64,000 nucleotides of DNA from NCBI GenBank assembly GCA_004321745.1, contig SGYO01000001.1:54563-118562 (forward strand), written 5' to 3'. Source of the DNA: a bacterium. Its GTDB lineage: Bacteria > Fidelibacterota > Marinisomatia > Marinisomatales > UBA1611. A program made the position numbers and the translations under genes. The first letter of the stretch is position 1. Each line of letters begins with the position of its first letter. Of this stretch, positions 1 through 64,000 are shown piece after piece. Below the pieces are notes generated by a model, which saw only the letters and a program-made list of their open reading frames with translations, searched no databases and was not told the origin of the DNA.

Positions 1-1786
1 CACAATCTTGAAATTTAGCAAAAACGGTTGTATCTGAATTAACAGTCATGTCTCTATCATGAAAGTTCGATGGATTAGCACACGACTGCCCTTCAATATT
101 CTCTTTACTACTCCAATTATGTCCGTTTGTGTAGGTGTAAAAAATGCTTGATCCGGTAGAAAGCTCAAACGTACCTTCAAAAACTCCATCGCCATTATGA
201 TCGATTAACCTACCTGATTGATTACCATCATTTGGCTCACCCCATATCGATCCAGCAACATAAACGCCCTGCTCTGAAACAGTTTGATCTGTCATGTCCA
301 AATAAAATGTAACATTTGCAATTGGAGGCGGCGGCGGTACAAAGTCACACGCATAACATGAAGCATAACATACTAAAGGAAGTTCAAAATCTTGATCTCC
401 TATAGACACAATCCTGTCATTGAACTCACCAAAACCACACGGCTCTAATGCATTTGCATCTTCAAATCCATCCCAAGTACCAAAAGATGGCTGATTTCTA
501 AATTTATATGTTACGTCCTGATTGATCGCGAGCTCGACAGTTACTTTCCAAATGTCATCACCGTCAGAGTCATTCATTAACACACCTTCTTGGCCAAATT
601 GACCACCAGCCAAATAAACTCCTTCTGGATGAGTATCAACCTCATTCATGTCAACACTAAAGGTTACATCGATAAACGGATCATAACCTTCTCTAACAAA
701 TTTAAATGTCCAATAATTATCTCCAACCTGTATAGATAAAGTCATAAGATTACCATCGAACGAAAGAATATCGTAAGTTCTTGAGTTAGGTACAGCATCG
801 GTTAAACTGGAAAGTTCTCCACCATTGTAAGCCTTAGCTAGTGCAAAATATGCACCAACTCCATCAAGGGTTAGACTCATATCAGTTTCATTGTAGCTCC
901 ATGTAGCAGAGTTCGAACCATCATGAGGTGAAATAGGAGCGCCACAGCCTTCGTCTACACCCTGCCAAGTCTCCAACCAAGTCTCAGTACCCATATCATT
1001 AACAAAAGTGCCATCATCGTTTAGAATGTATTTATCATCAAATAAACACGCCCTATTCGCCACTGAGGCAGCATCATTTTGCCAGTGAACAGATCCAGTA
1101 GCATTTTCACCAGAACTAACCACTAACGAGCCAGCCTCTGGTACAAGCTTCCAAACATGAGCAAATGGGCTAAGGGGGGTATGTGTATGAGTTCCAATAT
1201 TTGAAAAGTCATCTTGGCCAAGAACAATCCACTCTGAATCAGTTGCATTAGTTCCGGCAGATGAAACCCAATCAATATTCCCAATGCCTACATTAGACTT
1301 TCTTACTAAAGTATGTTCTCCTGTTGCATTATCAATCCCAGCAACAGACCAACCAGCACCAGGGTCATCACCTGCATCTCCAACTATGTCTATTAATATA
1401 CCATTATGTACCAAACCAATTGCATCATCGCCATTAAAAAAAGTAGCAGTTGATCCAATTAAATCTGAAGCCGCTTGAATTTCATCATTTGCACTACTGT
1501 TACAAACTATCCAGACATCTCCTGGAGCTACAGACCCTTCAAGCTGAACACTATTACTTTCACCTTCAGCCCAGTCTCCTCCATTTGAAATACGCCAAAT
1601 TTGATATGTGCTTAAATCAATTGCTACATCTGTGCTATTGTATATTTCGATATACTTGTTATTGCTGGACCCCTCAGCATATTCACTAATAAATACGCCT
1701 TGAGCCTTAGAAACAGAAAAAACAAATATTGCTGTTAAAACAATAACTCTAATTAAATTGAATAAATTATTTTTATTATTTTTCAT
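1..1786 (-). CDS. Large secreted multidomain protein (signal peptide, lamin tail domain, putative glycan-binding modules); partial, runs off the left edge; absent from the ORF track
   Basis: My translation from ATG at 1786 reads MKNNKNNLFNLIRVIVLTAIFVFSVSKAQ-GVFISEYAEGSSNNKYIEIYN...FNGDDAIGL...LIDIVG (LTD signature). It continues WKLVPEAGSL...RACLFDDKY...TWLETWQG...CGAPISPHDGS, then two VTF.VDM...EGVY.AG repeats. No stop seen before base 1. Confidence 0.88.
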   Translation of the reverse strand, partial: MKNNKNNLFNLIRVIVLTAIFVFSVSKAQGVFISEYAEGSSNNKYIEIYNSTDVAIDLSTYQIWRISNGGDWAEGESNSVQLEGSVAPGDVWIVCNSSANDEIQAASDLIGSTATFFNGDDAIGLVHNGILIDIVGDAGDDPGAGWSVAGIDNATGEHTLVRKSNVGIGNIDWVSSAGTNATDSEWIVLGQDDFSNIGTHTHTPLSPFAHVWKLVPEAGSLVVSSGENATGSVHWQNDAASVANRACLFDDKYILNDDGTFVNDMGTETWLETWQGVDEGCGAPISPHDGSNSATWSYNETDMSLTLDGVGAYFALAKAYNGGELSSLTDAVPNSRTYDILSFDGNLMTLSIQVGDNYWTFKFVREGYDPFIDVTFSVDMNEVDTHPEGVYLAGGQFGQEGVLMNDSDGDDIWKVTVELAINQDVTYKFRNQPSFGTWDGFEDANALEPCGFGEFNDRIVSIGDQDFELPLVCYASCYACDFVPPPPPIANVTFYLDMTDQTVSEQGVYVAGSIWGEPNDGNQSGRLIDHNGDGVFEGTFELSTGSSIFYTYTNGHNWSSKENIEGQSCANPSNFHDRDMTVNSDTTVFAKFQDC

Positions 1787-2210
1787 TTTCAGACTCCCTA
1801 TGGCTTGACTCTGGAGTTAATGGTAACTTGATAGCTTTGTTACCATTTTCTATTTTTAGGGTTATCACAGAAAGTTTCGAGCGAGCGTTTGATGCCCATC
1901 TTTTAAAAATACTTTTTTCTTTATCTTTTTTAATTCGACTTTCTAGAATCTCTTGTTGCTCTTTCTGAACAACTTGCTGCTTTTTCAAAACAGATTGCGC
2001 ATATTTTTTCTCTCGAATCGATTTTTGAATTCTAGACTCATTGATTTTATCAACATCGATAGGTAAAACTTCTTGATCGATTGCTTTAATATTTGAATCT
2101 GTGTTATTCACATCTGTGTTTTCACCATCAATAGTTGAATTATTTTCTGATGCATAAACAAATGTAAAGACAATGAAGATAGTACCAATTATAGTTAGAC
2201 TTTTCATCAT
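1776..2210 (-). CDS. Hypothetical exported protein with a Q/K/E-rich coiled-coil segment
   Basis: 144-aa ORF with a signal peptide (…FVYA-S) and AGGAG RBS just upstream; overlaps the start of the downstream LTD gene by 11 nt. Confidence 0.7.
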   Translation of the reverse strand: MMKSLTIIGTIFIVFTFVYASENNSTIDGENTDVNNTDSNIKAIDQEVLPIDVDKINESRIQKSIREKKYAQSVLKKQQVVQKEQQEILESRIKKDKEKSIFKRWASNARSKLSVITLKIENGNKAIKLPLTPESSHRESENEK

Positions 2211-2379
2211 TACTCCTTTTTTGTGTTCCTATATATAAAAGTTTTGTGGTAAGTGGACAAAAACGCTACCGAATATAGAAAACAACAGAAGGTTTGTCAA
2301 ACAATACAGTCCTAATTTTTTCACAAGTTTTAATTGTAAAATACCATTGAAAAATTTTGGAATGTTTTTACCTAAATAG

Positions 2380-2409
2380 TTAAGTTTCGACCAGTGATTC
2401 GAAATTTAA
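2380..2409. promoter_or_regulatory. Inverted repeat, candidate TetR operator
   Basis: TTAAGTTTCGA-ccagtgat-TCGAAATTTAA (11-bp arms, 1 mismatch), 37 nt upstream of the TetR start and next to TATAAT at 2413-2418. Confidence 0.55.
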
Positions 2410-2446
2410 ACTTATAATTTATATTAACTAAAAATAAGGATGCGAT

Positions 2447-3046
2447 ATGTCACCTTCTAAAAGACAAATAGAAGAAAGAGAAGCGAGAAAACAAAGAATT
2501 CTAAAAGGTGCACTTGAGGTGTTCAAGTCAAACGGGCTTGAGGGCGCTACCATGGATCAAATCGCTCAGCAGTCTGGTTTTGGTAAAGCAACTTTATATT
2601 ATTACTTTAAATCAAAAGAGGATGTTTTTAGCGCTATACTTGAAGATGGTTGGGAGAATATTTGGGAATCTTTAGAGCCCATAATTGCTGATGGTGACGG
2701 CCCTCGAAACTCATTTATAAAACTATTAATAAAGATCGCTGAAATTGCTCAAGGCAGGCCAGGTCTTTTTGAGTTTTTATTCAATGCTCCAAAAACAATA
2801 AAACTTGAAAATCAGCCATGGAAAGAATATCAACACCGTCTCTATGGCGTAATCCAAGGGCTACTCGAGGACGGCGTAAAAGCAGGTGAATTCCCCAAAA
2901 TAAATCCTGAATTAATGTTCAAAGCGCTTGGAGGGTTATTCATGGGGCTTGTTTTTATGGGTGATAAAAAGGAACCCGTCTCTGAAAAAGATGTTGAAAA
3001 ATTGTTGAATCAGCTTATCACCGATCCAAATTATTCATCAAACTAA
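2447..3046 (+). CDS. TetR/AcrR family transcriptional regulator
   Basis: N-terminal HTH: ILKGALEVFKSNGLEGATMDQIAQQSGFGKATLYYYFKSKEDVF. Confidence 0.95.
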   Translation: MSPSKRQIEEREARKQRILKGALEVFKSNGLEGATMDQIAQQSGFGKATLYYYFKSKEDVFSAILEDGWENIWESLEPIIADGDGPRNSFIKLLIKIAEIAQGRPGLFEFLFNAPKTIKLENQPWKEYQHRLYGVIQGLLEDGVKAGEFPKINPELMFKALGGLFMGLVFMGDKKEPVSEKDVEKLLNQLITDPNYSSN

Positions 3047-3070
3047 TACGATCCACAAAAAAATACTTTT

Positions 3071-5203
3071 ATGAAACTGAAATTCCTCTTCCTGCTCATT
3101 CTACTTTCATTTGCTAACTCGCAAATAAAAATAGCGGGAACTGTAATCGATAATAAAAGTGGCTCCCCCTTACCTCTAGTGAATGTTTACAGCTCAGATT
3201 TAGATTTAGGAGAAGTAACCGACAATAAAGGAAGATTTTCATATACCTTTAATGATAAGCAAAAAGCAGAATTAATTTTTAGCCATGTTGCATATGAAAA
3301 ATACCATCAGGTTTTTGATTCAACTTACGATGACGTTGTTATCAGATTGAATGAAACATTAATTCAATTAAATAATGTTGTAGTAACAAGCACAAGAAGT
3401 GGATACTTGCTTAGGGATGTACCAGTTGCAACGGAGGTAATCGGTAAAAAAGAAATAACCGAATCTGGCGCCACCACTATAAATGAACTTTTACAACAAA
3501 GGGCTGGAGTTTCCACCTCTACGAATGTTGATGGCGGTGCTATTTTTAATATGTTAGGTTTAGATTCTAGATATATTTTAATTTTAAAAGATGGTCAACC
3601 TATAACAGGGCAGTTTAATAACCGAGTTGACCTTAATCACATTTCAACAAATCGCTTAAAAAAAATAGAGATCACTAAAGGCCCTGGATCTGCTATTTAT
3701 GGCACTGATGCAATGGGTGGCGTAATAAATATTATTACAGAAGATGCTAAAAACTCTCCCACTTTGACTACTAGTTACAGGGCAAGTAGTTTTGGTGGCA
3801 CTCCAAAACAAATTTCTAAAGACCCGATTAATTCTATTGTTAAAAGCAGTTTAACGATTCCTTTTAATAATTTCAATTTTACATCTGATATCACTTATCA
3901 ACATTTTTTAAAAGGCCAACAGTTCGAATACATTAGCGCAGATCAAATTGATAAAGTCAATTTTGATAATGAATTAAAATGGAACAAGGAAAATCATAGC
4001 TTAAGGGCCTCGCATAGTAAGTACAAACAAACCGATGAAGGCGCTACTAGATTATCTAGTGGAACTGTGTTATATACAAACGAAACAAATATTAACAGAA
4101 ATCAACTTACATTGAATCATAAGTGGCAGTTGAAAGATAATTTCTTCATTGAGCAAACTATTCGCAATGCAAATTATATTCGTAGCTACATAGTAAAAAA
4201 TAATGATGGGTCACTGTCTACTGAAGATGATACTAAAGAAGAAAATACTGAATATGAATTTTTATTTAATAGAACATATGAAAAATTAAAATACAATGGC
4301 GGTGTAGAATTTTCAAAACCTGAATACAAAAGTGATAGAATAGCTGGAGGCATTCGACAAAAGGAAATATTTGGGTTATTTAATCAGATTGCATGGAGCG
4401 CAACTTCAATGATAAAAGCTGTTTCAGGCCTAAGGTTCGATACTTATGGAGATACCACAGTGACAAGCCCGCGGCTAGCTCTATCATTTAAAATGAATGA
4501 AAGTTGGATATACCGATTATCATATGGGCATGGATTTAGAGCACCTTCATTTATGGAGTCTCTAATTGACTGGGACCATTTACAATTTGGATATAGCGTG
4601 AAAGGCAACCCCAACTTAAAGCCAGAAATTTCAAAAGGGTTTACTTTAGGTGCAGAATATAGAAATAATAATAATTTTCAACTTAGTACATTGTTATATC
4701 ATAATACTTTTTCAAATTTGATAAAAGACTATGCCATCGAACCAGGCCTACTAAGTTATCGCAATATTGAAAGAGCATACTTTACAGGACTTGAGATAAT
4801 CTCAAAGTGGGCAATAAATTCCAAACTTTCATCTAGTTTTACATTTAATTACGTAAAAAATGAAGATGAAAATAGTGAGCAGATCCCAAATACAATCCCA
4901 TTATCAATTGGCGGCAGGTTATCATACTCCCCTGGAAATCAGAAAGTTTTATATGCTTTAAACTTCAAAGGAACCGGAAAATACGATCCGCAAGAATTTG
5001 ATCCATCAAGTGGTGACTATCAGTCTTCAGATACTTCAGTAAAATCATATTTAACAGTTGATGCTCAAATCATTTATAACATAACCCCATCATACCGCGT
5101 CATCTTTGGTGCAAAAAATATTGGGAACCACACAAACCTAGCATATGGGCCTTATATAGGGAGGACCGCTTATGTTGAACTAAATACAAACTATGAAAGG
5201 TAA
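3071..5203 (+). CDS. TonB-dependent receptor, probably heme-type (HmuR-like)
   Basis: Signal peptide, carboxypeptidase-regulatory-like N-domain, plug (VVVTSTR; IEITKGPGSAIYGTDAMGGVINIIT), FRAP…H…NPNL motifs. Confidence 0.9.
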   Translation: MKLKFLFLLILLSFANSQIKIAGTVIDNKSGSPLPLVNVYSSDLDLGEVTDNKGRFSYTFNDKQKAELIFSHVAYEKYHQVFDSTYDDVVIRLNETLIQLNNVVVTSTRSGYLLRDVPVATEVIGKKEITESGATTINELLQQRAGVSTSTNVDGGAIFNMLGLDSRYILILKDGQPITGQFNNRVDLNHISTNRLKKIEITKGPGSAIYGTDAMGGVINIITEDAKNSPTLTTSYRASSFGGTPKQISKDPINSIVKSSLTIPFNNFNFTSDITYQHFLKGQQFEYISADQIDKVNFDNELKWNKENHSLRASHSKYKQTDEGATRLSSGTVLYTNETNINRNQLTLNHKWQLKDNFFIEQTIRNANYIRSYIVKNNDGSLSTEDDTKEENTEYEFLFNRTYEKLKYNGGVEFSKPEYKSDRIAGGIRQKEIFGLFNQIAWSATSMIKAVSGLRFDTYGDTTVTSPRLALSFKMNESWIYRLSYGHGFRAPSFMESLIDWDHLQFGYSVKGNPNLKPEISKGFTLGAEYRNNNNFQLSTLLYHNTFSNLIKDYAIEPGLLSYRNIERAYFTGLEIISKWAINSKLSSSFTFNYVKNEDENSEQIPNTIPLSIGGRLSYSPGNQKVLYALNFKGTGKYDPQEFDPSSGDYQSSDTSVKSYLTVDAQIIYNITPSYRVIFGAKNIGNHTNLAYGPYIGRTAYVELNTNYER

Positions 5204-5210
5204 TTTTTTA

Positions 5211-5744
5211 ATGAGTAAACCATTACTTTCTGTCATTATGATCTCATATCTCCTACTAATTGGATGTGAGGACAAAGAAACAAATAATAATCAAGCAGGG
5301 GAAGAAGTTATAACTCACGATATTGATGCAATAGGAGCTTCAGGTTTCTATTTTAATCTTTCCTCTGGAACAGAAGTTGATTCATCATCTACATGGCATG
5401 TATCATTTCAAATGATTCCTGTTGAATTTGGAGAGGCAACATACATGATGCCGAGTTTGATCTTAGGAGCGACTACTTATACAGCAGAGTATACAGATAT
5501 TTTGTTTGAAGACATGGAAGATACTCCTGATTCATTTATGTCTGATTATTTTCAGGACGCATCTGCAGTTCAATATTCTGGTTCTAATGAAGTTTTACAA
5601 TATGATATGCAATCCCATACTGTTAGTGTTAAAGACCCAGAAAGGGTATTCGTAGTTTATGAACTTGGTAACCATAAAACTTATAAAATACAATTTAATG
5701 AGTACGTTAGCGGCGTAATAGTTTTTCAATACGGAAGTCTCTAG
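5211..5744 (+). CDS. HmuY-like heme-binding lipoprotein
   Basis: Lipobox LLIGC; start moved to ATG 5211 (GAAAGG RBS). HmuY-like motifs YFNLSSG..V….WHVSF, YDMQSH, RVFVV…KTYKIQF..Y.SGVIVFQY. Lies directly after the TBDR. Confidence 0.7.
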   Translation: MSKPLLSVIMISYLLLIGCEDKETNNNQAGEEVITHDIDAIGASGFYFNLSSGTEVDSSSTWHVSFQMIPVEFGEATYMMPSLILGATTYTAEYTDILFEDMEDTPDSFMSDYFQDASAVQYSGSNEVLQYDMQSHTVSVKDPERVFVVYELGNHKTYKIQFNEYVSGVIVFQYGSL

Positions 5745-5755
5745 TTTTATAATAA

Positions 5756-6157
5756 ATGAGATTAATTTTTAAACAAATGCCCTTTTCCAAAATTATATAT
5801 TTCTCTTTTGGTTTATTTTTAACAGGGCTAGGCCTAGTAGGAGTTATAATACCAGGTTTACCCACGACCATCTTTATGATTTTAGCAGCAGCATGTTTTT
5901 TTCGTAGCTCGGCAAGAATGTATAATTGGGTGATTAATCATCCTCTTTTTGGGGAGAGTGTGTTACGCTTCAGATCTGGCGAAGGTATGCCAATAAAAGC
6001 TAAATACACTTCTATTATTATGATGTGGTTTTTCATTTTAACCTCAATATTTTTCTTTCTTCATTCTCATGCTTTGTGGATAAAAACGATCATTGCTTTA
6101 TCAGGTTTCATTGGTACTGCCTTCATTCTAAGGCAACCAACTTTTAAAAAAGTATAA
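5756..6157 (+). CDS. YbaN/DUF454 family inner membrane protein
   Basis: GLVGVIIPGLPTTIFMILAAACFFRSS..MYNWVINHPLFG signature. Confidence 0.9.
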   Translation: MRLIFKQMPFSKIIYFSFGLFLTGLGLVGVIIPGLPTTIFMILAAACFFRSSARMYNWVINHPLFGESVLRFRSGEGMPIKAKYTSIIMMWFFILTSIFFFLHSHALWIKTIIALSGFIGTAFILRQPTFKKV

Positions 6158-6232
6158 TAATCTTCCAAGCATATCCCTTTATTTTCCATTAAATAGAAAC
6201 CGATCTTAATTTATGTGCCTAATTATGCTATC

Positions 6233-6658
6233 ATGAAGTCTATTTTATTTATTCAAACGTTACTATTATTCCTGATCGGTTGCGGTGAAAAACCCTCTCG
6301 TCCAAATATAGTTATTATTTTTACGGATGATCAGGGCTACGGGGACCTTAGCAAAGAACAAATCATAAACCATGTAAAAGTACGATTTCTTCGAGATCAA
6401 GTGGTTTGGATTTTTTTGCCTAAGATGATTTAAATTACATATTCAATTGATGGAATGAATTTTGAGTTAGCATATGAATTTTATCCTGATAATAGTTTCA
6501 GCTATGATCAAGATATTTTCGAATACAGCGCCGCATTATACAATATCAAATCTAGATATGTTCGTGTAAAAGGTTTAAATATTAATGAATGCCCAGAATT
6601 CCACCCTGGCGCTAGTGGGCCGTCTTGGGTTTTCGCAGAAGAGATAATAATTAAATGA
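6233..6658 (+). pseudogene. Sulfatase remnant: N-terminus fused to a C-terminal discoidin (F5/8-type)-like domain, with an internal TAA
   Basis: Lipobox LIGC plus the sulfatase start RPNIVIIFTDDQGYGDL joins directly to ..VRFLRDQ..WIFLPK*I.YSIDG.NF…SRYVRVK…CPEFHPGASGPSWVFAEEI. Track ORFs 6215-6433 and 6455-6658 share a frame, separated by TAA at 6431-6433. No CxPxR catalytic motif. Confidence 0.75.
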
Positions 6659-7845
6659 ATTTCTTTTTTATTTTTGCAACTATAATTCTTATAACAATGC
6701 ATGGAGCAGTTGGTTTAAGAATCATCCCGTTTTTGAACCTAAATAACAACGTCAAAATCATAACGTGGTGTGTTATCGCTGTGCTAGGTGCTTTACCTAT
6801 CATCCCAATTATTTTAAGATCAAAAGGCTATGAAGAAAAATTTGTAGACTGGTTTTCATGGGCGGGTTATATAAGTTTAGGGTTTTTTGCTCTAACATTC
6901 CTTGCTGTAATTACAAAAGACCTTGTTTATTTCGCATTGGGATTAATTTCAAAATTCTCATCTGGATATTCACAAGAAACAATAGACCCACAAAGGAGAG
7001 AATTCATTCAAAAGTTATTGAGTATTGGAATCATTACAACTACTGGTGCCTCGACTCTTAAGGGTTTATATAATGCACGTAAAGGTCCTACAATAATGAA
7101 GGAAAACATTGCTATAAATAACCTTCATAAAGATATGGGAGGGCTTAAAATTGCCCAAATATCTGACCTCCATGTAGGGCCAACTATAAAAAAAGGTTAC
7201 GTTGAGAGTGTTGTAAACGAAGTAAATGAACTAAATCCGGATATCATAGCCATTACTGGCGATATGGTCGATGGTTCAGTCAATTACCTTGCTCCGCATG
7301 TAGAACCCTTAAAAGACTTACACGCAAATATTGGGACGTTTTTTGTAACAGGTAATCACGAATACTATTCTGGGGTAGACCAATGGCTAGATAAAACAGA
7401 TCAGTTAGGGTTTACAAATCTACTAGATAGTCATGAAATAATAAAAAAAGGATATGGTGAGATAACCTTAGGGGGAGTAACTGATTATAGAAGTAGTACA
7501 ATAAAGTCTAGTCATAAGAGTGACGCAAAACTAGCATTCGATAATGCTCCAGAAAACATCCCTAAAATATTGTTAGCTCACCAACCGTGGAGTATTTATA
7601 ATGCACACGAGGCAGGCGCAGACCTCCAATTATCTGGTCATACTCATGGCGGACAATTTTGGCCATTTGTATACCCTGTTCGGTGGGCAAACCCATACAC
7701 AGCTGGATTACATGATCATGACGGTACTTTAATCTATGTGAATCGAGGAACTGGATATTGGGGACCACCTTTAAGGCTTGGCGTAGAATCAGAAATCACT
7801 TTAATTACTTTGAATACAAAAAAACAAAATAGTCTATCATCATAA
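6655..7845 (+). CDS. Membrane-bound metallophosphoesterase (YkuE/YaeI family)
   Basis: N-terminal TM helices; motifs DLH, GD, GNHE, LLAHQP, GHTHGGQ, GPPLRLG. Confidence 0.93.
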   Translation: MNFFFIFATIILITMHGAVGLRIIPFLNLNNNVKIITWCVIAVLGALPIIPIILRSKGYEEKFVDWFSWAGYISLGFFALTFLAVITKDLVYFALGLISKFSSGYSQETIDPQRREFIQKLLSIGIITTTGASTLKGLYNARKGPTIMKENIAINNLHKDMGGLKIAQISDLHVGPTIKKGYVESVVNEVNELNPDIIAITGDMVDGSVNYLAPHVEPLKDLHANIGTFFVTGNHEYYSGVDQWLDKTDQLGFTNLLDSHEIIKKGYGEITLGGVTDYRSSTIKSSHKSDAKLAFDNAPENIPKILLAHQPWSIYNAHEAGADLQLSGHTHGGQFWPFVYPVRWANPYTAGLHDHDGTLIYVNRGTGYWGPPLRLGVESEITLITLNTKKQNSLSS

Positions 7846-7872
7846 TTTCCTTTTTGTAAATTAAAAGCCCTT

Positions 7873-9078
7873 ATGATAAAAAATTTTATAAAAAATTGTG
7901 CAGCTTTATTAATAATTGTCAATTTATTTTATGCCCAGCAACTATCAAAAAAAATGGGTAGCCATGTAAATGGTGAGCGTTATAAGGGTTCATACAAGAA
8001 TGGATTAAAAGATGGATTTGGTGAATGGATACATCCTGATGGAGACAATTACCGAGGAAAATTTAAAGCAGGAATAAAAAGAGGAAAAGGGGTTTATACC
8101 TTCGAAAATGGAGATAAATATAAAGGATATTTCAAAAGAGATAAAAAACATGGACTGGGTTCATATATCTATAGTAATGGTGAAATATTTATTGGCGAGT
8201 TTAAAAACAATATAAGAGATGGCAAGGGTTATGTTGTTTTTCGGGGCGATACAACTAAATCAGGAGTTTGGCTTGCTGACAAATTCATAAAGAAAGAAAG
8301 ACTCAAAAATGTAAAAAGGCGTTTAGAGGCAACTTATCCAAAATATAAAAAAACAAAGAAAAAACCTGAGTTAGCTATTTTGTCTAGTAAACTACTCATA
8401 AATAATGGAAGTGACACCTTAGAAACAAATGATATAGCTGAGCTAATTATCGAACTAAAAAACACAGGAGAGGGTAATGCTCAAGGGATTGAAATATTTC
8501 TAGAATTAAGTAATTATTCAGGTGGCCTAGATATAAGCGAAACAAAAATCATTCGCAAGCTCATTCCTGAAGCTCAAAAAAAAATAAAAACTGAAATTTC
8601 TGCAACTGATATGATGATATCAGAAAAAATTTCAATTTCAGCTTATATTACGGAACATTATGGAAATGACCTGTACGCTCCACAAATAATTTCTTTAAAT
8701 ACAAAATCATTGACAAGCCCTGATCTTGTTTTATCTGATATTAATATCAATGATCAAAATAACAAGAATGGTTTAATCGAACCTGCTGAGGTCATCAAAG
8801 CGACAATGTATGTCAAGAACAACGGCCAGCAAGTTGCTAAAGACGTTAGCTTAGAAGTACTTTTTGGAGATTTTGTATTCAATACAGGAAAATCTAGTTT
8901 TAACCTTGGAAATATTAAAAAAGATCAGAAGAAAAAAGTTCAATTCTCTTTCTTTGCGATGAGTGAAGCTGAAAAAGAATTACCCATCAGTTTTGAAATC
9001 AAAGAATCAAGAAGTAAGTTTGATCAAATAGTCCCCTCTGGATTAGACCTGAATAGAAATAATAAAGTCCAAAATTAA
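7873..9078 (+). CDS. Exported MORN-repeat protein with two CARDB/Ig-like domains
   Basis: Four to five YxGxFKxGxxxGxGxYxxxNG repeats, then LKNTGEGNA and VKNNGQQVA beta-sandwich motifs. Confidence 0.85.
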   Translation: MIKNFIKNCAALLIIVNLFYAQQLSKKMGSHVNGERYKGSYKNGLKDGFGEWIHPDGDNYRGKFKAGIKRGKGVYTFENGDKYKGYFKRDKKHGLGSYIYSNGEIFIGEFKNNIRDGKGYVVFRGDTTKSGVWLADKFIKKERLKNVKRRLEATYPKYKKTKKKPELAILSSKLLINNGSDTLETNDIAELIIELKNTGEGNAQGIEIFLELSNYSGGLDISETKIIRKLIPEAQKKIKTEISATDMMISEKISISAYITEHYGNDLYAPQIISLNTKSLTSPDLVLSDININDQNNKNGLIEPAEVIKATMYVKNNGQQVAKDVSLEVLFGDFVFNTGKSSFNLGNIKKDQKKKVQFSFFAMSEAEKELPISFEIKESRSKFDQIVPSGLDLNRNNKVQN

Positions 9079-9165
9079 ACGATATCTTTTTCGTAATATC
9101 AAATCGATTTTACGATCTACATAAATAATCATATTCAACATTTGTTTAAAATTAGGAGCTCAATC

Positions 9166-9417
9166 ATGAATACATATACAAAGGGATTTGTATCAGGTTT
9201 TTTTCTCTGTCTTTCAATTATAATACTAATTGGTGCAACCAAGCCCAATAGCTCTAACGAACAGAAAGAAATAATAAAAAAACTAGAAAACATAGAGCAA
9301 AAAATTGACTTTAATTATAATGTTCTAAACAAACACTTAGTGAGAATAATGGCTTATGGAGTTAAAGTAAAAGAGGGTGAAATCGATAAAGTAAGAAATT
9401 CGGTCGATTGTAACTAA
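9166..9417 (+). CDS. Small membrane-anchored hypothetical protein
   Basis: ATG at 9166 follows AGGAG; N-terminal hydrophobic helix, then a short coiled coil. Confidence 0.65.
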   Translation: MNTYTKGFVSGFFLCLSIIILIGATKPNSSNEQKEIIKKLENIEQKIDFNYNVLNKHLVRIMAYGVKVKEGEIDKVRNSVDCN

Positions 9418-9446
9418 TTTAATAAAATTTAATAAAAGAGGGGAAT

Positions 9447-9827
9447 ATGGCAAATAAGCATAATCATCTACTAGAACTAGTCATGTTTGACATAGCATAT
9501 GTTATATCAAATTGTGATTATGAATATTCATCAGATGAAAAAAAATATCTTAATGTGATTTTAGATAGATATAGCGACGATGATAAAGAACTTTTAAAAC
9601 TTAGAACTCAGTTCTTAGATAGTATTTTAGAAAAAGGAATCGAAGAAGTAAAAAGCTTTGTAGTTAACCTTAGTAAATCCCTTAAAAGTAAAATAGATGA
9701 TGATATGAAAAAAGCATACCTTGAACTATTTAAAGAGGTTATCATGTTAGATAAAAACGTACATGAAAATGAACGTATTTTGTATAGGCTTTTGTGCGAA
9801 CAATGGGATCATAAAAGTGACATCTAG
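9447..9827 (+). CDS. TerB-like family protein
   Basis: Duplicated TerB motifs CDYEYSSDE and LDKNVHENE in an all-helical 126-aa protein. Confidence 0.65.
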   Translation: MANKHNHLLELVMFDIAYVISNCDYEYSSDEKKYLNVILDRYSDDDKELLKLRTQFLDSILEKGIEEVKSFVVNLSKSLKSKIDDDMKKAYLELFKEVIMLDKNVHENERILYRLLCEQWDHKSDI

Positions 9828-9840
9828 TTGTTAGCTAAAT

Positions 9841-12255
9841 TTAATCACCCTTATTTTTAACATATTTTTCAAGCCACTGATCTTGCTCCCAGAGCATATG
9901 TAAAATACTTTCTTTAGCCCTGTAACCATGACTCTCGTTTGGGAGCATTACTAATCTGGCTGTAGCACCCAGACCTTTCAGTGCATTAAAGTATCTTTCA
10001 GACTGTAAGGGATATGTACCAGAGTTATTATCTGAATCGCCATGAATTATAAGCATAGGTGTTTTCATTTTATCTGCATGCATAAATGGTGACATGTTAT
10101 AGTAAACATCTGGCGCCTCCCAATAACTTCTTTCTTCGCTTTGAAAGCCGAATGGCGTCAAAGTTCTATTATATGCTCCACTCCTAGCTATCCCAGCAGC
10201 AAAATAATTTGAGTGCGATAATAAATTTGCCACCATAAATGCACCATAGCTATGGCCTCCAATAGCTATTCTATTTTTATCAACGTAACCAAAACTATTT
10301 ATTTTATCAATTGCAGCTTTTGCATTCCTTAAAAGTTGATTTCTAAAATCATCATTTGGTTCATCTTGACCTTCCCCAACAATGGGAAAAGAAACATTAT
10401 CTAGAATAGCATATCCTCTGGTAACCCAATAAACTGGAGATCCTGCATATAGGTAGGTAAATTGATTCGGATTTTTTGTTGTTTGTGATGCACTTGATTT
10501 ATCTTTGTATTCTCTTGGATAGGCCCACATTAAAAGCGGTAGTTTCTTCTTGTTATTAAAATCATATCCCTCTGGCAAGTATAAAGTAGCAGAAAGCTCT
10601 AACCCATCTTGCCTATTATACTTTATCACTTCTTTATGAACATTCTCAAGACTTTTGAATGGATTTGAAAAAAAGGTCATCTGATCAAGCTTCCCATTTA
10701 ATTCTCTAAAATAATAATTAGGATACTCGCTTGGCGACTCAATTCGAACAAATAGCTGCTTTAGTTCTGGTGAAAAATCTCTTATAGATTCCTTCTTATT
10801 TTGAATATTTGATTTATAGATTCTATTTTTTTTTAATGTGCTCACATTCAATTCATCTATAAATGGGAACTGACCCTTTGCAGTATATCCGTCCCCAATT
10901 AGGTAGGTCTTGTTGCCTCTTAATGATAATATATTTTCCCCGTACTCATTCCTCTCCTGAACAAAACTCCCTGGATCGTTGTATCTATCTTGATAGTTTC
11001 TATCTGATATAACAATCGATTCAACTTTAGAGTCTGAAGGATTAAAAAGATAGGTTTTAAGGTTACGATTGTTCCACCAATAATCAGAAGCTAAAGCTAA
11101 AGTATCATTACACCAATTAGATCTATAAAATCTATTTTTTGTTTTCAATAGTGATATTGGTTCTGATTTAAATGGAGCGTCAAGTTGAAAAAGCTCATCT
11201 CTAAACTCCACATCTTTTTGAGGGTCTCCATTATCTAAAGCATTTACAAAACACATCGAAGCAGGTTTATCTGATCTCCATGAAAAATTTCTAGGGCCAC
11301 TTCTAACAGACATACGTCCTTTAGGAAGCTCCTCAATTAAAGGAACCTCTGCTAAGACCTTTGCCTCTGCACCGCTTAATGAGAATACAGTATGCTCTGA
11401 TGGAAACCGATAATAAGGCACTAAATATGAAAAAGGCTTTTTTATAGTTGAGACTAAAATGAATTCACCATTTGGAGAAAAACTAATATTCCTATACATG
11501 TCTTTCTTCTTCCACCTTCTTTTACTACCATTAATGGATACTTTATAAAGCTCTGACAATGAAAGTATTTCAAAATTATCCTCATCATTTTTACTTTTCA
11601 ATAGATCTTGATATGTACGGTTCTGAGCTTTTGCCCCATCGTTTGTGGAAATTCTTGGACCAGTAGGTACTAGATCTTCACTTAATTTTATACTTTCAAT
11701 GTCTGAAGGAACAAACTTCACAAGCAAAGACCGACTATCTTTATACCAACTAAATACACTTCCTAAATTTGCATTAAGCCTTGGCCCTACGATTTTCTTT
11801 ATTTTTGCTTTCTTTACATCTAAAACCCATAACTCAACTCCTTCTCTAGTAGTATTCGTCATTGCTATCATATTTTGATCCGGAGACCATTTAATATTTG
11901 ATATCTGTGGGTTTTTAGGAAGACCTTTAACGTTTATTATATCTGAATCTTCATCGCTAATTAATGATATTTTTAAATTGCTATAGTAATTGATTCTACT
12001 CCCAATGTTCTTTTTTGGATTAATTCTTAAACCCGCAAGCCTGAGTTCCTTTTCAGATAATTGCTCAATAGTTTTATAATTATCTCGGTATAAATAAACC
12101 ATATATTCTTTTTTTTCATCTATCAATACTCTTGGGGGCAAAGCGACATCAATTAGCTCAAGGATTTTCTCTGGAGGAGATTGATAGGATAAGTCTTCTT
12201 GGGCGTTTAAATAGAAAAAGAGTGAAATGAAAAAGATGAGGTTTTTATATCTCAT
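9841..12255 (-). CDS. S9 family serine peptidase (glutamyl endopeptidase-like, S9D)
   Basis: Signal peptide, propeller region, GGHSYGAFM nucleophile, ARSGAYNRTLTPFGFQ, IHG..DNN.GT, ESHGY. Confidence 0.93.
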   Translation of the reverse strand: MRYKNLIFFISLFFYLNAQEDLSYQSPPEKILELIDVALPPRVLIDEKKEYMVYLYRDNYKTIEQLSEKELRLAGLRINPKKNIGSRINYYSNLKISLISDEDSDIINVKGLPKNPQISNIKWSPDQNMIAMTNTTREGVELWVLDVKKAKIKKIVGPRLNANLGSVFSWYKDSRSLLVKFVPSDIESIKLSEDLVPTGPRISTNDGAKAQNRTYQDLLKSKNDEDNFEILSLSELYKVSINGSKRRWKKKDMYRNISFSPNGEFILVSTIKKPFSYLVPYYRFPSEHTVFSLSGAEAKVLAEVPLIEELPKGRMSVRSGPRNFSWRSDKPASMCFVNALDNGDPQKDVEFRDELFQLDAPFKSEPISLLKTKNRFYRSNWCNDTLALASDYWWNNRNLKTYLFNPSDSKVESIVISDRNYQDRYNDPGSFVQERNEYGENILSLRGNKTYLIGDGYTAKGQFPFIDELNVSTLKKNRIYKSNIQNKKESIRDFSPELKQLFVRIESPSEYPNYYFRELNGKLDQMTFFSNPFKSLENVHKEVIKYNRQDGLELSATLYLPEGYDFNNKKKLPLLMWAYPREYKDKSSASQTTKNPNQFTYLYAGSPVYWVTRGYAILDNVSFPIVGEGQDEPNDDFRNQLLRNAKAAIDKINSFGYVDKNRIAIGGHSYGAFMVANLLSHSNYFAAGIARSGAYNRTLTPFGFQSEERSYWEAPDVYYNMSPFMHADKMKTPMLIIHGDSDNNSGTYPLQSERYFNALKGLGATARLVMLPNESHGYRAKESILHMLWEQDQWLEKYVKNKGD

Positions 12256-12264
12256 TATAAAAGA

Positions 12265-13143
12265 CTATTTAAAAAATTTAGGGACTAGAACAGGTGTGCT
12301 CTCTTTGTATTTTTTATAATCTTCTTGATCACCCCAAGTCTTGTCTGCATGCCTTTCTAGAATTGGGATTCCGCTGACTTTTGTCAAAAGCCAAAATACA
12401 AATATTGGTGAAATAAGACTGAAATATTGATATCCTTGTAGTACAGGAAAAGCAATAATAGTTGTCCCAAGCCACAAAACTATTTCCCCAAAATAATTTG
12501 GATGCCTTGATAAAGACCATAGGCCTGAACTAATAAAAGAGTCTGGGTTTTGAACTTTAAATTTTCTTTTTTGATAATCTGATATTGATTCAAATAAAAA
12601 TCCAAAAATCCATAAAGCACACCCGATATAAAAATATGCTCCAGGCTCAATAATATTTCGGGAACATATCGCAGTTATACCTGATACAGATGTAAGAAAA
12701 ACCCACATCCCTTGCATGGTCCATGTTCTTAAAAAAAGTGGAAAAGATGTTTTCCATTCTTTAAACCGTCTATCTTCCCTGTCTTTCAATATTCTAAGAA
12801 AAAGGTAACTCCCCAATCGCAATGCCCATATTAAGATAAATACCGTAATAGCGATCGATCTAAAATCAAATTCATTACCTAAAAACTGATTTTTATTATA
12901 GAAGGCTATCAAGGCTACTATTATAAATGTTAAGCTCCCTGTTAAATCATAAAATCGCTCTGTCGACCAATAATAGGACGGGATGAAAACTAACCATTGA
13001 ATGATAAAAGTCACACTTATACATAAAAATAGTACAGGGAAAGAACCTGAAATCAAACCCCCTTGAGCACTAGCTAAAGCTATTAAAATACATATACATG
13101 TGGAAATTATTATTGTTGCGTATGCTTGTAATGTCTCTTTCAT
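12265..13143 (-). CDS. DUF1295 / steroid 5-alpha-reductase-like membrane protein
   Basis: FYDLTGS, WALRLG, EDRRF, GLWSLSRHPNYFGE, VSGIPILE. Confidence 0.9.
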   Translation of the reverse strand: MKETLQAYATIIISTCICILIALASAQGGLISGSFPVLFLCISVTFIIQWLVFIPSYYWSTERFYDLTGSLTFIIVALIAFYNKNQFLGNEFDFRSIAITVFILIWALRLGSYLFLRILKDREDRRFKEWKTSFPLFLRTWTMQGMWVFLTSVSGITAICSRNIIEPGAYFYIGCALWIFGFLFESISDYQKRKFKVQNPDSFISSGLWSLSRHPNYFGEIVLWLGTTIIAFPVLQGYQYFSLISPIFVFWLLTKVSGIPILERHADKTWGDQEDYKKYKESTPVLVPKFFK

Positions 13144-13158
13144 GATATTTGACTAGGT

Positions 13159-15300
13159 TTAACTTTTTTTACCAGCAAGGTCCAATAAAAAAGCATATTC
13201 TAAAGCAACTTCTTTATAAATCCTAAATCGCCCTGATTTACCACCATGCCCTGCATCCATGTTCATATGAATGTATAATTTATTATCGCCCTGCCAATGA
13301 TCTCTTAATTTGGCAACATATTTCAATGGCTCCCAATATTGGACTTGAGAGTCAAAAAACCCTGATGTAACTAAAATGTTAGGATATGTTTTATCTTCAA
13401 TTTGATCATACGGAGAATAAGACAACATATAATCATAATATTCTTTTTCTCTGGGATCACCCCATTCATCCCACTCATTCGATGTAAGAGGTATTGATGG
13501 ATCAAGCATTGTGGTAACGACATCAACAAAAGGAACTGCTGAAATTGCGCCTTTCCAAAGATCTGGCTTCATATTAATTACTGCGCTGATCAAAAGGCCT
13601 CCGGCACTTCCTCCTGAACAGAATAATTGATCTGAGCTAGTATATCTTTCATTGACCAAATATTTGCCAGCATCGATGAAATCATAAAAAGTATTTTTCT
13701 TTTTTAATAGCTTCCCATCCTCGTATGACTTGCGACCGAATATTTGGCTACCTCTAACATTTGTTAACGCATAAATGAAACCTCGATCTAATAAACTTAA
13801 TCTAGTAGAACTAAAATACGGGTCTGATGTAGAACCATATGAACCATAGGAGTAGAGTAAAAGTGGCTGAGGCTCATTAATTCTCATATCTTTACGAAAT
13901 ACTAGATAAATTGGTATTTTTTCACCATCTCTCGATGTAGCATATACAGTTTCTGCATCATATAAATCTTTGTCGTACCCTTTCCCAATAACCTCCGTTT
14001 GTTTCAGAAGGGTCTTTTCTTTTGTTTCCATATTATAATCATAAACAGAAGAAGGTGTCAGCATTGAAGAATAGCCATATCGTAAAATATTAGTATTATA
14101 TTCCTCATTGGTAGAGATGTAAGCAGAATAAGTTTTTTCTTCAAAATCAATGTAGCTATCATCTCCAGAGGACATATTCTTTATTCTAATTGCTCGAAGT
14201 CCATCTTTCCTTTCACTTAAGACTAAATAATTTTTGAATATTTCTAGCCCTAAAAGGTGAACTTCATCACGATGAGGTATTACCTCCTCCCAATTTGATA
14301 GCTCAGTTTGATTTACTTTTGTACGCATTAAACGGTTATTTGGAGAGTTTTTATTTGATATTATATAAAAATAATCCTCATAATGCTGGATATCGTACTC
14401 ATGCTTTTCCCCCCGAGGCGAAAAATTTATAAATTTACCATCTGGCTCATTGGCATCTAAAATATGATAATCACTAACTAGAGTACTACTATTATATATG
14501 ATAATATATTGCCCTGATTTAGATCTGTAAACTCCATTATAATAGGTTTCATCTTTCTCATGGTATACTAATTGATCTTGGTCAGAATGAGTTGAAAGTT
14601 TGTGCTTATATATTTTTTCTCCTAGTAATGTGACTTTATTTTTTAAGGTATAAAAGACAGTTTCATTATCATTAGCCCAGGCAACACCACCTGTAGTATT
14701 TGAAATTGTATGTTCTAAATTTTCTCCGGAAATTAAATTCTTAAAGTGTACTTTGTAAAACCTGCGGCTTAAGGTGTCTACACCGTATGCAAGCAATTTA
14801 TTGTCAGGACTAATGGACATACCACCTATGGCAAAATAATCATACCCCTCTGCTAAAACATTCACATCAAGAATGATCTGTTCATCATTATTTAAATTTT
14901 TATATTTTCTACAGTATATAGGGTATTCCTTTTTGTCTTCATATCTAACATAATAATAATACCCGTTTTCTAGGTATGGTACAGACTGATCATCTTTTTT
15001 AATTCGTCCGACCATCTCATCATATAAAGCTTTTTGCAGTGGTTTTGTATGCTTTAAACTCTTATTTAGATATTCTGTTTCATCATCAATATAATTGATA
15101 ACATCCTGAGTCTGTGAATCATATTTTTTTGCTGATTTTTGCTCATCGGTTAAGCGCATCCAATAATAATTATCAGTCCTAACATGGTCATGCGTTTTGA
15201 TCTCCTTAGGAATCTTTTTTACATCAGGGGGAGTAGAATTTGTCGAGCATGAGGCCATAATTACGATTATCAGTGATATGTATAATTTAAAAGTCTGCAA
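13159..15300 (-). CDS. ptrB: Oligopeptidase B (protease II, S9A), probable lipoprotein
   Basis: RTDNYYW, GGSAGGLL, VPFVDVVTTMLD..IPLT..EW.EWGDP, DSQVQYWEP, AGHGG. Start moved to TTG 15300 (MQTFKLYISLIIVIMASC) because the track start lies inside a tRNA. Confidence 0.92.
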   Translation of the reverse strand: MQTFKLYISLIIVIMASCSTNSTPPDVKKIPKEIKTHDHVRTDNYYWMRLTDEQKSAKKYDSQTQDVINYIDDETEYLNKSLKHTKPLQKALYDEMVGRIKKDDQSVPYLENGYYYYVRYEDKKEYPIYCRKYKNLNNDEQIILDVNVLAEGYDYFAIGGMSISPDNKLLAYGVDTLSRRFYKVHFKNLISGENLEHTISNTTGGVAWANDNETVFYTLKNKVTLLGEKIYKHKLSTHSDQDQLVYHEKDETYYNGVYRSKSGQYIIIYNSSTLVSDYHILDANEPDGKFINFSPRGEKHEYDIQHYEDYFYIISNKNSPNNRLMRTKVNQTELSNWEEVIPHRDEVHLLGLEIFKNYLVLSERKDGLRAIRIKNMSSGDDSYIDFEEKTYSAYISTNEEYNTNILRYGYSSMLTPSSVYDYNMETKEKTLLKQTEVIGKGYDKDLYDAETVYATSRDGEKIPIYLVFRKDMRINEPQPLLLYSYGSYGSTSDPYFSSTRLSLLDRGFIYALTNVRGSQIFGRKSYEDGKLLKKKNTFYDFIDAGKYLVNERYTSSDQLFCSGGSAGGLLISAVINMKPDLWKGAISAVPFVDVVTTMLDPSIPLTSNEWDEWGDPREKEYYDYMLSYSPYDQIEDKTYPNILVTSGFFDSQVQYWEPLKYVAKLRDHWQGDNKLYIHMNMDAGHGGKSGRFRIYKEVALEYAFLLDLAGKKS

Positions 15301-15317
15301 ATGAGCAATTAAAAAAG

Positions 15318-15390
15318 CTCCGGAGGAGGGACTCGAACCCCCGACAAAGTGGTTAACAGCCACCTGCTCTACCAACTGAGCTACTCCGGA
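15318..15390 (-). tRNA. tRNA-Asn (GTT)
   Basis: TCCGGAG TAGCTCAGTTGGTAGAGC AGGTGG CT-GTT-AA CCACT TTGTC GGGGG TTCGAGT CCCTC CTCCGGA G; full cloverleaf, CCA not encoded. Confidence 0.97.
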
Positions 15391-15503
15391 ATATCAATTA
15401 ATTATTTTTAAATATCAAAAAGAGAAGGAATTTAAATCGTTTTTTTTTGATTATGACATAAAACGTACATTTTTTTATATTTTTCTCTAATAAAAATTGC
15501 TAT

Positions 15504-16595
15504 CTAAATATCATAATGAAAACTCAAATTCCGTAAAATACTGTTTGGCAAATCTGGTAGATCAGATCTTGGAATTAAAAAGGTGGTCAAACTACTAAGA
15601 TCTTCAAAAACTCTGTGCTTAGTTAAAGCTTTTTTTAGATACTGAGCTCCCACCGAACCTCCTGTGCCTATTTTTTTACCAATCATCCTGGTTGCTAATA
15701 AATGATGTTTATACCTCCAAGTAGTTAAAAGCTCATCTAAATCAATCAATTTACTTAAAAGCCTATAGGGGTTATGAAGTATTGCTTGGTCACGGTATAG
15801 TAATATTAATAATGCTGCATGAGTTGCTTTATAAGATAATCTGAATTGACCTTCATCAATCATTTTATTAAAAACAGACTCATTAAACAAAGAATTAAAC
15901 ATTTTCTCTGTAGCATTGTACTGATTAAAATAACTCTCTTTTTCAAAATCGCCTAGGACATCATTTTCTTCAATTATTTTTTTATCATTCAATATCATTT
16001 TTGATACAGCAGCTTTGTATTGTTCCCAAAAATTGTAATCTTCTGCTGCTAAAAAAGGGGTCCTCTCCAACCATTTCTCAATAAGAATAAATAAAGATTC
16101 TGAATTTTCTGAATCTAAAACTTTATTTAAATCGTCTTGATGTACTTTCGTTTTATAATCTTTGCCACCGTAAACATGTCGACTATCTTTGCGTAATCCA
16201 ATTTTATTTTCAATTTGTCTAAATTGGCCACTTTGAAACCCTGAAGCAGGCGTAAGTAAATCTCTAAACTCTAAAAAATCCATAGGCGTCATGGTTTCTA
16301 AAATTTTAATCTGATCAATTAGTAATTGAATAATTTCATTAATTCTGTGAAGCCTACTAACTGCTATCCCAACTTGTGACTCATCTATTACTTTTGCATG
16401 AAATACTTCAAAAATTGAATCTATTTCAAATAAAATCTGCTTAAACCATAACTCGTATACTTGATGGGTAATAATAAATAACATTTCGTCATGTGCTGTT
16501 TTACCTTTTTTTTCACTGATTAGCTTTTGAGCATTTAAGAGTGCGTCTAAATTCAGGTAATTTCGATAATTAGGAGTGTTATTTCCCTTTTTCAT
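15504..16595 (-). CDS. kynA: Tryptophan 2,3-dioxygenase (long, eukaryote-like form)
   Basis: YLNLDALLNAQ, HDEMLFIITHQVYELWFKQI, ETMTPMDFLEFRD.L.PASGFQS, RMIG.KIGTGGS.G. An alternative TTG start lies at 16613. Confidence 0.95.
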   Translation of the reverse strand: MKKGNNTPNYRNYLNLDALLNAQKLISEKKGKTAHDEMLFIITHQVYELWFKQILFEIDSIFEVFHAKVIDESQVGIAVSRLHRINEIIQLLIDQIKILETMTPMDFLEFRDLLTPASGFQSGQFRQIENKIGLRKDSRHVYGGKDYKTKVHQDDLNKVLDSENSESLFILIEKWLERTPFLAAEDYNFWEQYKAAVSKMILNDKKIIEENDVLGDFEKESYFNQYNATEKMFNSLFNESVFNKMIDEGQFRLSYKATHAALLILLYRDQAILHNPYRLLSKLIDLDELLTTWRYKHHLLATRMIGKKIGTGGSVGAQYLKKALTKHRVFEDLSSLTTFLIPRSDLPDLPNSILRNLSFHYDI

Positions 16596-16644
16596 GATTA
16601 AAGGGCACGCCAACTTTTCATAAGCTGAAAGTCAATTATAATAT

Positions 16645-18507
16645 TTACATTTCCTTTTCAGCTTTAAGGGGAAGGTTATCTATGAACATTCCAGAGTCTC
16701 TTTGAACTTCACTCATATATACAACTCCATTTTCATCATGAGGGTCAGCAAAGGTTGCATGTATAGACTTTAATCCTCCTAGCCACCATCGGCTATCTTG
16801 TATATATACTAGATCCCCCTTATTCGCATTGATAGTCTTCATATCATCCTTCGAAAATGAAACCATGTCTTTGCCTAGATCTTTCACTTTAAAATTGACT
16901 ACTACAGGTTTCCCTGTAGCTTCATTTATGCTAGAACCTTTAAAGATTTTTTTGAGCTTATGAATATCAAAAACAGTTAGTCCTGTTAACTGTTTATCAG
17001 CATTTGGTTTTGTAAAAAAAGTTACAATAACACCGACTCCTGCACACACAAATAAATTATACAATGCCCCAATGTAGGAGTACCCTCTACCAGGTCTGAG
17101 TTCTATACCATGGGAAAAAGGACTAATAAGTGATGGATACATTTGGCCTAAAATCATTAAAAATGCACCAAGAATGAATGTTGCAATGACAGCAGTAGAT
17201 GTAAATCTTTTCCAAAAAATACCTAAAAATACGCCTACAACCAAAGGTGGTGTGAAAGTTGAATGAAACCAACCATGCGCTTCATATATAGATTCAAATG
17301 AATTAAAAAAGGGGACTAAACATACCGCAATCACTTTTACAACAACTGATGCAAGCCTTGCTAATCTTAACTGTTCTTCATCTGAAGATTTATTTTTAGT
17401 TAAAGGTCGATAAATATCATTAATAATTACTGATGATGAAGCATTTACCAACGTATCAGAAGTAGACATTAAAGCAGCGCACAGTGCAGCAATTATAAAA
17501 CCAAAAACCCCAGGCGAGGTTATCAAATTTGCAACAGATACAAATACATCATTTGGTGCAAGGTCAATGGGAAGAGCCCCAGGGACAGAGTTTGATATTG
17601 CCTTGCCTATCCATCCTGCATTAGAAACCACAATCGCTGATATTGGTAATATTACCAATACATTAAAAGCAGCTGCCTTTCTACCTTCATTAACACTTCT
17701 AGCAGCCATAAATCTCATTATAAGTCCCTGATTTAAAAACAAAAAGCCAATTGAACCAGCAATACCATCTTGCCAAAATATTCCAACAAAATTAAAATCT
17801 GGAGGCGAATTAAAATTAGCTAAAGGTAGCTTTTCAGCAGGTGTTAGATTATCCCACAAGGCTTTGAGACCTGATGCATATGGAGTATTCTCAACTAAAA
17901 AATTCAATCCAAGGGTAAATAAAAGTAACCCAGCAAAAATCAATATAAAGCCTTGTATTAAATCAGTAAAAATGACTGATGTTTGACCCCCAAAATGCAT
18001 ATATATAGTAGTTGCAATAGCAATCAGTACCACTGTTAACATAAGAGGTATCCCATATATTTTATATAAGGCAGTAGCTAAAGTAAGAAACTGAATTGCG
18101 ATGTATCCTATCATATACATTAAGATCATAAATGTAGCAATATACCTTGCTTCTCTACTGAATCTTTTCTCAAAATATTCTGGAATTGAACCTAGTTTCA
18201 TGTAATATATTATCGGAAGCCAGCCAAATAGAAACAAGGGCATAAAAAACCAATCGTTCATATATGTCATTGTAGAAGAAAAGCCATACTGATATGCTTT
18301 AGTTGAATATTTAACGAAACTATGCGAACCAATACCAGTGGCCACAATTGAAATTGTGATTAACCACCAAGCAAACCTTCTTCCGCCAAAGAAATAATCT
18401 GATGTTGTTTTACTATACTTACCAAAATAAGCACCAAATCCCATCACCACTGCGAAGTAGGCAAGTATAACTATTCTATCAAGATTTGTTCCTAAAATAT
18501 TCTCCAT
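16645..18507 (-). CDS. Sodium:solute symporter (SSS) with a C-terminal soluble extension
   Basis: DYFFGGR, SIPEYFEKRF, GG.TSVIFTDLIQ, AALMSTSDTLVN, LGIFWKR; about 13 TM helices. Confidence 0.93.
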   Translation of the reverse strand: MENILGTNLDRIVILAYFAVVMGFGAYFGKYSKTTSDYFFGGRRFAWWLITISIVATGIGSHSFVKYSTKAYQYGFSSTMTYMNDWFFMPLFLFGWLPIIYYMKLGSIPEYFEKRFSREARYIATFMILMYMIGYIAIQFLTLATALYKIYGIPLMLTVVLIAIATTIYMHFGGQTSVIFTDLIQGFILIFAGLLLFTLGLNFLVENTPYASGLKALWDNLTPAEKLPLANFNSPPDFNFVGIFWQDGIAGSIGFLFLNQGLIMRFMAARSVNEGRKAAAFNVLVILPISAIVVSNAGWIGKAISNSVPGALPIDLAPNDVFVSVANLITSPGVFGFIIAALCAALMSTSDTLVNASSSVIINDIYRPLTKNKSSDEEQLRLARLASVVVKVIAVCLVPFFNSFESIYEAHGWFHSTFTPPLVVGVFLGIFWKRFTSTAVIATFILGAFLMILGQMYPSLISPFSHGIELRPGRGYSYIGALYNLFVCAGVGVIVTFFTKPNADKQLTGLTVFDIHKLKKIFKGSSINEATGKPVVVNFKVKDLGKDMVSFSKDDMKTINANKGDLVYIQDSRWWLGGLKSIHATFADPHDENGVVYMSEVQRDSGMFIDNLPLKAEKEM

Positions 18508-18719
18508 TAACTACTCCCAATTGCCAGATAAATAAAAAGAGCATGAATGAAAGCATAAAAGAAATATCCATAAAATAATATCCATATCCACTTTTTATGG
18601 ATTTCATACGATACTCTTAGAGCGCCGGTCTTATAAATCAAAAAAGTACCAAGTAAAAATGCAATACCCCCTACACCGTACAAATAAAAAAATGGCAACC
18701 AAGTTTGATAAAAGTTCAT
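18507..18719 (-). CDS. Small two-TM membrane protein coupled to the symporter
   Basis: 70 aa with two hydrophobic helices; start and stop overlap both neighbours (ATGA, TAATG). Confidence 0.75.
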   Translation of the reverse strand: MNFYQTWLPFFYLYGVGGIAFLLGTFLIYKTGALRVSYEIHKKWIWILFYGYFFYAFIHALFIYLAIGSS

Positions 18720-19213
18720 GACGAAAGTTCCAAATTATTAAAGGAAAATTTTAAATCAGAATATGTGTCAGCCAAGCCCTGAACATGGACCTTCGTATTA
18801 CCAACTACTGGCATAAAATTAGTATCCCCTCTCCACCTTGGGATGATATGATAATGTAAATGCTCAGCAATACCAGCACCTGCTGAAGCACCTATATTAG
18901 CACCAAAATTAAATCCCTCGGCATTTAATTTTTCCCTTATAATCTTCATAGATTGAGAAGATACCTTCATTATTTCAAGCAAAACTTCCTCGCCTAATTC
19001 TTCGGGTTTGTCAACAATTTCATTAGGAACAACTAATAAATGCCCATTGTTATATGGATAAAGATTCATGCAAACAAAAGAATACTTTCCTCGAAAAAGA
19101 ATCATATTCTCCTCATCGTTACCACTTTCTAACTTTTTAGAAAATGTATTGCTCGAGTCCTTTTTTGGGGCTCGCACATATTCCATACGCCATGGCGCCC
19201 ATATATTATCCAA
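18716..19213 (-). CDS. HIT family nucleotide hydrolase (Ap4A phosphorylase/Fhit-like)
   Basis: IWAPWRMEYV, NLYPYNNGHLLVVP, AGAGIAEHLHYHIIPRW.GDTNF. Confidence 0.93.
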   Translation of the reverse strand: MDNIWAPWRMEYVRAPKKDSSNTFSKKLESGNDEENMILFRGKYSFVCMNLYPYNNGHLLVVPNEIVDKPEELGEEVLLEIMKVSSQSMKIIREKLNAEGFNFGANIGASAGAGIAEHLHYHIIPRWRGDTNFMPVVGNTKVHVQGLADTYSDLKFSFNNLELSS

Positions 19214-19293
19214 AACAATGCCTTTTTAATTTTATATAATCCATTATCAATAAATATCTAAAAAGTTTAACTAAATATATGTAATAGTACTAA

Positions 19294-19554
19294 TTAAAGT
19301 TCTAACCTAGTTGCGTCATTAATGTATTTACGTAGAGCAGGAACAATGTAAAGACCCTCTAGGTCGTAATCTTTAAAACAACTTGCAATAATATTTAACC
19401 GCTGTTCTATCGGTTTCATGTTGTTAATTACAATGACTTTTTCTTCATTAACAATACAACTACCCCCAGAAAAGTCACCTTTCCCTTTCATGATTTTCAC
19501 ATCTAATTTTTCAGCTAGAGAATGGAATTCTTCTAATAGTTCTTTATTTTTCAA
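19294..19554 (-). CDS. Hypothetical protein
   Basis: 86-aa ORF abutting manC; LAEKLDVKI..GKGDFSGGSC…LYIVPALR looks like a real protein. Confidence 0.7.
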   Translation of the reverse strand: MKNKELLEEFHSLAEKLDVKIMKGKGDFSGGSCIVNEEKVIVINNMKPIEQRLNIIASCFKDYDLEGLYIVPALRKYINDATRLEL

Positions 19555-20607
19555 TTATAGCAAATCCTTAAGATTTTTTTTATCAAGCCAACTTACCAGG
19601 TCTTTAACTTTTTCAACTTTATCTCTTGGTACAACTAGCGTAGCATCGTTTGTGTTCACGATAACAATATTATCTAAACCGATGACAGCTGTAAACTTTT
19701 CATTAGACTGAATAAAATTATTCTCCCCATCCAAAACTGTCCCAAATCCTCTAATTACGTTGTCATTTTCTTTTTTAGAAAATATCTCAAATAAAGCATC
19801 CCATGAGCCAAGGTCGTTCCATTCAAATTGAGCAGGAATGACAAATATATTATCTGCTTTTTCCATTAAGCCATAATCAATACTCTCTGGCAAAATAGTT
19901 TCCCAGATATCATCAAAAGAATCTGAATTTTCAATTCTTTTCTCTATTTCTTTCATTGACTCATGTAATTCAGGCATATATTTTTTTAAGGAGTATAAAA
20001 GGGTATTTGCTCTCCAAACAAAAATACCCGCGTTCCACAAAAAATCTCCGCTTTTAATAAACCTTTTTGCTAATGTTATATGAGGTTTTTCAGCAAAAGT
20101 TTTCACATGGTAACCATTTTTATTTTTCGTCCCTGGCTCGTACTGTATGTATCCAAAAGCAGTACTTGGATAACTTGGTTTTATACCTATTGTAACTAGG
20201 TTTTCTTCTTTTTTAACTAAACTAAAAGCATCATTTAATGATTTTTCAAAATGTTTGTGACCTACAATTAGATGATCTGCTGGGAAAACGCCCATAATAG
20301 AATTTTTATTTTTCATGTAAATCTTTTGCGCAACCAAAGCAATAGCTGGCGCGGTATTTTTCGGACTGGGCTCTACAATTATATTTTCACTTTTTATATG
20401 CTTAATTGTTTTTAGTATGACATCATAAAGTTCTTTTTTAGTAATAATATATATTTCTGATGTCGATTTTAACTTTCTTAATCGATCAATGGTTATTTGA
20501 AGCATGGTCTTATCGCCAACTATTTTTAACAATTGCTTGGGATTATCTTTTCTACTCAATGGCCAAAATCGAGTCCCACTACCACCAGCTAAGATTACAC
20601 AATGCAT
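19555..20607 (-). CDS. manC: Mannose-1-phosphate guanylyltransferase
   Basis: VILAGGSGTRFWPLSR…PKQ, KNTAPA, FAEKP, WNAGIF, SIDYGLME, WNDLGSW. Confidence 0.95.
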   Translation of the reverse strand: MHCVILAGGSGTRFWPLSRKDNPKQLLKIVGDKTMLQITIDRLRKLKSTSEIYIITKKELYDVILKTIKHIKSENIIVEPSPKNTAPAIALVAQKIYMKNKNSIMGVFPADHLIVGHKHFEKSLNDAFSLVKKEENLVTIGIKPSYPSTAFGYIQYEPGTKNKNGYHVKTFAEKPHITLAKRFIKSGDFLWNAGIFVWRANTLLYSLKKYMPELHESMKEIEKRIENSDSFDDIWETILPESIDYGLMEKADNIFVIPAQFEWNDLGSWDALFEIFSKKENDNVIRGFGTVLDGENNFIQSNEKFTAVIGLDNIVIVNTNDATLVVPRDKVEKVKDLVSWLDKKNLKDLL

Positions 20608-22287
20608 CTAAAAACTATTGAGTTTAATATTTGTTATTTCCATATCCCAATTACTCCTTATCGATATCGTGTCAGGAATGATTTCAAACCATTCTGAAGA
20701 TTGATAAGGACTAAGACTGCCATAAGAATAATAATCATTTTCATCTCTATCATTGTAAAACATCAGAGAATAAATCCCTTCTGGTATTTTATTAATTTTA
20801 AAAGACGAATTAGAATTTACAAATACATCTAGGAAATATTGTTCTTTTTCTAGTGAGGATAACCTCGCAACCAAAGGCTCATTATACTTTTCAATTAAAT
20901 TACCCCTGAGACTGCCAAACTTTCTAAATGGTGAAGTTTTTATGTTTAAAATCAAAAGTGAATCTTTAATGCCACGAGTATTTGCCATTTTCAACTTATC
21001 TCTTATAACAAACAGATTATAATCAGTATTTGGGATCCAATTTATCTTTGGAATGACTCGATAATGCATAGGGCTTAATTTTTCTAGAATAAAATCAATA
21101 ATAACAGAATCTTTTTTTAATGTTAAAGCGCTATCCAAAATAACATTGTACAGCACTTTAGAAAATGAAAAATCAAAAGGTCTTATTTGGTCCTCTTCAA
21201 TTTCTAAATTATTCATTTTCTCAGCATCTTTAATACTTAGGTATGAAGTATCAATATTTGATTTTGTCTTTGCAGAAATCAAAGCAGAATCAATTATTGA
21301 ATGTTCAGCATTATCACTAGGGACCACATTAATTATTGTGTTTAAACCTGACTTAAGCGAATCCTTAATAAAAAAGTGTAAAGTATTGTTTTCATTGTTA
21401 TCAACAAATAGGTTAGGAAGAATTTTGTTTCCTCCACTGGTAATTTCAACTTTGATGTAATCAATTTTTCCATTTATTGGCGCGTCAAAATTTATTTCCC
21501 CTCTCCTACTATCGATCCATTTCCCATTAACGACCCTTATATATTTGGAAGTTTTAGGGATTAAGATGTTTACATCTTTCTTGAATGTACTCGCTGAGTC
21601 TATTTTAATAACATCCGTAGACGAGGTTCCATAAATTGAATAGTTTAAATCTAATAGTTCATTTAATTTGGACCTATTTATTCCAAGAAGTTTATAACTA
21701 CCATTTGATAAATAATTAAATGAAAAATGCCCATCTTCATTAGCATCTATAGTATAATCAGGCTGGCGAAGAAAAAACTCTTTCGCATCCACTGAGTCTC
21801 TTATTTTCCATAACAAAGCAGATGCTTCCTCTTCAGAAAACAACTTACCATTGATTTTAGACTTATCAATTATATTCCCTGTTGAAAATGCAAGCTGAAT
21901 TCCTTCAGAAAGCGAAACTCCATTTTCATCTTTTAAATTTCTATTTATGGATAATATATAAGTCTGATCAATTAATAAACTGTCTGGGAGTTTTACAACT
22001 AATTCTTTACCCTTATACTTTACCTGTATAGGGTCATTAGTTTTTGGTAAAAGAGATATAGCATCAGAAATTGATCTTTCTAAAATGTATTCAGAAAAAA
22101 ACAATTGTACTATACTTTGATCAAAGTTTATAGCTCCTGTTGCTGGAGTAGAATACAACAAAAATGGCGCTGTCTCATCTTTTGGACCTCCAGATGGAGC
22201 TTGAATAGCAGCGCAAGAAAAAACATTAGATAAATAATGAAAACATAAGAAAAAAAGAAAAATAGTTTTGCTATTAAATAACTTCAT
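20608..22287 (-). CDS. Ig-like (Big_5) domain lipoprotein
   Basis: SCAAIQAPSGGPKDETAP motif after a lipobox, FSEYI, LAFSTG; a family typical of FCB genomes. Confidence 0.85.
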   Translation of the reverse strand: MKLFNSKTIFLFFLCFHYLSNVFSCAAIQAPSGGPKDETAPFLLYSTPATGAINFDQSIVQLFFSEYILERSISDAISLLPKTNDPIQVKYKGKELVVKLPDSLLIDQTYILSINRNLKDENGVSLSEGIQLAFSTGNIIDKSKINGKLFSEEEASALLWKIRDSVDAKEFFLRQPDYTIDANEDGHFSFNYLSNGSYKLLGINRSKLNELLDLNYSIYGTSSTDVIKIDSASTFKKDVNILIPKTSKYIRVVNGKWIDSRRGEINFDAPINGKIDYIKVEITSGGNKILPNLFVDNNENNTLHFFIKDSLKSGLNTIINVVPSDNAEHSIIDSALISAKTKSNIDTSYLSIKDAEKMNNLEIEEDQIRPFDFSFSKVLYNVILDSALTLKKDSVIIDFILEKLSPMHYRVIPKINWIPNTDYNLFVIRDKLKMANTRGIKDSLLILNIKTSPFRKFGSLRGNLIEKYNEPLVARLSSLEKEQYFLDVFVNSNSSFKINKIPEGIYSLMFYNDRDENDYYSYGSLSPYQSSEWFEIIPDTISIRSNWDMEITNIKLNSF

Positions 22288-22401
22288 TAATATTGGACCA
22301 TTATAATTTAAAGGTGCCTGACTTTAAGTCTAAAGAATTCTAGTATGTTATTAGTATCTTAAAAATTATAATTACCAAATTATTTTAAAATTTCATATAC
22401 A

Positions 22402-23328
22402 TTGACTATGCAACCTAATAACCCAATATACAAAGCACAAACTATTGGCAATATTGAACCAATAGAATACATGGTACCCTACCCAAGTACACAAGCTATT
22501 ATTGAAGGCCAAATAATTAAATATAAAAATGAAAAAGTTTTCAAAGATTACGGTTTAACAAATATTGATTTTTTCAATAGTATTCAAAGAATATCAAACT
22601 GGCTGAATGACCAAGGCGTAGTCCCAAAAGATAAAGTTGTCATAGATGACAATTCTTTCTTGAACTCTATTTTACTTTTATATGGTTTATGGCACATAGG
22701 AGCTATTGCTGTATTTTTAGAAAAAGAAAATCACTATCCTAAAAAGAAATTAAATGTAAAGTGTTTAGACTATTCAGGCAATTTAATAAAAATAACAGAA
22801 TCTCAATCTTCACATTTTATACCAAAATATAAACCACTTCTAAATGAGGATGCAGTTGTATTGGTGTCAAATGATAAAACAGTCTTCCTATCACATTATG
22901 GTTTATTGGTCAATGCGAACGGTTTGCAAAAATTATTAAGCCTCAAACAGCAACAGAGTTTTTTTTGCGATATAAAACCTAAAACCAGTTTCTGGGTTGT
23001 CCTTTGCGCTATTCTACCCATTTATGCAATGGCTACATTTACTTCAAAAAGCCCATCAATTCTTTTAACCTATGATAATATTGATGTTAAGGATGGTTTT
23101 AAATTAAGAGAAGATTGGGTAAACATTGATAATTATGAAATAAATGAATTAGCGCTATGCAAAGAAAACAGCGCTGTCTTCGCCTTAAATAATAGTCCTA
23201 TTCATTTAACTGACTATAAAATCATTGAAGATGAATTATGGCTCAAAGGTCATTCTTTAATGAATGGGTACTTCGAAAAAGATAAAATGGTTTTTAAAAA
23301 TGATTATTTTATTATTAAAGAAGAATAG
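22402..23328 (+). CDS. Degenerate, shortened AMP-binding (acyl-CoA ligase-like) protein
   Basis: Remnant ANL motifs ISNWL.DQGVVPKDKV, LWHIGAIAVFL, LSHYGLLVNA, ELWLKGHSLMNGYF; only 308 aa and no TSGTTGxPKG loop. Confidence 0.65.
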   Translation: MTMQPNNPIYKAQTIGNIEPIEYMVPYPSTQAIIEGQIIKYKNEKVFKDYGLTNIDFFNSIQRISNWLNDQGVVPKDKVVIDDNSFLNSILLLYGLWHIGAIAVFLEKENHYPKKKLNVKCLDYSGNLIKITESQSSHFIPKYKPLLNEDAVVLVSNDKTVFLSHYGLLVNANGLQKLLSLKQQQSFFCDIKPKTSFWVVLCAILPIYAMATFTSKSPSILLTYDNIDVKDGFKLREDWVNIDNYEINELALCKENSAVFALNNSPIHLTDYKIIEDELWLKGHSLMNGYFEKDKMVFKNDYFIIKEE

Positions 23329-23331
23329 ATT

Positions 23332-23787
23332 TTATGTTAAATCCTTTAAGACTTCATCAGCATGAGTTTTTGGGCTAACCTTCTCGTATGCTCTTTCAAT
23401 TTTACCACTTTCATCTATCAAATATGCTACTCTCAAAATACCCTCATATTCTCTACCATACATTTTCTTTAAGCCAATAGCTTCATAAGCTCTAATCGTT
23501 TCTTTTTCAGGATCAGAAAGTAATTGGAATGGAAACTCTTGTTTTGAACAAAAGTTCTTTTGAGCCTTTACTGAATCAGCACTCATGCCTAAAACTACTG
23601 TATTATATTTTTTAAAATTTTTAAACTCATCCCGGAGTCCTTGACCTTGCGTAGTTCAGCCAGGCGTGCTTGCTCTAGGATAAAACCATAAAAGAACTTT
23701 TTGGCCTTCAAAATCTTTAATATTCACTGAATTACCATCCTGATCACTTAATTGAAATTCAGGGGCGCTTGATCCGATTGATAACAT
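23332..23787 (-). CDS. bcp: Selenocysteine-containing peroxiredoxin, BCP/PrxQ family (151 aa, Sec44)
   Basis: ATG 23787 with AAGGA RBS gives MLSIGSSAPEFQLSDQDGN…KVLLWFYPRASTPG-TGA(23658-23656)-TTQGQGLRD, continuing in frame into track ORF 23332-23586. Confidence 0.92.
23623..23640 (-). promoter_or_regulatory. Candidate bacterial SECIS element of bcp
   Basis: mRNA GGACUC-CGGGAU-GAGUUU; the loop begins 21 nt after UGA and has G at its second position. Confidence 0.65.
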
Positions 23788-23893
23788 GATTTTTTCCTTA
23801 ATTAATACTTTTAATATAATTATGTATTACAATATATCACTTAATTATCATTGTGATATAGCATATACTTTGATGTTTGATAAATTGCATCAG

Positions 23894-23932
23894 CTATTTT
23901 TTTTAAGGAGTCGGCCTCCTTAAAAAAAATAG
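23894..23932. repeat. Perfect 17-bp inverted repeat between the NUDIX gene and bcp
   Basis: CTATTTTTTTTAAGGAG-tcggc-CTCCTTAAAAAAAATAG. Confidence 0.8.
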
Positions 23933-23997
23933 AACCCAAGACAAAGCTATAGTACCAAATAGATACTTCAACCTTCTTGATATATTTAAAAAATTTA

Positions 23998-24474
23998 TCA
24001 AGGTAATTTATCTGGAATTTTAATCTGAGACCATTTCATCCTATCATCATTAGATATTACCATATCATGAACAACCTGAATCCCTCTCTTTTGCCCATTC
24101 CAAACTAAATGAGATAAAGCGACATCCAACTTAACCCATTTAAAATCACAATGTTCTTTTGATAAAACTACTTCTTGGGAATCAACTTCAATTCCAAAAA
24201 CTGGAACAAGATTTAATCTATCACCATGCTTTTCATAAAAACTACTAACATGATCAGCTATAAATACCTTCAGTGGCCTTAAGCTAGTTTCTTCCCCTAG
24301 CTCCCTGATTGCTGCCTCCCATGCTTTTTCTCCCTCTTCAATTTTTCCTGCAACCCCTTGCCAAAGGTGCTCATATATTTTGGTTTTTGCCCGTTTCAAT
24401 ATAAGAAACTCAATTCCTTCTATTGTTTTTCTATAGACATAAGCATCTACAACTCGTACCTTTATTTTTGTCAT
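23998..24474 (-). CDS. NUDIX hydrolase (NudB/dATP pyrophosphohydrolase-like)
   Basis: WQGVAGKIEEGEKAWEAAIRELGEET Nudix box; LSKEH. Confidence 0.9.
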   Translation of the reverse strand: MTKIKVRVVDAYVYRKTIEGIEFLILKRAKTKIYEHLWQGVAGKIEEGEKAWEAAIRELGEETSLRPLKVFIADHVSSFYEKHGDRLNLVPVFGIEVDSQEVVLSKEHCDFKWVKLDVALSHLVWNGQKRGIQVVHDMVISNDDRMKWSQIKIPDKLP

Positions 24475-25607
24475 TACATGCCTCTATGATACTTCATTTC
24501 ATTTAACCAACTAGTAGACCAACTATCAAACTCGCCAAGGTGAATCACCTCTTGGATTTTTTTAATTAAAGAAATGTAAAATGATAAGTTCAATGTTGAT
24601 GCAATTCGCAAACCTAGTATTTCTTTAACACCAAAAAGATGTCTTATATACGCTTTAGTAAACATACGCCCAAAAGCATGATTACTATTCTCATCTATAA
24701 AGGAGTGATCATCTTTATATTTCTCATTTGTAATATTTATTGTCCCATTAGATGTAAAGATCTGGCCATTTCTACCATTTCTGGTTGGCATAACACAATC
24801 AAACATGTCAACTCCACGCCGTATTGCTTTAACTATGTCAGTAGGTCTTCCAACCCCCATCAGATATCTAGGTCTATCTTTTGGTAGTAACGAATCACAA
24901 AATTCTATAGTCTCAAACATAGCGTTTTTCTCTTCTCCAACTGCAAGGCCTCCAATCGCTATCCCGAAATCTGCCTGTGGGACTAATCCTTCGATACTCA
25001 TTTCTCTCATTTTATGATTAATACCACCTTGAATAATTGGAAATAACGTTTGGCTATGTTTATAGAGACGGGGATTATCTTTTAGATAGTTTTTACACCT
25101 TATAAACCATTCATTAGTTCTTTTAACAGCTTTGGTAACTTCATCTAATTCTGATTTACCAGGAGGACAATGATCAAATGCCATAATAATATCTGACCCC
25201 AAAGCGCGCTGAATTTGCATCGATATTTCAGGTGTTATAGTATGATAACTCCCATCTAGGTGAGATTGAAACTCCACACCATCATCATTAATCTTATTTA
25301 AATTTGCTAAAGAAAATACCTGAAACCCTCCACTATCTGTTAAAATAGGTCTTGTCCAATTTGAAAATTTGTGAAGACCGCCTGCATGATTTATTACTTC
25401 TGTCCCTGGCCTTAGATAAAGATGATATGTATTGCCTAAAATTATATCTGCCCCTAATCCTTCAAGCTCATGTGGAGAAAATGTTTTTACAGCACCAATG
25501 GTCCCAACAGGCATAAATACTGGGGTTTGAATATCTCCATGTTCGGTTTTTATTAATCCAGTTCTGGCAGAGGTCTTTTTATCTTGCGTGGTAATTGAAA
25601 AATTCAA
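24474..25607 (-). CDS. tgt: Queuine tRNA-guanine transglycosylase
   Basis: TPVFMPVGT, NTYHLYLRPG, TDSGGFQVFSL, GGLAVGE, PRYLMGVG, DMFDCVMPTRNGRNG. Confidence 0.97.
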   Translation of the reverse strand: MNFSITTQDKKTSARTGLIKTEHGDIQTPVFMPVGTIGAVKTFSPHELEGLGADIILGNTYHLYLRPGTEVINHAGGLHKFSNWTRPILTDSGGFQVFSLANLNKINDDGVEFQSHLDGSYHTITPEISMQIQRALGSDIIMAFDHCPPGKSELDEVTKAVKRTNEWFIRCKNYLKDNPRLYKHSQTLFPIIQGGINHKMREMSIEGLVPQADFGIAIGGLAVGEEKNAMFETIEFCDSLLPKDRPRYLMGVGRPTDIVKAIRRGVDMFDCVMPTRNGRNGQIFTSNGTINITNEKYKDDHSFIDENSNHAFGRMFTKAYIRHLFGVKEILGLRIASTLNLSFYISLIKKIQEVIHLGEFDSWSTSWLNEMKYHRGM

Positions 25608-26959
25608 AATAATAAATCAAATGCTTGCTTAACTGACTCAACGGGGTAAATCTTGAGTTTATTTTTTTTGAGTTTGTTATTCATATTGGCTTTAGGAACA
25701 ACTGCACCATTAAAACCCAAAGCTTCCACTTCAGCTAAACGATGATCCAATCTACTTATTGATCTAATTTCTCCTGCTAAACCTATTTCACCAATGAAAA
25801 CAATAGTCTCATCTATTGGCTTATCCATAAAACTTGATGCAATTGCACATAAAATTGATAAATCAGCAGCAGGATCATCGACTTTTAGACCACCAACTAA
25901 ATTTATAAATACATCCTTAATGCCCATGACTAATTCCATCCTCTTTTCAAGAACTGCTAGAAGCATGGCAAGCCTTCGAAGGTCAAATCCGTTTACATTC
26001 CTTTGCGGCGTTCCAAAATTTGCGGTTGACACAAGCGCTTGAATTTCAATTAAAATAGGACGAGTGCCTTCTAAGGATGGATAAATACAAGTCCCAGGTA
26101 TATTCCTACTTCGTTCAGATAAAAACATTTCAGAAGGATTTGAAACTTCGTTTAACCCATCTTCATTCATATGAAAAATTCCAACCTCATTTGTAGCTCC
26201 AAATCGGTTCTTTGCAGATCTTAAAATTCTATGTTCATATCTATCATCTCCCTCTAAATAAAGAACTGTGTCTACCATGTGCTCCAACATTTTTGGACCT
26301 GCAATGGTTCCTTCCTTTGTAACATGACCAATGATAATAATTATAACATTTTTATGTTTACTGACTTCTAAAAACTTTTGACCACAATCTCTAATTTGAC
26401 TAGGAGATCCAGGCAAAGAGTCTAAATCAGAATTTATAATTGTTTGAATTGAGTCAATGATAACTAGTGCAGGGGAAATTCTATCAATGTGAGTCAGAAT
26501 ACCATTAAGATCATTTTCACTAGATAAATGTAGGTTATCTGATTTTACGTTTATCCTTTTTGCTCTAATTGCAACTTGTTCTTCGCTTTCTTCAGCAGAA
26601 ACGTATAAAATAGATTTATTAACACCAGAACATATATGTAAAGCTAATGTAGATTTCCCTACACCTGGACTCCCTCCTAACAATAATAGTGACCCAGGTA
26701 AAAGGCCTCCTCCTAATACCCTATCAGCCTCCGTAATATTTGTTGTAATTCTTTCGCCAGGATCGGAATCAAGTATATCATTTAGTGGTTTATAATCTCT
26801 GTAATCAAGATTAGACCTTTTTATGTTTTTATTCCCTAATACTTTAAACTCTGATAAGGTGCCCCACTCTTTACAGCTTGGACATTGTCCATGCCACTTC
26901 GGGAAATCACCACCACATGCAGAACATAAAAAGTTTACTTTATTTTTTTTATTAGCCAT
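25604..26959 (-). CDS. radA: DNA repair protein RadA/Sms
   Basis: C4 zinc finger (CSAC…CPSC), Walker A GSPGVGKST, KNRFG, Lon-like C-terminus; start set at MANKK. Confidence 0.97.
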   Translation of the reverse strand: MANKKNKVNFLCSACGGDFPKWHGQCPSCKEWGTLSEFKVLGNKNIKRSNLDYRDYKPLNDILDSDPGERITTNITEADRVLGGGLLPGSLLLLGGSPGVGKSTLALHICSGVNKSILYVSAEESEEQVAIRAKRINVKSDNLHLSSENDLNGILTHIDRISPALVIIDSIQTIINSDLDSLPGSPSQIRDCGQKFLEVSKHKNVIIIIIGHVTKEGTIAGPKMLEHMVDTVLYLEGDDRYEHRILRSAKNRFGATNEVGIFHMNEDGLNEVSNPSEMFLSERSRNIPGTCIYPSLEGTRPILIEIQALVSTANFGTPQRNVNGFDLRRLAMLLAVLEKRMELVMGIKDVFINLVGGLKVDDPAADLSILCAIASSFMDKPIDETIVFIGEIGLAGEIRSISRLDHRLAEVEALGFNGAVVPKANMNNKLKKNKLKIYPVESVKQAFDLLF

Positions 26960-27009
26960 AGAAGTATGCAAAATTGCCTTCTATGTATGATGTAATCAAG
27001 ACCGATATT

Positions 27010-30000
27010 TTACCAATCAGGCCCTAGAGATAGGTACCACTGCGGTTTTGAGTATCCGCCTGGATTTTTATCCCAAGCTGACTCTACTCGTAATAAGAAA
27101 TATCCAAGGTTGATCTTCACACCTAAGCCGGATGTCACAACCCAAGGAGAAAATTTAGCAGTGTCATTAGAACCGTATTTCTCTGGCCAACTATTTGAAG
27201 AAAATTCATCTGCAGAATCCCAGGCGGCTCCAACATCAACAAAAGCATGGCCCCTAATATTTCCAAAAACAACTTTTAAAGGAAATCCTAGCGCAAGATA
27301 ATTAATGAATGGGAATCTAACTTCAAAATTAAATAATGAAGCATATGTACCTATTCGTTCTGCAAATCGAGCACCCCTCATTGGGAATGCATACTCTGTA
27401 AAATATACATCCGTAATTAAATTCGAGTTAGATGTATCTGTAATTACACTTCTATACGCCGAAGGATCGCTGACTCCATTTGTTGTACCACTTTGAAAGT
27501 CTGTAAGCAAGTATGGTATGCCCCCAAGAAAAAATTTCTGAGCGTTTTTACCCTGGCTGCTCCCGAAAAATCCTCTTACAGCAATCGTATAGTCGCGACC
27601 AAATCTCCAATATTTTCTAGCATCTAATTTTACTGTTTGAAACTTGAAATCTGTATTCCAGCCAGGACTAGCAGTGATAGAAACATTCTGGCGATACCCA
27701 TCAATTGGTCCAGTGAAACCGAAAATTGAATTATCATATATCCAGCTAGCTCTAGGTAATATTGAAGTGAATTTTGTGGATGAACCTGGTCTTTTAACCA
27801 GCTCTTCCTGCCCAAATGTATTTATCATCCTATCAAGAATATCATAACTTATATTATGCCAAGTAAGCCCAAAATCAACTCTTTGAAATCTGCTAAAAGG
27901 ATGAGAAATGTAAGATTGTAACCCGTAATGTCTTAAGCGCCCAAGAGAATAATATCCAGCTTGAAAGAAATCTGCATTTTGAAAACCTACAAAATAATAA
28001 TCTGTCTTATTTTTTAGATAACCGTATGATAAAAAATAATCGCTATCTTCTAGAGTTAGAACCATTTCTGTTCCAAATTGAATCTGATGATTTCCTAGAA
28101 TGTCACTAAATGCAAAATAGGTCATTCCGGTTGCTCCAAACACATTGCTAATCTGCAAATTCCCACTTACCATATCTAATGTGAATCGCGTTTTGTAAGG
28201 TTTTGGAACGTGAACTCCATTAACTAACGTGTCCTTAACAACCTTCTCTAGTTTCGAGCCTTTGGTATCCATAGAATAATTATAATTATCATATCCCTGA
28301 GCAAATACCCATTTAGAATATGATGAATTTGTATTCAAATCTATTCTTTCAATTTTATCAGTGTCTCGAATATCTGCTACAGACATATCTTCACTATCTC
28401 TAGTTTTTATAAACTGTGTTGGGGCAATTTGCTTGGCAGCAATGCCAAGTGGATTATTTAAACTATATAGGTCCCAACCAATGCCCGAATATCCCGCAAA
28501 AATTATCGAGTTATCATCTTTAGAAATTGTTGGCTGCTGCAGGCCTGTCAAAACATTAGTTATAGCATATGAATTATTTACAAATTTAGAATCAGAATTT
28601 TGGTCTTCAACCAAAGCATGTTTATAGAGGTTGAAAACACCATTATAGTCTGAAGTATAAAATAATGTTCTTTCAGAGTTTGCCCAAATGGGATAGCTTT
28701 CATTATCAGGTGTATCAGTAACTCTTTTAATTTTGCCACTTTTAATATTCACTATATATATATCAGTTTGACTGTAGTTATGATCTTCAATTCTACCATC
28801 ATACTTACCATCAACATGTTTGCCACGATCAGAAACAAATGCAATTTCTTCACCATTGCCATTCCATGACGGATATGAATCAGAAAAAATATCATTAGTA
28901 ATCTTTTTAAAGTTCTCTGATTTAAAATTATAAATGTATATATCACTTGAGCCATTGTGATTGCCAGCAAAAGCGATATCATTACCATTAGGGCTCCAAG
29001 CTGCAGAAAATACTCCATCCAAAGCTATAGGAATTTTTTTTGCTTTTTTAGTTTTTACATCAATTATTTGAAGTGCATCAGAAGAACCGGCTTTTGTTGC
29101 TAATACAATTTTTTCTCCATCTGGGGACCAAGATAACCCAGGCTGTAACCATTTAAGCTCCTCAAAATTAACAGAACGACTACCTTGAACTAAAGTAGCT
29201 TTTTTCTTACCTGTCCCAGCATCCAAAAGATAAACATCGAAGTAACCAGATCTATCTGATAATAAAGCTACTGTACTACCATCTGGAGACAGTGATGGCG
29301 ATACATTATAAAAATTCCTATTTTTTTTGTGATTAGTTAACTGTTCTGACATATCTTCCAAAGGATCTCTATTTGCAATATCTGGCCAATATTCTTTTTT
29401 TAAGTATTTATGCCATTGGTCAGATAATTCATCCCATTTCATTCCAAGAGCCAGCTGATACCCTTTTTCAGCACTTTGAGTTTTTTTCATCGAGCGAAAA
29501 ACCTCACCGACTTTTTCTCTTCCATATTTTCCTGCAATGAATCTCCAAAGCGATTGCCCGCCTTTGTATGCCATAAAATAATTCAACTCATTAACGGTAG
29601 GAATTCTTTCATGAACTGCTATGTCACGCAAAATCATATCTGCCTTTGTATCCCAGTTTGAACTTAAAAATTCTGCCAGACCTTCATTTGCCCATAAGGG
29701 AATTCTCACACGAGTTCGACTAGCAACCATGTTTTGAGCAGTACCTCCGTAAACCATATCATTAAGCATTGCATGAACAAGCTCATGATGAATAACGTGC
29801 CTAAATTGTTCAAAATCTCCGTCAAATGGGAAGACCACTCTGTTTTTAAATAGCTCGGTTACTCCACCTATTCCCTCTGACATGTATACACCCACAACAT
29901 TTGTTTGTTGAAACTCATTATGAGAGTTATACACTAGAATTGATACCCTGTTTTTTAAATCCCATGCAAGATGAGTAGATATCTGTTTGTATGCTTCCTC

Positions 30001-30183
30001 AGATACTCTTGAAGTGAATTCCGCGAGGTCTTGATTATCGCCATAAAAATATATATCAAAATTTGGAGTCTGGATATAAGACCAATCAAAATCCCTATAT
30101 TGCACCTTGTTTTTTCCAAAAGATTGTCCAAAGGAGCTAGAAAGAATTACAATGGCAAAAAGTATGTAGTTAAATATAATCAT
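27010..30183 (-). CDS. Peptidase-MA + PD40/TolB propeller + Omp85 barrel protein
   Basis: QSFGKNKVQY start, HHELVHA…WANEGLAE zincin motif, SPDG/SPNG propeller repeats, C-terminal barrel (FPMRG…FNFEVRFP…YLSLGPDW). Confidence 0.88.
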   Translation of the reverse strand: MIIFNYILFAIVILSSSFGQSFGKNKVQYRDFDWSYIQTPNFDIYFYGDNQDLAEFTSRVSEEAYKQISTHLAWDLKNRVSILVYNSHNEFQQTNVVGVYMSEGIGGVTELFKNRVVFPFDGDFEQFRHVIHHELVHAMLNDMVYGGTAQNMVASRTRVRIPLWANEGLAEFLSSNWDTKADMILRDIAVHERIPTVNELNYFMAYKGGQSLWRFIAGKYGREKVGEVFRSMKKTQSAEKGYQLALGMKWDELSDQWHKYLKKEYWPDIANRDPLEDMSEQLTNHKKNRNFYNVSPSLSPDGSTVALLSDRSGYFDVYLLDAGTGKKKATLVQGSRSVNFEELKWLQPGLSWSPDGEKIVLATKAGSSDALQIIDVKTKKAKKIPIALDGVFSAAWSPNGNDIAFAGNHNGSSDIYIYNFKSENFKKITNDIFSDSYPSWNGNGEEIAFVSDRGKHVDGKYDGRIEDHNYSQTDIYIVNIKSGKIKRVTDTPDNESYPIWANSERTLFYTSDYNGVFNLYKHALVEDQNSDSKFVNNSYAITNVLTGLQQPTISKDDNSIIFAGYSGIGWDLYSLNNPLGIAAKQIAPTQFIKTRDSEDMSVADIRDTDKIERIDLNTNSSYSKWVFAQGYDNYNYSMDTKGSKLEKVVKDTLVNGVHVPKPYKTRFTLDMVSGNLQISNVFGATGMTYFAFSDILGNHQIQFGTEMVLTLEDSDYFLSYGYLKNKTDYYFVGFQNADFFQAGYYSLGRLRHYGLQSYISHPFSRFQRVDFGLTWHNISYDILDRMINTFGQEELVKRPGSSTKFTSILPRASWIYDNSIFGFTGPIDGYRQNVSITASPGWNTDFKFQTVKLDARKYWRFGRDYTIAVRGFFGSSQGKNAQKFFLGGIPYLLTDFQSGTTNGVSDPSAYRSVITDTSNSNLITDVYFTEYAFPMRGARFAERIGTYASLFNFEVRFPFINYLALGFPLKVVFGNIRGHAFVDVGAAWDSADEFSSNSWPEKYGSNDTAKFSPWVVTSGLGVKINLGYFLLRVESAWDKNPGGYSKPQWYLSLGPDW

Positions 30184-30327
30184 CTTCTTTATAACGAAAT
30201 AAATGAAAGCAATGTTTCGTACTTTAACAAAAAACTCAAGATATTGTCAATATGTCCTGAAAAGTATATTTTATTGTTAAATTTACTACTCTTATAATTA
30301 GTATACTTAAAAAGATATTTTAAAACC

Positions 30328-31068
30328 ATGCAATTGCCAATATATTTCATTTCAGATATACACCTGATGTTAGATGAGTCTTCAGATGAAAGTGCTAAAA
30401 GAGAGTCTTTGTATCGATTTTTAAATTTTGTAAGAACTACAAGGGGCACACTTTTTTTTGTAGGTGATTTGTTTGATTTTTATTTTGAATATCCTGATGT
30501 TATACCTAAATCATATTTTGATTTTTACAATAAGACTTTTCAACTTAAAAAAGCAGGAGTTGACTTGAGATTTATCGCTGGCAACCACGATTATTGGGTT
30601 CTGGATTTCATGAAAAAAAAATTAATGAACCATACTTATTTCGATGATACAACCTTTTCATTAAGAGGAAAAAATTTTTACATTACTCACGGTGATGGAG
30701 TTTTAAGTTGGGACTATGGATACAGAATTTTAAAGAAAATAATCCGCTCCCCTTTTTTCATATGGTGTTTCCGATTATTACACCCTACGCTTGCTTATAA
30801 GATAGCTCGAAAAGTATCAAGAACAGAGAATCATCCTGAACTACCAGAGGAAGTTAGAGAAAAAATCAGGAATGAGTTAAAAAAATACGCATTAACTCAT
30901 TTCCAAAAAGGATTTGACTACATGGTCTGCGGTCATTATCATTTAAATGAAATAATTGATGTAGAAAAAGGAAAACTAGCCGTTTTAGGTGACTGGCAAG
31001 ATGATCCTTCATATGCAGTTTTTGATGGGAAAGAATTAACACTACATCAATGGGAAAATGATGCGTAA
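30328..31068 (+). CDS. lpxH: UDP-2,3-diacylglucosamine diphosphatase
   Basis: FISDIHL, GDLFD, GNHD, HGD, GHYH, LGDW. Confidence 0.88.
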   Translation: MQLPIYFISDIHLMLDESSDESAKRESLYRFLNFVRTTRGTLFFVGDLFDFYFEYPDVIPKSYFDFYNKTFQLKKAGVDLRFIAGNHDYWVLDFMKKKLMNHTYFDDTTFSLRGKNFYITHGDGVLSWDYGYRILKKIIRSPFFIWCFRLLHPTLAYKIARKVSRTENHPELPEEVREKIRNELKKYALTHFQKGFDYMVCGHYHLNEIIDVEKGKLAVLGDWQDDPSYAVFDGKELTLHQWENDA

Positions 31069-32194
31069 ACATTTATTAATCATACTTTGCTCTCTAACTT
31101 TATTTCAAGGTTGTGCTACAGTAAAAAATTTTTTTGGAAGAAAATCCATTATTGATCCTGATGACCCAAACTTCCTCAATAATATTCAAAAACTTCGCAG
31201 TGCATATCAAGATGGAGATATACAAGCTCTAGAAGAAATGATACAGATTTACACTGACGAAAATCAGCATATAAAAGCAAGAATAGAAGCGGGAAGAATG
31301 TTAGCAAATACTCAACATCCCATGGCATTAAATGCCATTGCAGAGATGGTTGAAACGACGAGTGCTGTTGATTTTTCTCTTTTAAAAGCATCGATAGAGA
31401 TGTTGGCTCTTTTTAGAGAAAACCCCAAAGCAAGTTCAGCTTTGCTTGAAAGCGCACACATTCTTGAAGACAGGACAAACAACCTTCATCTAACAATTAC
31501 AGAAAATCTTCATAAGGTTAGAACAAAAGACCAAGTACTTGGATTATTGGACCTTTATGAAATTGCAAAAACAAATATGAGCAGAACCGAGGGAATGCTA
31601 ACAAAACAATTAGGGGCACTTGGCAGCGATCAAGTCATTCCTGTATTAACAGCAATTGCTAAAGACCCCAATGTCAGGTTAGGGATAAGAAATAAAGCAG
31701 TACAAATTTTAGGAAAGAAAAGTCCTGAAGATGTTGCTACTGCTTTTGCAGAACTATTAGGTGATCCAAATACAAATTTAGAAGTTCGTGAGTTTGCCAT
31801 AAATACAATGGCCGGAGTAAAACAGGAAAACTTAATTCTTGCACTATTAAATACTTACAACACAGGCAAAAGCCAATATTATACCCTACTTAATACAATG
31901 CTCTCTGCTCTAGGAGAGTTTAACGAGCCTGAAGTAAAACTTGCAGTTGTTGAAATAGCTAGTAGTGAAGATTATCCTATAGACATTAGAAAGAAGGCGA
32001 TTGATAATCTAGGTGCATTTAAAGACCCACGTGTAATCCCTAAAATATTACCAATTCTTGAAAAAAGAGAAAATTATGTTTACTATGATAATATTTTAGA
32101 TATGGTCTATATGCTGGGTGAAGAAAAAATATGGGCGGAACAAGTTAGAAGAATGGCACATAAAGCAAGCTTTAACAAGAGAGAGCATGAATAA
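31061..32194 (+). CDS. HEAT-repeat lipoprotein
   Basis: Lipobox FQGC; repeated helical motifs (ARIEAGRMLA, IRNKAVQILG, VREFAINTMA, IRKKAIDNLG). Confidence 0.85.
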   Translation: MRKHLLIILCSLTLFQGCATVKNFFGRKSIIDPDDPNFLNNIQKLRSAYQDGDIQALEEMIQIYTDENQHIKARIEAGRMLANTQHPMALNAIAEMVETTSAVDFSLLKASIEMLALFRENPKASSALLESAHILEDRTNNLHLTITENLHKVRTKDQVLGLLDLYEIAKTNMSRTEGMLTKQLGALGSDQVIPVLTAIAKDPNVRLGIRNKAVQILGKKSPEDVATAFAELLGDPNTNLEVREFAINTMAGVKQENLILALLNTYNTGKSQYYTLLNTMLSALGEFNEPEVKLAVVEIASSEDYPIDIRKKAIDNLGAFKDPRVIPKILPILEKRENYVYYDNILDMVYMLGEEKIWAEQVRRMAHKASFNKREHE

Positions 32195-33272
32195 AAAACT
32201 CATTATATCTTTGTCAATAGTTTATATGTCATTATGCAATATTGTGTTTGCTAATTACACTATTTCGGGCGCTGTACAAAGTGAAGATGGGGATCCAATA
32301 AAAAAAGGTCTAATCACTTTGGTAAAAGAGTCAAATGGAGAAGAGGTTGACAAAACAAAAGTAAGTAGGAAAGGAAAATTTAAACTTAAGAAGATTAGCA
32401 GCGGTAAATATATTATTAAATTTACTGGGGACAAAATTGAATCAAAACCTATATCAGTTATGGATGATGATGTTGAGGATTTTATAATCACAATAAAAAG
32501 CGTAGAAGAGTCCCCAGAACCGTTATCACAGGAAACTGAAATTTTAAATGAGCCTAACGTGAAAACATTAAATACTCCACTCAAAACTGAAAATAAAAAT
32601 GACCTTTTGCCTCAATTGAGACCATATGATCAAGTAGATAGACTAGATTTTGAGGACCAATTCTTTGAGTATGAATCCAACTTAAGAGAACTTAAAAATC
32701 AAATTGACTCCCTTAAAAGCATTGTCACTGCTTTCGAAAAAAAACAAACCATGCCAAATGTAAGCAAAGAAATTTTAGACCTGATTAAGGTTCCTGATTT
32801 TCAATACAGGATAGAATTAAAGAATGGCACTGTTGTTATGGGTGATATACTCAGTGAGACAGATTCATCTCTAGTTTTAAAGACTCAAATTGGACAATTA
32901 GTTCTAAAAAAAGAAATGGTAATCAGGCGTAATAAACATGTAGAGCCTGAACCAAAAGTAATTTTTCTCGGAGACCCTTTTGTAAATATCTATCCTGATA
33001 GGCATGAATTTTCAGGCAGGATAAAAAATGTTGGACAAAAAAGAGCCGACTTTGTTAGAGTAGTATCTAACTTATTTACCCAAACAACAAAACCTGCTGG
33101 GCAAGATTCTGTTTTTGTAAAAGGGTCCAGAATAATGTATGATTCTGGCGTAATTGCAGATACTGCTCTTGAGCCAGGTCAAACAGCAACATACAATTTC
33201 CCTGTTAAGATCAAAAACCGTAGCAAAGTCCAGTACCACACAATGGATATTCATTGGAATACTACTGAATAA
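32187..33272 (+). CDS. Exported protein: carboxypeptidase-regulatory-like domain, coiled coil, C-terminal FxLYD/Ig-like domain
   Basis: Signal peptide from ATG 32187; TISGAV…GKF.L..I.SGKY; GRIKNVG.KRADFVRV…LEPGQT. Confidence 0.75.
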   Translation: MNKKLIISLSIVYMSLCNIVFANYTISGAVQSEDGDPIKKGLITLVKESNGEEVDKTKVSRKGKFKLKKISSGKYIIKFTGDKIESKPISVMDDDVEDFIITIKSVEESPEPLSQETEILNEPNVKTLNTPLKTENKNDLLPQLRPYDQVDRLDFEDQFFEYESNLRELKNQIDSLKSIVTAFEKKQTMPNVSKEILDLIKVPDFQYRIELKNGTVVMGDILSETDSSLVLKTQIGQLVLKKEMVIRRNKHVEPEPKVIFLGDPFVNIYPDRHEFSGRIKNVGQKRADFVRVVSNLFTQTTKPAGQDSVFVKGSRIMYDSGVIADTALEPGQTATYNFPVKIKNRSKVQYHTMDIHWNTTE

Positions 33273-33330
33273 AATATGTAACTTTTGCTCAGACTTGTAG
33301 TCTAATTATAACATCATTCAAGGAACCAAT

Positions 33331-35877
33331 ATGATAAAAAGCTCTAAGAAACTGATATTCCTATCAGTATGTACTATTTTTTTGATACAAAATATATTTG
33401 GACATGAGGGTCATAGTAAAAAACCAAAGATGCCTGCCATAGGAGTAATACAAGGTTCTGTAACAGATTCTAGCTCTGGCGCTCCTATAGAATATGCATC
33501 TATTTCTATGATTGATAACCATGATGGAGATGTTGTCACAGGCGGCCTTTCAGATAAAAATGGAAGCTTCAACATATCTGAAATACCCTTAGGAGAATAC
33601 ATAGTAGTTATAGAATTCATTGGTTATTCTAAAAAAGAAATTGGCCCTATAAATATTTTCCCAGGTCAAATGACTGGAGGTAAAGGCAAAATAAAACATT
33701 TTTTAGGCGAAATCCCAATGAAAGTTTCCAGTGTTAATCTTGACGCCATAGAAGTTGTGGGAGACGAAAGTCAATTCATACAGACTGTCGATAAACAGGT
33801 ATTTAAAGTGGGTAAAAACCTGACTGCTGCTGGAGGGACTGGGTTTGACCTTTTAAGAAAAGTTCCAACTGTAGATGTAAACATTGATGGTGAAGTATCA
33901 ATTGCAGGAGATGCTAATGTTACTATTTTAATTGATGGAAAACGCTCTGGACTTACTGGCTCAAATAGACGCGGAGTCGTTGATAATATCCAGGTTAGTA
34001 TGGTAGAAAAAGTGGAAGTAATAACAAACCCATCGGCAAAGTATGATCCAGATGGAGTTGGTGGCATCATAAATATTGTACTGAAAAGAGGTTCTTTTGA
34101 TGGTTTGAATGGTAGTATATCCGGTATGGCTGGGGAATATGAAAAGAGAAATTTAAATGGGAATGTAAACTACAGACAAAATAAGTGGAATGTATTTGCA
34201 GGAGCAAGCTCTTACACTGGCAATAACATTGGCAAAGGATATCGGAATTTTACCTACAATTATAGTGATAGTAGTGCATCATTAAAGCAAAATACTATGA
34301 GAACAAAAAATCCTGCGAATGTTGGATTAAGGATGGGGGGAGATTATTATCCCAGCAAAAGTAGCACTTTTTCTTATACTTACAGTTTCAATGATCACAC
34401 AGAAACAACAAAAGAAGAATTAGAATTTTATGAACCATTCTCTAGACTTTCAAAATCAAAATCTGAAAATTTAGGAAACCATCATGATCATTCATTTTCA
34501 TACGAGAACAACTTTGGTACCAAGGATAAAAAATTATCTACAGGGATTGATATTAATTTTGAAGAAGATGACGTCACGCAGTACAACATCGAAAACAGCT
34601 CAATAATAGATGATTACAATTCTGGAAGCACTGATACAGATTTTAAAGAAAAAATTAATAGTCAAACTTTTAGACTTGATTATGAAGATGGAGTAAACGA
34701 TAAACTATCAATTGAAACGGGTTTCAAGACAACATTAAAGTCATTTTCTACAGATTATACATACTTAAATCAACTTTATATTAATGATTATAGCGAAGAT
34801 ATATATGCAGGATACATTAGTACCACTTATGACATTACAGATCAATTTGGTATTAAAGCCGGAGCACGTTATGAACAAGTTGAGACAAATGCATCTCTTG
34901 TGCCCAGTTCTTCAAACACAGCTCCGGATAGCATAAACATAATTTCTACCATTATTGATAATGCTGTTGAGCTATCCCCTTACGAAAAACCATATTCAAA
35001 AATCTACCCAAGCCTCTTTTTGATTTATAAGCTATCTCCAATGCAAACTATTCAGTTTGGTTATTCACAAAAAGTTAATAGGCCAGGGAGAAGAACAATA
35101 AGCCCTTTCCCCAGGAATACGTATGATATAACCAGAATAAGAAATGGTAACCCTTATTTAGACCCAGAATACAGCGATGTGGCAGAACTGAAATATTCTA
35201 GTAATTCAAGAAAATTAAATTTTAACGCAGGACTATCATACAAACTTATTAAAGATAATATCATGTGGTGGGATAGAGACATGGTTGAATTTCAAGGAGA
35301 TGTCTATGAAATTTTAACGGCAGATAACTCTGAAAACTCGGAAAGCATTGGTAGTAGCTTAGTAATTGTCTACAGACCAATTCCTCTTGTAAGCCTAATG
35401 CTTTCAAGGTGGTCTTGGAATAATAGGACCTATGGAAATGGCGAGTCTGACCTTAATGGCGATTCAAATGGTGCTTATTACAGAAGTATGATCACATTAA
35501 ACTTACCTCGAATTGCTAGAATGGAATTATCCATGGGTGGTAGAGGCGATATGAAGTTTACTACAGGTGGTAGCCCAGGAAATTTTAGTGCTGATCTAGG
35601 ATTGCAGAAATCATTTTTAAATAATAAACTATCTGTAACATTAAAATTTGATGATATCTTTGACACGAAGAAATTTGTCATCAATACTGAAAATGTAATA
35701 ACAAACCCAATCTCTCAGGAAACATATATTCAATTAATGGATGCTGAAAGACGTCGAGGACAACGCTATATATCAGTAAACATTAATTATAACTTTGGCA
35801 AACAACAGAAGAAGAAATGGAATCGACGTAACTTTGGTGGTGGAAGAAGTGGTGGTGGTATGGATATGGATTATTGA
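33331..35877 (+). CDS. TonB-dependent receptor (outer-membrane beta-barrel family)
   Basis: CarboxypepD_reg-like N-domain, VEVITNPSAKYDPDGVGGIINIVLK plug, GNPYLDPE. Confidence 0.92.
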   Translation: MIKSSKKLIFLSVCTIFLIQNIFGHEGHSKKPKMPAIGVIQGSVTDSSSGAPIEYASISMIDNHDGDVVTGGLSDKNGSFNISEIPLGEYIVVIEFIGYSKKEIGPINIFPGQMTGGKGKIKHFLGEIPMKVSSVNLDAIEVVGDESQFIQTVDKQVFKVGKNLTAAGGTGFDLLRKVPTVDVNIDGEVSIAGDANVTILIDGKRSGLTGSNRRGVVDNIQVSMVEKVEVITNPSAKYDPDGVGGIINIVLKRGSFDGLNGSISGMAGEYEKRNLNGNVNYRQNKWNVFAGASSYTGNNIGKGYRNFTYNYSDSSASLKQNTMRTKNPANVGLRMGGDYYPSKSSTFSYTYSFNDHTETTKEELEFYEPFSRLSKSKSENLGNHHDHSFSYENNFGTKDKKLSTGIDINFEEDDVTQYNIENSSIIDDYNSGSTDTDFKEKINSQTFRLDYEDGVNDKLSIETGFKTTLKSFSTDYTYLNQLYINDYSEDIYAGYISTTYDITDQFGIKAGARYEQVETNASLVPSSSNTAPDSINIISTIIDNAVELSPYEKPYSKIYPSLFLIYKLSPMQTIQFGYSQKVNRPGRRTISPFPRNTYDITRIRNGNPYLDPEYSDVAELKYSSNSRKLNFNAGLSYKLIKDNIMWWDRDMVEFQGDVYEILTADNSENSESIGSSLVIVYRPIPLVSLMLSRWSWNNRTYGNGESDLNGDSNGAYYRSMITLNLPRIARMELSMGGRGDMKFTTGGSPGNFSADLGLQKSFLNNKLSVTLKFDDIFDTKKFVINTENVITNPISQETYIQLMDAERRRGQRYISVNINYNFGKQQKKKWNRRNFGGGRSGGGMDMDY

Positions 35878-35902
35878 TCAACACCCATTTATTTCTAAAA
35901 AA

Positions 35903-36823
35903 TTATTTATTTTTTTCTGATAAATAAACCATTATTGCATTTTGTACATGCATTCTGTTTTCCGCCTGATCAAATACAATAGAATAATCTGCTTCCATTA
36001 CTCCGTCCGTCACTTCTCTGTCTCTTTCCGCTGGCAAACAATGCATGAATAAAGTTTTTTGACCTGAGTTTTTAATTAGTTCTTCATTTACTTGAAAACT
36101 TGAAAATATCTTTTCTCTTTCAAGTGCCTCTTCTTTTTGCCCCATTGATGCCCATACATCAGTGTAAACAACATCTGCATTTTGAATAGCTTTTTGCGGG
36201 TCATGTGATATCGTAATATTTGAAATTTTTGCATCAATTGCTTTCTGGACTGTACCATTATCAGGTGTGTAATCCTCCGGGCAACAACAAACAAAATCCA
36301 TTGGTATTTTCATTGCTAAATGAAGCCAAGAATGAACTATGTTATTCCCATCTCCCATATAGACAATTTTTAGTTTTTCAATTTTTCCCATGTGTTCCCA
36401 AACAGTAAAGATGTCTGTCATAATTTGGCAGGGATGATTGTAATCAGTAAGTCCATTAATTACAGGTATTGTAGAGTACTCAGCTAATTCAATAATATGT
36501 TCATGGTCAAAAAGCCTCGCCATCATAACATCATTATACCTGCTAAATAATCTAGATATATCTTTTATAGCTTCCCTTTTACCGATGCCAATATCGTTTG
36601 GTCCAAGAAATAATGCATGTCCTCCCATCCATTCAAAACCTGTTTCAAAAGAAACTCTAGTTCTCGCAGATGGCTTAGCAAAAATCATTGCAAGGGATCT
36701 ATTTTTGAAATGTTTGACGTCTGCTCTATGATGAAACTTTGCCTTTAAATCTTTTGCTAAATTTAGTATTTCCCATAGCTCTGTATCACTATAATCTGAA
36801 ATGTGTAGAAAATGCTTCATCAT
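35903..36823 (-). CDS. argF: Ornithine carbamoyltransferase
   Basis: KPSARTRVSF, HPCQ, GDGNN, DVWASMGQ, HCLP, QAENR. Confidence 0.94.
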   Translation of the reverse strand: MMKHFLHISDYSDTELWEILNLAKDLKAKFHHRADVKHFKNRSLAMIFAKPSARTRVSFETGFEWMGGHALFLGPNDIGIGKREAIKDISRLFSRYNDVMMARLFDHEHIIELAEYSTIPVINGLTDYNHPCQIMTDIFTVWEHMGKIEKLKIVYMGDGNNIVHSWLHLAMKIPMDFVCCCPEDYTPDNGTVQKAIDAKISNITISHDPQKAIQNADVVYTDVWASMGQKEEALEREKIFSSFQVNEELIKNSGQKTLFMHCLPAERDREVTDGVMEADYSIVFDQAENRMHVQNAIMVYLSEKNK

Positions 36824-36829
36824 TTTTCC

Positions 36830-38170
36830 TTATAAAATATACCTGCTTAAATCTTCATCAAAAACAATATCCCCGAGCGCTTCCTTAACATACTTTGCAG
36901 TAATCTTTAATTTTTTTTGACCTTTCTTTGGATGTTCAAATAATGGTTGTTCAAGCAAAGTCGTCATAATTGTATGTAACCTTCTCGCACCAATATTCTC
37001 AGTCTTGGTATTGACCTCAGTCGCTAGTTCTGAAATGGCTTTGATGGATGATGGGTCGAACTCTAGAGAGACCCCCTCAGCTTCAAGCAAAGCAACATAT
37101 TGTTTAATTAATGCTGATTTAGGATGGGTTAATATTTTAATAAAATCTTTGGTTTTTAGTTTATCTAATTCAACTCGAATTGGGAAACGGCCTTGAAGTT
37201 CAGGAATCATTTCAGATGGTGTGCTGATATGAAAAGCTCCAGCCGCAATGAAAAGAATATGGTCTGTAGACACCACACCATATTTAGTATTTACATTACT
37301 GCCTTCAACAATCGGTAATAAGTCTCTTTGCACTCCTTCTCTGCTCACATCAGGACCTTGCCCTGCACTTCCATTTACGACTTTATCAATCTCGTCTATG
37401 AATATTATCCCATTATTTTCAGCTCTATCTTTAGCTATCCTAATTACCTCATCATTATCAATTAATTTTTGAGCTTCAGCATCAATGAGGACTTCTCGAG
37501 CCTCTGCTACTGGCATTTTTCTTGGTTTTTTTGATTTAGGGATGGCGTTACTTAGCATATCTTTAATATTCATACCAAGATCATCCATTCCAATGGGTCC
37601 TAATACTTGCATACCTGAAATTGTTTCTTGCTCAATTTCAATTTCAATAATTGTATCCTCAAAATCTCCATTTTCTAATTTTTTTCTTAATTTACTTCTT
37701 GTCCTCGAACTTCTCTCTTTCGACTCTTCAGATAACGAAGAACCATTTTTTTTATTTTCTGGGAAAAGAATATCTATAATTCTTTCATTAGCTAGACTTT
37801 CAGCTAGCTCAATAACTTCTTCTTCTTTCTCTCTTTGTACCATATTAAAGGATGTATCCATCAAATCTCTTATCATGGACTCAACATCTCTTCCTACATA
37901 ACCAACCTCGGTAAATTTACTAGCCTCAACTTTAACAAAAGGAGCACTTGTTAACGCTGCTAATCTCCTTGAAATTTCAGTTTTCCCTACTCCTGTTGAA
38001 CCTATCATAATAATATTATTTGGCATTATTTCATCACGCATGTAACCAGAAACCTGTTGTCTCCGCCATCTGTTTCTCATTGCAATTGCTACAGCTTTTT
38101 TTGCTTTTGATTGCCCTATAATATATTTATCAAGTTCTTTAACGATCTGTTTAGGTGTTAATTCTTTCAT
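36830..38170 (-). CDS. hslU: ATP-dependent protease ATPase subunit
   Basis: GSTGVGKTE, KFTEVGYVGRDVESM, IDEIDK, C-terminal DLSRYIL. Confidence 0.98.
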   Translation of the reverse strand: MKELTPKQIVKELDKYIIGQSKAKKAVAIAMRNRWRRQQVSGYMRDEIMPNNIIMIGSTGVGKTEISRRLAALTSAPFVKVEASKFTEVGYVGRDVESMIRDLMDTSFNMVQREKEEEVIELAESLANERIIDILFPENKKNGSSLSEESKERSSRTRSKLRKKLENGDFEDTIIEIEIEQETISGMQVLGPIGMDDLGMNIKDMLSNAIPKSKKPRKMPVAEAREVLIDAEAQKLIDNDEVIRIAKDRAENNGIIFIDEIDKVVNGSAGQGPDVSREGVQRDLLPIVEGSNVNTKYGVVSTDHILFIAAGAFHISTPSEMIPELQGRFPIRVELDKLKTKDFIKILTHPKSALIKQYVALLEAEGVSLEFDPSSIKAISELATEVNTKTENIGARRLHTIMTTLLEQPLFEHPKKGQKKLKITAKYVKEALGDIVFDEDLSRYIL

Positions 38171-38721
38171 TAGATTTCTAAAACTGTAATAGAATCATTT
38201 GTGTATATACAAAGATCCGCTGCTATCTTTAATGATTTTTCAGCGACTTGTTTTGCTGAGTATTTTCCGGACTGATGAAAAGCTAGAGCAGCTGCTTGAG
38301 CAAAACCACCACCAGAACCTATAGAAAGTACAGGCCCATCTGGTTCTATTACATTGCCATCACCTGCAATAATAAAACTATTTTTTTTATCCATTACTAA
38401 AAGTAATGCCTCCAGATGACGAAGCATTTTATCCATTCTCCAATCCTTTGCCATTTCGACAACTGACCTTTTTAAATCTCCTTCATATTCATCTAGCTTT
38501 TGTTCAAACTTTTCAAATAGCGTAAGAGCATCAGCTGCAGCACCTGCAAAGCCACCTACAACTCCGCCTTTTGAGCTGTCAAACTTTCGAACTTTTACTG
38601 CTTTTTGCTTCATCGCCATATCACCAAGAGTTACTTGCCCATCTCCCGCAACAGCAACTTTTCCTTTTAAACGTACGCCTAGAATTGTAGTAGATCGGAT
38701 ATCAATCTTTTTGTTTTTCAT
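38170..38721 (-). CDS. hslV: ATP-dependent protease peptidase subunit
   Basis: TTILGV, AGDGQVTLG, SIGSGG, CIYTN. Confidence 0.98.
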   Translation of the reverse strand: MKNKKIDIRSTTILGVRLKGKVAVAGDGQVTLGDMAMKQKAVKVRKFDSSKGGVVGGFAGAAADALTLFEKFEQKLDEYEGDLKRSVVEMAKDWRMDKMLRHLEALLLVMDKKNSFIIAGDGNVIEPDGPVLSIGSGGGFAQAAALAFHQSGKYSAKQVAEKSLKIAADLCIYTNDSITVLEI

Positions 38722-38722
38722 T

Positions 38723-39658
38723 TTATTCTACAGAACCTAAATATTTTAAAAACTCACCATCTGTACTTAATACTAAAACTGTTTCTTTATCCAGAGTCTC
38801 CTTATATATCTCCATTGTTCTCATGAAACGATAAAAATCAGCATCTTTGTTATAAGCAGCAGCATAAATGTTAGCAGCTTCTGCATCTGCTTTACCTTTT
38901 ATCTCCTGAGAGCGCCTGTATGCATCAGAAGTAATTTCTTTAAGGTCTCTATCTTTTTGTCCACTTATTCTAGCAGATTCACCAGCACCTTGCGATCTAA
39001 ATTCTTCTGCTATCCTTTTTCTTTCTGAGATCATACGTTCATATACTTTCTTTCGCACTTCAGGAACGTAGTTTATTCTTTTAAACTGAAAGTCCAATAT
39101 TTCAATGCCAAGATCATTTGTACTCTCTTTAGCAAGCTCTAATATTTCTTTTGTAAGCTCATCTCTTCCACTTTTTATTATCGCTTTTTCTTTTTGAGTC
39201 TGATCGTTATCAACAGAGTCAATTACATAATCTCTATTTGAACTTCTAACAAGCTCTATAAGGTCATGATTTGCAATCGCATTTTGAGTAGCACCTTCTA
39301 AAACTGATCCTAAACGGGTTAGCGCTTTTGATTCATCAAACAGTCTTTTTGCATATTGAAGAGGGTCAGATATACGCCAGCGTGCATAAGTATTTATATT
39401 AATAAAACGCTTATCTCTAGTTGAAACTTGTTTTGGTTCTCCATCCCAAGCTAAAAACCTCTTATCAAAATAGTTCGCTGTTTCTAAAAATGGTTTTTTT
39501 ATTTTTAACCCAGGAGTAGTAATAGGCTCACCAACCGGTTTACCAAATTGAGTGATTACAACTTGTTCTGATTCATCTATAATATAAAAAGCCCCTCCAA
39601 AAATGAGAACTGCTGCAATAATTCCGATGACTAAGACTGTACTTATAAATTTCCCCAT
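38723..39658 (-). CDS. hflC: FtsH modulator HflC
   Basis: SPFH domain; RMISERKRIAEEFRSQG, FYRFMRTME. Confidence 0.95.
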   Translation of the reverse strand: MGKFISTVLVIGIIAAVLIFGGAFYIIDESEQVVITQFGKPVGEPITTPGLKIKKPFLETANYFDKRFLAWDGEPKQVSTRDKRFININTYARWRISDPLQYAKRLFDESKALTRLGSVLEGATQNAIANHDLIELVRSSNRDYVIDSVDNDQTQKEKAIIKSGRDELTKEILELAKESTNDLGIEILDFQFKRINYVPEVRKKVYERMISERKRIAEEFRSQGAGESARISGQKDRDLKEITSDAYRRSQEIKGKADAEAANIYAAAYNKDADFYRFMRTMEIYKETLDKETVLVLSTDGEFLKYLGSVE

Positions 39659-40632
39659 TATTTTGACTCCTTTCCTAAAGGCAATAATGGTAGAATGCCT
39701 TCTAGATCCTTATCTAAAATTATTTTTTGTTTTATCTTTGGATAAATATCCGCCATTGTCTCAAGATAGATTCGGTTCTTGGTTACCTCCGGCGCTTTCT
39801 TATAAGCCCTTAATAAATCCGTGTAAAGAGAAGCATCACCTTTTGCTCTATTTATTCTATCCATTGCATACCCTTCAGCCTGCTGTACGGTTTGTTCTGC
39901 TTCACCCCTAGCTCTAGGGATTATACGGTTGTAATCACCTAATGCTTGGTTTATCATTTTTTCCTTTTCTTGCTCAGCTGTATTTACTTCATTAAATGCA
40001 TCCTGAACCTGTTTAGGAGGCAATACTTTCTGTAACAAAATGCGATTGATCTTAATCCCATTCTCATATTGATCACACATTTTTTGGAGCTTTACTTCCA
40101 TCTTAGCAGCAATTTCTTGTCTCCCTGTTGTCAATACCTCATTTACACTTCTATCTCCAATTACTTCTCTCATTACTGCTTCATTCATATCTCTGAACGT
40201 GCCAACAGGATCCTTAACTTTAAATAAAAACTTATCAGGCTCAGCTATTCTATATTGAGTCTTCCAAGGAACAACTGCAACATTGAGATCCCCTGTAAGC
40301 ATTAACGCTTCCTCCTGCAATTCAGAACGGTTTGATCTTCTTCTAGAATCTGAACTAGCAACTTGACCAAACTCCATTTCTAATTCTCTTTTTGTTGGAA
40401 TCTTAATTACCGTCTGAATTGGTGCAGGCCATTTAACATGGATGCCTGATTGAACTAAACCAGAGTACTCACCCAAAGTCATTAAAACACCTTCCTCCTC
40501 AAGCTCAACTCTATAAATAGAACTCCATATTGCTAAAAGCAAAACTAAGATCAATCCAATTGTGAACCCACTTTTTGGGAATTTATCGGGAACAATAAAT
40601 TCTTGATCCCCAACTATTATTTTTCTTGCCAT
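39658..40632 (-). CDS. hflK: FtsH modulator HflK
   Basis: MLTGDLNV, VQDAFNEV, IIPRARGEA, APEVT..RIYLETM. Confidence 0.95.
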   Translation of the reverse strand: MARKIIVGDQEFIVPDKFPKSGFTIGLILVLLLAIWSSIYRVELEEEGVLMTLGEYSGLVQSGIHVKWPAPIQTVIKIPTKRELEMEFGQVASSDSRRRSNRSELQEEALMLTGDLNVAVVPWKTQYRIAEPDKFLFKVKDPVGTFRDMNEAVMREVIGDRSVNEVLTTGRQEIAAKMEVKLQKMCDQYENGIKINRILLQKVLPPKQVQDAFNEVNTAEQEKEKMINQALGDYNRIIPRARGEAEQTVQQAEGYAMDRINRAKGDASLYTDLLRAYKKAPEVTKNRIYLETMADIYPKIKQKIILDKDLEGILPLLPLGKESK

Positions 40633-40649
40633 ATCAACCTCTTCTTTTT

Positions 40650-41990
40650 TTAAATTTCTTTTCTAAGTCTCGCCACTGGAAGACCTAATTGATCTCTATA
40701 TTTAGCAACAGTTCTCCTTGCTAACTTATATCCTTTATCATTTAATAATTGTACTAATGTATCATCATTAAATGGGCTCGTTTTATCTTCTGAATTAATT
40801 ATGTTTTGTAACTCTTTTTTTATTACAAATGTTCCAAGAACTTGCCCATTTCCAAGATCTATTGCATCAGTAAAATAATGTTTTAATTCAAAAACACCAT
40901 AAGGAGTATCTACAAACTTACCACGAGTTGACCTACTTATCGTAGAAATGTCCATATTAATTTCTTCTGCGATATCTTGCAATTTTAATGGTCTAAGATG
41001 ATTCATATCTCCTCCAAACCATTCTGGTTGGTATTTAATTATAGCCCTCATAACATTGACCATCGTAACTCGCCTCTGCTTTACAGCCTCAATGAACCAA
41101 TTAGCAGAGTCCATTTTTTCACGTATGAATGATTTCGCCTTACCACTATACTCCCCATTTTCAACACCACCTTCATATGTTTTACTAATTCTCAATTCAG
41201 GAATACCACCGTCGTTAGTTGTTATTAACCAATCCTCTCCATCTTCTCTTACAATTACATCAGGTATGATTAGTTGAAAATTATCAGCATAGCCTTCACC
41301 GGGACGAGGATTTAGTTTAGATATTATTTCAACAGCATCATGAAGTTCTTCACTGGTACATTTGAGTTTAGTTTTAATTTTTTCATACCTTTTATGCATA
41401 AAATCATCAAAATATTTTGATAAAATAATATGAGCATGTGATTCTTTATCTTCCTCAATTTGTACACTTAGACATTCTTTCAAATCTCTTGCGCCAAGCC
41501 CCTTTGGCTCCATCCTTTGAATAGCAAATAAAATTGGTTCAATGTCTTGTTCTTCTAATTCAAAATTATCTGCTATTAAGATCAAATCCGTATCTAAATA
41601 ACCCCTCTCATTTATGTTCCAAAGAATATCTTCTGCAATTTCTCTCTCCAGATCTGATAGTCCGAGGTCTTTTAATTGTTCAATTATTTTTTCTATGAAA
41701 GTCGTCCTGTCTGGTATTGGCAGATCGCTTTTCTCTTGTTCTATATAATAGGAGCTTTCATCGGTGTATACATCTTCAATCGGAGCATCCATCTCTTCTA
41801 ATATTTCTTCTGCCATCGATTTTTCTTCAAAATCTTCTGGCTCAACCTGCTCTAAAATAGGATTTAACTCAAGCTCCTTCATTATAGCTTGCTCAAGGTT
41901 TAATGTATTTAGTTGAAGAAGTCGAGCTTGAAGAACTTGCCTCGGTGCAAGTTTTTGTTTTTGTTCAAGTTTCTGGGATAAACGAGGCAT
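40650..41990 (-). CDS. rpoN: RNA polymerase sigma-54 factor
   Basis: Q/L-rich region I, STISR HTH, RpoN box ARRTVAKYR. Confidence 0.97.
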   Translation of the reverse strand: MPRLSQKLEQKQKLAPRQVLQARLLQLNTLNLEQAIMKELELNPILEQVEPEDFEEKSMAEEILEEMDAPIEDVYTDESSYYIEQEKSDLPIPDRTTFIEKIIEQLKDLGLSDLEREIAEDILWNINERGYLDTDLILIADNFELEEQDIEPILFAIQRMEPKGLGARDLKECLSVQIEEDKESHAHIILSKYFDDFMHKRYEKIKTKLKCTSEELHDAVEIISKLNPRPGEGYADNFQLIIPDVIVREDGEDWLITTNDGGIPELRISKTYEGGVENGEYSGKAKSFIREKMDSANWFIEAVKQRRVTMVNVMRAIIKYQPEWFGGDMNHLRPLKLQDIAEEINMDISTISRSTRGKFVDTPYGVFELKHYFTDAIDLGNGQVLGTFVIKKELQNIINSEDKTSPFNDDTLVQLLNDKGYKLARRTVAKYRDQLGLPVARLRKEI

Positions 41991-41993
41991 TAA

Positions 41994-42737
41994 TTAATCT
42001 AGTCTAAATTTTTCTCCAAGATAAAGTCTCTTTGCTTCTTTATCATTAGCTAAAAATTCAGAAGTCCCCGATTTTAAAATTTCCCCGTTAAAAAGCAGAT
42101 AAGAGCGGTCAGTTATAGATAAAGTCTCCCTAACATTGTGATCTGTTATTAATACGCCAATATTTCTTTCTTTAAGTGAATTTACAATTGACTGTATCTC
42201 TTCAACTGCAATTGGGTCTACACCAGCAAAAGGCTCATCAAGCAACACAAAATCAGGATCCATACAAAGGGTTCTAGCAATCTCAACCCTCCTTCTCTCA
42301 CCTCCTGAAAGTGTCCCCCCTTTACTTTTTCTAAGTGATGTAACTGAAAAATCATCTAAAAGCGAATCTAGTTTATCATTTTGCTCATCTTTTGATAAAT
42401 CTTTTCTCATCTCAAGAACAAGCTTAAGATTATTCTCAACAGTTAGCTTTGAAAAAATTGATGGTTCTTGTGCTAGATAACCAACTCCTTTACGAGCTCG
42501 TCTATACATCGGGTCATTTGTGATATCATCATCGTCTAAATAAATATTTCCTTTTGTGGGTTTAACCATTCCAGTTATCATATAAAATGTAGTGGTTTTT
42601 CCTGCTCCATTGGGACCCAAAAGGCCAACAACTTCTTTTTGATTTACATAAATATCAACATTGTTTACAACCATTCTTGAACCATATTGTTTATGTAATC
42701 CTTTTGCAGACAACGATTTTTTATTTTTTGCACTCAA
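41994..42737 (-). CDS. lptB: LPS export ABC ATPase
   Basis: GPNGAGKTT, LSGGERRRVEIAR, DEPFAGVDP, ITDHNVRETL, YLGEKFRL. Confidence 0.97.
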   Translation of the reverse strand: MSAKNKKSLSAKGLHKQYGSRMVVNNVDIYVNQKEVVGLLGPNGAGKTTTFYMITGMVKPTKGNIYLDDDDITNDPMYRRARKGVGYLAQEPSIFSKLTVENNLKLVLEMRKDLSKDEQNDKLDSLLDDFSVTSLRKSKGGTLSGGERRRVEIARTLCMDPDFVLLDEPFAGVDPIAVEEIQSIVNSLKERNIGVLITDHNVRETLSITDRSYLLFNGEILKSGTSEFLANDKEAKRLYLGEKFRLD

Positions 42738-42738
42738 A

Positions 42739-43272
42739 TCAATTCCTCTCGGTTACACCTGAAGGGTTTAGTATTTTCCAATTTTCAAGATCAGAGTCTG
42801 ATTCAAATCCAATACCATATAATGTATCTTTTTCTAACGTTGTTATCATTACAGAATCTTCTGTGCTCATTTTTTCATTTTTTGCATCCCAATAAAGTGT
42901 ATCGGTATAAAGAGTAATCCCACTGTCAGAAATAGCAATTACATTACCAACGGCTTTCATATTATTCGTTTTCTGATCAACTTCTGCTTTAAAACTATTA
43001 AGTACCGCGACATGTTTTTGCTTCTTATCAAAAAAATCTACTTCTACATTTTCATCTAATAAAATATGCTGCTTCTGATTATATTTTTCTAAATGACCAG
43101 ATTTGACCCGTGCTCTTTCAATAGAAGAATCAGTCAATATAATTGTAACACCCCAACTTTCTTGGTCGGGGAAATCCACTCCTTTACTTAATTCTTCATT
43201 TGGTGATTCTCTAGAACACCCATTTATGAATAAGAAAAAAATAATTGCACATATTAGATTATTATAGCTCAA
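42739..43272 (-). CDS. lptC: LPS export periplasmic protein LptC
   Basis: LYTDTLYWD…YGIGFESD beta-jellyroll pattern; position between kdsC and lptB. Confidence 0.88.
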   Translation of the reverse strand: MSYNNLICAIIFFLFINGCSRESPNEELSKGVDFPDQESWGVTIILTDSSIERARVKSGHLEKYNQKQHILLDENVEVDFFDKKQKHVAVLNSFKAEVDQKTNNMKAVGNVIAISDSGITLYTDTLYWDAKNEKMSTEDSVMITTLEKDTLYGIGFESDSDLENWKILNPSGVTERN

Positions 43273-43796
43273 CTATTTAAAACCCTTTCAACCATTTTCT
43301 TTGTGACTTCTTTTGTTCTACCCTGCATTTTTATTATATACTCAACAGCTTCTCTAAACGCACCTTCACCGCCTTTTACTTTTGTTATGTGCTTCGCTAC
43401 CTTTAAGATTTCAGGAGTTGAATTTGCTACAGCAATAGGTAACCCAACTAATTCCATAACAGGTAGATCAACCATATCATCGCCCAAATAAGCAATCATA
43501 TTATCCGAAAGTGAGTATTTTTGTTTTATTTCGTTATATGCATGAAGTTTATTTAAACCTCCATTATAACAGTCCTCAATATTTAACTCTTTCGCCCTAT
43601 ACTCAGTAGCAGGAGAATACCTAGCAGAAATAATTGCAATTTTCAAATCTGCAGCTCTTGCATAGGCCACACCTACACCATCGAATACAGAAAACTTTTT
43701 AAACTCCATATTATCAGTGCCTTTATACACTGAGCCATCTGTCCAAACACCATCAATATCTGAGATAATAATTTTAATTTTATTATAATCTTCCAT
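43269..43796 (-). CDS. kdsC: KDO 8-phosphate phosphatase
   Basis: DIDGVWTDG, GDDMVD, GGEGAFRE. Confidence 0.93.
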   Translation of the reverse strand: MEDYNKIKIIISDIDGVWTDGSVYKGTDNMEFKKFSVFDGVGVAYARAADLKIAIISARYSPATEYRAKELNIEDCYNGGLNKLHAYNEIKQKYSLSDNMIAYLGDDMVDLPVMELVGLPIAVANSTPEILKVAKHITKVKGGEGAFREAVEYIIKMQGRTKEVTKKMVERVLNS

Positions 43797-43799
43797 CTT

Positions 43800-44612
43800 T
43801 TACCTTAGTGAATTGTGTATTTTTTTTAATTCAATTAAAAGTGTAGCTAGTTTATCTAACGGCCACTGAGTAGCGGCATCTGACTTAGCCTTATCAACAT
43901 TATTGTGAACTTCCATAAAAACACCATTACACCCTGCTGCAACAGCAGCTCGTGCTAATGTAGGTATCATATCTCTCATACCAGAAGAATGCCCGCCGCT
44001 ACCTCCAGGAAGTTGAGCACTATGTGTTGCATCAAAAATGACAGGGTAACCAAATTGTTTCATCAAAGGTATAGCTCGCATATCTGCAACCAAATTATTG
44101 TAACCAAATTGAGTCCCTCTGTCTGTTAGCAATATATTTTGAGATCCAGATTCCTCCACTTTTTTTACGATATGTTCAACATCCCAAGGAGCAAGAAATT
44201 GTCCTTTTTTTATATTGATTGGTTTCCCCGTTTTTGCAGCAGCAATTAAAAGATCTGTTTGCCTACTCAGAAATGCTGGAATTTGAATGATATCCACTAC
44301 ATCTGAGACTAGACCTGCCTGATCTGGAGAATGTATGTCTGTTAACACTTTCAGCCCTGTTTCAGTTTTTACATCACTTAAAATTCTCATGCCCTCCTGA
44401 ATTCCAGGACCTCGGAAAGATTTTATTGAAGTTCTATTGGCCTTATCAAATGAACTTTTAAAAATAATTGGAATGCCTACATCCTCAGAAACTTCTTTTA
44501 TAGCATAAGACATTTCTAAAGAATGGTCGCGGTTTTCAATGACACAAGGCCCTGCAATTATACCTAGATTATCCTTTCCAAAAATAACATCCCCGACTTT
44601 AATATCCCTCAA
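43800..44612 (-). CDS. kdsA: KDO 8-phosphate synthase
   Basis: IAGPCVIE, KSSFDKANRTS, IPAFLSRQT, KKGQF, DATHS. Confidence 0.97.
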   Translation of the reverse strand: MRDIKVGDVIFGKDNLGIIAGPCVIENRDHSLEMSYAIKEVSEDVGIPIIFKSSFDKANRTSIKSFRGPGIQEGMRILSDVKTETGLKVLTDIHSPDQAGLVSDVVDIIQIPAFLSRQTDLLIAAAKTGKPINIKKGQFLAPWDVEHIVKKVEESGSQNILLTDRGTQFGYNNLVADMRAIPLMKQFGYPVIFDATHSAQLPGGSGGHSSGMRDMIPTLARAAVAAGCNGVFMEVHNNVDKAKSDAATQWPLDKLATLLIELKKIHNSLR

Positions 44613-44615
44613 TGA

Positions 44616-46244
44616 TCAACTCCTTTTCTTGCTATATTTCTTTGAAGCTTTTATAAACTCCCTGAACAAAGGATGTGCTTTATTCACTCTACTTTTTAAT
44701 TCAGGATGAAACTGCCCTGCAACAAACCAAGGATGACCACTTATTTCAATTGTTTCCACCACCCCTAATGAATCATTAACACCTGAAATAACCATCCCGG
44801 CTTTTTCGAGCCTATTTTTATATCTGTTATTTACTTCGTAACGATGTCTATGGCGTTCAGAAATCTTTTTTGATCTGTATGCTGAATAGGTTTTTGTTCC
44901 TGCTTTTATAGTACAATCATAAGCTCCTAATCTCATGGTACCGCCTTTTATTTTAATTGCTTTTTGAGATTCCATGAGGTCAATTATAGGGTATTTTGTT
45001 CGCTTATTAAATTCAGTAGAGTTTGCCCCCTTCAATCCACATACATGCCTTGCAAAATCTATAATTGCACATTGCATCCCTAAACATATACCCAAAAATG
45101 GGATGTTGTTTTCACGAGCATATTTTGAAGATAAAATTTTTCCTTCACTGCCTCGAGAACCAAAACCTGGTAAAATCAAAATTCCATCTACATCTTTAAA
45201 CTGCTTGCTAGCAGATTTATCATTGGTAATCTTATCTGTTTTTACCCATTTAATATTTACTCTTGCACCATTTTCTACTCCTGCATGTACAAATGATTCC
45301 AACACACTTTTATATGAATCAATTAGTTCGGTATATTTACCACACATTGCAATTGTTAGCTCCTCTTTAGGATTTTTATAATTATGAACAAAGTTTTTTA
45401 ACTTAGATAAATCTGGCTCTTTGTTTAATTGTAACCTCTCATTAACTAAGTGCCCCATATTTTGTTCATGTAATAGCAATGGGACCTCGTATATACTTTG
45501 AACATCTCTCCCTTCAAAAACATGGTCTGAGCGAACATTACAAAACAAAGCGATTTTTTCTCTTACAGATTTATCAATATGATGCTGAGATCTACATAAA
45601 ATCATATCAGGAGATAATCCTATTTCTCTAAGTTTCATTACTGAATGCTGAGTGGGCTTTGATTTAAGTTCTCCGCTCGCATCAACATACGGCAACAGAG
45701 TCACATGCATTATTAGATGATTTTGAGGACCAACGTTAAGAGAAAGCTGACGAATAGCCTCCATAAATGGCAAGCTTTCAATGTCTCCAACCGTTCCACC
45801 TACTTCACAAATCACAACGTCATATTTTTTAGGTTTATTTACACTTTTAATTCTTTTGATAATTTCATCTGTTACGTGTGGAATAACTTGAACAGTTTGA
45901 CCTAAATATTCACCCTTTCTTTCTTTTTCTAACACTGTACTATATATTTGTCCTGCAGTTGCATTATTATTCCTGGTCATGCTGACATCAATAAAACGTT
46001 CATAGTGGCCCAAATCTAAATCAGTTTCAGAACCATCATCTAAAACGAAAACCTCACCATGTTGATAAGGATTCATTGTCCCTGGGTCAACATTTAAATA
46101 TGGATCTAACTTTAATATGGTAACTTTCAACCCAGAATTTTTTAAAATATATCCTATAGAAGAAGCTGCAATACCTTTACCCAATCCAGACATAACACCT
46201 CCTAAAACAAATATGTACTTAGTATTTTTTGATTTAGTACTCAT
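44616..46244 (-). CDS. pyrG: CTP synthase
   Basis: GGVMSGLGKG, DPYLNVDPGTM, GICLGMQ, ERHRHRYE, QFHPE. Confidence 0.98.
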   Translation of the reverse strand: MSTKSKNTKYIFVLGGVMSGLGKGIAASSIGYILKNSGLKVTILKLDPYLNVDPGTMNPYQHGEVFVLDDGSETDLDLGHYERFIDVSMTRNNNATAGQIYSTVLEKERKGEYLGQTVQVIPHVTDEIIKRIKSVNKPKKYDVVICEVGGTVGDIESLPFMEAIRQLSLNVGPQNHLIMHVTLLPYVDASGELKSKPTQHSVMKLREIGLSPDMILCRSQHHIDKSVREKIALFCNVRSDHVFEGRDVQSIYEVPLLLHEQNMGHLVNERLQLNKEPDLSKLKNFVHNYKNPKEELTIAMCGKYTELIDSYKSVLESFVHAGVENGARVNIKWVKTDKITNDKSASKQFKDVDGILILPGFGSRGSEGKILSSKYARENNIPFLGICLGMQCAIIDFARHVCGLKGANSTEFNKRTKYPIIDLMESQKAIKIKGGTMRLGAYDCTIKAGTKTYSAYRSKKISERHRHRYEVNNRYKNRLEKAGMVISGVNDSLGVVETIEISGHPWFVAGQFHPELKSRVNKAHPLFREFIKASKKYSKKRS

Positions 46245-46247
46245 ATT

Positions 46248-46970
46248 TTAATCTGTGTCCTTTATTTTATTTAATTGTGATAAGACACGGTCAAGATCTT
46301 CAGGGCTATCAATAGCTTGCTGTTGCGCGTTAGAAATGAATGCTTTTATTTTAATACCATTATCTAGTGCTCTGAACTGTTCTAGTGAATATTTTATCTC
46401 ATTTTTAGAAGCAGGTAATGAAGAAAATTGCAGCAATGTATCCCTATCAAAGCCATAGAATCCAATGTGTCTAAATACTCCGCCTATATCAGAATCATAA
46501 ATATCACGTTTAAAATCATAGGCATTTTGATTTTCATCTAAAAAGGCTTTTACTACATTCCTATCTAAATAATCTCTTATGCCTATTTTGCGACTAACGA
46601 CGGTACCCATACTTACTGTGCTATCATCAAAGATCTTTATTAATCCATCAATGACTTTAGGCTCTAGTAATGGTTCATCACCTTGAATGTTAATGATCAG
46701 CTCAGCAGAATCAAGCCCTTTTACTACTTCAGTCACTCTATCTGTCCCACTTACATGGTCTTTACTAGTCATTACTATTTCTAAATCAAAATCAGACAAA
46801 ACTTGTTTTGCCTCATTGGAATCAATTGCTAAGATCACCTTTTCTAAAAGTTTTGACTGCTTTGCCCGCTCTGCAACGTGTACAACCATTGGCTTACCAT
46901 CAATGTCGGCTAATATCTTTTTAGGGAATCTCTTTGAACCTATCCTAGCTGGAATTATGCCTACAATCAT
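46248..46970 (-). CDS. kdsB: CMP-KDO synthetase
   Basis: IPARIGSKRFPKK, SGTDR, NIQGDEP, LEQFRAL. Confidence 0.95.
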   Translation of the reverse strand: MIVGIIPARIGSKRFPKKILADIDGKPMVVHVAERAKQSKLLEKVILAIDSNEAKQVLSDFDLEIVMTSKDHVSGTDRVTEVVKGLDSAELIINIQGDEPLLEPKVIDGLIKIFDDSTVSMGTVVSRKIGIRDYLDRNVVKAFLDENQNAYDFKRDIYDSDIGGVFRHIGFYGFDRDTLLQFSSLPASKNEIKYSLEQFRALDNGIKIKAFISNAQQQAIDSPEDLDRVLSQLNKIKDTD

Positions 46971-47114
46971 TCTGTTATCTTCTTTTAAAAAAATTAAATT
47001 TCAAATTATGTGTTTTCATTTGATTCAAAATATAATTGTTAACAATCTTTATATATAATGATTTAGGCATGGTTTTTGTTTGAAAATTTAACTTTAGTTT
47101 TAATTAAAGAAAAT

Positions 47115-48368
47115 CTATTCGAAGCGAAGAGATTCGATTGGATCTAGCTGCGCTGCTTTCCAAGCTGGATAGATACCAAAGCCAATTCCAATCACAGAGC
47201 AAACTACTAAACCAATTATTGCCCAATCTATTGGGATGACCGCTGGTATATTAAATATAAAAGAAACAATATTCCCCGCGCCTACTCCAAAAACTATGCC
47301 TGCAATACCACCAAATTCACTTAAAAATACTGCTTCCATCAAAAATTGAGTTAAGATATCTTGCTTTGTAGCACCAATAGCTTTTCTGATACCTATCTCT
47401 TTTATTCTTTCGGTAACAGAAACTAGCATTATATTCATAATTCCGATACCTGCAACAACTAAAGCAATTACACTAACTAAAAGTGCAAATACTTTTATTC
47501 CACTTGTAAACCCCGACAACGTTTCAATCATTTCATTACTAGTGACAATCTCAAAATCATTTTCTTCTCCAGGTCCTACTTTCCGTACTGACCTCATTAC
47601 ACCAATTGCTTCTTGCCTAGTTTTTTCATATTCCAACTCTGATGATGCCTCTATATTTATACTTAATGATGTCCACTTATTAGAAAATTTTTTTAAAAAA
47701 TTCGTAATTGGAATTGCAATATAATTATCTTGGCTTTGCCCAAATGCCTCACCCTTTTTTTCAGCTACACCGATTACAGTGTAGTCTAATCCATTCAGCT
47801 GTATCTTTTTTGATAGAGGGTTTTCAAAAGGGAAAAGCCTATCAACCACGTCCATTCCTAAAACACATACATTCCTGGAATATCTAACATCATCTGGAGC
47901 AATGTTTCTACCATCTGCTATGAAGGTTTTAAATATTCTTATACTACCCTCATCTCCTCCAAAAAGCTCAACATAGTTATTTACTTTTTTATCCCTATAC
48001 TTTACATCTCTTATTGAGCTTCCCTCACTTACACTAACAAGAGCAGGAAGCTTTGCTCTTTCTTTTAATTTTTTATATTGACTGTAATCAATATTTTTTC
48101 TATTTCTATATTTTTTATCACGCCTACCAATTTGTATTTCAGGATACTTTTGAATCACAAATGTATTTGCGGCAAAAACGTTCAGCCCCGAAGCCACAGA
48201 TGATTCTAAAGTCCTAATTGCTGTCATTACACCTATTACAGAAAATACACCTATGCTTATTCCAAGCAGCGTTAAAGATGATCTAAGCTTATTTTGCCGA
48301 ATGGCATCAATTGCCATGTAGAAACTTTCTTTAAGAATGTTTTTTAAATTTCTAGAAAGCATTTTCAT
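47115..48368 (-). CDS. ABC transporter permease (MacB/FtsX family)
   Basis: LRSSLTLLGISIG, GIGIMNIMLVSVTERIKEIGIRKAIGA, LDPIESLRFE. Confidence 0.95.
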   Translation of the reverse strand: MKMLSRNLKNILKESFYMAIDAIRQNKLRSSLTLLGISIGVFSVIGVMTAIRTLESSVASGLNVFAANTFVIQKYPEIQIGRRDKKYRNRKNIDYSQYKKLKERAKLPALVSVSEGSSIRDVKYRDKKVNNYVELFGGDEGSIRIFKTFIADGRNIAPDDVRYSRNVCVLGMDVVDRLFPFENPLSKKIQLNGLDYTVIGVAEKKGEAFGQSQDNYIAIPITNFLKKFSNKWTSLSINIEASSELEYEKTRQEAIGVMRSVRKVGPGEENDFEIVTSNEMIETLSGFTSGIKVFALLVSVIALVVAGIGIMNIMLVSVTERIKEIGIRKAIGATKQDILTQFLMEAVFLSEFGGIAGIVFGVGAGNIVSFIFNIPAVIPIDWAIIGLVVCSVIGIGFGIYPAWKAAQLDPIESLRFE

Positions 48369-49576
48369 TCATACCGAAGTGAATCAATTGGGTCAAGTTT
48401 TGATGCTTTGTAAGCAGGTATAAAACCGGATAGAACTCCAACGAACATACTGATAAATATAGAGAACACTGAAAGCGCTAAAGGAAGAGTAGAAGGGAAA
48501 AATTGGTTTATCACTAGACTAACAGCATATGCAAAACCCAAGCCTGCAATACCAGCAAAAAAGCATATCGTTACAGCTTCCATCAGAAATTGCCCAAGTA
48601 TCATACCGTTGGTCGCTCCAATAGCTTTTCTAACGCCTATCTCTCTTGTCCTTTCTTTAACAGTTACAAACATTATGTTCATAATACCAATACCGCCTAC
48701 TATAAGAGAAAGCAAGGTGATGAAATAACCAGTTCCGCCTATTGCTAGTTTTAATTTGTTATATTGCGATTCAAATGCTTTTGTCTGATTTATAGCAAAA
48801 TCATTTTTTTGACTTGGTTTTAAACCTCTTATCTGCCGCATTACACCTGAAATTTCATCTAAGCCTTCCTCAATTTTATCCTCCGGAATCTTCACACTTA
48901 AACGCATCCAACCTCTTTTAGAAAAAATTCTTTTATAAGCACCCAAAGGTAATATTGCCTGATTATCAACACTAAAAAGACCTAAGAATTTGCCCTGCTT
49001 TTCTAAAACCCCTATTACTCTAAACTTTACATTATCAATTTTAATATACTTACCAATAGGCTCTTCAAATCCAAAAAATGCTTCTTTTATACCATCGCCA
49101 ATAACCGTGACTCTCGAACCATTCCTGTCTTCGCTTTGTGAGAAAAATCTTCCTTGCTGAATGTCTGTGCTGATAGTTTCCATATACTCTTCATTTGTCC
49201 CAAATATTTCAGTCCGTGTCTCTTTGTCATCAAAAGAAAGAGATGCACCTCTTTGCATGACTGGCGAGACAGCTAGAGCATATTTGGATAGATTTTTTAT
49301 CTGATTAACATACTCTGACCTCATTCTAGGTCTATTTTTTACTTCCCACCATTCCATATCACTAAACCACTCGTACCTGCTAACATACAATATATCTTTA
49401 CCCAACCAGGACATACTGCTTTCAAATGAACGGTCTAATCCAGAAATGAGTGTGCCCATTAGCGTAACCGAAAAAACCCCTATAATAATTCCCAGAGCAG
49501 TAAGTAGCGATTTAATTTTATTTGCAAAAACCGCAATTAAAGAAATTTTTAAATTTTCAAAAAAAAGTGAGAACAT
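48365..49576 (-). CDS. ABC transporter permease (MacB/FtsX family), second paralog
   Basis: GGIGIMNIMFVTVKERTREIGVRKAIGA, LDPIDSLRYE. Confidence 0.95.
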   Translation of the reverse strand: MFSLFFENLKISLIAVFANKIKSLLTALGIIIGVFSVTLMGTLISGLDRSFESSMSWLGKDILYVSRYEWFSDMEWWEVKNRPRMRSEYVNQIKNLSKYALAVSPVMQRGASLSFDDKETRTEIFGTNEEYMETISTDIQQGRFFSQSEDRNGSRVTVIGDGIKEAFFGFEEPIGKYIKIDNVKFRVIGVLEKQGKFLGLFSVDNQAILPLGAYKRIFSKRGWMRLSVKIPEDKIEEGLDEISGVMRQIRGLKPSQKNDFAINQTKAFESQYNKLKLAIGGTGYFITLLSLIVGGIGIMNIMFVTVKERTREIGVRKAIGATNGMILGQFLMEAVTICFFAGIAGLGFAYAVSLVINQFFPSTLPLALSVFSIFISMFVGVLSGFIPAYKASKLDPIDSLRYE

Positions 49577-50262
49577 TACTTTTTAACTGGTTCATCAGAA
49601 ACTACCTTACCATCTAATAATCGTACTATGCGATTAGAATATTTAGCAATATCATCTTCGTGAGTAACAAGTATTATTGTATTCCCTGACCTATGTAATT
49701 CATCAAAAATTTTCATTATTTCATGCCCACTTTTTGAGTCAAGATTCCCAGTTGGCTCATCTGCTAATATTATTGAAGGCTCGTTTACTAAAGCACGAGC
49801 TATTGCAACACGCTGCCTTTGTCCTCCAGATAATTCATTGGGGCGATGATGCATTCTATCTTCTAGTCCAACACTAATAAGCGCATTCGATGCCATTTCA
49901 AGCCGCTTCTCTTTCTTAATATTCGCATATACTAATGGAATCTCAACATTATGTAGTGCACTTGCTTTTGGTAGTAGATTAAATGTTTGAAAAACAAACC
50001 CAATTTTTCTGTTTCTAATTGAGGCAAGTTGGCTATCATCCATTATATGAACTTTTTCACCTTCAAATTCATACAATCCAGATGATGGGCTGTCTAAACA
50101 CCCTATCATATTCATCATAGTAGATTTTCCAGAGCCGGAGGGGCCCATAATTGATAGGTATTCATTATTGTTTATAGAAAGGTCTACTCCATCAAGAGCG
50201 CGTACTTCCTCTCCACCCACATTGTAAATTTTGTAGATGCTCTTTAAACTAATTAATTCCAA
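49576..50262 (-). CDS. ABC transporter ATP-binding protein (LolD/MacB type)
   Basis: [33 protein letters not shown]. Confidence 0.96.
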
Positions 50263-50297
50263 CGTAGATTAAAATTCTTTATCTATAAGAAAATTCA

Positions 50298-51545
50298 TTA
50301 ATATGAACTCGATTCTATTTTAAAAGAAACTTTCATACCGTGCTGTAACTCTTTACTTAAAACGCGATATCTTCCAGTAACAATAATATCACCTAAATCT
50401 ACGCCTGTGTTTACAGCATAATAATTTTCACTAGATAATCCAGTATCTACAGGTTTTACAATAGCATACTTCTCACCTTCAGCTGTTTCTTTTCCATTAA
50501 AATTATCAACTAGAATGAACACAACATCGATACCTTCTTTAGCATTTGAATAATTGCTCTCACTATCATCACCATTCTTTTTATCTTCTTCGCCCAACTC
50601 TTCAAAATTTTTAGGCCTTGACACTAGAGATTGAATGGGGATTGATAAAGTATTTTTTATTGTTTCTGAAATGATATTAACAGTACTACTCATTCCTGGG
50701 CGTATTTTATGAGGAGGTTTAAGAACCTTAATCTTCACTTTAAAATTTGTAACTTGCTGTTGACTACCCATGTTCAGATTTTGGGCAGTATGAGCTATCT
50801 CGCTAACTAATCCGTAAAAAAGTGTGTCAGGGAATGCATCAATTTCAATTTCAGTTGTATCTCCGACATCGATTGTGACGACATCGTTCTCATTTACATC
50901 AACCAAAACTTCCATATGGTTTAAATCAGCAATTGTCATTAAAACTCCAGGATTAAACATCCCGCCTAATGCCATTTCTCCTTCTTCTTTTGTAAGACTT
51001 GTTACAATACCATACTTAGGTGCAACTAACTTTGTTTTTGATAGTTCATCTTCTCTTGACAGTAAAGCTGCATTAGCCTGATCAACCTGACTTAAAGCTA
51101 ATTCGTAGGACGCTTCAATCTGCTCAATCTCTTGCTTTGAAATAAGTTTTTGCTCAAATAATTGTTTTGTCCTTTCAAGCTGTGAAGTAACATTTTTCAA
51201 ATTCGCTTTAGAAGATTTTACCTGTGAAAGAGCTTGATCATAAGCAGCTTGATATTGTTTTTTATCTATGCTAATAAGATGCTGACCTGGTTTTACGGTG
51301 TCACCCTCGATTACAGTTATCTTAGTTATCCAACCAGAGACCATTGAAGTAATTTGGACTTCCTCTTCTGGCTGAATAATACCGCTTGCGTTAACTTTAT
51401 GAATAACGTCTCTTTTTACAACCTGTTCAGCAGTGACAAAAAGATTGTCATCTTCTTTTAAAAATTTTGTATAGCCACCAATGATAACTAAACAAATGAT
51501 TATCATTGTAATCCAAAACGTTTTCTTCTTTATCATTTCTACCAT
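50298..51545 (-). CDS. Efflux periplasmic adaptor (MacA-like membrane fusion protein)
   Basis: N-terminal anchor, VIEGDTVKPGQ lipoyl half-motif, coiled-coil hairpin, IRPGMS. Confidence 0.93.
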   Translation of the reverse strand: MVEMIKKKTFWITMIIICLVIIGGYTKFLKEDDNLFVTAEQVVKRDVIHKVNASGIIQPEEEVQITSMVSGWITKITVIEGDTVKPGQHLISIDKKQYQAAYDQALSQVKSSKANLKNVTSQLERTKQLFEQKLISKQEIEQIEASYELALSQVDQANAALLSREDELSKTKLVAPKYGIVTSLTKEEGEMALGGMFNPGVLMTIADLNHMEVLVDVNENDVVTIDVGDTTEIEIDAFPDTLFYGLVSEIAHTAQNLNMGSQQQVTNFKVKIKVLKPPHKIRPGMSSTVNIISETIKNTLSIPIQSLVSRPKNFEELGEEDKKNGDDSESNYSNAKEGIDVVFILVDNFNGKETAEGEKYAIVKPVDTGLSSENYYAVNTGVDLGDIIVTGRYRVLSKELQHGMKVSFKIESSSY

Positions 51546-52888
51546 TATTGCTCTTCTTTATTTTGATATTCTAAATCTAAGACACCAAGAATAGCCTTAA
51601 GGTTCATCTCCTCCACCCTAGCATCATGAATAATATTAATTAAGCTAGAATTTGATCGGATCAAAGAAACTTGTGCATCTAATACCTCAAGTATCGTTGC
51701 TGAACCAACACTGTATTTTTCTTGCACAAGTTTTAAATCCTCCTCTGCAGACAAAACGACTTCCTGATTAATTGGGATTATTTCAGCATAGTTTAAAATT
51801 GATTTTCTAATTAGTTCAATTTGTACTCTTAGGTCATTTATGTTAGAAATATAGTTATTTTCAGATTTTTGCTGCTCTATTTTAGCTCTTTGTTGTGCAG
51901 ATGAAAGTGAGTTCCCAGAGTATAACGGAAGAGTAACCCCCATGTTTACTCCAAAACGCCAATCATCTTTAAACGCTTCTTTTAACTCTTCACTATTATC
52001 TCCGTTTGCTGAATAATCTAAAGATGCAAATATAGATGGCGATCTCATACCTTTAGCGATTTTTACTTGAAGTTTATTTAACTGAATTCGTGATTGTTGA
52101 ATTAATATATTGGGATTTTGTTCTTTTAACAATGTTAGTGCTTCTGCACTAGTTGGTATAGATGTTGGAGACCATTCTTTCGATCTAGCCTGTATGGACT
52201 GTCCAAAATCTATCATGCCCATATCGTTAAATAATTGTCTTCTAGATGCCTCTAATGAAGTTTCTCTATTAAGAAGTTCAACTCTTGCTTGCCCAACAGA
52301 GACTTTGGCTTTCAAAAAATCTGTTTTACTAACCGAACCAAGCTCGAACTGTTTTTGGACTAAATCAATTTGTTTTTGCGATAAAATTAAATTTTCTTTT
52401 GCCACATCTAATAACTCTTGAGATTTTAAAAGAGAATAGTATGATCTTGTAACGTTTTGAATAACCAAAATCTTTGTATTTCTTTCTCGAAGTTTTGAAA
52501 TCTCTAAGTTTATTTTTGCTTGCTTAATTGCATTAACAGATTGTCCTCCATTATATATAGATTTATTAATTGACAACCCAGCAGACATATAACTTGATTC
52601 ACCGCTACTTATTGTATCAATCTCAAGATTAACAAGATCAGGAACAATACTCTCTTGATTTGGATATTTTGTTTTACCACCATTTGTAGAAAAACTAACT
52701 GAAGGCAGCACACCGCTGTAAGAACCAAGTACCTGTTTGGCTGCAGACTGCACATCAAGATCAGCTGAAACCAAAGTTCTTTTTCTTTCTAATGCAATCT
52801 CAATACATTCTGGAAGATCATAAATTTGAGCATTACAAATAGAAAAAAAGTATATAATGAACTGAAATGTGATAAAGTGTTTTTTCAT
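51545..52888 (-). CDS. TolC family outer membrane protein
   Basis: Signal peptide; duplicated OEP repeats (FELGSVSKTD, YSVGSATILEVLDAQ). Confidence 0.93.
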   Translation of the reverse strand: MKKHFITFQFIIYFFSICNAQIYDLPECIEIALERKRTLVSADLDVQSAAKQVLGSYSGVLPSVSFSTNGGKTKYPNQESIVPDLVNLEIDTISSGESSYMSAGLSINKSIYNGGQSVNAIKQAKINLEISKLRERNTKILVIQNVTRSYYSLLKSQELLDVAKENLILSQKQIDLVQKQFELGSVSKTDFLKAKVSVGQARVELLNRETSLEASRRQLFNDMGMIDFGQSIQARSKEWSPTSIPTSAEALTLLKEQNPNILIQQSRIQLNKLQVKIAKGMRSPSIFASLDYSANGDNSEELKEAFKDDWRFGVNMGVTLPLYSGNSLSSAQQRAKIEQQKSENNYISNINDLRVQIELIRKSILNYAEIIPINQEVVLSAEEDLKLVQEKYSVGSATILEVLDAQVSLIRSNSSLINIIHDARVEEMNLKAILGVLDLEYQNKEEQ

Positions 52889-52910
52889 TTGGCAATTGAA
52901 TAAATTTTAA

Positions 52911-52937
52911 AAATAAAAGTCTCAGTATTTTACTGAG
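52911..52937 (-). terminator. Possible intrinsic terminator after the CTU selenoprotein gene
   Basis: Minus-strand CUCAGUA-AAA-UACUGAG followed by ACUUUUAUUU. Confidence 0.4.
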
Positions 52938-53016
52938 CTCAATTTTAATCTTTAATAATATAAATTACTTTGATTAAAAAATTTAAACAGTAAGATTAAG
53001 AAAAAGTTCCTTCAGC

Positions 53017-54264
53017 TTATGAAGGCTTTTTTATCCAATCAGCATTATACATATCGACAAACGCAGGAGCTATGATACTAGTTTCTAAATTATTTGAAAT
53101 TGTATAAAAAATACCAATATCCCCTTGATCAGGCCCTAGTTTCCTTCCATTATTTTGAGTCTTACCATACCACTTCCCTAAGATAACTAATTCAAACTCT
53201 ATGAATTGATTAACCGTTTTATCAAATGTTGCACTTCCTAAAACTTGGGTTTTTATTCCATGATCTAACTTATGATTTGGAGTCCAATCATTCTCACCAA
53301 GTAACCATCCTCCTATTGCTACAGCATTAGCACTTCCACTAATGCTAAAAGATAGCATGGATTTTGTAGAGCTTGTAACCTCTAAACTTAATTTTGAAAA
53401 CTTAATTTCTTCTGGGGCAAAAGGTAAAGTTTGCCCTCTAACATTATCTACGAAATGAAACCTGAATAACCTTTCTTTTATTAATTCTGGACACTCCTGA
53501 ATACTGCCGACAACTTGGTTTTTTGGAAGCCAAAGTAAAGCTTCCTCTTTATTAAACCATATGTGGTCCATATTCCACCTATCACCTCTGTTATCAAAAT
53601 TTGGCGGGTCTGATAACAAATCAGACTTTGCTCCTTTTAATATCAAACCATCAACCGGATAGCTATCCTCCCAACGATGCTTAATTTTTTTGGTAAAATC
53701 TTCAGGGAGCGATTTTTGAGTTGCAGGAAGCATATCCCATTTTTTTAAACCCTCTTTAATAATCTCTAAAACAACATCCGGATTAAGTGAATTAACTGAA
53801 CTTAATAGTTGGCCGCTGGGACTCAGTACATATATACCTTGTCTAGAACCACCCTTTTTTCGATAGTGCCCCTTGTCTGCAATAGATTGAAACATCAAAG
53901 CATCTTCATCATTGGCGCCTTGTAAACGCCAAACTTCATCTGTTGAAGCCACAAAATTTTTTGCGATGTCAATTACTCTCGAATCTGACCAAACAGACCT
54001 CCGGCCCGCTGCTCCGTTATTTCATGTGCACCCTAAAGGATGCCCATTCATAACCCATAAAAGAAGTGGTTTATTAAATTTATCTGCGTCAACTAGTCCA
54101 TCATAGAAAGTAGTCCTCCAAGAGATTTGAGCCCATGCAAGCTCTTTCTCAGTAGGTTTAATAAAGTCTTTCCACATAGTGTAATTAATGCTTGTAAGAG
54201 AAAATTCCTTTTCATTACCTGAACAGCTTAAAAAAATTATAATAATAAATAATATTTTATTCAA
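53017..54264 (-). CDS. Putative selenoprotein: thioredoxin-like-fold lipoprotein with C-T-U motif (415 aa, Sec81)
   Basis: Track ORFs 54022-54264 and 53017-53952 are one frame separated only by TGA at 54024-54022. Readthrough gives KPLLLWVMNGHPLGCT-U-NNGAAGRRSVWSDSRVIDIAKNFVASTDEVW. Lipobox FLSC; SECIS-like hairpin follows. Confidence 0.8.
53992..54010 (-). promoter_or_regulatory. Candidate bacterial SECIS element
   Basis: mRNA AGCGGGCC-GGA-GGUCUGUU (8 bp including G-U pairs); stem starts 11 nt and loop 19 nt after UGA; a GC-rich island in AT-rich DNA. Confidence 0.7.
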
Positions 54265-54347
54265 TGAATACTCTTCTTATTTAAATCAAAATAGCTCATA
54301 TTTTTAATATTATGTTAACTTATGTATAACTAAGCAAAGTAAAAATT

Positions 54348-55958
54348 ATGAATATATATAAATTAATACTTAATTGTACTTTTATATGCTTCTTTGTCAT
54401 TTCTAATCATTCGTGCACAACAAATAAAAGTTATATTTCGGATGAAACATCTTTTTTAGAAGAGATTTCAATAAAAGAAATCCAAAGCGGATATCAAAAT
54501 AATAGGTATACAGTTAACGAAATAGTATCGGCTTACATTGACAGAATAAATTCAATAGATCAATCAGGTCCTAATCTTAATTCAGTATTAACTGTCAATC
54601 CTGATGCATTGACAATTGCAGATTCATTAGACAAGATTCTTCAAAATGAAAAAATAATTAAAAGTCCGCTGTTTGGTATCCCAGTACTGCTTAAAGACAA
54701 CATAGACACGCACGATAAAATGCCTACAACCGCTGGTAGCAGAATACTCCAAAATGCTTTTCCTGTAAGAGATAGTTGGGTGGCAAAAAAATTAAGAGAT
54801 GCTGGCGCTGTTATAATTGGGAAAAGTAATTTAAGTGAGTGGGCAAACTATAGGGCCTCATACTCTAGCAGTGGCTGGAGCGGTTTAGGAGGACAAACAA
54901 AAAATCCATATGTTCTAGATCGCAACCCATGTGGATCTAGCTCAGGCTCAGCAGTTGCTGTTTCAGCCAATTTATGTGCTATAGCAATTGGAACTGAGAC
55001 TTGGGGATCAATAATGTGCCCCTCCAATGCAAATGGTATTGTAGGTATAAAACCAACTGTGGGTTTATGGAGTAGAGCCGGTATCATCCCAATAAGCTAC
55101 ACACAAGACACTGCAGGTCCCATGTCTAGAAATGTTGAAGACGCTGCTGTAATGCTAGGTGCACTTACTGGAGTTGACGATAATGATGATAAAACAAAAG
55201 TAAGTAAAAATAATTCTTTTAAAGACTATACCCAATTTTTGAAAAAAGAAGGTCTCCAGGGTAAAAGAATTGGATATGTTAAAACCATGAATGGCAAAAA
55301 TCATAGATTAGATTTGTTAATGGAGAACACAATCAAAGACCTTAAAAAAGGTGGAGCTGAAATAATTGAAATAAATGATATTTTTCAAAAAATCGATAAC
55401 AAAAAGTCGCCTCAAGAATACGCTGTTGAAATAATGGCTCATGAATTTAAAGATGGCCTGAAAAAATATTTTACTACCTCTGGTGTTGACAACCATGTAA
55501 AAGACCTAGAGGATGCAATAAATCAAACTTTATTAGATAGTATCGAAATGATGTATTTTAATCTTGATAGAATGAAAAACGCGCAATCAAAAGAAAGTCT
55601 AATAGAATCAACATCCTATCAGGAAGCAGTAAAGCATATGAAAACACTTACCGGTGAGCTTGGCATAGATAAAGTTATGAAAAAGCATGACCTAGATGCG
55701 TTCGTATCACCAACAGGAAGCCCAGCTTGGAAAACTGACCTGATTAATGGAGACAAATACTATATTTCAACCACTGTATTTGCTGCCCTGTCTGGATATC
55801 CAAATATTAATGTTCCTATGGGTTTTATTGATAATGTTCCAGTTGGGGTATCATTTTTTGGAACTAAATGGAGCGAACCCACATTAATTGAAATCGCCTA
55901 TGCTTATGAACAACGAACAATTCATAGGAAATCACCAAAATACATTCCTACTGATTAA
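54348..55958 (+). CDS. Amidase-signature family enzyme, probable lipoprotein
   Basis: LLKDNIDT, GKSNLSEWAN, CGSSSGSA, GTETWGSI (Lys-cisSer-Ser triad). Confidence 0.94.
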   Translation: MNIYKLILNCTFICFFVISNHSCTTNKSYISDETSFLEEISIKEIQSGYQNNRYTVNEIVSAYIDRINSIDQSGPNLNSVLTVNPDALTIADSLDKILQNEKIIKSPLFGIPVLLKDNIDTHDKMPTTAGSRILQNAFPVRDSWVAKKLRDAGAVIIGKSNLSEWANYRASYSSSGWSGLGGQTKNPYVLDRNPCGSSSGSAVAVSANLCAIAIGTETWGSIMCPSNANGIVGIKPTVGLWSRAGIIPISYTQDTAGPMSRNVEDAAVMLGALTGVDDNDDKTKVSKNNSFKDYTQFLKKEGLQGKRIGYVKTMNGKNHRLDLLMENTIKDLKKGGAEIIEINDIFQKIDNKKSPQEYAVEIMAHEFKDGLKKYFTTSGVDNHVKDLEDAINQTLLDSIEMMYFNLDRMKNAQSKESLIESTSYQEAVKHMKTLTGELGIDKVMKKHDLDAFVSPTGSPAWKTDLINGDKYYISTTVFAALSGYPNINVPMGFIDNVPVGVSFFGTKWSEPTLIEIAYAYEQRTIHRKSPKYIPTD

Positions 55959-55978
55959 GTCTGTGCTTATGTAAAAAA

Positions 55979-56674
55979 TTATATTTCTGCTGGTTTTAGT
56001 AAATAATTTTGAATGTAAATAAAAAGAACAACTAAAACTACTGAAAAAACTTGCACCATTATTATATACGTTGGCCATTCACCCATTAGAAATGGGCTAA
56101 TTGAGTTTGGCATCACTGTTAAAAACATATAATTACTATCTAGTACATAATTGACTATTGTTATTAACCCAACAATAATATTTGTATAGATCACCACTTG
56201 CAAGATTGATCTGTAATCCATTCGCATATCGTATTTAATCATCATCCATAAAACAGCAAATATTAAAGCAGCGTGATATCCCTGACTATAAAAGAAAAAT
56301 ATTCTAAGCTCAAATAAGTCACCATCAGGTGTCAGAATAGCATTTGTAGCTCCCACAAAACCCCAATAAAAAATCAAATTAAATATAGTTTGATTTCGAT
56401 ACATCAAATTAAAAGCCGCTAAATAAACTCCGATGCTACAAAGTTGTAAAGGGAGATCTTTAGTTATAGAATAATAACCGGTAAAAATTCTGACTAAATC
56501 TTCGGATAGATCTAAAAATATCATTAGAACAGATAGAACAATTAAAAATGTTTTGCTATCATCTTTTATTCCAATTTTATCATTATATCCCAAAAATATA
56601 ATAAAAAGAAAAAGAATGACTATTATCGAAACGATATGGTCTAAACTAAAAACTTCAAATGTATAAGGCAGCAT
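55979..56674 (-). CDS. YwaF/TIGR02206 (TMEM164-like) integral membrane protein
   Basis: LPLQLC, NAILTPD, H in GYHAAL, SNYMFL, WPTYI. Confidence 0.85.
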   Translation of the reverse strand: MLPYTFEVFSLDHIVSIIVILFLFIIFLGYNDKIGIKDDSKTFLIVLSVLMIFLDLSEDLVRIFTGYYSITKDLPLQLCSIGVYLAAFNLMYRNQTIFNLIFYWGFVGATNAILTPDGDLFELRIFFFYSQGYHAALIFAVLWMMIKYDMRMDYRSILQVVIYTNIIVGLITIVNYVLDSNYMFLTVMPNSISPFLMGEWPTYIIMVQVFSVVLVVLFIYIQNYLLKPAEI

Positions 56675-56714
56675 TATAAACGACGATTCATTAACTGATT
56701 AAAACAAATCAAAT

Positions 56715-57218
56715 TTAAAAGGAAAGAATGTCAAATGGTTTATCTCTATGAGCCATAACAGTTTTCTGTTTACCATGAATGTTAAAATTCATAATGTTTA
56801 ATTGATCCTCAAAAGATGAAAATAAAAACCTATTTTCAGAAATAATTTTTTTTATTTTTTTATCTACATCTAAAATTTCTAAATAAAGCCAGACGATATC
56901 AGTTTCAAATTCTTTACCAATCCAACTTAAATCACACTCTTTTTCATTTATAGATAAAAATATCGTTTTAATAATGTAATTAAAAATTAAACTATCTACA
57001 TCTTTCTTATTATCATCATTATCAATGATGATATTTAAATCATTAATTTGATTTATTGTTTTTTCTAAGTCATTTGCGAAAACTCTCATAGTTATTTCAA
57101 TAGACCTCGAATTATCATTAAACTTTAGAGAAATTATCGAAGAATGAAATGGATGAGCGAATAAACAACCAAAAAAGAAGATGCCACATACTACTAAATG
57201 TTTAATTTTATAATTCAT
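56715..57218 (-). CDS. DUF6702-like exported protein
   Basis: Signal peptide, then A-HPFHSS…IEITMRVFANDLE…WLYLE…QLNIM; start set at MNYKIK. Confidence 0.78.
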   Translation of the reverse strand: MNYKIKHLVVCGIFFFGCLFAHPFHSSIISLKFNDNSRSIEITMRVFANDLEKTINQINDLNIIIDNDDNKKDVDSLIFNYIIKTIFLSINEKECDLSWIGKEFETDIVWLYLEILDVDKKIKKIISENRFLFSSFEDQLNIMNFNIHGKQKTVMAHRDKPFDILSF

Positions 57219-57281
57219 TTTTAAATTTAAATTATCTAAAAAAAAAGACATTCAATATTTTTTTAAAAATCATGTTAATTA

Positions 57282-59648
57282 ATGTATAAAAACCATCTAA
57301 AAGTATTTTTTGCAATTATAACTGCAACAGCACTTGCTCAAATTGAAGACAAGTTCAAACAATTAGATCAAGAAATAGCAACACCTAATTCATATAGAAC
57401 TGCAGCAGGCTATCCTGGACATGAGTATTGGCAAAATAGGGCTGATTATACTATAGATGTAAAACTAGATGATGAAAATCAAACTATAAATGGATTTGAA
57501 ACAATAACATATACAAATAACTCACCAGATAATCTTAATTATTTATGGGTGCAACTTGATCAAAATATTCGAGCAAAGGATTCCGACTCGTATAAAATCT
57601 CTACTGGGAAAATGAGAAGCAAATTAGATTTTTCTTCTATGAAGCCTGGATATATATATGGAGATAAAGATGCATTTGATGTCTTAAATGACTTCGATGG
57701 TGGCTTCAATATTGAAGAAGTTGTCACCATAGATGGAAGAAAACTTAATTATACAATAAACAAAACAATGATGAGAATCGACCTGGACAAACCTTTAAGG
57801 TCGAAATCAAAAACATCGATTTCCATACGTTGGAACTATAAAGTGCAAGATAGGATCTTTATGGGTGGTAGGTCTGGATATGAGTTTTTTGAAACAGATA
57901 GTAATTATTTATATACGATCTGTCAGTGGTTTCCAAGAATGGCAATGTACAATGATGTATATGGTTGGCAGAACAAACAATTCTTAGGAAGGGGAGAATT
58001 CACATTGGATTTCGGAGATTATGATGTTCGGATAACCGTTCCAGCAGATCATATAGTTGCATCAACAGGCGAACTGCAAAACATGATGGAAGTGCTAACA
58101 AAAGAACAGATCGATAGATTTAAAAAATCAAGATCTTCAAGTAGTCCTATGATTATCATATCGCAGGATGAAGCAATCATAAATGAAAAATCTAGAAGTA
58201 AAAAAGTTAAGACATGGCGTTATAAAGCCAAGAACGTTAGAGATTTTGCTTTTACTAGTTCCAGAAAATTTATCTGGGATGCAATGGGTGTCAAACTAAG
58301 AGACCGGACTGTAATGGCAATGTCATATTACCCTAAGGAGGCTAACCCCTTATATGAAAGGTACTCAACTAAAGCTGTGGCCCACACGCTAAATGTATAT
58401 TCAAAATATACATTTGATTATCCTTACCCGGTTGCAATTTCTGTAGAAGCAGCTAATGGGATGGAATACCCTATGATTTGTTTTAATTATGGTAGGCCTC
58501 AAAAAGACGGTACTTACTCTGAAAGAATTAAATATGGAATGATAAGTGTAATCATTCATGAGGTTGGACACAATTATTTCCCTATGATCGTGAATTCGGA
58601 TGAACGGCAATGGACATGGATGGATGAGGGGTTAAACTCATACCTACAGTTTTTGACAGAACAAGAATGGGACAGAGATTACCCGAGTAGGCGTGGCCCA
58701 GCTAAAAATATTGTGAATTATATGAAAAGTGATAAAAAAAACCTTATGCCGATAATGACCAATTCTGAATCAATCTACCAATTTGGTAATAATGCTTATG
58801 GCAAACCGGCTACAGCTTTGAACATCTTAAGAGAAACTATAGTAGGCAGGGAATTATTCGATTTCGCATTTAAAGAATATTCAAAAACATGGATGTTCAA
58901 ACACCCAACACCAAGTGATTTTTTCAGAATTCTTGAAAATGCTAGCGCTGTAGATTTAGATTGGTTTTGGCGAGGATGGTTTTATTCAACAGACCCTGTT
59001 GATATTTCAATCGATGAAGTAAAATGGTATACCTTAGATACTAGAAACCCAGAAATCGAATTTCCTCTAAAAAAACTAGATGAGGAAAATGAACCTAATC
59101 AATCTTGGGAAGAAAAAAACCGTATAGGAATCCAAGAAACAATCGTTGAAATAGATGAAGAGGCAAATGATTTTTATAACAAATACGATCCTTATGAAGT
59201 CACAATATTAGATATGGAAGATTTTATTAAATACAGAGATAGTTCTGTAGTAGAACCTCAGGAAAAAAGAATTTATAATTCAAACTTAAACTACTATGAA
59301 ATAAAATTTTCTAATGTTGGAGGACTTGTTATGCCAATAATACTTGAACTTCAGTATGAAGACTCCACTAATTATATCATCAGAATACCTGCAGAAATAT
59401 GGAGAAAAAATAGAGATCAAATCATAAAAGTATTTGCAACAAAAAAACTTGTAAAATCTTTTAACCTAGACCCCCAACTTGAAACAGCAGATATAAACCT
59501 TATAAATAATAATTGGCCTAGAAAAACGATAAAATCAAAATTTGAACTTTATAAAAATAAAAAAAATAACAGATGGAAAAACTTTAAAGAAAATAAAATG
59601 CAGCGGTATAGCAGGTTAAAAAAGATGAAGGAATCAATAAAAGAGTGA
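57282..59648 (+). CDS. M1 family aminopeptidase
   Basis: YWQNRADY, GMEYPM, HEVGHN-x-DEG (HEXXH…E), NAYGKP. Confidence 0.95.
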   Translation: MYKNHLKVFFAIITATALAQIEDKFKQLDQEIATPNSYRTAAGYPGHEYWQNRADYTIDVKLDDENQTINGFETITYTNNSPDNLNYLWVQLDQNIRAKDSDSYKISTGKMRSKLDFSSMKPGYIYGDKDAFDVLNDFDGGFNIEEVVTIDGRKLNYTINKTMMRIDLDKPLRSKSKTSISIRWNYKVQDRIFMGGRSGYEFFETDSNYLYTICQWFPRMAMYNDVYGWQNKQFLGRGEFTLDFGDYDVRITVPADHIVASTGELQNMMEVLTKEQIDRFKKSRSSSSPMIIISQDEAIINEKSRSKKVKTWRYKAKNVRDFAFTSSRKFIWDAMGVKLRDRTVMAMSYYPKEANPLYERYSTKAVAHTLNVYSKYTFDYPYPVAISVEAANGMEYPMICFNYGRPQKDGTYSERIKYGMISVIIHEVGHNYFPMIVNSDERQWTWMDEGLNSYLQFLTEQEWDRDYPSRRGPAKNIVNYMKSDKKNLMPIMTNSESIYQFGNNAYGKPATALNILRETIVGRELFDFAFKEYSKTWMFKHPTPSDFFRILENASAVDLDWFWRGWFYSTDPVDISIDEVKWYTLDTRNPEIEFPLKKLDEENEPNQSWEEKNRIGIQETIVEIDEEANDFYNKYDPYEVTILDMEDFIKYRDSSVVEPQEKRIYNSNLNYYEIKFSNVGGLVMPIILELQYEDSTNYIIRIPAEIWRKNRDQIIKVFATKKLVKSFNLDPQLETADINLINNNWPRKTIKSKFELYKNKKNNRWKNFKENKMQRYSRLKKMKESIKE

Positions 59649-59652
59649 TGTT

Positions 59653-62600
59653 CTAGCTAGAATGATATTCCTGTATAGATTTTACTTTTATTTTATTTTT
59701 TGTTCGTATTGCATATAATACCGCATCTGCAGCTGAAAGGGTAGTGATGGCCATAATACTTTTTTGAATACAAGCTTTTCCTATAGCTTCTTCATCATAT
59801 CTAGATTGCGCACCCAGCGGTGTATTAATTACAAGATCTATTTCATTATTTTTAATACGATCAACTATGTTTGGCCTTCCCTCTCCTACCTTATACACCG
59901 TCTCTGCTGACATGCCATTTTTAATTAGTTCTTTAGCGGTACCTTCTGTTGCAACAATATTAAAACCAAGTTCTTTAAATGCCCTAGCAATAGAAATTAT
60001 TTTAAATTTATCTTCATTATTAACAGAAATAAAGACCAAGCCGGATTCAGGCAATTTTATACCAGCACTAAGTGTTGCCTTATAAAAAGAAAGCCCAAAA
60101 TTTTCAGAGATTCCCATTACTTCTCCAGTTGATTTCATTTCCGGACTTAAAAAAATTGATTCTGTAGGGAATTTATTAAAAGGCAGTACAGCTTCTTTTA
60201 TTGAAACGTGATTTATACTGTCCCACCTTGGTAGGTTATAATTTATTAATTTTTGACCAACAGATAATTGAGCAGCAATTTTTGCTAAGGGCACATTAGT
60301 GGATTTACTAACAAATGGGGTTGTTCTACTTGCTCGAGGATTTACCTCGAGCACATACAACATATCATCTTTATATGCGAACTGTATATTGATGAGCCCG
60401 ATAACATTTAATTCAATTGCAAGCATAGTTGTTATTTCTTCAATTTCAATCATTGTACTGGATTTAATCTGATATGGCGGCAAAACACAAGCAGAGTCAC
60501 CAGAATGAATTCCAGCTTCCTCAATGTGTTGCATTACTGCACCAATATAAACTTCTTCTCCATCGCAAAGAGCATCGACATCAAACTCAAAAGCATTCTC
60601 TAAAAACTGATCAATTAAGATTGGATGGCCCTTAGTAACATCAGCTGACCTAGATATATAATCAATTAGCTGATCTTGAGAATAAACAATTTCCATAGCT
60701 CTGCCTCCAAGAACATAGCTTGGTCTGGCAAGCACAGGATATCCTATATTATCAGCGACAGCGACGACTTCATCTAAACTCTTGCCTGTTCCAAAAGTAG
60801 GACATGCAATGTTTAAATTTTTTAAAATTTTCCCAAACTTTTCTCTGTCTTCTGCTACATCAATATTTACTGGAGAAGTCCCAATAATTGGCGCACCAGA
60901 ATTAGAAAGCTGATTAGAAATTTTTAATGGAGTTTGTCCACCAAACTGAACAAGAACCCCTTCGGGTTTTTCAAAATCAATAATGTTCATTACATCCTCA
61001 TAGGTGACCGGCTCAAAATAAAGACGATCAACCAAATCAAAATCAGTACTAACAGTTTCAGGGTTACAATTAATCATAATAGTTTTATAGCCTAATTCTT
61101 TCAGTCCAAAAACTGCCTGAACGCAACAATAATCAAACTCTATTCCTTGCCCTATCCTATTTGGCCCACCTCCAAGAATGATTACTTTTTTACCTTGGAT
61201 AGGTTCAATTTCATTTTCATAGTCATATGTAGAATAACAATAAGGTGTTTTTGCTTCAAACTCAGCTGAACATGTATCGACCAATTTATATGAGGGTAAA
61301 ATATTTTCTTTGATTCTTGTTTTCCTAATTTTTTCTGCGCTTGTACGAGCATTTCTAGCTATTTGTGCATCTGAGAAACCTTTACTTTTTAATTGATATA
61401 GTGTTTCTTCATAATCTTGTTCAGATAACATTTTTATTTGATTTAAAAACCATATGTCAATCTTTGTGATTTCAAAGACTTCTTCAATCGTTTTTCCTGA
61501 TAAAAAAGCTTCCCTTATTTTTAGTAGTCTAAATGAGGTTGCAAATCTTAAACTTGTCAAATCAAAAGATCGTGCCCTGATTAAGTCTGGATCCTCCTCA
61601 AATGCCCATTTAGGCTCTAGCCCATCAACTCCCACTTCTAAAGATCTAAATGCTTTTTGAAGCGACTCTCTAAATGTCCTACCGATAGCCATTACCTCTC
61701 CAACACTTTGCATTTGGACACCTAAATGACCAGATGCAGAGGGAAATTTTTCAAAATCAAATCGAGGTACTTTAGTCACTATATAATCTATTGTTGGCTC
61801 AAAGGCTGCCAAAGTCTTTCCAGTGATATCATTTGGCAGCTCATCTAAGGTGTAGCCAACCGCAAGCTTTGCAGCAACTTTTGCAATGGGGAACCCTGTA
61901 GCTTTAGAGGCAAGGGCAGACGACCTACTTACCCTAGGATTCATTTCAATAATAATCATTCTACCACTTGCTGAGTCTACAGCAAATTGAACGTTTGACC
62001 CTCCTGTTTCTACACCGATAGTTCGTAAACATTTAATTGCCCAATTACGCATTTTTTGAAATTCTTTATCAGATAAAGTCATCGCAGGCGCTACTGTGAT
62101 AGAGTCTCCAGTATGAACACCCATAGGATCAATATTTTCAATAGAACAAATGATTATAACGTTATCAGATTTATCTCTAACAACTTCTAATTCATATTCT
62201 TTCCACCCAATTAAAGACTCTTCAATTAAAATTTCGCTAATAGGACTAGAAGCCAAACCATTTTCAACAAGATCTTGAAATTCTTCAAAATTATAAGCTA
62301 CTGAACCACCCGTTCCTCCTAAAGTAAAAGAAGGCCTTATGATTACTGGAAAATTAATTGTATCAATTAGCTCTTTAGCTTCATTCCATGAGTAAACAAA
62401 GTTACCAAGAGCAGTATCAATTGAGACTTCATCCATTGCTTCTTTAAATTTTTCTCTATCTTCCGCTTTTTGAATTGAACTGACTTGAGCTCCAAGTAAC
62501 TCAACTCCGTATTTTTTAAGAACACCTTTTTCATAAAGTTCAATCGCCTGGTTTAATGCAGTTTGGCCTCCAACTGTAGGTAGTAATGCATCAGGTTTTT

Positions 62601-62841
62601 CTTTTTTTATTATTTCAGTTATATATTCAGAGGATATAGGCTCAATGTATGTGCTATCTGCAATGTCAGGGTCCGTCATGATTGTTGCCGGATTAGAATT
62701 GACTAAAATAATTCTATAACCTTCTTCTTTAAGAGCTTTAGCAGCTTGAGTTCCAGAATAATCAAACTCACAAGCTTGCCCAATGATAATTGGCCCAGCA
62801 CCTATGATTAAAATAGAATTAATGTCTGTTCTTTTAGGCAT
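59653..62841 (-). CDS. carB: Carbamoyl-phosphate synthase large subunit
   Basis: [17 protein letters not shown], duplicated ATP-grasp domains, C-terminal MGS domain. Confidence 0.99.
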
Positions 62842-63916
62842 TCATTAGCCCAACAAATTTCTCAAATAAATAACGACTATCATGTGGTCCAGGACTTGAT
62901 TCTGGATGGTATTGGACAGAAAATGCAGAATATTCTGGACAATCAATGCCAGCATTAGTGTTATCATTTAAGTTAATATGTGTTTCAATAACATTTGAGG
63001 GCAAACTATTACCATCAACAGCGAAACCATGATTCTGGCTTGTAATTTCAACTGAATTAGAATCTATATTTTTTACAGGATGATTTATTCCTCTATGCCC
63101 GAATTTTAATTTAAAAGTTTTAGCATTTAATGAAAGGGCAAGAATTTGATGCCCCAAACAAATACCAAATATTGGTTTTACCCCTAAAAGTGTTTTTACT
63201 GTTTCAATTGCATAACTAACTGCAGCAGGATCCCCAGGCCCATTTGATAAAAATATACCATCAGGATTTAGATCTAGTATTTTTTCTGCACTTGTATTTG
63301 CAGGTAGTACCGTAACACAGCAATCTAATTTTTGAAATATGTTTAAAATGTTCTTTTTGACTCCAAAGTCAAGCACAACAACTTTTTTCGCTCCTTTTTT
63401 TGAAAATATGTATTCATTTTTTGTTGAGACAATCTTCGCAAGATCCATTCCCTCCATTGAAGGATATTTATTTAGCTCCTCCTTTAAAACACTTTCGTTG
63501 TAATCTTCTGAACAGATAACACCATTCATCGCTCCATGGTTTCGTAAATGTACAGTTAATGATCTAGTATCAATATCTTTTATACCAACAATATTTTCAC
63601 TTCTTAAATATTCTCCAATTGAAGTTTGAGATCTCCAATTTGATGGTAGAATCGATTCTTCTTTTATGACAAAACCGGAGGCCTGTATATTATTAGATTC
63701 TACATCTTCATCATTAATTCCATAATTACCAATGTGCGGAGTAGTCATGGTAACTATTTGCCTTGCATATGATGGGTCGGTTAAAATTTCCTGGTAGCCG
63801 GTCATACCGGTATTAAAACAAACTTCTCCAAATGTTTTTCCTATTGCCCCAAATGCCCTTCCTAAGAACATAGCTCCATCCTCAAGCATTAGAATAGCAG
63901 GTAAATTTTTTGACAT
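62834..63916 (-). CDS. carA: Carbamoyl-phosphate synthase small subunit
   Basis: [29 protein letters not shown]. Confidence 0.99.
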
Positions 63917-63942
63917 ATAAGCTAAATATTTTTATAATAGAT

Positions 63943-63977
63943 AAAAAAAACGGCCATTCAAAATATGAATGACCGTT
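63943..63977 (-). terminator. Intrinsic terminator just upstream of carA
   Basis: Minus-strand AACGGUCAUUCA-UAUUU-UGAAUGGCCGUU, whose 3' end runs into an 8-U tract. Confidence 0.75.
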
Positions 63978-64000
63978 CAATTATGAACTCAGAACATTAT

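Follow-up and report, generated by a model that had tools for sequence, protein, structure and literature searches.

On the minus strand of the window, the stretch of 64,000 nucleotides of Marinimicrobia DNA analysed here, gene callers place two ORFs one behind the other in an identical frame. The first (54022..54264) begins with TTG, encodes 80 aa, and ends ...GHPLGCT-TGA; the second (53017..53952) encodes 311 aa. The question raised by this locus is whether the TGA is a stop codon or the selenocysteine (Sec) codon of a single gene. A preliminary description of the sequence took it to be the latter, a selenoprotein gene split in two by gene callers. Taken together, the evidence makes it very probable that 54264-53017 is a single gene, the product of which is an exported selenoprotein that is anchored by a lipid in Marinimicrobia.

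A single frame with a conserved in-frame TGA

The whole gene (53017..54264, minus strand) is a single frame of 415 codons and a stop, from the TTG start at 54264-54262 to the TAA at 53019-53017, and is interrupted only by the TGA at 54024-54022. When this TGA is translated as U there are 415 residues, with one U at position 81 and no other stops. The called ORFs are separated by 23 codons, all of them sense, which read NNGAAGRRSVWSDSRVIDIAKNF as previously described, and the TGA is the last of the active-site codons Cys79-Thr80-Sec81 (TGC ACA TGA; 54022..54030, minus strand). A terminator-like hairpin followed by a T-run, identified by consensus scan only, overlaps the stop codon (53009..53025, minus strand). 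Upstream of the start, a promoter-like site with 10 out of 12 consensus matches (54373..54400, minus strand) is weak, because the scan as a whole returned four such sites against 7.9 expected from shuffles.

Comparisons across homologues show that U81 aligns with a TGA codon at all 110 loci from Marinimicrobia and Planctomycetota, at identities of 39–100 %; these loci represent 86 distinct 72 nt regions, with the motif MNGHPLGCTU[NG]NG. The homologous codon is likewise TGA in 30 out of 30 further Planctomycetota loci checked. Exactly one TGA is present in each of the ten full-length matches from relatives, and there is one in all 31 site-spanning matches from a sample of 401 genomes of the phylum. 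Among 301 sampled Planctomycetota genomes, 95 contain the family in 146 matches, and at least one TGA is found in 135 of the 139 that span the site (count from the match table). Neither TAA nor TAG was seen at the Sec position in the homologous loci examined. In some Planctomycetota matches a 'TAG' was flagged as an internal stop; this is the true stop, past which the alignment runs. One MAG copy (L043, the same as L073) has an additional in-frame TAA.

Forms with cysteine at the site exist: Cys stands in place of Sec in six of 12 full-length non-Sec homologues, and locus L192 has TGT at the homologous codon. Another residue altogether is found in the remaining six, as in two stop-less Planctomycetota copies, which have Ser or Val. 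Judging by these residues, redox activity at residue 81 is not shared by every family member, because some homologues carry neither Cys nor Sec. Such non-Cys sense codons are found in divergent members of the family only; every close relative examined has TGA, so that a simple nonsense mutation, for which a sense codon in close relatives would have spoken, is not indicated. Both flanks of the TGA are under purifying selection, with dN/dS of 0.03–0.16 upstream and downstream alike.

These observations bear on the reading that the TGA is a true stop, which separates an 80-aa lipoprotein gene from the gene for a protein of about 311 aa, or has killed the gene by nonsense mutation. Gene callers do annotate two ORFs everywhere, and selD and tRNA-Sec were not found in the source assembly. 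However, the same TGA is present at all of the 110 and 30 homologous loci, in two phyla, with low dN/dS on either side of it, and the Cys homologues are single uninterrupted proteins. The first start after the TGA is the GTG at 53952, from which translation would lose the conserved GRRSVWSD…NFV block, and the called starts of the second fragment vary (M or V, at different residues), with no independent conserved start seen among them. A true stop is therefore extremely unlikely, and incorporation of selenocysteine at the UGA is predicted instead. Contigs from the RNA libraries of three studies bridge the TGA; these contain parts of the gene only, the stretches not covered being uninformative, and show its presence in RNA libraries, not Sec insertion.

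Selenocysteine machinery and the SECIS-like hairpin

In the source assembly, selA and selB are adjacent on one contig (C6), with scores above the cut-offs. Neither selD nor tRNA-Sec was found there; the assembly is 92 % complete, and only 22 tRNA genes were recovered from it. All four (selA, selB, selD, and tRNA-Sec) are present in a genome of the same genus (G002) that carries a 95 %-identical copy of the gene; absence of the machinery from the genomes carrying the gene, which would have counted against the selenoprotein, is thus not what was found. Among 25 genomes of relatives, selD was identified in 21, always with its own TGA, and tRNA-Sec in 18. Of the 32 genomes in the phylum sample that have the gene, 28 also have selA, and the other four are 64–88 % complete. 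This co-occurrence does not discriminate, because selA is present in 304 of the 401 genomes anyway.

In bacteria, the SECIS is a stem-loop at a set spacing 3′ of the UGA, with a G in the apical loop. A hairpin of this kind (GCGGGCC-GGA-GGUCUGU; 53993..54009, minus strand) lies 13–29 nt downstream of the UGA, where a 7 bp GC-rich stem begins 13 nt after the codon and closes a GGN loop, the first base of which is G. Its presence at SECIS spacing had been pointed out previously and stands, but on its own it is not unusually stable: the 71 nt fold, at −15.6 kcal/mol, does not exceed its shuffles (z = −0.45), 60 out of 200 of which fold equally well. Since the single fold is no better than shuffles, the support for the hairpin comes from the comparison of homologues and from codon usage rather than from folding energy. 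Across homologues, 92 % of 602 cells are paired, against 27–54 % when the 3′ partners are slid. Changes on both sides are seen in four pairs, and none of 500 shuffles attained the observed value. The hairpin is also the GC-richest 30 nt window of the gene, in a genome of 33 % GC, and is built from the codons GCG, GGC, and CGG, which make up 8.5 %, 15 %, and 2.4 %, respectively, of the codons for their amino acids in this genome. Covariation and rare codons support a structural constraint on the hairpin RNA. Conservation of the hairpin is partly at the protein level, because the same codons encode a conserved peptide. RNAalifold retained five pairs only, at a weak −1.31 kcal/mol, and an Rfam scan of 53850-54150 gave noise only, with no family match. 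The stem is weaker in divergent paralogues; in a fixed register, 11 of 21 further divergent Planctomycetota regions have at least six of the seven pairs, seven have four or five, and three have three or fewer.

Alternatively, a standard amino acid (Trp, Cys, or Gly) might be inserted at the UGA, by a reassigned code or by readthrough independent of SelB. One database entry (P0158) does have W at the site. Against this, there is exactly one TGA in the gene, at the position where homologues have Cys; selA and selB are intact in the source genome; relatives have Sec-type selD and tRNA-Sec; and a conserved hairpin lies at SECIS spacing. A reassigned genetic code was rejected, TGA being an ordinary stop in the source genome, where it terminates 138 of 759 long ORFs. 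Decoding as a standard amino acid is therefore very unlikely. The W in P0158 arose because a locus like L024 had been called with a TGA=W code.

Selenocysteine remains the preferred reading of the codon, and the steps by which it would be inserted can be proposed: SelB, bound to Sec-tRNA(Sec), would recognize the hairpin and deliver selenocysteine at the UGA.

A thioredoxin-like domain, predicted export, and proposed chemistry

The preliminary description recognized a thioredoxin fold with a C-x-U site in the joined protein, and profile-profile comparison bears this out. Alignment of the N-terminal half of the family to Thioredoxin_7 with hhalign gave 98.0 % probability (E 2.6e-13) over 132 columns, against 0.08 % for the reversed alignment, at most 1.7 % for ten column shuffles, and 1.0 % for the C-terminal half of the family. 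The N-terminal domain (residues ~36–180; 53725..54159, minus strand) is, on this profile evidence, a divergent Thioredoxin_7-type fold. Pfam and NCBIfam scans of the window protein (P0001) at E ≤ 1 gave noise only, with nothing significant; Pfam Thioredoxin_7 matched weakly in four of 63 members (best E 0.059, below the gathering score); and profile and sequence searches of the PDB returned AGR3 weakly (E 0.47) and otherwise noise, with nothing relevant to selenoprotein N (SELENON).

Thioredoxin_7 (PF13899) includes the C-terminal domain of DsbD, the N-termini of DUF255/YyaL, and AGR/TXNDC12. In common with these proteins, which are likewise extracytoplasmic or lumenal, the family has W..(x)GL..A...KPLL, an active-site loop, and then a VF/VW-x-D..V....FV block. 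It differs in a five-residue insertion (NGHPL) ahead of the active site, in having C-x-U-x-x-G in place of C-x-x-C, and in bearing a further conserved domain, of ~220 aa, at the C-terminus. In the register of the alignment, Sec81 is at the first Cys of CxxC and Gly84 at the second, with Cys79 two residues upstream of Sec81. The site at the N-terminus of helix 1 is thus none of the canonical CxxC, UxxC, or CxxU, the partner Cys79 being at −2. The C-terminal domain (53020..53679, minus strand), the conserved columns of which form motifs that include RWNxDxxWF, RFHLVDNVRGQT, and FELVAxGxRWGxTxxNGR, has no family match in Pfam or NCBIfam and 1 % probability against Thioredoxin_7 in hhalign.

At the N-terminus, the sequence (M)NKILFIIIIFLSC is compatible with a lipobox. 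A signal peptide with a lipobox-like end (MNKILFIIIIFLS-C14; 54223..54264, minus strand) is predicted from the sequence and from a regular expression applied across homologues, the pattern [LVI][ASTVI][GAS]C being matched in the window protein by FLS-C14. With this crude expression, a lipobox-like pattern was identified in 28 of 34 distinct Marinimicrobia homologues, against seven of 51 from Planctomycetota; the N-terminus contains a hydrophobic stretch in 33 of the 34 and 50 of the 51 sequences, respectively. Export and a lipid anchor, both of which had been proposed for the protein, are supported as predictions by these patterns.

The protein would be exported by the Sec pathway, lipidated at Cys14, and act outside the cytoplasm. 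There it may be a thiol/selenol oxidoreductase, alternating between a selenolate/thiol state and a Cys79-Sec81 selenenylsulfide, with its substrates possibly selected by the ~220-aa C-terminal domain. A plausible electron donor would be a DsbD-type membrane reductase, and the source genome does have one 643-aa ORF that contains a Thioredoxin_7 domain. Function, reductant, and substrate are all inferred here.

The extent of the family and the question of SELENON

A search of representatives identified 1,432 clusters at 50 % identity (E ≤ 1e-3). Sampling of the phylum of the window found the family in 32 of 401 genomes, and that of Planctomycetota found it in 95 of 301 species, with up to six paralogues per genome. 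Annotation cuts the family at the UGA, and it is almost exclusively as the post-TGA fragment that the protein appears in public collections: among the matches listed, all 120 public proteins are of 234–334 aa and cover 56–80 % of the query, and 135 of 150 representatives start at query residue 83 or later. This is what was to be expected of a selenoprotein gene split by callers. Every naming source says 'hypothetical', and cluster names are 'hypothetical' or absent. Clustering of neighbours at 80 loci revealed conservation within close lineages only, with no partner across phyla, and fusion partners are heterogeneous, giving no single functional hint.

The suggestion that the family is undescribed is consistent with the searches made. 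It was not recognized in the 119-family table of prokaryotic selenoproteins (PMC13188914, Table 1), and the Pfam, TIGR, and NF models of the families given there did not match at E ≤ 1, families with cd or PTHR models only being outside the scan. No description of the family, nor its active-site motif, was found in the literature searched; it could be listed in the S9 Table of PMC4807772, which holds Planctomycetes selenoprotein candidates, or in Dataset S2 of PMC2398784. Of the families as tabulated in PMC13188914, the C-x-U arrangement is shared with thioredoxin-like Sec.1 (PF13192), UshA-like (NF041198), rhodanese form 3 (NF041203), and ferredoxin-thioredoxin reductase (NF041072), but these four models do not match P0001 at E ≤ 1 and the architectures differ. 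The Trx7/PDZ domain selenoprotein (NF041199), as it is given there, is also of Thioredoxin_7 type, but has CxxU and a PDZ domain, and no NCBIfam match was obtained here.

The likeness to eukaryotic SELENON put forward in the preliminary description is a lead, and is unproven: one match in the ESM Atlas favours it, and the SCUG motif of SELENON is not found in the family. In the Atlas feature search with a Cys homologue (P0167), a 'Selenoprotein N' cluster ranked second, at 0.91, with 193 out of 256 features shared, which is in the range that the tool reports for matches within a family. It is conceivable, although rather doubtful, that the family is the bacterial counterpart of SELENON, possibly its ancestor, with the bacterial SECIS surviving as the selenocysteine redefinition element (SRE). 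Several likenesses are in keeping with this. As SELENON has been described, Sec lies in both within a thioredoxin-like domain, and in both this domain faces a compartment that is topologically outside the cytoplasm; both are found almost only in Sec form, algal SELENON included. In both, an RNA hairpin lies directly 3′ of the UGA, that of SELENON (the SRE) overlapping codons G463–R469 and being said to resemble a bacterial SECIS. When the two are lined up on U without gaps, Gly at U+1 and Arg at U+7 of the family coincide with G463 and R469 of SELENON, and many Planctomycetota members read U-G-N-G, with Gly at U+1. One bacterial homologue cluster has an EF-hand, as does SELENON.

The other reading, that the protein is a genuine selenoprotein whose likeness to SELENON is convergent or that of thioredoxins in general, the family being a divergent bacterial offshoot of Thioredoxin_7, is held here to be slightly more likely than not. 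The single embedding-based match, to one Cys homologue, is the sole positive evidence for SELENON, and the Atlas query with the post-TGA fragment (P0023) returned bacterial clusters only in its top three. The motifs differ, compared by description: SELENON has SCUG, with Cys at U−1 (PMC12839072), whereas the family has GCTU, in full GC-T-U-[NG]-N-G, with Cys at U−2. The architectures differ as well. SELENON is described as a type II membrane protein in which the EF-hand is N-terminal and Sec is residue 462 of 590. The window protein begins with a signal peptide or lipobox, has Sec near the N-terminus, at residue 81 of 415, and lacks an EF-hand; the one EF-hand in the family, in homologue P0125, is at the C-terminus. 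A search for longer homologues, of the length of SELENON, found two fused bacterial forms only, and a search with an 832-aa lead sequence (range 207–1456 aa) listed only family members. Furthermore, SELENON is not among the families given as shared by prokaryotes and eukaryotes in the available text of a 2026 review (PMC13188914).

The family is probably a large selenoprotein family of marine Marinimicrobia and Planctomycetes that has been hidden by annotation. Its site would be unusual, with Sec at the nucleophile position and the partner Cys at −2, in a protein that has an additional conserved C-terminal domain and is predicted to be extracytoplasmic. If the link to SELENON were true, a human disease gene, SELENON, would have descended from bacteria and its SRE would be a relic of bacterial Sec decoding, which would give the hairpin an evolutionary explanation; the chemistry of a human myopathy protein, the substrates of which are still debated, could then also be studied in bacteria as a tractable model.

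Conservation of an in-frame TGA codon

The 415-codon gene at 54264-53017 (minus strand) has been annotated as two ORFs. The first encodes 80 aa from a TTG start (54264-54022, minus strand) and ends in a TGA at 54024-54022, the sole break in the frame. Beyond this codon the frame stays open for 334 codons, terminating at 53019-53017 (minus strand), and because the second call starts only at a GTG at 53952, 23 sense codons lie outside both. TGA is an ordinary stop in the source assembly (G000), where it terminates 138 of 759 long ORFs. In the protein databases, the family is present almost exclusively as post-TGA fragments. The proposal in the preliminary description, that gene callers had cut one selenoprotein gene in two, is upheld by the single frame and by retention of the TGA in homologues; judged from sequence, this is very probably a real selenoprotein gene concealed by annotation.

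The gene was found in 11 of 41 related genomes, with exactly one TGA in all ten matches spanning residue 81. Across 401 sampled genomes of the phylum there were 32 carriers, every one from a single order, and one TGA in 31/31 site-spanning matches. One of these (L043, identical to L073, from genome G316) has an additional in-frame TAA at residue 307, beyond which conserved sequence resumes; the TAA reflects a nonsense mutation or else faulty assembly. Contigs that run across the TGA in close relatives occur in RNA libraries of three studies.

Species-representative genomes, when scanned, gave 191 relatives, and the best 80 belong to Neomarinimicrobiota and many Planctomycetota lineages. At the position of U81, in the motif MNGHPLGCTU[NG]NG, the codon is TGA in 110 of 110 loci, which were drawn from two overlapping sources and represent 86 distinct 72-nt regions. 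Another 301 Planctomycetota genomes, sampled separately, yielded 146 matches in 95 carriers, with as many as six paralogues in one genome. By hand count of the table, at least one TGA is present in 135 of 139 site-spanning matches, and all 30 loci taken from this sample have it at the homologous codon. Of the four stop-less copies, three were read; at this codon they have TGT (Cys, motif C-N-C), Ser, and Val. The representative search gave 12 full-length homologues, six with Cys at the Sec position and six with S, R, A, or D; cysteine homologues, expected of a selenoprotein family, are represented by the first six and the TGT locus.

Tandem paralogues occur in Planctomycetota (G623:C37:8991-11907, locus L194; G511:C42:50043-52290). 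In G623, a TGA-less copy adjoins a TGA-bearing one, and in the TGA copy of L194 the Cys precedes Sec by four residues (U-4, HPCAVVU) rather than by two (U-2). The database protein P0158 (170 aa) has W at the Sec position and is then out of register; an L024-like locus was apparently called with a TGA=W code.

Conservation was predicted on both sides of the TGA; the 59 codons on its 5′ side, the 59 on its 3′ side, and the remainder of the gene all have dN/dS values of 0.03-0.16.

The 3′ hairpin and the selenocysteine machinery

The RNA downstream of the TGA (54009-53993, minus strand; GCG GGC CGG AGG UCU GU) can fold into a hairpin of 7 bp closed by a GGA loop. The GC-rich hairpin at SECIS spacing in the preliminary description is supported by pairing in homologues, but not by unusual stability, as the single-sequence fold is indistinguishable from shuffles (z = -0.45). 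In a gap-free alignment of the 86 sequences, where columns 22-28 pair with 32-38, 92 % of 602 cells are paired, versus 27-54 % with the 3′ partners slid. Two-sided changes are seen at four pairs (14 cells), and for four of five measures the observed values were reached by 0 of 500 shuffles. RNAalifold alone gives a weaker version with five pairs. The gene's GC-richest 30-nt window begins 6 nt past the TGA, and the stem is built from GCG, GGC, and CGG, which this 33 % GC genome uses for 8.5 %, 15 %, and 2.4 % of its alanines, glycines, and arginines. Divergent Planctomycetota paralogues keep the fixed-register stem less well: of 21 additional regions, 11 retain at least six of the seven pairs.

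In G000, selA and selB are neighbours on contig C6, both above score cut-offs. Neither selD nor tRNA-Sec was found in this assembly (1.75 Mb, 40 contigs), in which ARAGORN reports just 22 tRNA genes; the sole weak selD match is PurM, and the top match to RF01852 (C38:80286-80373, 46.5 bits) is tRNA-Ser with anticodon UGA. Of 25 relatives, 21 have selD and 18 have tRNA-Sec, and G002, of the same genus with a 95 % identical gene copy, has selA, selD, and tRNA-Sec. All 21 above-cut-off selD matches bear one in-frame TGA, selD itself being a selenoprotein in the lineage of G002-G033 (e.g. L187, L188). The expected co-occurrence with sel genes is seen for selA in 28 of 32 carriers, but does not discriminate, since selA is present in 304 of the 401 phylum genomes. 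Outside the phylum, selA was detected in two large Planctomycetota carriers.

Protein fold, export and genomic setting

No Pfam or NCBIfam model matches the window protein, and Thioredoxin_7 matches 4 of 63 family members, at E ≥ 0.059. When the family was compared by hhalign with an alignment built from 30 PF13899 matches in related genomes, the N-terminal half matched Thioredoxin_7 with 98.0 % probability (E 2.6e-13, 132 columns), versus 1.0 % for the C-terminal half, 0.08 % for the reversed alignment, and at most 1.7 % for ten column shuffles. The first Cys of CxxC aligns with Sec81 and the second with Gly84; Cys79 lies two residues before Sec81, behind a five-residue insertion. The suggested thioredoxin fold with a C-x-U site is therefore supported at the level of sequence profiles. 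The N-terminus is hydrophobic in 33/34 Marinimicrobia and 50/51 Planctomycetota sequences and has a lipobox-like end in 28/34 and 7/51, respectively, consistent with the predicted export and lipid anchor in Marinimicrobia. The final ~220 residues match nothing, although their conservation is strong.

Three further Thioredoxin_7 ORFs in related genomes, each with one in-frame TGA (G034:C46:4599-4829, G033:C99:1445-1687, and G029:C10:24987-25232), probably encode more selenoproteins of this type. Fused family members (P0125; L091:2420-4915, which is P0271; P0145; P0213; P0206; P0186) have as partners EF-hand, M28-type peptidase, Ser/Thr kinase with Kelch repeats, FGE-sulfatase with planctomycete cytochrome/PSD domains, PQQ/BamB propeller, and Exo_endo_phos; some may be read-through gene calls.

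The gene stands alone, with a terminator-like hairpin overlapping its stop codon. Downstream is a five-gene TolC-HlyD-MacB efflux operon (47115-52888, minus strand) of OEP/TolC, HlyD-type adaptor, ABC ATPase, and two MacB/FtsX permeases. Upstream (54348-59648) are a divergent amidase (plus), a TMEM164-family protein (minus), DUF6702 (minus), and an M1 peptidase (plus), with no link to the selenoprotein seen. No cross-phylum conservation of neighbouring genes was found.

Relationship to known selenoproteins

Of the 119 prokaryotic selenoprotein families in a 2026 inventory, four have a C-x-U motif and one is of the Thioredoxin_7/PDZ type; the models that define these five fail to match the window protein (PMC13188914, section 7). 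The family motif was not found in the literature searched, in which selenoproteins of this kind were not tied to Marinimicrobia or Planctomycetes.

The suggested resemblance to eukaryotic selenoprotein N (SELENON) remains a lead: with the Cys homologue P0167 as query, a eukaryotic 'Selenoprotein N' cluster ranks second in the ESM Atlas (0.91, 193/256 features), but the top three for a post-TGA fragment are all bacterial. According to published accounts, Sec462 of SELENON lies within the SCUG motif of an ER-lumen thioredoxin domain (PMC12839072 for SCUG), and its SRE hairpin, directly 3′ of the UGA and spanning G463-R469, is said to 'resemble' a bacterial SECIS element. In ungapped register on U, G463 corresponds to Gly at U+1 of many Planctomycetota members and R469 to the near-invariant Arg at U+7 of the family. 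One bacterial homologue (P0125) has a C-terminal EF-hand. These likenesses, too, are leads; kinship of the family with SELENON is the most daring interpretation compatible with the evidence, and a rather improbable one.

The gene belongs to a large, apparently undescribed selenoprotein family, combining a shifted C-x-U thioredoxin active site with a C-terminal domain that matches nothing. SelB with Sec-tRNA(Sec) would recognise the hairpin and insert Sec81, and the protein would then be exported and, in Marinimicrobia, lipidated. Outside the cytoplasm it may act as a selenol/thiol oxidoreductase via a Cys79-Sec81 selenenylsulfide, on a substrate bound by the C-terminal domain, with a DsbD-type protein encoded in the genome as a plausible electron donor.
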